Assembly (NCBI RefSeq): GCF_003704095.1
Contig: NW_020845387.1
Coordinates: forward strand, 248,001 to 312,000
DNA: 64,000 nucleotides
Direction of reading: 5' to 3'
Origin: Pocillopora damicornis
Taxonomy: Eukaryota
Under the pieces are notes generated by a model. The model was not told the origin of the DNA. It did not search any database and worked only from the letters and a program-made list of their open reading frames with translations. Below, piece by piece: positions 1 to 64,000 of this stretch (positions are counted from its first letter, which is position 1; every line of letters begins with the position of its first letter). Made by a program: the position numbers and the translations under genes.

Positions 1-111
1 AATAGACTGCAGATAAGGGCACACAGAAGTATGGACTGTACTCGAATGAAACTCAAATTCTCTGCATGGCATAGAATCACAAATGGAACTGTAAAGCTAC
101 TTGCGACATAC

Positions 112-3100
112 CTCACAATGGAGATTTAAAATACAGTATTTGCCAGAGTTGGCCACTCTTCTAATGGAGTCTAAAGCGGTGCCATAATAGTGACCCTCGA
201 ATTCTCCGTGTTCCACGAACTTATGGGCCACAATGTCCGCCTCAAACGTGGGTAGTGGAACAAAGTAATAATCTCTTTCATTGACTTCTTCAGGTCTTTT
301 TGGGCGGCTGGTGTCTAAAGCGGGAAGTATGATGTGAAGTCTAAAGTATGATAATTAAAACACTCCAAAGAACTTTTTTATTACAGTACTCCGCTTGATG
401 TATTAATAGGTGGAAAAATTATAATAAAACAGACAGAGGAAAGGAAGAGCCTACTGATAGATGGTAGACGAGGGCAGAGAGGAACAGACAGATAGACAGA
501 AAGACTGACAGGGAAACGGAAAGAGAGCAAGAAAGGACGGACATACAGGGCGAGCAACGGACGGAGATGGGTGGATAGACCGACAGAGGGAACGAGAAAC
601 AGATGATAGAGTAGAAAGCAGAACAACCGGACACGCAAACGGACAGACAGACAGACATACACACAGACGGACAGACAGAGAGTCACACAATAGGTCCATT
701 AACCAATCGTTTAAGTTTTCGTTTGCACTTTAGGAACGATTCTTTGATTATATGATGACTCAGTGATAAAACGCGAACAGAAATGTACTTACGAGGTACC
801 ACTAGAGCAAAACGTTCTCGTGAAAATAGAATCAACTTTTGTCTTAACTCTTTCCGGCCAACTTTATCAGGTCCTACACAGGAACAAATGGAACAAAAAA
901 TTTACAGAGGATCAATTCATATTTTTCAACCCAACTGCAAAGTCTAAAATGCTTTAAGAGTGATTTGCTTCATATCATTAGCAGAAATAGTCGCGTGAGA
1001 TTAATCTTGGACTTGAAAACTGGAGAGGAGGGTTGGACCCTAGCGAACATTGATTGCAAATACAGACCATCACATCTCTCTGGGCAATGGGACAGGAGTG
1101 GTTGAAGGCGGATAATTTCCCAGCAATGATACTGTGTTCGTTAAAACCAAAAGTGAATGCTTATCTCTGGTTCTGTAACACGAACCAAGAAGAGTACGTC
1201 TTCGCTCTTGAAAGGGATGCTATTCCACCAGAGGTTTCCCAATACCCCCCTCCTCCTCCCCCCTCTATTTCTCAGCTTTCCCTGACAGTTCACTGTTACC
1301 CACTACTAAGTGGAGAGGGAGACTGGGCGAGTTAAGTGTCTTTAAAGTAACAAATCACAGCGACCCAGCCTACCTATAAGAACCACAGGCCGTTTTCTGT
1401 GAGGATCTGGCTGTAAATGCGCCACTTCTTCGTATGTTAACACCTCGTCCGCCACATATTCTAAGGGGAAAAAAAACAGTTTTATGTCAGTGGGAGAGTA
1501 AAACAGAGTAATTCAGTGTTATAAACTGAGTTGATAACGAAGTGCCAATGCTCGAAACGTAAGCTTTGAAACTCTTGACGATGGTCAATTGAAGTTATCA
1601 ACTCAGTTGATAATACCAATCTAACTTGTTACATAATTAGACCGGTGTACAAGGAAATCAAACGTGACGGCGTGATAGTGAATAATGGCAACGTGGAATT
1701 GCTTGGGGAATTACTTTACACCAACCTTCGTTGTGTTTCGCGTTGTAAAGAACCTTTTTCCTTCGCTTTCGCTTGAAACAAAGACATCCACTCTCTGAAG
1801 GTGAAAACAAAACAACATTCTGTTGGTTATACAGTTCATAGTTTGACTTTGGGAGTAAAAAATTATCATGCAGTGTGGTCTTCCGGGTGAGGGTGATATG
1901 GCGAGGCCTGTTGTCGGCGAAAGTGACTGACCACCAGTGAGTTAGAGACAGCTCTAAAATGCAACATTGAAAATCCTTACTTTCTTTGTTGGACGGCTCG
2001 GCTTCTCGAGTTGATTTCTTCATCGATTCTTTCCTGTTGGAAAAAAGGAAAGAAATGAAAAGTTAAATATAATCACCATGAAAATATTGTAGTTGCTAAA
2101 TGTAGCTGATGCGAGCTCTTTTATAAACTTACTGTTGCTGAAAATGCTTGGATGGAATGAGTCCAGCTAATTGTCTGCCTTCCTCGCCTGGTCTCCAAGC
2201 CTACAAACAAAGAAACAAAAAAAATGAATGTTTTACTAACGAACTCGATAACAAATTGGTAGATAATTTCGGGTTGTGGGTAACAGTTTGGGACAACATT
2301 CACCACTGACCTGCCACCAGTTAGGATCTTCTTGATTGACAACATGCAGAATGTCTCTTTTTCTGAATGCTAGTCCCAGTTCCTTGCACGGTATCAACTC
2401 GTCTTCGTAAGGATGGTAGTCGAAGTGCGCGCGCACGTGGACTTCTCTATCAGGTGGGACGCGGGATCGATTGGCTGGATTTAGAACAAATGTTAACGTC
2501 CCGTTCATGTCCGCCAGCAGTTCACAAACCTCTGTTACAGTTTTCCCTCTCATGTTTACTCCATTTATTTCAAGGACTTCATCGCCCTCTTGAAGAAGAC
2601 CTAGGAACCAAACAGCATGTTTAAAAGAGGAAAAGAGAAAGACGCACTGTAGTTCTTCGTTACCTTTCCCCTTAGCTAAAGGGGACTCCTAAGTGAGGTA
2701 GGCCATAACTAGACTTAAATGCGACAAATGTTCTGAACACCGCTAGCATCAGCAAGGTTGAAACCGTTTTGTAAGAGAGAAGATAACAAAGATGATTCTT
2801 ACCACACTTATCTGCTGCACCTCCTTTAACAATTCTACCTATCATCACGGTGCCATTTTCATTCTTTACAGTAGCTCCAAGTGGTTCAGTTGCTTTGTCT
2901 ATTCTCACAATCTTCACATTGTCGTCTTCCACATGAGAGAATTCATCCGTAGGTTGCTGCGGTTCTTGCTGATCTTGGGATTCGGGTGCATCCACTTCCT
3001 GTTCTTCTTCCTCGCTCGGCAAAGCTTCTCTGAAAGCGAGTCTATCATGCGCCATCAGAAGACCCTGAAATGGCGCAATTTTCAGAATACTGTCAAAAGT

Positions 3101-6100
3101 AACCCGGAGACACGCTACATTTGCCTTCTAAGCTCTACGATTGGTATAGATACTCGTACCATCTTCTCAACTGATCAGAGGCAAAAAAATAACCCAATGG
3201 CGATTCAGTCGCAGTTTAGTTGTTTTTACTGATGTCGGGTTTCTTGTGACATTTTACATAAAGTTTGTTGTTGTTGGCCGCTGGGGTAACTTTAGATTTG
3301 GTTATAGAACACTCAATCGAAATGCAACTAATCACAGAATTTGCCTGACAGGGCACAAACCAAGAGAAACGTTGAATTTTCCACAATAGAACATGGATTG
3401 TGTTTCATTTTAAATCACTTCGACACTTGAAAGGTTCGACATTTGATCATGGCATAAGATTTAAAGTCAGCAGATGAAAATACTCCAACACTTAATTGGT
3501 CACCCCGAAAAAACTTTAATTTACCTGAAAGTTTGGCATCTCTAAGATTTGTACCAATTCATCTGCATCTCTTGAATGTCTGGCTGCCTCGAGGGAATGT
3601 TTCAACTGAAATATTCAACAGAATGCGCACTTTAAAACTGAAATTATTTTGTCTTTATTTAAGGAACCTACATAAATGTTTGGATCCCTAAAGCAAACAG
3701 ACAAACAACAAAACAATACAAAAACACTAATAGAAACACCAATGCAAAAGAAATAAGTTTTGATGTAACAAAGGCCTTCTCAGGCTAAGTTTAAGAATAA
3801 TAATTATGCCAAAGTGATGTTTTGATTGACCTTAAAATTCTCATAGCTAGCTTCAAGGTAGCAGTATTGGGAAGTAACGATTAAATCACCTGAGAAGAGA
3901 GATGTTGTGAATTTGTAGCAACAGGTCTGACTGCACTCGGTCCTCGTCCAGATCTTTCAAGTTCAATCATTTTAGTGTAAACCTAAAACCAACAGGAAAA
4001 AATACAGAATTAAGCAAGAGACACTGGTTACATCCCTAACTTATTATTCTTCTTGATCACGTATTGAAGCAGTTATCAAATCCGTACTCACTTTTGTTGC
4101 ATCTTGAAAATCTTTCTGCTCCAAGAGGTTTTCCACAAACGAAATTCCTTCTCTGTCGTTACCACTTTGCAGCTTTGATTTTAGTTCACTGATGCCTGGG
4201 AAAAACAGTTCTTTCTCTGCTGCTCCTTGTAAACAAAACAACAACAGTTATTCTAAAGTAGAAAACAAACTTTGCTATTGACTAGAATGTATTAAATCCT
4301 TGTTAGTAAATAGATAATATGTTCTGCCAATTAAATTGGCAAAAACAATCCTAAATAACAAGGTAATTTTGTATTATCAACTGAGCTGATAACATAAAGT
4401 GGCCATTGTTAAGAGATATAAAGCTTAAGTTTTAAAGTTTGAAAATCTCAAGTTGTATAGCTTTGGAACTCTTAACAGTGGCCAATTGACGTTACCAACT
4501 CAGCTGATAATACTAAATTACCTTGTTATAATATCTCACCAACGCAACACCACAGTTTCTTTAGCGGAAACTTACCCCCTTTTTTCATTTCTGTATAACT
4601 ATTGAGTGTTTATTTTCTAAAAACTGAGGATTGATCACACAGAAGGAAAAAGAAGTGGTCTTCTTCAATGATTATTCAAAGCTTATTGAAAACATTTATA
4701 AACAAATACATGTTAGGTGCAATTTCTCTGCACCATATCATTACATTTTTCAGTAAATGGACAATAAGAAAGAAAAATAAGTCCGCTAGATGGGGCTATA
4801 CTGACTTGCTTTAACATAAGTGACACTTCTTCCAGGTTGCTGAGCACAAGAGAAGTGTAAAAGTCACTTGAGGTAATAGTCAAGCAAGACTCTAGCTTCT
4901 TGAGTGCTTAGCAAACCTCCTGTGTGTATCTATAACTCAATAGTGTATGCTGTGGTGTTTACCATTTGTTTCATAATATAACATTGATACATTATAGGAA
5001 AAGAGTTCCCTTTAGTTGAGCTAAACCTGTTTGTGCAGTCTTATATGACCAGACAAAACAAGTGGGCAAAAACTAGTCATTGTGCAGCTCTACTAGTTAT
5101 TAAAGTAATTGTGATCACATTTCCTGAAATTCATGAAAAAAATTCTTTCTCAGTTTTGTATCTATAGACAATCAGTACAAATGTTCCATCATGAGCAAAG
5201 CATCAGATGTCACATCTGCAGTGTACACCCATGGGCAAAAGTAGACACTGCATTGACCAATCAGAGTGTATGCTTTTAGTTGTTTATGTTTTAATGAGGG
5301 ATAAGCTCCTACCTGGATGATCTTTTTCATTGTCGCTATCATAAGCTTGATTATGCAGAGCCCATGTATCATCATCATCATCATCATCCACATCAACAGC
5401 TGCCTCTATAGCATCCAGCTTTGTCAAATCAATGAGTGGTGTTGAGAGTGACTTGTGTTTCTGTAAGTTTGATTGAGCTAAGTTTTTCCCTGATATTCCA
5501 AAACTTTTATTGCCAACATCTTTATTCCACCCAGGGTCAGTTGGTGAGACAACACCAATGTCTCCATTTCTATAAAATTTATCACTGTTGTGTGATCCTT
5601 CTGATTCAGCATCAGAGTTGTAATATTGGAATTGTGGATCACTCTCATGCTCTCTCATGATTTGCTGAAGTTTATCTCTTGTGCCTGTATCCACTTGCCC
5701 ATTGTAGTTTCCATTTATTCCATCATAAACATCTATACCATTGTTTAGCCCTAAAAAACAACAACAAAAAATTCATTATTTTCTAAGTCCATTGAGATTA
5801 CCAGTCTTTGATCTGGTTTCCCTCACTCTCAAGATTAGGACACCAAGAAAATTCAGCAATGTGCAACAGGTATTAAACATTGATTCAATCTAGGAAGCCA
5901 CTGAAGTCACAAGTATTTAAATTATGTTTTTATGCATTACTACTTTTCTCAATTGGTTTTGCTCTAATCTGAAACACTGATATCTCTGATTCTGATCAGT
6001 TACAATTAAATTGTTGTAGATAATCAGGTAAAGCTATTCTTTCTAAAAACATAAATAAACTCTAAGTCCATTCATTTTCTGACAAATAAGTTAACAACAG

Positions 6101-7644
6101 ATCCATGACCCTCTTCAAAACATTTATTTACTAACCTTGAAAAGATCTTCGTCCTCTCCTTACTTTCAGTGCAATGACCCTGTTTCTAAGACACTAAATA
6201 TAAAATGAAAAAAGATCCAATTACATCATGCATGACACAAGCTTCATGACCACTTGATTTCCAAAAGAAAACAGCAAACTGAAAGAGGAAGTTTTAACCC
6301 TTTAAATGTGCTTTGCTAAAAACATTTTGAACTTTTTAACATTAACTAGGATTCCATCAATTCTATTGAAGTATCAAAATAAATGATTTTAAAATTATTT
6401 TTGTATAAACTTAAAGACATACTTTGTGAATACTTAAAATGACTTCTGTGTGGCTAAGGTTGGTTACAGGCTCTCCATTCACTTCCAAGATCTCGTCATC
6501 AACCAGAAGACCAGTTTTTGCAGCAGGAGAATCTATTAAAAATATAAACAAATACTTATTAGTATTAAACCCAACCTGAGCAACTTTCATGATAACACAG
6601 AGCAATTCATTCTTCACTTCAGTTATAACTTTATACAATGGAAAATTAAATAAAACTTAAACAAGAGGTACAAATGTTACATCATGTCATGAAGTCAGTT
6701 CACCTTTGGAGATTTCATCAATTCTTGGTGGAAATCCCTCATCTACTCCTCCCATAACAGAGAAGCCAAATCGTTTTTCATCACCAAGTATTCTGACATT
6801 AACAGCAAACTCCACAGCATCATCTCCCTGTGCAGATCAAAGTAAAGACACAAAATGTCAGCCTTTTATTAGAATTATATAACAATTTATACATGTTAAC
6901 CAATACCGGCCTTTTTTCTCCTCAAGACCTGGATTCAAGTTCTACTCTCTGACCATAATAAACATTCTTTTTTATATCCGTTCTGACAATTATACTTGAC
7001 TTTCCCAGTACATGTACCTCTCATGACCTAAGAGTATACATGGGTACATGAAAACTCTCAGGAAAACCTAACAAATTCAGAGGGGTAACTCTGCTATACA
7101 CCAGCATACCATTCTGCAGTACTCCCAATCAATTCCTGCTAGGAGAATGGGTCTTCAAGCTTATAAGATGAGTCACCCTTATTATTCAAGGATGGAGAGA
7201 AACTGAACAAACTACATGTACAGTCCTCATACATCACATTAGCCCTAACGTCAAGACACATATTTTCCATACTGTTCTCTACACATTTCCTTAGGTGTTG
7301 ACCAAAAGAATATGTTTAACAATCAAGAACTTCTTTAGTACATGAACATTTCCTTTATCCTTGTGACCAAAATGTTTGATTCAGAGGTGATACTGTGAGG
7401 GAAAAGTAGATGCTAGTCACTCTGAGGGTTAACAATAAGGTAACTCTAGCTGGTGGCTCCATCCCTGTGATAGCTAATGGCTATACTTCACTGGTTAGAT
7501 GCCTCAGGCCATACCATGCAATAATGTTTTAGTCACACTTACATTGGCCATTGTATTATTATTATCAGCATAGCCATTTGTAAGGTGCATTGGTATTGAG
7601 TTTTCCTGTCTTAATCCTCCATTCATGTGAGGTCTGTCTTCCAT
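112..7644 (-). CDS. MPP5: MAGUK p55 subfamily protein, MPP5/PALS1/Stardust-like (extra PDZ, L27, L27, PDZ, SH3, HOOK, GUK); 3' end lies outside the window
   Basis: Frame-consistent GT-AG exons: 7644-7543, 6827-6704, 6532-6423, 6193-6136, 5750-5313, 4195-4092, 3982-3890, 3605-3525, 3064-2803, 2600-2311, 2200-2133, 2033-1981, 1794-1726, 1460-1374, 873-793, 314-112. Motifs: L27C '[10 protein letters not shown]'; PDZ '[39 protein letters not shown]'; SH3 '[43 protein letters not shown]'; '[16 protein letters not shown]'; GUK '[24 protein letters not shown]'. The start codon at 7644 is tentative and upstream 5' exons may exist (for example a donor near 13404). Confidence 0.85.
430..685. repeat. 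Degenerate (GACA/GACG/GATA)n purine-rich microsatellite in an MPP5 intron
   Basis: acagacagatagacagaaagactgacag... acagacagacagacatacacacagacggacagacagagag. Confidence 0.85.
1475..1632. mobile_element. Degenerate copy of the palindromic Penelope-associated dispersed repeat
   Basis: Shares 'gtgggagagta..aactgagttgataacg' and 'gctcgaaacgt..ttatcaactcagttgataatacc' with the copies at about 4360, 15635, 25275 and 54045. Confidence 0.6.
4355..4580. mobile_element. Degenerate copy of the same palindromic dispersed repeat
   Basis: Inverted arms 'ataacaaggtaattttgtattatcaactgagctgataac' and 'gttaccaactcagctgataatactaaattaccttgttat', followed by 'caacaccacagtttctttag'. Confidence 0.65.
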
Positions 7645-10600
7645 TCTTCTGTGGGAATAATTATTAGCAGGGACCCTGGCAGTTGGCTGTTGAAACAAAG
7701 AAAAGAACTTTGTCAGAAAAACACAAAACAGAAAATTACAAAATTAACAAACAAAAATAAAATTTAAAAAAAACCCACAAACAAAAACAAAAGCAAAACA
7801 AAAAGCATATCAGATTAATCACAACACATAACTGACAATGAGACTTTTACATTTCATTAAATTGATCTCAGTGTTTTCTGATTATCTGCCTGTATGAGTC
7901 ATTTTATCTCATGTACATACTGAACAATGATAACAGGTAGTTTTTAACTGTGTTTTTATGCACCAGCAGAAGCTTCCCAAAAAAAACTAAATTGGGCCAT
8001 CTATGGCAACAACCACAAACTGTAATCTAGATTTGGAAGAAAGAAATATACTTTTTCAGCAGTTAAAATTCAGAATTCAACTAGAGACACAAAACTTTAC
8101 AGAAGATGGCATCAGAAAAACAATATCACTCTGCCTAACCATTTGTAGTGTTCAATTCACGTATAAATCTGGTCTTAAAAAGCATCAATTTTTTTTCACT
8201 GTTCCATATGATCAGTAATGTATACATGCTTATATGGTACAACACAGAAGTCAGAAATTTATTTACACATTGAAAGTAATGTTGTAAAGCTTACTGCAAA
8301 ATATTGGTTACACAGAGAGACTTATGATTGTAAATATTGTCACATGTTAAAACAAGAGTACTGGTTATGTGGTTGAATTTGTTTATAAACCACAAGTCAG
8401 TCTTGAACAATTGAGAATGGATGCATAATATAATTTAGTTTAAGCTTTCTGCTCTGTTAGGCAAGCATTTCTTAATGAAGGCATTCTTTAATCAAATATG
8501 AAAGAAACAAAAGAGCCATAACAAATGCAAGTACTGAGCTCTTAGAGGGCTGAGTAATCTAACATAGGAAGGAATGTGAGATAAAGAACAGTAGTTGCAG
8601 CCAACATCACTGGGCAAATCAAATGGCACTTGCATATTGTAAATACTTGTGTACAAAAATTCTACCATGTCTATTTCACTCAGCTGTCCTTTGTTATTAA
8701 TACAAAATATGAGTAAACATTGATCAAGCATTCCAAAAGATCTTGGACAATGAATGCTGCTCTGTAAATAAGAACCCTAAGATTGAACTAATGAGCTCTA
8801 CAACTGAATTAAGCCACTAGCAAACTGAGTGGGAAATTACTTTCATGAACGAGGCTTTCATGAACTAGGCTCCAATATGGCAGAATTCATTAAAATGAAC
8901 CCTCAGGCACAAGGGGTTACCAACTGACATAAAATGTGAAAGTTGACAAGAGTCACAAACAATTAATGGACAGAACTTTACTTAACAACTGGCCCAGCAT
9001 TTCAGTTGATGATAAACCCACAGCAGATCACTTCAAATAATATCTTCTGAGCGCACTATCACGGCATCTATCTGATTTTGATATTATCAAAAGTAGCAGT
9101 GCATGATGGAATCTACAGAATCTAAATAGATAACATATTTTTATACATGGTAAACTTGTTGGTTGACTTTAAGTTGTCACCTAAGAGCTACAAGTAATAG
9201 ACACCCCCTTAAAAAAATAATTCAATAACAAATAACTAAGAAATGGTACTCTCATTTCATTGCAATTTGCTTTAGTTATGCCATATACTTTGTTCAGTGA
9301 TCCCTTCCTCCATTCAACATCTTGAGAACAATTAAGCCACAAAAAACTTGTTTATAATTCATTAGTTTTTCTCTGTTTATGGAGTCACATACCTTTACTG
9401 TTATGGTACCATCACTTTCCCTTTGAAAATTGCTAACATCAAGTTTAGGTCCTCTGTAGTAAGACATGCTTTGAATAGTGCACCCAAGCCAGTATAAAGT
9501 GCTCACAACCTGACAATGAACATATTTTTCTTATTTTTTAGGGGAAATAAACACAGAAAACCAGGCTAATAGTCACATCCTGGCCAAGAAAAACTAAAAT
9601 AATAAGTTCATAAGCCATAAGTTTATTTATCCTGATTAACTTCTAATCAGATTACATTCACCTTATGGGTAAATTATATTTGAGGCACTCGAGTTACCAA
9701 GACCACATGTAACATATTTTCTCACTAAAAAAAGCTTCTCTGTCTGTTGATTGTCTTTGTAAACTTCCCAGCCCTTGGTTTACCTTGTAAACCTCTATCA
9801 ATATGTTTACATAGTGAATATAATAATGCTAATACTTCTTACAGTAACACCTTAACTTGATTTTCTTAGAAGGTCCATGAGAAAAACAAAATTAATACAG
9901 TAATTATTTATATCAAGCTTTAAAAAAAGACTAAATAAAACATGATAATTTTATCCATTACCTTTTGAACAACTTCATCTTCTGATTTGTAGTTGCTAAA
10001 CATAACAAATCAAAGTAAATCAAATGAATTAAAAAATATGGATCTTTAAAAAGATAGCCTGCCACACTAAAAAGTAATGCTCAGCTGTACAAACTGAATC
10101 CAAAGCAGTTGCTGCTTGTAATTTTGATTCACTAATACTGCCATACATTTAATGTGTTATTAGCTGAGAATAATTCAATGAATTGTCAAAAATAATTACA
10201 TCACATTATCTCCTGCTTCTAAATCCTGAGGATCGAAAAGTTGCCAAGCACTCAGACCAAGATCAGAACAAACACGCAAGAACTTTTTTAGGTTTATCTG
10301 CAAAAAATGTCAACAATAAATCATTAGTTAACTATTCGTATGTAATAAACTCATTTTTATCGTCTACAAAGCTCAAAATGTCACATCATAAATGGTTCAC
10401 AAACATGGATTATTTCACGGCATCAAATTTGGATGATATTTATGAGACAACATGGAAAAAGTTGGGCTGCATCTCTAAGTTTAACTTAATCAAATCTGTC
10501 TGGATCTTCTTCACACCTCATGTTAGCTTCCTTGTTTCTTTAGGCTTCATCTATGATTGTGTGACTTTTTTTAAAACAGAATTCTTACAAGTGTCACCAG

Positions 10601-13600
10601 GAAATGGGGTCACAGCTGAGACTATTTTGACAGGGTCCTAGCCATTGAACCAACCGTCAATTGTTATGAAATCTAATTACATCCTATACCAAACTTAAAT
10701 CTGCTTAGTTTAATATCGTCAGTTCCATTTTTATTTTCACCTTTAGGGTCTCAGACAGCTTTTAGACTATGACTAAGTCTTAACTCAAATATTACTCTAA
10801 AGCTGATCCCAAGAAATGAACCCTACAAGGTAAGTGTGCATACTATATGTATGTATATACAATAATTTTGTTAAAACATTCTGAATAAACAGCAAACATC
10901 TGACGTATCACTGAAATCACCCTGATTTAAAAGAGCTCAGGGAGGTAAGCAAAAACTGTTAGTAATGATGATTTGGAAAATAAACTCTCACAATAACACA
11001 ACTAAATGTACTTCACACTTTCTTCAGTTCAATTAGATCATGAAAGGAAGGCCGCATCAGATACAAAGGATTAATTGCCAACCAGCATTAGGCCATTTAA
11101 ACATGATTCTCAATTTTTTGTTGTTTTGACAAAACACAGTAAATTACACATAATTATTTTCAAGCCACCTGTGCAATAAGTACACTTTTACTTGGACCCT
11201 CTCAAGTCTTTGTTGATAATGGAGCCAATTGTTTTGGGTCAATCACGGCTGTTAAAAATCCATCTGATCACTTGAGTATAAATTACTTCACTGAGAAAAA
11301 TTTCACTGCCAGAAAAAGAATTGCAACATGCAGTCAAAGAGTTGCTCTTCACTCCAAGAATACAGGATTCTAAAGTTCCAGCTCCATTATACACTACATT
11401 TTTCTTTTTGTTGACATGCAGTCAAATTGTAAATCCAAAGCTGTTTAAATTTGACATTACATAATTATAAAAAAAAAATTCAGCAGTACTCATATCTCTA
11501 AATATTCATTTCAAAACAGGACAAACACCAACTAAAATTAGTTACATGAAAATTATCAAAGATGAACTCTAAAATTGCAACAATTGATTAATGTGTGAAT
11601 TAAGTTTAAGTCTAATCTAGTCAATTATCTTACATGAAGACATTCTCATATTTTACTTAGATAAGTTGTGTATCAATTGGGTATTGTCTACACCAGCATG
11701 AACATTTCAATAATAATTTTATCAATGGTCTTAATTTACACCAATGCTCTACTCTGTCTGTTTCTAGGGGCTTTCACTTCATTACATCACTTGACTGAAC
11801 TGGCAGATAATGAGATGTTAAAGACCATCAAGCACACATTTAAAATGGTTTAACAGCAGACAATGACACCCCTGATGTCATTAAGACTGTGTTTATGTTA
11901 GGAATACAAACAGTGAATGATAGAAGCCAGTTATAAAACTGGCTCAATAGTAAGTTTCTTGGTTTACACAATAAATAGTATCCCAAAACTTGTCTAGGTT
12001 TTAATACTTTCTGTCCCAATTGGATTTCTAGTGTCATATATTTTTTACTTAACACTCATACACTCAATCTTGATAGAAATTTTGCACAATTTTTGTCACT
12101 AAACTTAAATTATTTAACTTGTTCAAATTTCTTATCATTCCTTTATTTGGCTCAATATTGTAGCAAGAACGAATATTTGTGATGTAATTAAACTGAAATA
12201 GCCATGTAATAAAGATTTTCTGTTCAACAATATTACATTAGAAAAAGTGAGGAAAACAACTTTGTCTCGTAACAAATTTAACAATTAGAAATTAAAAATT
12301 TTCTAAAATAAAAATTTCAGGTTGAAATGTTTATCTGATAGCATGATAAAGCATCTCAATGATGGTGTGAGAAATATGCACTTTGCTGACCAAAAGCTGG
12401 CCAAAACAACATATTTTGGGATTTAGGTGATTAAACTCAAAGCTGGTCACGAAACTTGGCAATTACTCATTCACACCTACAGCTGCTGCCGATTCGAAAA
12501 TAAGTATGGAATGTACAGAAACATGTGTATTTCTAGAACAATTGATCGTGACAACAATAATTTTCATACTCTATAATATTGCACCCAGGAGCCCTTCGAA
12601 ATATCGTGGCTCAATAAAACATTGATTGATTGAATGAAATCATCGTCTTGAGACATTGGATTCTGTCAACAAATGCAAATTATCATGCCAAAGAATGGCG
12701 TATCAAAGACGTTGTGTGATTTTCACAAAAGCGAAGAATTACACTACAGGAGCGGATTATTCTCCGAATATTTGAGACCGAGTCTTTAAATGTAACCTAT
12801 CTAGACATTACTGTTTCAGATTCACTTGAAATTAACTTCATTTTGAAACAATCACGTTTCCTGTTGGCGTTTTTGTACGATGACTAACTAAACGTATCCA
12901 CAACAATGGCGGCGATGATATGAACTAGTTTCCGGTCGCAACAAGCAAATTTTCGCACCATGTAGTGTTGTTGGTGACCTTTGCAACAACTAAGGTTTCA
13001 AAAAAATTCGTGGGAAGCATAATTTACACTTAAGATGAAAATTTACTCCATTATCCAGTAAAACGTACGGTCCATATCTCCCTTCCACCATATTGCTAAG
13101 CAGACCGATTGTCACGAATGTTTTCATTAGTTATATACACAACTTGAGGCATGACTTGGAGAAACGAGTGAAAGTTCAAATTTTCGATTAGCCTTGTACC
13201 ATCCAATTGTTAACATTAATTAGGAATAAACCGTTTTCCTCATCATAACAGCAAGGAACCGCAAAACACTAAACTTAAAACAATTATATTCGAGTGCTTA
13301 CTAGCCGTATCCTCTACGACATTAAAGGAACGTCGAGCGTTCGAAGTGCAATTCACCGACACAGAAAGAACTACAAAGAGTCAGACAGAAGTTTCTTACA
13401 ATACCTGAGATTCCTGAGGGGTTGGATTTTCGTTCACATCTTGAATTATCGACGAATCTGGTTGTATTCGCTTCACAAGACTGCAGATCGAGAACAAATA
13501 TACGATGAGCTCAGTGGTATGCAGTGGTAAGCTTATCCTGGGCCTCAAGCCAACATGTCTTTATAAAAACTTACTAGCACAGTAGAACGCCGTCTTGCAG

Positions 13601-25685: not shown

Positions 25686-26947
25686 CATATGGGGGGGATA
25701 CTGAATGATGCCTTTGGAAACTGCTCCCTGCTCATTACTTTTTATCAGTAACTGCAAGAACTTTTTACATCAAATATTAAATATTCTGTGAACTGAGAAA
25801 CAATATTGTTTGTTTGTTTATATTTTTTTCCTGTGAACTGAGTTAACATTTAGCAGTAAATATTTCTTTACATTTCTTTCTTTTTGGATTTAAATTATTG
25901 TCATGATTTTTTCCTGTGAATTGATGTTACATTTAAGAATAAATTTTTCTTCACATTTCTTTTCAAATTTGAATTAATGTTTGAATTACTAAAAATCAGA
26001 AAACTTGAACCAATTTGTTTGATTTATTGAATCAAATCTGTTGTGGTGATCATTTTTCCAATCCAATTTTTAAGACTTTGTTTGTAGAAGAATAAAATAT
26101 GAACTTCTCAGAAAAACTCTGTTCTTTAAAATGTGATCTGTAATTTTTTACTCACATTGCCATTTTTCCTATCTTTTGTTTCACTGATAACTAACAAGTT
26201 CTACAGTCATTTTAATGATATGCTGAGGTATGGGATCAGATTAAGAATAGTGTTTGATGTCAGTTAGGACTGCATGGGATACATGTATGCATCTGTGTAA
26301 GTGCACTTACTATTGCTTTGACTGAAATAAACAAATATTTCTTTTCTAAACTACTTTCTGTCCCTGTTGATAACATGAAACTTTCCCACTCAGTGTTCAT
26401 GCAGTGTGTCATCAGTTAGTATTGGTGAAGCAGGTTCTAATCTCTGAGAACATGAAAAAATATGCATGGAAAGAGAAAAAAAATCAAGAGACACCATTCC
26501 TCTTGTGAGGGTGACTCCTAGCTCATGTGTTGAGAGTCATGTTTTATTCAATCAGTATTGCCTTCCATGGGTCACTAGCTGGGAGAACTGATTCAAAGTC
26601 CAAAATAATTTTCACAATCTTTGTTTATCACCCTCCACTTTCTCACTAGTAGGAATCATCAATTGATGAAAAGAAATACAAGGGTGATTATTCTGGGGAA
26701 CAAAGAGCAGTGAGAGCCACAAGGGTCTGTTGTGCCCTCTACATGTACTCTGGCGATTAATTCATTTCTAAACCTCTGAAAATGAGGAGCCCATATGGCA
26801 CAATTGAATTTCAGTCTTTCAAATGCTTTCATGGATAGATAACATTGCGGCAAGATGGCTGTTACCGCTGTCGCAAAATTTAATGAATATATCATCATTG
26901 CTATCTGTTTACTCGGTCAGCAGACTGGTAACTAGTGTTTCTCCAAA

Positions 26948-29900
26948 ATGGCGGCGGAAGTTTCGGAAGATGCGTGCTTCGACGAAGAGCTTCTTTTTAC
27001 AGAATTTGAGGCAGAAAAGGAAACAACGAGACCATCGGAAGAGAGGCATGATTGCCCTGGTAAAATTCCTAGGAACTCCTTACAGCAAGAAAACATACGA
27101 TTGAAGAATGCTTTGAAATCTCTGATCGGTGTGTGGAAGTTGAAATGTAGTACTACAGGCAGACAACAAGATCGTCATTCTCCTTTATTTCAGGGGATTT
27201 TTTTCGATAACAAGACTTCGATCAGATCCAGAGAAAAGGTTGAAGAATTCATTCAAACTTTACAACGACGAACCGACGACATTAATGAGAGGGAGTCGTT
27301 TGGAAGCCAAAATTTTCCACCGTCTATCTGTGACACAAATTGTGAAGTGAGCAAGTTAGCCAGGGACAATGGTTGTAGCCAACCTTTTTCCATCATCAGT
27401 TCTTTGCAGTACTACGATGAATATTGCATAGACTGCTGTGGGCTGCCTTTAGTCGATTTAAATCCTCAAATTAGTGATGGCTGGACCATTCCTCAATACG
27501 AACAAGTTTATTTTCGAGTTTTGGCTCCAGATGAAACACCAAAAGTGAGGCTAAAAAGTCGGAGTTGTTGTTTCAATTGTGGAAATCCTGGACACTCTCT
27601 CCAAGATTGCACTGAGACACATGACATGCAAAGAATCAATGCCAACAGGCGAGAATTTCTCAATAAGTTTGCTTCACCAGTGAACTCTAAAACTAGATAC
27701 CACTTTGATGATTCAGCAATGAAACGCTTTGGAAGATTCAAACCAGGGGTGATTTCTGACGAACTCAGGGAAGCACTTGGAATTAATGAGCAAGATTTGC
27801 CACCATACATCTATCAAATGAGACAATTGGGTTATCCACCAGGGTATTTACCCAAGGCCACAAAACCAAGCTTGCTTATTTATGATGGTGATGGCAGTAT
27901 AAATGATTATATTGAGGAGCAAGATGAACAAAAGAGTGAGGAACACTTTAGAAGTTCTTTTATTGAATACCCAGGTTTCAATACACCGCTACCAGAAGGT
28001 GAGTTTGTACCTGAATAAATTTATGTCATACAGAAAATGTGAAAAAAGTGCTCCTCAGGTTCATCAAAGCCTTGTGGGTAGTGTCAGTTTCATTATTCCT
28101 GGCTTTTGTCAGTTGCCTATAAAAGAATTGTGAGGTAAGGCTGTAGCCACGGACACAAATATATAAATTTCCCATGATTACTTGCCAAAAAAAAAATAAA
28201 GGAAAAAAGAAGCAGGACATAAGAAAAATAATTGAAAAATTTTGTGGCTCGAGTTCTCCATACAGGGTTATTCAGGTATCCATGGTTCTGTTCATTGTTA
28301 GTCACTATTAATTTCCCAAACAGAAAAACAAAGAGGAATTTTGTAGCCACACATTTCTACCAAAATTTATGCTTGCATTGAATTGTTATAATAAGCTTCA
28401 ATACCATGGACATGAATTTTGGTTAACATTTTCCTTGATATTTACCTATAAAGTCAACTTACATTTTAGGGAAATGATACATGTACAAAAAGCTGTCCTT
28501 GTTCTGCAATTTTTATGAAAAAAATGGTCTTTCCTGCCTAAATGGATATGTGACTTTATTTGGAAAATACAATCGTGTTCCTTTTCCAATTCCATTATCT
28601 TGAAGTACTGTATTTCTTGGCAAATGCACAAGGTTACATTACACCTTGTTCTGCAAATTTTATGAAACAAAAGGTCTTTCCTGCCTAAATGGATATGTGA
28701 CTTTATTTGGAAAATGCAATCAACAAGTTACTTTTCCAATTCTATTATTTTCAAGTACTGCATTTCTTGACAGATACACAATGTTACATTTAATACAATT
28801 AGATCTCACCTTTTACAAGCCTAACATCAACCCTGTGTCTACCTGGGAAGGGAAAAAAACCAATCATGAAATGATGGATCATTGATTATTGCTCACATTT
28901 GAATTCAAAGCTTTAATCCTTTTATTCCCAAGATCTGATTTTTAGGCCTCCCCCCCTCCCCCTCAGTTGCTACTGCTTTGTAAAATAGTCACAAGAATTG
29001 GGTATTAGATCAAGATAAACTTCTGCCAAAAAAGTTTCAAATTTGCTCTTTACCTGATTGCTGGATCATATCTCTCCATTCAATATTATCAGGAGAAAAT
29101 ATAAGTTAATCACTTTTGGGAGTTAAAGGATTGATTGTAATTTTCAGGTGTTAGAGACAAGAGTGCTGAGCTAAGAACTCTTCCAATGCTCCCTCATCAG
29201 CAGATTGATAATTTAGTGGCAAAGTATGTCCACATGAGAGGAATGTCATCAAACTCTGCTGCTTCAGGCAGTGACAGGAAACGAAAGAGAGAGAAACTGG
29301 ATCAGGAAGAACAGGACATGGATGTTGATGAAGATGGTTAGATTATACTAAGTGATTTTTAATATGTTCATAGTATAATAATTAGAAGGAGAGAATGTTA
29401 GTTTCCTGTACAAGTGTGCTGTGTATGTTATGAAATTCTCCTTTTGAGCATGCCACATAGTCACCTTATGCTACTAAATCAAGATAAGTCTTCTGCAGTG
29501 TTTGCCAATTGGCTCATGAGTAGGATTGTTTACAGTTAGTTGTTGGTGAAAATTGGTGAAATTATAAAATAATTTGTATGAATGAGAAGGAACTTCCCTG
29601 AGGATAAGCATCACTAAACCAATTTCATGGCTGGAATGTAAGTCTGGTAATTTGAAGGAAAATAGAAGATAAACTCTTGAATAAATTTTAGGTATGTGTT
29701 AAACAAAAATTTAAGAATTTTTATCTTCTTTCAGTTTTCTACTGGTGTAATTTTTGACACCATCAAAGCGTTTTCAGCAACTTTAATGGTTTTGTTACTA
29801 TGTTTACAATGTGATGAGGAAGATCTGATTTTTCAGTCATTCAGTTCTGACATATGAAAACAAAAATTATTGCATGTCTTGGACTGAGTTAATGTAATAC

Positions 29901-30677
29901 TTAATATTTATCAATATTAAATTGACTTCATCAAATTATTTTGTAAATTATTTTTGTAAGGTCATTTAAAAGTTTATTTTGTTCAAAAACTGTTTGCTGT
30001 TTGTGTTAGGTGGTGCTAATCCTTCAATAGAGCTGGGCTCAACAGTCCCACCACATAATCCTGCTGCCACCAAGAGAACAAAGTATGACACACAAGGAGA
30101 TGTTGGTGTGGATAACAGTGGTGGCTATTCTCCCTCCCACCCTGGTGTTCAGTATGGATCACAGGAACAAGAACTTCTCCAGCATTACAGGAAATACTCT
30201 GAAAGCAAACCCACTCATTTTGCCTTGAAGGAACTACACGGAGAAGCAAGCAGTGATTCTATCAATAGTGAACCTAAGAAGATAAGAAAGAAGGTCAGGA
30301 GGAGTGTGGAAGAAGGAGAAGTTGTCTCTGATGAGGAAGGGGAGGGGGAGCTTGTTGATGAGGATGAGGTTGAGGACAAGAGGAATGAGGAGGAAGTTGT
30401 TGATGATTATCCTAAGGTGATACCTGGCTGGTGGCTGGGAGAACCTTTAGATTCTGTGTCAGAAACACAGCCTAAGCTGTCTCCTCCCCCTAGACCGTCT
30501 GTACTGCTGCCTTTGGATGCTCTTTCAAGATTCTACACCAACAGCACTGTGTTGCAGAAAATGAGTTTTGAGGACAGAGTCATGTGGCTAGACCCAATCT
30601 ATGGCAATCTTCAACCAGTATCAGGGCGATATGAAAGGCTCAGGAAACTTCTTGGAAAGAAAAACACTGCAAAATAA
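26948..30677 (+). CDS. ZCCHC8: Zinc finger CCHC domain-containing protein 8 (NEXT complex scaffold), about 635 aa
   Basis: Exons 26948-27998, 29148-29336, 30010-30677 (phase 1 introns). Zinc knuckle CFNCGNPGHSLQDC, 'FKPGVISDELREALG', PSP domain 'LPPYIYQMRQLGYPPGYL', 'YPGFN', C-terminal 'YGNLQPVSGRYERLRKLL'. Confidence 0.93.
28495..28795. repeat. Two-unit tandem duplication (about 147 bp period) in ZCCHC8 intron 1
   Basis: 'ggtctttcctgcctaaatggatatgtgactttatttggaaaat' occurs at 28526 and 28673. Confidence 0.85.
28913..29133. mobile_element. TTAA-ended MITE family (TTAACCCTTTAACTCC...GGAGTTAAAGGGTTAA type), degenerate
   Basis: 'ttaatccttttattcccaagatctgatt' ... 'aatcacttttgggagttaaaggattga'; related copies at about 7240-7433, 35560-35698, 46955-47155, 49035-49241, 50502-50650 and 57845-58035. 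Confidence 0.6.
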
Positions 30678-31308
30678 ATCTGTTAATGGACTTCCTGTCA
30701 GAGAAGAAAGAGACATTTTCCCCTCACTAACGTTTTATGGTCAGTTATTGTTACCAGGTGATTAAAAATGGACTTTCCTCTTATTTGAGGAATTTTAAAT
30801 TTTTAGTTGAAACTAGTTATTTGGGTTTGTTATCTCCAGTGGAGTTGATATGTCAAAATTAGTAGCGTTTTAGTCATTTTTTATCACCACTCAGATCTGA
30901 GAGCATGAACTATTTTAGTAGGCAGTTGAAATTTGTTATGTCGCGTATCTCTTTCCCATGTTACGCCAAGCGCCTTGAAACACAAAATCCTACCTTGAAG
31001 TTTTCGAATTTTACAAAATGCAAATTGAATCATAGAAACTGAAAGAGAAAGTTGTACCACTTAAGTGTTTGGGCTCTTTAATTAATAGCCAACAGTCTCG
31101 TATATTTATCTCCAATTTTAAGGTTGTAAACTAGTTGGCACAAGCCCTTCAAAACAATAAAGACCACTAAGAGATGATTGAGCCGATGTATTCGTTTGGA
31201 GCCACATTNNNNNNNNNNNNNNNNNNNNNNNNNNNNNNNNNNNNNNNNNNNNNNNNNNNNNNNNNNNNNNNNNNNNNNNNNNNNNNNNNNNNNNNNNNNN
31301 NNNNNNNN

Positions 31309-32041
31309 TTTGAGACTGTCTAGCTCTGTCTCTTTCGTCTTGAATTCTCTTCAGTTTTCTTTTACATCTTTTACGTTCTTGTTCTTGCTTAGGCCCAATG
31401 TACAGCCCAACACCAACAATAATGATCAACAGCACACAGAAGACGACATGACCATAGTTTGTTGAACGCTCGAGGACTTTACCGCTGAAAACTTCACCCA
31501 TTCGGACAATGGCGAGTTCCACACCTTGATCGTACTCTCTCTTTTGCATGTATGGCTTCATTTCCTCAATGATAATATCAATCTGGTCATCGGATAACAA
31601 CTCCATGGCTCTTTTTCCTGTGGAGACATACAGTTGACGATCTAAAATGGAAATCAGCAACATTACTCCGTCATCACATCCCGCATGGCCGACACCCCAG
31701 CTGTAATGTAAATGTTTGGCAAACGTCTTCGCTGTTTCTTCAACAGGTTCACCAGGAATGGCACTCATTCGGTTTAAAACTACAACGCCAATTTGAAATC
31801 CAGGTTCCTTATCGTTACTGCACCCTGAAGCAGTATTTTTAACAATTGAATACAACAACTCTTCAATCATATCGGCAGCCTCGTAGCTGAGAATATTCTC
31901 TGGATCACAGATCCAGGAAACCTTTCCTCTGCGACCACAAGCTTTTACATCTCTCGTAGGATCCGGAAAATCCTGCGCGTACCATTCTCCAGTTGCCTCT
32001 CCTTGAAGGAAACAGAAAGCCGCAAAAATAACCAGGAACAT
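31309..32041 (-). CDS. TPM/MOLO-1-like ectodomain + TM + basic coiled segment (copy 1), N-terminal half truncated by the gap at 31209-31308
   Basis: Signal peptide MFLVIFAAFCFLQGEATG, 'FPDPTRDVKACGRRGKVSWICDPENILS', TPM motif 'FAKHLHYSWGVGHAGCDDGVMLLISILDRQLYVSTG', TM 'VVFCVLLIIIVGVGLYIG'; no intron. Confidence 0.85.
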
Positions 32042-32594
32042 AGCTGATACGCTCGCTATCCTAACGATTTTCTTGGATTATGGCGGCTAAAACACTGAAA
32101 AATTCGTATCACAGACAGTGACGTTCAAACTCTCCTAGAGGGGAAAGAAGAAAACCGAAGGTTACGTATTCAGTGGCTTTAATAATGGCATTTCTCGCGG
32201 CTGAGAACGAAAATCGACAAGGCCGAAAGAATTGCCACAGGCCGATTTGGCCTTTTACCTGAAAGATTTCTTCTGTCAGTGAGGACGAAGTCGATGATTG
32301 AGAATTTTGTCAAATACGCCCAAAATTGCTTGTGTAAGCATGATTCACGCATCATTACCCACTGCGCGTTTTATTCGGGAATCGTCGATTCCTTTATTTT
32401 CATTTAACAATAAAGTCGGCTTTTCTTGTCATGTCTATTGTATTTATTTGTTTAAAAAAATAATACATGGTTGCTTGCAGATATGGAATTTCTCTTCTTG
32501 TGCTCAACTCGACATCTCACTCGTTCGTTGCGCTCACTCGTGAGCTATCGAGTTAAACACCCGGGGAGAAATTCTATATCTACTCGCCATTATA

Positions 32595-32840
32595 TCCTCG
32601 CTAAGTGGTAACTACGGCTCGTGCTTGTGTTTGTCACGACGCATCCCATCGCTATTTTTGTGGCTAAATTAATCACGCAAACCCCCCTCCGGGCAGTCAT
32701 TCAATAAGTTTAGTTAACCAGCAAATATGTAATGAGATGTATTCTTTAGGTAAATCATACATGTGTGGCTGTTGTTTTTCTTCGATTGAATTTGAGATCA
32801 GAGCGGTTTTCATAGTTACTCGGCGGTTTACCTGCTCCAG
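32595..32840 (+). repeat. Diverged duplicate of 41733-42060
   Basis: 'gtggtaactac..ctcgtgcttgtgtttgt', 'ctaaattaatcacg..aaacccccct' and 'gaatttgagatca' are shared in the same order. Confidence 0.75.
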
Positions 32841-33010
32841 TATGGCAAGCCGATTGTAGCAATATTCAATAGCCCTTTTTTCAGTTCCCAGGGCTATATT
32901 GAATTAGTAGCCGCGCAAACACGATAGCGAGGCTGCCGGTGACCCGCGTATTACAAAAACAGTAAATACAGCTGATTGGAGAAGTCTTTCGTGGTTCAAT
33001 CGCTTCTAAA

Positions 33011-33320
33011 ATGGTGCTAGTTTATAAGGATATGCAGATTACAACGCTAGAAGATATCCAGAAGTTAAAAGTGAAGGATTTAAGGGAAATTTTGCGTTCT
33101 AATTCGGAAGCGACGGGCGGAATAAAAGCAGATTTGGTTTAAAAGTCTACGCGATACTCATGCGACACGTGCTTCGACCGGGTGAGTATCAGCAGCAAAG
33201 GAACGATAATACTGCTCAAGATCACCAGAATACAACGGAAAATAGTGGTGACTTCCAATACGATGAAACTTTAAGACGAACCTCTGCTCTCAGATGGTCC
33301 ACTGATTTACGTCAGCTTTT
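33011..33320 (+). pseudogene. Frameshifted SAP-domain ORF fragment, probably from a DNA-transposon accessory gene
   Basis: MVLVYKDMQITTLEDIQKLKVKDLREILRSNSEATGGIKADLV fits the SAP consensus LKVxxLRxxL..GxKxDLV; after a 1-nt frameshift near 33140 it continues KVYAILMRHVL...WSTDLRQL. Confidence 0.6.
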
Positions 33321-33575
33321 TTGAGGGTTACGGTACAAATAGAACAGAAATTGGCGTAGCCTTGGCAAACGTCAACAGCATTTTGTCTTCAGACACTCTA
33401 CTTAAAATATGACGACGACGGCAAATGGAGAGGTTTAAATCTCTTTAATTGGAGCGCTGTAGATTTTTTACAGGNNNNNNNNNNNNNNNNNNNNNNNNNN
33501 NNNNNNNNNNNNNNNNNNNNNNNNNNNNNNNNNNNNNNNNNNNNNNNNNNNNNNNNNNNNNNNNNNNNNNNNNNA

Positions 33576-33938
33576 AGGCTGTTGGTTTGTGGTCACAAAT
33601 ACTGTGAACCTTGCTTGACCAAGTGGCTAGAAGACCATGCAACCTGTCCAATCTGCCGCCAATCAGCTGACATACGTGAAGATGAAGGTGGTGCCTGCCA
33701 TACCGATAACTTCCTCCCTGATCTTCAGTTCCGACTGATGATGTTACAGCAGCAGCACCCATCATTTGTTACACCCACCATGGTGGACAGATGGGGCAGC
33801 AGCAGTTACACAGGGAGTTTTATTTCTGATCCCATTTTTGTCAGGTCACCTATGGTTGGGGGAGGTAGCTTTGGCAGTGGTGCAGGGTTTGGTGGGGGTG
33901 GAAGTAGTGGAGGTGGTGGTCATGGAGGCAGCTGGTAA
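33576..33938 (+). CDS. C-terminal half of a gene: C3HC4-type RING (first CxxC lost in the gap) plus a Gly/Ser-rich tail; most likely the 3' half of the TPM gene
   Basis: RLLVCGHKYCEPCLTKWLEDHATCPICRQ ... GGGSFGSGAGFGGGGSSGGGGHGGSW*; begins at the contig edge after the gap 33475-33574. A 'GGGxSGGGGxGGSW*' terminus is typical of TPM-domain membrane proteins. Confidence 0.8.
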   Translation, partial: RLLVCGHKYCEPCLTKWLEDHATCPICRQSADIREDEGGACHTDNFLPDLQFRLMMLQQQHPSFVTPTMVDRWGSSSYTGSFISDPIFVRSPMVGGGSFGSGAGFGGGGSSGGGGHGGSW

Positions 33939-34443
33939 CATGCATGGATATTTGATGAAGACTTTCACAAGCAAAGAACATACAGAGGGTACCTCAGTTT
34001 TAAATCCTGGAGTTCTTGTAGAGGGTCTCCATGCCTTTTTGTTTTTCCTCTTTCTACTAACTAAAGGTAAATTTTGTGTACACATTGTCATAAGGCTTAT
34101 AATGATGATGATGACATTGATATCAGTTTCCAGGCTAGTGCAGCTCAGAATAAGTTGGCATGGACAGTTTTTCATTGCTGTACAATGTATATGTAAAACA
34201 TGACTCAAATATGAGCTGAAAAAAATGTTATGTCTTCCGTGAGCGTCAGGTTACTGGTTCAAATATGGGTCAGGATTGGTTAAGTAAACTTAATGTGTCA
34301 TGGCACTTCTAGGCTAAACTGAAAGGGATGTTATGCTTGATTTTATATGATATCTTGCATTCCCACAAGAGCCACAGTTAAAACTTTAGTGTTATTTGTA
34401 GTCTGCAGTAGCACTTTTATTTGCCATAAATAGTGGTCCGCAA

Positions 34444-35061
34444 TCATCACATAGTATTCTATTGAGTGAGGAAAATAGAGGCCTAGTGTCATCAGATCAA
34501 AAAATCCTCAGTTTTGAATTTTAAGTCTGTTCATTCCATGATGTGCTGAATATTTCAAATTATGAAAATCAAAAGTTGATAACTTCTTATGATTAGAACT
34601 ATTTGATTTATCCGTGGAACAGTTGTTCAGATTTTGAAATGTAAAGATAAACTAGTAGTTGGCACAAGCCCTTTAAACCAATAAAGACCACTAAGAGATG
34701 ATTGAGCCGATGTATTCGTTTGGAGCCACATTTCAAATTATATAAATCGCAATTGTAAACAATTCGAACTCCTTTTGATATCAATGGAGGTCAACAAGAT
34801 TGGAACAAGTTTTAGTCTGTCCTCTATATGTATTTTAGTTTCTTAAGGATAGTGGAAGGACGGCTTAAGATTTATTTTCTTTACATGCAGTAGACGTGAG
34901 CAATCCTGTAAAAAATCTACAGCGCTCCAATTAAAGAGATTTAAACCTCTCCATTTGCTGTCGTCGTCATATTTTAAGTAGAGTGTCTGAAGACAAAATG
35001 CTGTTGATGTTTGCCAAGGCTACGCCAATTTCTGTTCTATTTGTACCGTAACCCTCAAAAA
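34444..35061. repeat. 3' flank of the RING fragment, re-used at three contig ends
   Basis: 34444-34650 ~ 43707-43913 (direct); 34656-34732 ~ 31132-31208 (direct); 34905-35061 ~ reverse complement of 33318-33474. Confidence 0.85.
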
Positions 35062-37130
35062 TGAAACCCACTTTGTACAAACTCGCCCGGTGAGCTATTC
35101 TTGTTATACTCCAAGGGTCGAGATGCTCGCTCCAGACCCCTTTCCTAAGGTGCAATCGTGGGATAGAGTGCTGGTAAACCCTGTAAGACCACGACCCCAG
35201 ATTGTTCTGGTTCTGGCCGAGATAATAGGATTGTTATTATTGATCAAAGAGTGAAGATACAGAGTACTCACCACGGCGACACCTTGAAAAACTCAATCAA
35301 ATCTGAACCTGATTTTGTCTCAAAAATTTAGGAGGTTATTCAAAGCGGCTGAACAAGCTAGTAGTACACGGGATGGTTATGACACATATATCTTGTGTAT
35401 GGCTTGATTTGCCGGCATTTTGTCTGTACGTAGCAGAGAAGTTAGGGCATCTGAAGGTTTGTGTCTTCTTGGATGATATTAAAAAAGATACTGTGAGCTA
35501 TTATCTTCTTGGAAGACAATAGCTCACCATTTGTGTCGGTGGTACAGTCATAGTCATTTGGATAGGAGACTGAATGAATCAAGGAAAGCTAAGGACAGAA
35601 CAATTATCTTCATGGAACCAAATCTTTAAACTAACATGAAAGACAATTGGAGGCAACTAGTTAGAAGAATTAGTAATCACATCTTGGGAGTTAAAGGTTG
35701 GGTTTGGCGTGAAGTGACCTTCAGAGGCAAGAATACAAGTGTCTCTTCTTGTGCTTGTTTACAAAATACTATCAGTTATAATTAAGTGTTAAGACTCGAT
35801 TTGAGTAACTTATTTCCGTTTTGTCTTTTTTTAATACTAGAATTGTGGTGAAGCGGTTCTATAAAGGAGCGGCCTCTCTTTCGGAGTCTTTCTCGAAAAC
35901 CCGACAGTGAAGATTAGTTTCCTGTTAATACGCAAACAAATCATTCTAGAAGAAATCATGGGATTTTTTAATTATCATGTTATGAGGGTCACGAAGGAAA
36001 CAAACGAATTAGCTCGAAAGAAGGTCAAGGATGAAAACACAATATCATATGCTAACATAAAGAATTGAGGAAATAAGGGAAACCAGAAGCTGATACGGTT
36101 GTTCTAAGGAAAGAACAAACGAGTATTAAAGTTGAGATTATGAATTTGCAAATAATCTCTTCCTTACCGCTGAAAGATATGTTTATCTGACTAATTATCG
36201 GATTAAACAGTATTCTTATCAATGAAAGGTCTTTCCTTGTTCAAGAACTTGCAGTTTTAGCTGTACTTATACGGTTCGAATTTTGATATTGGTCAGTAAC
36301 ACACGTTTGCAGGCCACGAGGAAAAGTGACTGCGAGAACAGTAGTTTGCCCAGCTTATGTGAAACATTACACTCTTATCACTATTTCTTTCTTTTTCCTT
36401 CTTTGTATAGAAAATCCTATCAGCTTAATAGCTGTAGACTTGATTGCTATTCCGATGAAGTTTTTTCCTTCGCGTTCGATGAAAGGAATTGAATTTAATG
36501 GACGTGTGAGGGAAATGGATCTCATTCAATTTGATCGAAAACTTTAATTTCATTTCCCTTTTTCATTAATTTAGCGGTGGATTTTTCAGAGATCTGCGAT
36601 CGTTTCTAAAGAGACTAGGCTGCCTCAGGTTATGGAGTTGTTTGTTTTCTTAGAAAGATTCAACACAAATAAATTTTGCATGGGAATATCATTGGCGGAA
36701 CTTGCTAAAACTCCATTAAAAACGATATCTAAAATTCCCTTTCATTCAAAATTTATCGGGCGTTCATTCTTTTCTTGTTTTGACATTGTAGGAACACAAT
36801 ACTCACATACATGTTTTGGAAACAATTTCGCATCATTTCGCTTTATTAACAATCCATAACCGCCGCAATATCACTTGTTTGAACAATTTGTAAAGATCTC
36901 TGAGTTCAACCTGCTGTCACAGAGTAATTAGTCTCTTTGACAAAGATTTTAAGTAATTTAAAAATCTTACAACAAATATTAACCTTAAGTTTTACGACAG
37001 CACTTCTTAGATCTGGAATATTACATGAAATGCGGCGAACATTTTCAATATCAATGTTTAAGTCATGCTGGAAAAATGCAAATTTATCGCCTGACGTTGA
37101 AAACAAAAGCGATCTTTCGCGATCAAGTCA

Positions 37131-47720: not shown

Positions 47721-50700
47721 TCACACAGTCTTGAGTTTTGTTACAATAATGACTCTTAAACTCTGGTCAAGTGCCGTACACACACAAAGCCCTTCCTATA
47801 AAGAAGAAAACAGTAAAACTGGTGTCAAAAGATTATCAGAGGGAATAACAATGATACAAATAAAGATTTTAGATAATTTAAGTTTGAATTGTTTTGTTTA
47901 AGAAAACAATTTTTCGTCCCAGAAAACAACCTCATTGCCATCCCCTTCCTCATCCATTGTCCATCTACAAGTGTAAAAATTTTTCAGTTTGTGTCCTTCT
48001 TCCTCCTCAAGAAAATTGCTGACTTTCAGACCCATCCTCTTTGGAAATTCCAATTAGTTCCACTTTATGGGGCTTCAACAGCAAGTGATTTGTGAAATTC
48101 CAATTAGTTCCACTTTATGGGGGCTTCAACAGCATGCGATTTGTGAGGAAACTCTTACAGTAGATCTGATTAAATGAAAAATATCATTTAATTTTAAATA
48201 TTGACCTTACCATTACATGTATGCCAACTGACCTTATCTGGACTCCAGTCAAAGGAAGTGATTGGTTGAGTTGACAGACTGGCATTTTGCAACATTGATA
48301 CAGAACCTATAACACCCATATCCAAGTCTTTTGCATCTTTTGTCACCCGCTGGTCTGGATATGAGCTAGAAATATCAAGGAGATTTGTAAGTAAATATAT
48401 CAAGAAAACAAGAGAACACTTCTGTGCTTACCGATGGTGTGCATTATTTTTGGAAGGAAATTTTCATTTTTGGAGGAATAAGCTCAATATAAGGAGAGTA
48501 ATTTATTTGACATGTACTTTGTAAGACATTGTTTTCCTAATATATTGGAATCCAAAGAATGGTTGCTCACTAAACTAATGGGAGATAGAAGTGGCTCCTG
48601 GTGGAAAAAAAAAGTGTTACAAATTATACCACTTACTATTTCCAGAGGTTAAGGGACCCAGACCCACCACAGGTCATGAAAATTTCACGGTTTTGTGGCA
48701 GATGTCTGACACACCAAACTGTAGACTTGTGAGCCTGTATGAGATAAATGTTATATTATTACCTGAGGAAAAAAACAACCAAGAAGAGGAAGAAATTTAA
48801 AGAGATCAAAGGTAACCATCTCTAATCACACAAAGGCCCAAGAAGAGAATCAGAAATAATTGTTAAAGTAAAAAGGTTAATATACAATAATTTTGGTGAA
48901 AAGCAATTATAGTTGTGGTTAGTCATAAATTTCATTGAAAATAAGAGTGTAACTGCACATTTAAAGTTGTCATGGTGACCATAAACTACACAAGTACAAC
49001 TACATGTTAACTGCAAATCCTGGGTGTTATGAATTAACCCTTTACACTCTTACTAATATCAGGATGCATACCCTTTTCTATAGATTTCCCAAGGAGCTGG
49101 CAGGGAGAATTTGTTATACAAAAAGAGAGCTTCTATAGTTGGTGATCATCCCCTTTCTTCTTGTGACCTTAATGTGTGATTCAGGGGTGATATTGTAAGG
49201 AGAAATTAGATGCTAGTCACTCTTTGGAGTCAAAGGTTTAACAGATATAAATGCATATTTAAGTTTCAATCAAATATCACAGAATAAATATTTGCATCAA
49301 AGCAAAATACCTTCTCAGAGAGAGAAGCAAATCCTTTCTCAGGATGTTGTGTTCTTACATCAAACACGTGAAATTTTGATTCTAATGTGGTAGCCACTAG
49401 CTTGTTCATCATGATATCTTTTCTATCAAATTCAATTCCACAAACCTGCCACACAAGAAAATTGTGAGGTTAAAATAAATAGTAATTTGACTACAAAACT
49501 TAGATACAAGTAAAACATTGCTTCAAAATTGAATTTCAATGTTGTTCACAGTTTTTCTCAAGGCTAAAATCCAACAACAACCACCAATGTTTTAAATCTT
49601 GCTTAGCAACCTGGCCTCTCCTCTTTTTTCTATCTCTTGGTAAGCTTTTTGAAACTTTTCAATGTAGGAGCTCTACATGAAGCCATTTAAGACTCAAATC
49701 ATGATAGTTCATTGTGATATCTCAAGCAGCAGCAGTTCATGTGATTCTCACCATTTGGAAGGGAGTAAATCAAACAAGACAACATCCTCAGGCAATGTAA
49801 GAGCACATTTGAAGACAACTATCAAACAGGTTTTTTTAGGTTTCTTTTAGAATCTTAAATAACGGTAAGTTGTAACTCTTTATACATACTTTTTAATTTG
49901 GAATAATACTTTAAATTAAGATCATATTTTTATAATCATATTTTAAAACCATTAATAAATAAATAATACTATCAGTTTATAATTTTTAAAAAGGATCACT
50001 TTTATCTATTCCAAGTGACCTTACTTAACCATGGTGAAAATCCGAAAAATAAAGTGATTGACATATGTTATTCACCCCATTTTTAACATTTGTCTCCCAT
50101 CGGACAGTCATCTTTTTAAGGTCAAACATCTTTATATCACCATTGTCGTAGCCTGCTACAACTGAACGTTCTTCTGTATTGTAAGCATCTCCTGTAATAG
50201 GTGAAAATTAAATACATCTTTAGTCAATAAATGAACTGGAACCAAAGGAAACACTAGATATCCAATGGATATGACTGTATAGCAACTAAACTTAAAGCTT
50301 GAATACCAATCTAAAACAAAAATGAAAGAAAAGTAAAATAACATGATTTTAGCCACTGTTAAAAGTTATTAAAAGCAAATGTTTCAAGTGTTAGCCTTTC
50401 CGGCTCAAAACACCAGTGGTGGTTACTTTACATTATCAACTCGGAGGATTAAACCAAATTATCTTGTAATACACTGCACCAATGCAGCACCACAGTTTCT
50501 ATTAACCCTTTAACTCCCAGACCAAGTTTGTGATTCTCCTTACTGTCAACCATACAATTCTTTTAATATTAGTCCTGAGAATTTAGTATTGGATCAACTA
50601 ATTATCCCCTAATTGATATTTTTCTCCATTCTCATCACTTATCTGGTTGATATTCATCATCATCATCTTTTACTTGCCTTATTTACACAATACAAAAAAT

Positions 50701-53501
50701 TTATTTACAGCAGTTATAGCTGGAAGGCGAGGAGACCCAGGAAGCCACTGGGCTTATGGAAGAGCCACCTCACTTACATTAATAAATAAAGTAAAGGAAA
50801 AGTGCTGTGAATGTGCGGCTAGGCCAATTCAGTGATTATTTAAGTAAAAACTCTTGCATTTTTGTCTTAAGACTAAGAAGGTTTGATGCACGAGTGACTG
50901 AAACTGGAAGAGAGTTCCAAATTTTAGGACCTTGCTAGAGAATTGTAAATTGCTTGAGATTTGTACAGCACAAATGCGTTTGATAATTATTGGCTGTTCT
51001 GGTACCATAGTTGTGAATTTGGCTATTTGTAACAAAAAGATTGAGAAGCAATGAAGGCAATAGATTATTTCTATAATAAAACATGAATTTGGCAATTTCA
51101 AATACATTTACTTGGAAAATATCTTAAATTCCTAGTTTGGAGAATAAAGGACCAGAATGGGCTTGATAGTCTGAGTTGGTGATAGCCCGCAGAGCTTGCT
51201 TTTGCAAGTAATAAATTCTATTTAAGTTAGATACGTATGTGGATGACCAGGTGCAGTTACAATGGATGATATAAGGATAAATTAAGGTGTAGTACAAAGT
51301 GAGTTTGGTTGTAGAGGATAGGAAAAAGCAAGACCTGAATATAATACCTATTGATTTAGCAATTTGTTTACATACATAGCTGATATAAACAATCTATACA
51401 AATACAATACCACACTTTCCTTAGTTAGAAACTTACCTCCTTTATTTATTTTTGAAAGAAAAGTAGATTGATAAATTATGTGAATTCTACAAACTGCAGC
51501 AATGCTCAAGACACTAAAGAGATGATGAGTTAATAAGACTTATCGAGGAAATTATTTTTACTTAAATTTACAGGCAGTAAAAGGGGAGTATTACAAGACC
51601 AGATCATAAGAGTTCACAGGCTTTACAAAAGTCTTACCAAATGCCACACACCAACAGTCACGTCCCTCTTCACCTTCAGCTGGTGCCATATTGGCCACAG
51701 GTTTGTCCTTCTGACGAGGATCCCAAACTTTTACAGATCCTGCCAAAACACAAATGAACAGCACCAAAGCCACAAAGTCAGACCTAAAGTTTTCAACCCA
51801 AAAATTTGTCTTTTCCTTTGTTCTAGGCACATTACCATTAATAGCACTTACAAATTGAAAATACAAATCAAACTAATTTGAAACATTATAACTTCAAATC
51901 CTTCAAACTATACAACGTACATGTACATTGTCTGTCATGCCTTCAAAGGTCTCTTCAAAAGAGAAAATGGGCTATCTTTGTAAAAAGAGGAAATTGAAAC
52001 AGCCGGTCATTTACTCCTTTAGCTTCCTGATTAATCTCACCACTTTTTTACTACAACTGTATGTTGAAAGAAAGTCTTAAGTCCCCCAGGGGAGGGGTAC
52101 TGGACACAAGTAGCTTTCAAAGCATTACAAGTAATTTTCATCGCAGTACATGGCAAGGTTCCTGATCAAGTAATGTTTAGCTACTCAAGGAAGCCAAGGC
52201 AACCTTAAATTGGTTAAAAGGTCTCTTAACAAGGAAGGTTTAATGCCACTCAACAACAAGAAATATAAACCTATTCTTGTGAAAAACAACATGGCACCTT
52301 TAGGAGCCAATAAATTTGATTAATTTCTATCTCTGTGTATTTTTATGAAGTTCTCACTAGTTTGCTAACAGACTAATTAATTTGTGATGATATATCAATT
52401 TATGGAAATTTGTAGCTCATTTTCCAACTGTTTTTGCAGATAGGCCTTAACCTTGATTTGTTACAAATTAGTTATGGGGAAAAAGGTGTCACTTAAACAC
52501 TGGTGTCCACAATAACTTAATTATGTTGATAGTTATTAATGACTCACCATCCCTACTCCCAGTGACAATCTCTGGTGCTCCCTCACCAATTCCCAGACCC
52601 CCCACACCATCAATAGCATTCACAATCTGTGAATGAGCTTTCACAGAATAAACTGGCCTCTCTGTGTTTTCAAGATTCCTGAAGAAAAAAGTAACACAAT
52701 ATAATTGATCAAGAAAATCAAGGTATACTGGTTTTATGGACAAAAACATACAGAAAGGATGATGTTTCCAAGATTTATGTGTTTGTAACTCTGTTATAAC
52801 ATAATTGTCTGCTACATACCAAATCATCATTTTCCCATCAAAGTCTCCTGTTGCAAGATATCTCTGTTGTAAACTTGAGGCTCCAAATGTTCCACATTTT
52901 AGTGCTGTCCTCTTCTCATCCTGTTACAAAAAACATAATGTATGATCCTCAAAACTATTCTAGAAGAGGCTCAGTGAGGCATAAACTCACAATTTACATC
53001 ACACAATCTCTTACATTGTGTATAAACTAACATTTTTGTAGTGAGGACATCTTGGAAAAAAAATTTAATTGTAGCTCTTAACAAAATACTTCTGTATCAG
53101 AAATTTATGAAAGAAAACGAATTACTTCTTCAAAGTGAGTTTGACAGCTTAGCATTACAGTTTATGTTAAAACTTTTGAGTGATCTGGATACACTGTATA
53201 TCTGTTTGACCGGGAGATTATAACAAGCAACGAGTGAAGAGTCCCTGTATTCTTCATACGTGTTGATAACATCATTTTATCGGAAGACAGCTGCCGTCTA
53301 CAAAATACAAATCTCAACACTAACATTTTTCAAAAGTTTCAGTTCCCCCTTCGAAACTTCGTATATTTGCAAAGCTCCTGTTCCACGCGCAAAGTTTCCA
53401 AGAACTACAAATCGTGCACTGCAAGGGATCCATCGTGCATCGAATAATGTGTAATCTAAAGATTTAGTAACGTGCTCTATAATCTTAGGTTTATCCACCA
53501 T
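47721..53501 (-). CDS. WDR92: WD repeat-containing protein 92 / dynein axonemal assembly factor 10 (R2TP/PAQosome-associated), about 355 aa
   Basis: Nine frame-consistent exons: 53501-53325, 52920-52820, 52678-52548, 51739-51638, 50191-50076, 49445-49311, 48734-48637, 48365-48233, 47795-47721. Motifs '[22 protein letters not shown]', '[23 protein letters not shown]', '[18 protein letters not shown]', 'FDWSPDK'. Confidence 0.96.
48043..48146. repeat. Two-copy tandem repeat (about 51 bp) in the last WDR92 intron
   Basis: 'gaaattccaattagttccactttatggggcttcaacagca..gatttgtga' x2. Confidence 0.85.
49035..49241. mobile_element. TTAA-ended MITE
   Basis: ttaaccctttacactct ... ggagtcaaaggtttaa; internal sequence shared with 7240-7433. 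Confidence 0.65.
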
Positions 53502-54042
53502 GGTTGCGAACCAGGGCAAACACGAACCACTTCACAGCAAATGTACGAAATCTTCCAGGCGTTCTCACCTGGGTAGGATATCGCGCATGCTTTCGCGCAA
53601 TGGCCGCTGTACATCATGTCATTGGAGAATGCAGGCACGCAAGACGTTTCAAATATCCCAAATTGATCATAGGGGTTGTGCGAAACATAGAGTCCCTTTG
53701 AGCTATTTATGTATACTATATTCACTTTCATACTGTCTTTGGTACATTTAGACATAACGATCTACTCCTGCCATACTAATTTTGCTGTCACATTCATAAA
53801 TAAATTTTGAGCAGGTTGCACCTTTTTTTTTCTCAGTTTTCCTGACACAATTCGTGGCTTCTCCCCGGTGACTTTTAAGGCGTGTGTATGAGAGAGGCTC
53901 TTTTCTATTTCCTGTTGACCTTCATTAGTGAATACTGCAAAATATTTCCTCATAAATAGTATGACACTGTTCAGTTTAGAGGGTTCGATAACCTGGTTCA
54001 ACAAATGTCGCATAAAATGTTGGCGGCATCAATTTTAAATAA

Positions 54043-54480
54043 AGGGGATAAGTTTCTAAAGAAACTGTGGTGCGGCGTCGGTGGGAGAGTATAACAAAGT
54101 AACTCAGGGACCGCGCAGCAAGTTTTCGAGTGGGGGGGGGGGGGGGGNNNNNNNNNNNNNNNNNNNNNNNNNNNNNNNNNNNNNNNNNNNNNNNNNNNNN
54201 NNNNNNNNNNNNNNNNNNNNNNNNNNNNNNNNNNNNNNNGGGGGGGGGGGTTAAAGCCCCCCCAGCCCCTCCCTCTGCGCGGTCCCTGTAACTTGGTATT
54301 TCTTACTGAGTTGGCAACGTAAATTGGCCACCGTAAAGAGTTTTAAAACATACAAACACACACACAACCCACAATTCCTTTATTCGCTCTAATGAAGGGC
54401 TAACGCTCGAAACGTCAGCTTTGAAATTCTTTTAGGTGGCCAATTTACGTTATCAACTCAGTTTTATAATATCAACTACC
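54043..54480. mobile_element. Penelope-type palindromic repeat (hammerhead-like core at about 54385-54420) interrupted by a nested element
   Basis: 'aggggataagtttctaaagaaactgtggtgcggcgtcggtgggagagtataac' ... 'cgctCTAATGAagggctaacgctcGAAAcGTCagct'. Confidence 0.7.
54105..54288. mobile_element. Non-autonomous DNA transposon with perfect 14-bp TIRs and a 5-bp TSD (hAT-like CAGGG termini)
   Basis: CAGGGACCGCGCAG (54105-54118) and CTGCGCGGTCCCTG (54275-54288); TAACT at 54100-54104 and 54289-54293; poly-G interior with a 92-N gap. Confidence 0.85.
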
Positions 54481-55134
54481 TTCTCAATTTTAAAAGTCCG
54501 TTCGGTCCTTAGTATATGATATGATACTCAAAAACACCAGCTTACAGGCCTTCATATCTGAATATTTCAATACAACAAATGCAAGTGGTTCAGGAAGACA
54601 TTTTCAAAGTACAGTTCTCACACGAAACACTAATGAAATTTTTACGCGCTCCTTGATATTCTTTAAGGTGGATCCGCATGGTGGCAGTTACAAACTGACA
54701 ACAAGTTTGAGATGGCTTAAAATCGACCACTATCTTGCTGAGATATACCACAACCCATAAGCCGAATATTCAGCGATTAATTTTCTCTCCAGGCTTTGAA
54801 ATTTCTCACATCATCACATAGTACACTTTGAGCAAACAGAAACTTGCCTCACCTCGTGAGGCAAAAAAAAGACTCGTCCGACTACTCTCTTGGAAATGAA
54901 TAAAATGTCACAAAAAATAATATCGGCAAAATATTCTTGAAGCAAAAAAATGATGCAGGAGAAGGTTTAGGGTAAGTTTATTTGAATCAACATCAGAGGT
55001 ACTGATTTCCTACAAAATTCTCACAAGGGTAAGGATATACCAGTGTAACGTTTTTTGAATAGAAACTTGTTTACTGCTCAAAGCAGGAGCCAGGCTGAAA
55101 CGGTTCAAAAGCTTAAGCCAGAGTAAGTAGCCTT

Positions 55135-55815
55135 TTAATTTTCTTTTGTCTTGTTTACATTATCGTCTTCGTTGCCCGCGTCTTCCAGCTCTTTAAAGCC
55201 CACAATGCCCCCGATCTTTTTAACTTCTGAGAACAGATCCACATTTTCTATAGGTTCGTAATCTTCCGCCGCCTTTTCGGCGGCCTGTCGGACATGCTTA
55301 GCAACTTGGCAAATAGCAGTGTCGAGCTTGTTTCTGTGTCTCATTACAAAAGGACAGATGATGAGGTTGTAAATGACCGCCGTACCACTCCACGGGCCTG
55401 GAAACATGCACCAAACGAGGAGGAAGAACTTCAGCAAAAAATACAACGGAATCCACTCAAGAAAAATTTCCAAAAAATTCACCATGCTGAAAACTACCCA
55501 GTATGTTAACCATTTGGTATCTTCCATCAGATCGCTGCTTTCGATCGCCTTCACTGATGCATAGGTCGGGAAAACGAAGCCGAGGAAATAGCAAAGAAGG
55601 TTCGCAGCGTAACCAACTGACAGGTATAATAAGATGAAACAGAGGCCGCCAAGAAATAGGGTTTGTCTCCTGACATTGGTAGCGGCCTCTAGCTTGTTTA
55701 AAAAATCAGTGAATATGTTGCGCTGTTCAAGAAGGTCGTTAATTACTTGAATTGACACACTACGTCGAACAGTTGCTACTAGCCTTTGGCAGATGTGAAA
55801 TTTAGTCCTTTCCAT
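55135..55815 (-). CDS. Receptor expression-enhancing protein 5/6-like (TB2/DP1/HVA22, Yop1 family ER-shaping protein), intronless
   Basis: 'LLCYFLGFVFPTYASVKAIESSDLMEDTKWLTYWVVFS..WIPLYFLLKFFLLVWCMFPGPWSGTAVIYNLIICPF'. Confidence 0.92.
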   Translation of the reverse strand: MERTKFHICQRLVATVRRSVSIQVINDLLEQRNIFTDFLNKLEAATNVRRQTLFLGGLCFILLYLSVGYAANLLCYFLGFVFPTYASVKAIESSDLMEDTKWLTYWVVFSMVNFLEIFLEWIPLYFLLKFFLLVWCMFPGPWSGTAVIYNLIICPFVMRHRNKLDTAICQVAKHVRQAAEKAAEDYEPIENVDLFSEVKKIGGIVGFKELEDAGNEDDNVNKTKEN

Positions 55816-56432
55816 ACTCCATGAGGATGATCTTCAACCTCGAGTAAGCGAACGACGCCACTTAAATTTGGTCGCTTAATATCTAATTAACAATTTATGA
55901 TTTCACTAATCAGGTAATTGAATATAAAGCGCGCAACTCGCGCATGATCTCAAACGGTATGTTAGATGTTGAAAGTTTCACCCCTTACCATCTTTGCGAT
56001 TTCGCCCCCTGATGTAAACTGTTTTATTTTAGGGGGGCGAAACGTCCATAAACCGTATGTGAAAGTGACGGATGACTCACCACTGATATCTCGGGCGAAT
56101 GTATCAAATAGACGACGCCTATCTGCCGGTTCTCAGGAGCTCCTAAATTTGGAAAAATATAGGCACAAGAAGTCACGATTTTCACATTTAATTCACTGGT
56201 AAATATCATATATGAAAGGCACCCGAAAAGCATTTTCTGAAAACCTCGAAAAATGTCGTACAAACTGTCAATATGGATTAGCTTTATGCTGAAGTTTAGA
56301 ACAGTACTGGAATTACACTAAAATAAAGCCGCCAATAAGTTTTCAACGCAATAGGTAATAAGGGCGAAGGAAGGATTGCGTTTTCCCAAAATCACTCTTT
56401 AGAATCTACCGCGACTGATCTTTTTTACCACT

Positions 56433-56433
56433 A

Positions 56434-56479
<46 letters not shown>

Positions 56480-56480
56480 C
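56433..56480. repeat. (ATT)n microsatellite
   Basis: attgttattattattattattattattattattattattattattatc. Confidence 0.95.
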
Positions 56481-58472
56481 ATTTACACTATTAACACAAC
56501 TATCATCAATGTTATTATCATCATTTTTTGCGAACAAACAAAACAAAGCCCACATGTTGCGGCGGAGAAGACTATTAAATGAGATTACTCGTGTGAGACT
56601 TCTAAAGTCTTGGATTTTGCTGGATGCAATTTTTATATTAAAGTTAATTGAGTTCATGATTTTGAATTCAAAGGACAGCAGAATCTCATAAGAGTGAGTG
56701 ACTTGTTTGTCATCAACGCAATTTCCATCTTTGCTCTCATGATATGAATGGAAAGAAAACGGTCAATCAAAATCTGAAGTTAACATTGTTAACATCAGCA
56801 ATTCTGATTAAAATTGATGAGAATTAAAAGGAAACATGGCAAAAAGTTGATTTGTATGTTAAATAATCAGAGATCAGGCAATACCATAACTATGATTAGA
56901 TCGACGTTTACATCAACGTACTCTTCATTCGCGGCTTTTGCTGAGCGCGCCATCTCTTAAAAGAGTTAAAATTTAATTGTCTAATTAATAATAATAATTT
57001 CCCGTGGCTTAATGCTGTTTGTGGCGTACGTTTGGAGGAATGTAACACATAAAGGTCATCAAGCTCGATTGGTTTACATCACAATATTTCAAGATGTTTC
57101 GGTTCTTCGACTATTGTTGCAAATCGAAAGGAAACGAACGTGAGGGCAGACACACAGAGAGACACACCCACACAATGCAAAAGATAAAGCGAAATAGCTC
57201 AATAGAAAATGGTTAGATACATCAAAGACAAACGAGGATTTTAAATCATACTGACAAACTGCGACATTCACGAAACGTTATTTGGCTGCTTTAAGAAGTG
57301 GATCAAACCGGCTCCTTATTTGCTCATTTTCGGCAATGAAATGAGCTGATCGAATCTTTTCGAAAGAACCGTCGTAATGAAAAACGTTGAGTCAAATTCC
57401 TTAACCCTAAAATATCACTTTGCCTGCTTGCATCGGATCCCATTACCGGTCACACAAGGCAAGGGTTTTGGATAGTTTGAGTCTTCTTGCAACCATGACA
57501 ACTCGTTTTAATGCCAACAAGCCGGTAGGGAAGCGGGAATCAAAATTATTCTTATGATTACTTTTTGCAGAGTTGTGCCAAAATCAACCTGATATTCTCT
57601 TCCCTGAAATAAATCAACCTTGTCGTGCTTTTGTCGCGGCTCGAGCACATTAAGGCGAAACCATAGCTTATGTGTTAATGGCACCTATAGTCGTTGTCTT
57701 TTGCCAAAAGTTTGACGCATTTCGTTATTTGACGACCGAGCTAAGAAACAACCATCTTTCCAGTTGTATTTCTCCAAATGAGATACACCAGTCACCCACA
57801 CTTTAAACATTTCTGATTCTAGTGGAAGACAGGACAGTAGAACTTTTAACTCCTGTGAGAGGCGGACCAAGACCGAAGTCCTCCTTACAATATCAATGCA
57901 AAAACAAGCAGGCAAGTGATGAGAATAAGGGAAATATCGATCAGGGGGTTATTAGTTGATTTAATACCAAATTCTTAGAACTGACGTCATAAAAATTGTA
58001 AGGCAGACAGTAAGGAGAATTACTAATGAGATGTTTGGCTTGTTCTCAAGAAAAAGCTCAGGCTTGACTCTGTCTCATATACTCTTGAAAAATTGTTGTT
58101 CAGATATGCTGTACTACAATTGAAATTTGGTGGAAAGGAAATTAAAACAAACGAGATTACTTCATGCATAATAAACTCTGAAATCTTTGGTGTTTGTATT
58201 GGCTGCCTCTCTGTGCTTCCTCTCGTTTCATCGCTCAAAATCCTCAGTTGAGTTCCTTCTTACTGAAGTAAGCTCCTTAGTAATTCGCTTTCATTTCAAT
58301 GGATATCCAAAAAGTCATTATTATCTAATTTTAATTTAGCAGCACGTAACAAATGTAAGGCATTTAAAGCGGTGAGGTAAACCACAGAAGCTTTCGATCA
58401 AAAACATTTAGCGGGTTTACATTTATTGAGTTTCCTGAACATTTTTAAAGCATAAGGCCGTTTGGAACTTTC

Positions 58473-61400
58473 ATGGGTCCGTTTTGGAGTCAGATGAAAA
58501 GTTCAGACAGTTCTCTGTACCTTTGGCTCATTCTGTTGGGTAAGTACCAGTTTGTTGTAAGAAACAGAGAAACAAAAATATCACAATAACTGCACTTCGA
58601 GAATAGAACTCAATAAAACTTTCTGACCAATCCATCTTTACGTGGTCGTGGGCCTGGTAAAATGTGCACAAAATTGTTAAAGGAAATTCTATACCCATAT
58701 GGTAACAGTGATTTTCTTCGAGAAGTAGGCAAGTGAAGTAATGGCATGACAACTAAGGAGTGCACCCTTATCAAAACAACGTTTCCATGAAGGAAAAAAT
58801 CTAAGAGAAATTAAGCCTTTGTTGAAATGGACCACAATAAAGTTGAGGATCAAATATACTCTCACAAGTGAGAGAATCTTTTGAGTAGAATTTTTCCAAA
58901 ATGTTTGGAGATATTAAAAAAACATGTTTGCTACATTGCTTCCAAGGTTATAGCTCAATAATCATCCCGTGCACATTAACTCCGCCCCATCTGCGTCAAC
59001 AACTTAAATTGTTGGACAGAATGTTATAACAAAAGATGCATTTTTTAGGCTTCGGCAAGCAGGTTTTTCAGTAGCAACACGGTTTACCCAGAAAACTTCA
59101 AAAGTTTTCATTCTGTGAGGCTTTGAGCGTACGAAACGAGCGAAACGAGCTCGAAACGAGCTAGACGATTATCCTTTGTAAAAAGTTCATGAAATATTAA
59201 AAACTTTCCTGGATTTCGTCATTATATAGCTCTGATTTCAGGGGCCATAAAGGTCGGTAGGACATCTTAAAATAAAAGAGCTTAGCATATAGTTGACCGA
59301 AGCATATGACCAAGGCCAACCTGAATATGCTCTCGCGGGACAAATTTTTGGAATAAAATATTTGGCTGTGGAGTGAAGTTCACCTGCATGGCGTCTGCAC
59401 ATACAGCAAGGAATCGTTTACACGAGTAATAAGCAAATTAGATTTGACAATGGTATGCGAATTCCAACTCAAGCACTTTCAATCCAATAAAATCACAATT
59501 TAATTTATTTTAGCCGCCACGGAAAACAAAACGATGACCACTGTGTCGGTCACCGGGAAGATCCATTAAAATGTAGTGAACAAAGTGACTCAGGATTATT
59601 TCGTGTAAACACATAAAAAACTTGCTTGAAAAGAGAAAATCAGCTATTTTATTTTCTCGAGAATAAACAGGATTGTAAAGATTTCCGTATAACTGTAGAT
59701 TATTCAAAGCTGTAGTTCCAAAGGCAATCTGTTTTTGCCATTGTTTTCTTTCTCCAAGAACTATAAGCATAATGAGATATAGAGCTGTGCAGAAATCTTG
59801 CCAAACAATTAGATACGTTGAACAGTTTATAATTAAGTCAAATCCTCTATTGAAATATCGCAAAATGACAGTTGGGCGGCCTAAGCATCTACTAAAGAAG
59901 GAATGAAGACTTAAAACCATATAATCCCGAATACGCCTTTTTTAATCACTTTTGAGAGGAAAATCATTCGAAACATCCCAGTAATCCAGTCTAGCGCGAT
60001 TTCATTTGTGCTCTTTCTTTGTTCATTGTGGACAACACCATTATCATTCATTATTATTATTTGAGTCTAACATCTTTCGGCTGAGGTTTCACTTGTTAAA
60101 ATCTCAACTTCATGGCATTTTTTTTTTTTTTTTTGCTAAATTGTTTAGTATAATTTGTTTTGTTGAATCGTTTCACTGAAGTATTAATTCTCTGACGCTT
60201 CTATACTTAAGATTTTATTGACGAGTTTGAGTAATCTAGTAATGACTTCAATAAAGGCAAGATTTTGACGCAGAAATTGCGGCTTTAAATGTTCTCGCTA
60301 TCTGAAGGATCTCCAGGGGTGATAGCTTTTACGGTTGACGGTTAATTTCTTTCCGCGTCGATCAAAAGAAAATATTTTACGGTTAACTTTCTTGACGATT
60401 TACAGTTGACTGTTAATCGCATTGAGACCCTCTGTCTAGGTCACTTATCTGTCATTGGAATTGTTAAATTTCCAGCTAGATCTGAAAAGCAGAAACACCA
60501 GAATTACTGTGACTTTATGACACAAGACACTCCAAATTCCTGTCCCCCCCTCCTCCCTCAAGCACATGCAAACAATCGCTAATAAAGGTTTTTTTTCCAC
60601 TTTTCGATTCTTTTCTAGTGTTCTTTCCCATAGAGACACAGCCACTAAAAATACTATTGACTCCTCGCCGATCTTCACACTCAGTAAAGGTTGGTGAACA
60701 TGTGACACTGATATGCACAACAGGGCCAAGTGTTAAAGCAACATACAAATGGCAGAATGATTTAGCTATAGGAACAGGAAAAGAGCCGAGTATGATAACA
60801 GGAAATGCTACATTGAAAATATGGAAGACAAAATTACATCACACTGGAGTCTACAGCTGTACAGAAACACGAAAGGGAGAAGAAATTCTACAACAAACCC
60901 GTTCGGTTTTGTTAACCATCGTAGGTAAGACTATTATTCTGTTACGATTTAAAGGTATTGTTTGTCTGGTAGGTTTAATGTCATTAGATCCATAACTTAC
61001 ATAAGTTTTCCTTTGTTCTATGGTAATCGAATCAATAAGAAACTGCACCTAACAAAGATCTTGTTAATAGAGCAGTTGCGGCCTTTTTAACTTCTTGAAG
61101 CGAACAAAACCGCTTACTTTTTTTGCGAAGACCCCGAACAAAACCGCTTACTTTTTTTGCGAAGACCCCGAAGTTGTTCTGATAGCGAGAGCTAAAAGAA
61201 AATGGAAATCAAAGATATTCAGTTAATCACACTTTGAATTAATGATAGTCCTTGGGGTCGAGGCCCACGCATGAAAGCGAGACGAGTGTCAGCCAGTCCT
61301 GGATGGAACCCGAACCCTGATATCGTATGACCTATAGATCAACACGACACAAATAGTATAGGTTCTCCAAGCGTCAAACGTAACCAGAGATTTATATTGG

Positions 61401-64000: not shown

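What the first reader, a model, noticed from the sequence alone, without database searches (positions are those of the whole stretch)
31309..33938. Probable TPM/MOLO-1-ectodomain, single-pass, RING-finger protein: a receptor-like membrane E3 ligase split by a mis-oriented contig
Seen: the TPM-TM half (minus) runs into one gap, and a RING + Gly-rich GGSW* half (plus) emerges from the next gap. Flipping contig 31309-33474 resolves both ends. Its new left end (equivalent to 34905-35061) continues the repeat that ends the previous contig (31132-31208, equivalent to 34656-34732) in the order seen at 34656-35061. Its new right end puts ..RARQSQ directly before RLLVCGHKYC... Established: TPM-domain membrane proteins (bacterial YgcG type) typically end in a Gly-rich GGSW tail, and nematode MOLO-1 is a single-pass TPM auxiliary subunit of levamisole-sensitive acetylcholine receptors; neither is known to me as carrying a RING. 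Inference: signal peptide-TPM-TM-coiled segment-RING-Gly tail parallels PA-TM-RING ligases (RNF43/ZNRF3) but with a TPM sensor domain, and could ubiquitinate bound membrane receptors or channels.
Basis: partly seen in the sequence, partly recalled or inferred. Interest (0 to 1): 0.85.

Follow-up and report, generated by a model that had tools for sequence, protein, structure and literature searches.

The report
Split coral TPM–RING membrane ligase gene
One coral gene for a single-pass membrane protein, with a TPM/MOLO-1 domain outside and a RING ubiquitin-ligase finger inside, looks like two fragments only because a 2.2-kb contig was placed backwards; this protein type is widespread in eukaryotes but has never been studied.

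Summary
Contigs from independent public runs join 31208 to 33474 and 31309 to 33575 on opposite strands. So contig 31309-33474 is inverted in the scaffold.

Exactly 61 unread letters lie between 31309 and 33575 in one DNA-type run and two polyA RNA runs. With the two flanking single bases that makes 21 codons, so the halves are in frame but not directly adjacent.

The gene encodes a 385-aa protein:
- signal peptide
- MOLO1-type TPM domain
- one transmembrane helix
- basic helix
- C3HC4 RING
- Gly-rich tail ending GGSW

Database proteins of 385 aa match both halves at 94-100%. RNA contigs also show a spliced 5'UTR intron.

The architecture is not new to databases. RefSeq lists it as "uncharacterized protein" in Orbicella, Oculina and Acropora. 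The same MOLO1+TPM+RING+Gly-tail layout occurs in green algae, amoebozoans, a euglenid and, per the Atlas, diatoms. No searchable paper links "TPM domain" with "ubiquitin ligase".

Most likely it is a receptor-like membrane E3 ligase, but its substrate and location are unknown. The scan had no earlier TPM or MOLO note. Another flipped contig was noted elsewhere in this genome.

The parts
31132..31208 (+). First 77 nt of a ~406-nt low-copy repeat, at the end of the left contig
   Evidence: 97% identical to 34656-34732. Contigs of X1 and X4 continue from 31208 into 33474 on the opposite strand.
31209..31308 (.). Assembly gap (100 N, nominal). After correction it lies between the repeat's first part and the reverse complement of 33474.
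   Evidence: X1 record 1 has 172 letters between the two sides, equal to the length of 34733-34904.
31309..33474 (-). The 2166-nt contig that is inverted in the scaffold. Its true orientation is the reverse complement.
   Evidence: Both of its ends join the neighbouring contigs on opposite strands in public-run contigs (table 5 and table 8 records 1, 2, 8, 14, 21).
31310..32041 (-). First part of the coding sequence: codons 1-244 (base 31309 is the first base of codon 245)
   Evidence: ORF. 95-98% identical to residues 1-244 of the 385-aa proteins P0001-P0009.
31988..32041 (-). Predicted signal peptide, about residues 1-18
   Evidence: Hydrophobic N-terminus followed by small residues, read by eye. 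No signal-peptide predictor was run.
31496..31984 (-). Ectodomain of the MOLO1/TPM type, residues 20-182
   Evidence: Pfam MOLO1 E 1.8e-21 (residues 20-134) and TPM_phosphatase E 1.2e-18 (residues 77-182). The model of orthologue P0136 matches TPM structures 5anp, 2kw7, 3pvh and 8c7i.
31394..31453 (-). Single transmembrane helix, about residues 197-216
   Evidence: Highest 19-residue hydropathy window starts at residue 199. In the AF2 model of the orthologue it is part of one long helix, 206-252.
31310..31393 (-). Highly charged juxtamembrane helix, residues 217-244 (12 K+R, 5 D+E). It places the C-terminal part in the cytosol.
   Evidence: for the residue counts. Positive-inside rule (established knowledge). 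Helix in the model.
32042..32134 (-). 5'UTR part of the coding exon
   Evidence: RNA contigs run collinear to 32133/32134 and then splice (records 9 and 18).
32135..32258 (-). 5'UTR intron, 124 nt, GT..AG on the minus strand
   Evidence: A joint skipping 124 nt with ends CT..AC on the plus strand appears in the two RNA runs X15 and X17 only. Bases checked.
32259..32335 (-). First (non-coding) exon. At least 77 nt are seen; the true 5' end is not determined.
   Evidence: The shorter side of the spliced joint is 54 nt in X15 and 77 nt in X17.
33318..33474 (-). Last 157 nt of the repeat, at the mis-oriented contig's right end
   Evidence: 99% complementary to 34905-35061.
33475..33574 (.). Assembly gap (100 N, nominal). 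After correction it stands for 61 unread bases of coding sequence (codons 245-265). Letters not read or filled.
   Evidence: 61 letters lie between 31309 and 33575 in X1 record 2, X15 record 8 and X17 record 14. 21 residues lie between the two matched blocks in P0001-P0009 and P0092.
33575..33938 (+). Second part of the coding sequence: last base of codon 265, codons 266-385 and the stop codon
   Evidence: ORF. 94-100% identical to residues 266-385 of P0001-P0009, with P0005 at 120/120.
33588..33659 (+). Second half of a C3HC4 RING: Cys, His and four further Cys, a conserved Trp, and an Arg right after the last Cys (the 'linchpin' position)
   Evidence: Pfam RING models, profile positions 15-44. 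All these positions are invariant in 13 coral homologues. Best solved relatives are the RNF4, RLIM, RNF126, RNF38, RNF13 and ZNRF3 RINGs.
33858..33935 (+). Gly-rich C-terminal tail ending GGSW
   Evidence: Read directly. Conserved in coral homologues and in 90 of 144 family representatives. E. coli YgcG ends in a similar Gly-rich ...SGRW tail.
33939..34100 (+). 3'UTR, at least to 34100. Strains of the RNA runs carry a 25-nt insertion behind 33943.
   Evidence: RNA contigs of X15 and X17 continue to the end of the laid stretch (tables 4 and 8).
34656..35061 (+). Complete second copy of the ~406-nt repeat, about 0.7 kb behind the stop codon. After correction the gene is flanked by two direct copies.

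Best explanation
This is one expressed nuclear gene of a stony coral, broken in the assembly because contig 31309-33474 was placed in reverse orientation between two scaffold gaps.

Put right, the gene has a short non-coding first exon, a 124-nt intron and one large exon. That exon holds the whole 385-codon reading frame. Sixty-one bases of it, within codons 245-265, are unread.

The protein is a type I membrane protein:
- a cleaved signal peptide
- a lumenal or extracellular MOLO1-type TPM domain with conserved cysteines
- one transmembrane helix that continues into a strongly basic cytosolic helix
- a C3HC4 RING finger
- a conserved helical motif
- a Gly-rich tail ending GGSW

Most likely mechanism (inferred): the TPM domain binds a partner on the non-cytosolic side of the membrane. 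The cytosolic RING recruits a ubiquitin-charged E2 and ubiquitinates the cytosolic parts of that partner or of itself, marking it for sorting and degradation. This is how PA-TM-RING ligases such as RNF13, RNF128 and RNF43/ZNRF3 work.

Shown here: the inversion, the frame, transcription and splicing, the domain layout and its wide conservation.

Inferred: E3 activity, topology, and any substrate.

The family is an old eukaryotic one, built on a bacterial YgcG-like TPM-TM-Gly-tail frame with a RING between the membrane helix and the tail.
For: Assembly:
- Opposite-strand joints 31208/33474 appear in X1 and X4, and 31309/33575 in X1, X15 and X17.
- 172 and 61 letters lie between the sides. 1+61+1 = 63 bases = 21 codons.

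Gene product:
- 385-aa single-ORF proteins match both halves at 94-100%, with 21 residues between.
- Fragment P0092 spans the junction.

Transcription:
- polyA RNA contigs cover the coding sequence.
- They carry a GT..AG splice (32135-32258) that is absent from the DNA-type runs.

Domains:
- Pfam finds MOLO1, TPM and RING.
- The AF2 model of orthologue P0136 has a TPM fold matching BA41 5anp (E 1.8e-7, TM 0.80), PG_0361, TLP18.3 and Psb32.
- The RING is closest to those of RNF4, RLIM, RNF126, RNF38, RNF13 and ZNRF3.

Signs of an active RING:
- All eight zinc ligands are invariant in 13 coral homologues. So are the Ile after the first Cys, the Trp, the Pro and the Arg after the last Cys.
- The zinc ligands are nearly invariant in 141 family representatives.

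Range:
- 393 clusters at 50% identity reach E<=1e-30.
- 116 of the best 144 have a RING pattern and 84 also have the Gly tail.
- Named members come from Orbicella, Oculina, Acropora, Gonium, Volvox, Pelomyxa, Rhizamoeba and Entosiphon.

Bacterial frame: E. coli YgcG aligns to the TPM domain (26% identity, E 3e-9) and ends in a Gly-rich ...SGRW tail.
Against: - No biochemical or localisation data exist for any member, as far as I could find.
The intact frame and the first zinc-ligand pair in this individual rest on the letter count and on homologues.
- All runs laid were assembled contigs, not raw reads, so rare alternative forms would not be seen.
- The structure model is only moderately confident: mean pLDDT 66, RING about 70, tail below 50.
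- TPM domains have no agreed function (10.1101/2024.10.28.620569; PMC13456599), so 'sensor or substrate-binding domain' is analogy only.
- RING-less paralogues of 291-315 aa exist in close relatives, so the TPM-TM-tail part can work without a RING.
Confidence: 0.8

Rival explanations
1. The inversion is real in the sequenced animal (a structural variant that disrupts the gene), not a scaffolding error.
For: The assembly as given has this orientation. The segment is flanked by two near-identical repeat copies, which could mediate rearrangement.
Against: - Both boundaries are N gaps, so no read sequence supports the assembly's junctions.
- Run X1 holds 99% of the sampled words and matches 31309-31589, 31560-32110 and 33226-33474 with no differing letter. 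It carries both corrected junctions.
- After correction the flanking repeats are direct. Direct repeats mediate deletion or duplication, not inversion.
- Another probable flipped contig was noted elsewhere in this assembly (untested).
Confidence: 0.03
2. The RING fragment belongs to a different upstream gene, the neighbouring paralogue at 46491-45783, which also runs into a gap. In that case the first TPM gene would lack a RING.
For: - Three TPM copies lie in this window, but only one RING+tail fragment exists in the whole assembly.
- The second copy is 97% identical to the 392-aa RING-bearing type P0010.
Against: - Contigs physically join 31309 to 33575 in three runs.
- The RING fragment is 96-100% identical to proteins whose N-half is the first-copy type (P0001-P0009), and 94% to the P0010 type.
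Confidence: 0.02
3. The protein is a quality-control or stress ligase of an internal membrane (ER, Golgi, endosome or lysosome). Its TPM domain would sense a lumenal state, not a cell-surface, receptor-like ligand.
For: - The family occurs in free-living unicellular eukaryotes. This argues for a basic cell-biological role, not an animal signalling one.
- Several PA-TM-RING ligases are endosomal (PMC4021871).
- Bacterial TPM proteins are associated with envelope-stress systems (titles and abstracts: the yqcG-ygcG neighbourhood).
Against: Nothing here tells plasma membrane from internal membranes. No sorting motif was tested.
Confidence: 0.4
4. It acts like nematode MOLO-1, as an auxiliary subunit of Cys-loop (acetylcholine-type) receptors, with the RING tuning receptor number by ubiquitination.
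For: - The ectodomain matches Pfam MOLO1 over the model's whole length (E 1.8e-21).
- A nematode MOLO1 cluster is among the nearest RING-less clusters in the Atlas, score 0.85, which is a lead only.
Against: - The same MOLO1-type domain plus RING occurs in algae and amoebae. Those are not known to me to have neuromuscular Cys-loop receptors (own knowledge).
- No partner was tested.
Confidence: 0.08

Closest known systems
PA-TM-RING ubiquitin ligases (RNF13, RNF128/GRAIL, RNF167; also RNF43/ZNRF3)
   Same: - Layout: signal peptide, one globular lumenal or extracellular domain, one membrane helix, cytosolic RING (PMC4021871).
- The RNF13 and ZNRF3 RINGs are among the best solved sequence matches.
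- The Atlas auto-named the cnidarian cluster 'RNF128 protein'.
   Different: - The ectodomain is a TPM/MOLO1 fold, not a protease-associated domain.
- The RING is C3HC4, not the RING-H2 that defines PA-TM-RING.
- It has a Gly-rich GGSW tail.
MOLO-1 of Caenorhabditis elegans (Pfam PF17175), auxiliary subunit of levamisole-sensitive acetylcholine receptors
   Same: MOLO1-type TPM ectodomain matched over the whole Pfam model, followed by a single membrane helix.
   Different: - The Atlas's nematode MOLO1 cluster is about 239 aa and was found with RING-bearing clusters excluded. That MOLO-1 has no RING is my own knowledge.
- The coral protein adds a RING, a conserved helical motif and a Gly tail.
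- No receptor link was tested.
Bacterial YgcG-type TPM membrane proteins (E. coli b2778)
   Same: - The TPM domain aligns at 26% identity, E 3e-9.
- It is followed by a membrane segment and a Gly-rich C-terminal tail ending in Trp.
- JGI names two family members 'uncharacterized membrane protein YgcG'.
   Different: - YgcG has no RING and a longer hydrophobic region (read by eye).
- It lacks the cysteine-rich N-terminal MOLO1 motif.
RNF4 / RLIM / RNF38-type RING domains
   Same: - Best sequence matches of the RING (RNF4 E 8e-17, RLIM 2e-12).
- They share the Ile, Trp and Pro E2-contact positions and the Arg after the last Cys. The roles of these positions are established knowledge.
   Different: Those are soluble proteins with other substrate-binding parts. 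Similarity is limited to the ~45-residue RING.

Membership tests
TPM domain superfamily (PF04536 / IPR007621) | Sequence match to the TPM_phosphatase profile above Pfam's cut-off | tested here: met
   67.8 bits against a cut-off of 22.1, E 1.2e-18. The whole-genome search gives 67.3 bits at this place.
TPM domain superfamily (PF04536 / IPR007621) | Fold: central four-stranded sheet flanked by helices | tested here: met
   Tested on orthologue P0136 (about 70% identical), not on the window's protein. Foldseek hits are 5anp (TM 0.80), 2kw7, 3pvh, 8c7i and 7tbr, all with probability 1.00.
MOLO1 family (PF17175) | Full-length match to the MOLO1 profile above the cut-off | tested here: met
   77.1 bits against a cut-off of 27, profile positions 1-121 of 122.
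MOLO1 family (PF17175) | Acts as an auxiliary subunit of a Cys-loop receptor | not testable with these tools
   This needs co-expression electrophysiology or co-purification.
RING-type E3 ubiquitin ligases | Eight zinc ligands in cross-brace spacing | tested here: inconclusive
   Six of the eight (C, H, C, C, C, C) are encoded at 33588-33656. The first Cys pair falls in the unread 61 bases. It is present and invariant in 13 homologues of other corals.
RING-type E3 ubiquitin ligases | E2-contact residues and the Arg/Lys behind the last zinc ligand | tested here: met
   The Trp, Pro and Arg are encoded in the window's fragment and are invariant in the coral alignment. Their roles are established knowledge.
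RING-type E3 ubiquitin ligases | Ubiquitin transfer with an E2 in vitro | not testable with these tools
   Biochemical assay needed.
PA-TM-RING family | Protease-associated (PA) ectodomain | tested here: not met
   No PA domain in Pfam. The ectodomain is TPM/MOLO1.
PA-TM-RING family | RING-H2 finger (His at the fifth ligand position) | tested here: not met
   The fifth ligand is Cys in the window and in all 13 coral homologues. In the wider family it is Cys in 80 and His in 36 of 116.
PA-TM-RING family | Signal peptide, single membrane helix, cytosolic RING | tested here: met
   Hydropathy and charge and the model. The topology itself is inferred from the positive-inside rule.

The most novel reading that the evidence does not exclude
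TPM-TM-RING-Gly-tail proteins would be an ancient, pan-eukaryotic class of receptor-like ubiquitin ligases, unstudied so far. A bacterial-type TPM sensor domain on the outer or lumenal side would control a cytosolic RING. Animal MOLO-1 and the RING-less coral paralogues would be derivatives that lost the ligase part. Work on this family could then reveal what TPM domains bind, which is unknown for any member.
Probability: 0.3. Interest if true: 0.65.

Novelty: new variant of a known kind. Interest (0 to 1): 0.45.

Why it matters
For this genome, a real and expressed gene is currently unannotatable because of a flipped contig. The neighbouring paralogues seem to suffer from the same kind of error.

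More broadly, single-pass RING ligases with a folded ectodomain (RNF43/ZNRF3, GRAIL, RNF13) are key regulators of surface receptors. This family has the same logic with a different ectodomain of bacterial ancestry.

That ectodomain, TPM, has no agreed function despite several solved structures. The family spans corals, green algae, diatoms, amoebae and a euglenid, and has hundreds of sequence clusters. It therefore offers genetically tractable organisms, for example Volvocales, in which to ask what a TPM domain senses.

It also suggests where nematode MOLO-1 came from. No paper I could search describes it.

Tried and rejected
- Own-genome search for a second intact copy: none found. Only two TPM profile matches exist in the 234-Mb assembly, both in this window, and only one RING+tail fragment.
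- RING belongs to the second paralogue: considered and rejected.
- True inversion: considered and rejected as unlikely.
- Literature searches:
  - 'TPM domain' + 'ubiquitin ligase' found 0 papers.
  - 'TPM domain'/'RING'/'MOLO-1' and the Pfam names found only unrelated TPM or MOLO-1 papers.
  - The 2011 review of membrane RING proteins does not mention TPM or DUF477.
I replaced it with a pattern count and a Pfam scan of ten named or diverse members.
  - The first strict RING pattern undercounted (59 of 144), because many members have a long insert in the first RING loop.
  - Allowing up to 200 residues there gave 116 of 144.
- Atlas search with the ectodomain alone gave only weak leads, scores 0.83-0.87.
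- No complex prediction was run, because I claim no specific binding pair.
I used only the number of letters between the joined sides and homologues from other genera. One weak alignment incidentally printed part of this segment of the near-identical protein P0001. I did not use or repeat it.
- I fetched no DNA of the near-identical 385-aa proteins' contigs.
Full report
**What is in the sequence**

On the minus strand an ORF starts with ATG at 32041 and runs without a stop to 31309, where it meets the 100-N gap 31209-31308. It gives 244 residues ending ...RARQSQ, and base 31309 is the first base of a 245th codon.

On the plus strand, right behind the second gap (33475-33574), 33576-33935 encodes 120 residues. 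These start RLLVCGHKYC and end in a glycine-rich stretch and GGSW, with the stop at 33936-33938.

Pfam assigns the two halves as follows:
- First half: MOLO1 (E 1.8e-21, profile 1-121 of 122) and TPM_phosphatase (E 1.2e-18).
- Second half: several RING models, but only from about profile position 15-20 onward. So only the second half of a RING finger is present.

- 31132-31208 is a 97% direct copy of 34656-34732.
- 33318-33474 is 99% complementary to 34905-35061.

**Continuity across the gaps**

I laid Logan contigs of four public runs on window:31100-34100, which is 3001 letters and under the 6000 limit. X1 is of unrecorded kind, X4 is probably DNA, and X15 and X17 are polyA RNA. They come from four studies.

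Two opposite-strand joints appear:
- 31208 joins 33474 in X1 and X4. In X1 record 1 (920 nt), 172 letters lie between the two sides. That is exactly the length of the repeat's middle part, 34733-34904.
- 31309 joins 33575 in X1 (record 2), X15 (record 8, 1216 nt) and X17 (record 14, 873 nt). Each has 61 letters between the sides.

With base 31309 and base 33575 this makes 63 bases, or 21 codons. The two halves are therefore in frame.

The same count appears in DNA-type and RNA contigs, so no intron lies in the gap. X1 matches the contig without a single differing letter over the listed pieces, so it is the same or a very close genotype.

Contig 31309-33474 is therefore inverted in the scaffold. 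A real inversion is very unlikely, for three reasons:
- The assembly's own junctions are only N runs.
- After correction the flanking repeats are direct.
- A near-identical genotype has the corrected form.

I used only the numbers of letters. I did not read out or fill the letters of either gap.

**Independent support from proteins**

A search with the TPM half found proteins of 385 aa, called as single ORFs on metagenome contigs (P0001-P0009). They match the TPM half at 95-98% over residues 1-244 and the RING fragment at 94-100% over residues 266-385, with P0005 at 120 of 120. A 183-aa fragment (P0092) spans the junction with the same 21-residue spacing.

Twenty-one codons lie between them. 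In orthologues from other coral genera these positions hold the first Cys-x-x-Cys pair of the RING.

**The gene is transcribed and spliced**

The two polyA RNA runs cover the coding sequence and the 3' flank to at least 34100. Only they show a joint that skips 124 nt between 32134 and 32259. Its ends read CT..AC on the plus strand, which is GT..AG on the gene's strand.

The gene thus has a short non-coding first exon, a 5'UTR intron (32135-32258) and one large exon with the complete frame. This also rules out bacterial contamination as the source of a YgcG-like sequence.

**The protein**

- The N-terminus is a hydrophobic signal-peptide-like stretch of about 18 residues.
- Residues 20-182 are the MOLO1/TPM domain, with conserved cysteines.
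- The strongest hydrophobic window starts at residue 199.
- It is followed by a segment with 12 Lys+Arg in 28 residues. By the positive-inside rule this puts the C-terminal part in the cytosol.

I modelled the Orbicella faveolata orthologue P0136 and not the near-identical proteins, so as not to reconstruct the gap. The AlphaFold model has mean pLDDT 66:
- a confident TPM domain (80-94)
- one long helix, 206-252, made of the membrane span and the basic segment
- a RING at about 70
- a low-confidence tail

Foldseek matches the ectodomain to BA41 (5anp, E 1.8e-7, TM 0.80), PG_0361, AtTLP18.3, Psb32 and Rhom172_1776. It matches the finger to the RNF126, RNF38 and RNF24 RINGs. By sequence the RING is closest to RNF4 (E 8e-17), RLIM, RNF126, RNF38, RNF13 and ZNRF3.

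In 13 full-length coral homologues the following are all invariant:
- all eight zinc ligands, in C3HC4 arrangement
- the Ile after the first Cys
- the Trp after the sixth ligand
- the Pro before the last pair
- the Arg behind the last Cys

By established knowledge of RING-E2 complexes these are the E2-contact and 'linchpin' positions. Five of them lie in the sequence actually present in the window: Trp, Pro, Arg, and the His and Cys ligands. This is good, though indirect, evidence for an active E3.

**How wide the family is**

Named close relatives are RefSeq 'uncharacterized protein' entries of Orbicella faveolata, Oculina patagonica and Acropora palmata.

A profile search of 1.84 billion cluster representatives gave 393 clusters at E<=1e-30. 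Of the best 144:
- 116 carry a RING pattern, many with a long insert in the first loop
- 90 carry a Gly-rich tail ending in SW or GW
- 84 carry both

Members with names come from Gonium pectorale and Volvox africanus (UniProt 'RING-type domain-containing protein'). Others come from Pelomyxa schiedti (mis-named dynein heavy chain), Rhizamoeba saxonica, Entosiphon sulcatum and MMETSP protists. The ESM Atlas adds diatom clusters. Ten such members all pass Pfam's cut-offs for MOLO1, TPM and a RING model.

The consensus of 141 representatives keeps the following:
- the N-terminal PNP...CGR...CDPD motif
- the WGVG and DR..YISTG motifs of the TPM core
- the RING
- an FRL.RL...YP motif
- the SFGGG...GGSW tail

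So this is an old eukaryotic family with a fixed layout, not a coral invention.

E. coli YgcG aligns to the TPM domain at 26% identity (E 3e-9) and ends in a Gly-rich ...SGRW tail. It also suggests that the eukaryotic proteins are a YgcG-like frame with a RING inserted between membrane helix and tail.

**What is known**

TPM domains have several solved structures but no agreed function. The superfamily is described as limited to invertebrates and phototrophs among eukaryotes (10.1101/2024.10.28.620569). [quoted passage not shown]

No paper in the searchable library contains both 'TPM domain' and 'ubiquitin ligase'. The review of membrane RING proteins lists PA-TM-RING, TRIM, MARCH and RBR groups but nothing with TPM (PMC4021871).

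**Mechanism**

I commit to a receptor-like membrane E3 ligase. The ectodomain would bind something on the non-cytosolic side, and the RING with an E2 would ubiquitinate the cytosolic part of the bound membrane protein or of itself.

- It works like PA-TM-RING ligases but is not a member of that family. The PA domain and the RING-H2 type were both tested and not met.
- Its ectodomain is a member of the MOLO1 Pfam family.
- Its site of action, cell surface or internal membranes, is open. Because the family occurs in unicellular eukaryotes I give the internal or general cell-biological reading about 0.4.
- I give the MOLO-1-like acetylcholine-receptor reading under 0.1.
- The roles of the conserved FRL...YP motif and of the Gly tail are unexplained.

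**Verdict**

- The novelty was overstated with respect to databases, but is fair with respect to the literature.
- Interest is moderate: a resolved assembly artefact plus a pointer to a large, unstudied ligase family.
- From the assembly size (234,350,878 bases, 4393 contigs) and the coral homologues I suspect a Pocillopora genome. That rests on memory and was not tested.

Noticed in passing
window 45783-46491 (-), gap 45683-45782: A second TPM paralogue of 236 codons, 86% identical to the first, runs into another gap right after its membrane helix. It is 97% identical to the 392-aa RING-bearing type P0010. Its RING half is absent from the whole assembly.
   Followed up: partly
window 45390-45682 (+): This is the N-terminal fragment of a third TPM copy, facing the second copy across the same gap. 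Relative to the first copy it has a 1-nt deletion near 45626/45627 (a frameshift) and a Trp in place of a conserved Cys. It is either a pseudogene or a sequencing error. Its closest database kin are the 291-315-aa RING-less paralogues.
   Followed up: partly
window 43707-45682 (contig between gaps 43607-43706 and 45683-45782): Its left end, 43707-43913, is 96% identical to 34444-34650, the 3' flank of the first gene. If this contig is also inverted, the second copy would be followed by a matching 3' flank and by the third copy in tandem.
   Followed up: no
window 32040-32060 (-): Upstream of the first copy's ATG the frame reads on like the second copy's longer N-terminus, but with ATA where the second copy has its ATG. 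This explains the 385-aa against 392-aa lengths. Read by eye.
   Followed up: no
window 32100-32600: Very high summed contig depth (up to about 3000 against about 7 nearby), with many loose ends and odd joints, in the DNA-type runs. This is a high-copy dispersed repeat in the gene's upstream region.
   Followed up: no
window 32911-33318: This stretch is covered by RNA contigs, one of them 2455 nt long, that leave the window sequence at 33318, where the 406-nt repeat starts. It contains a short ORF (33011-33142, +) with a SAP-motif-like sequence, judged by eye. It may be part of a transcribed repeat or another gene.
   Followed up: no
window 33943: A 25-nt insertion just behind the stop codon appears in both RNA runs but not in X1. 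This is a 3'UTR length polymorphism between strains or species.
   Followed up: no
P0190, P0205 (Pelomyxa schiedti KAH3757729.1, KAH3744965.1): Two TPM-RING family members of 386 and 393 aa are named 'Dynein heavy chain 12, axonemal' in GenBank. This is an evident mis-annotation.
   Followed up: partly
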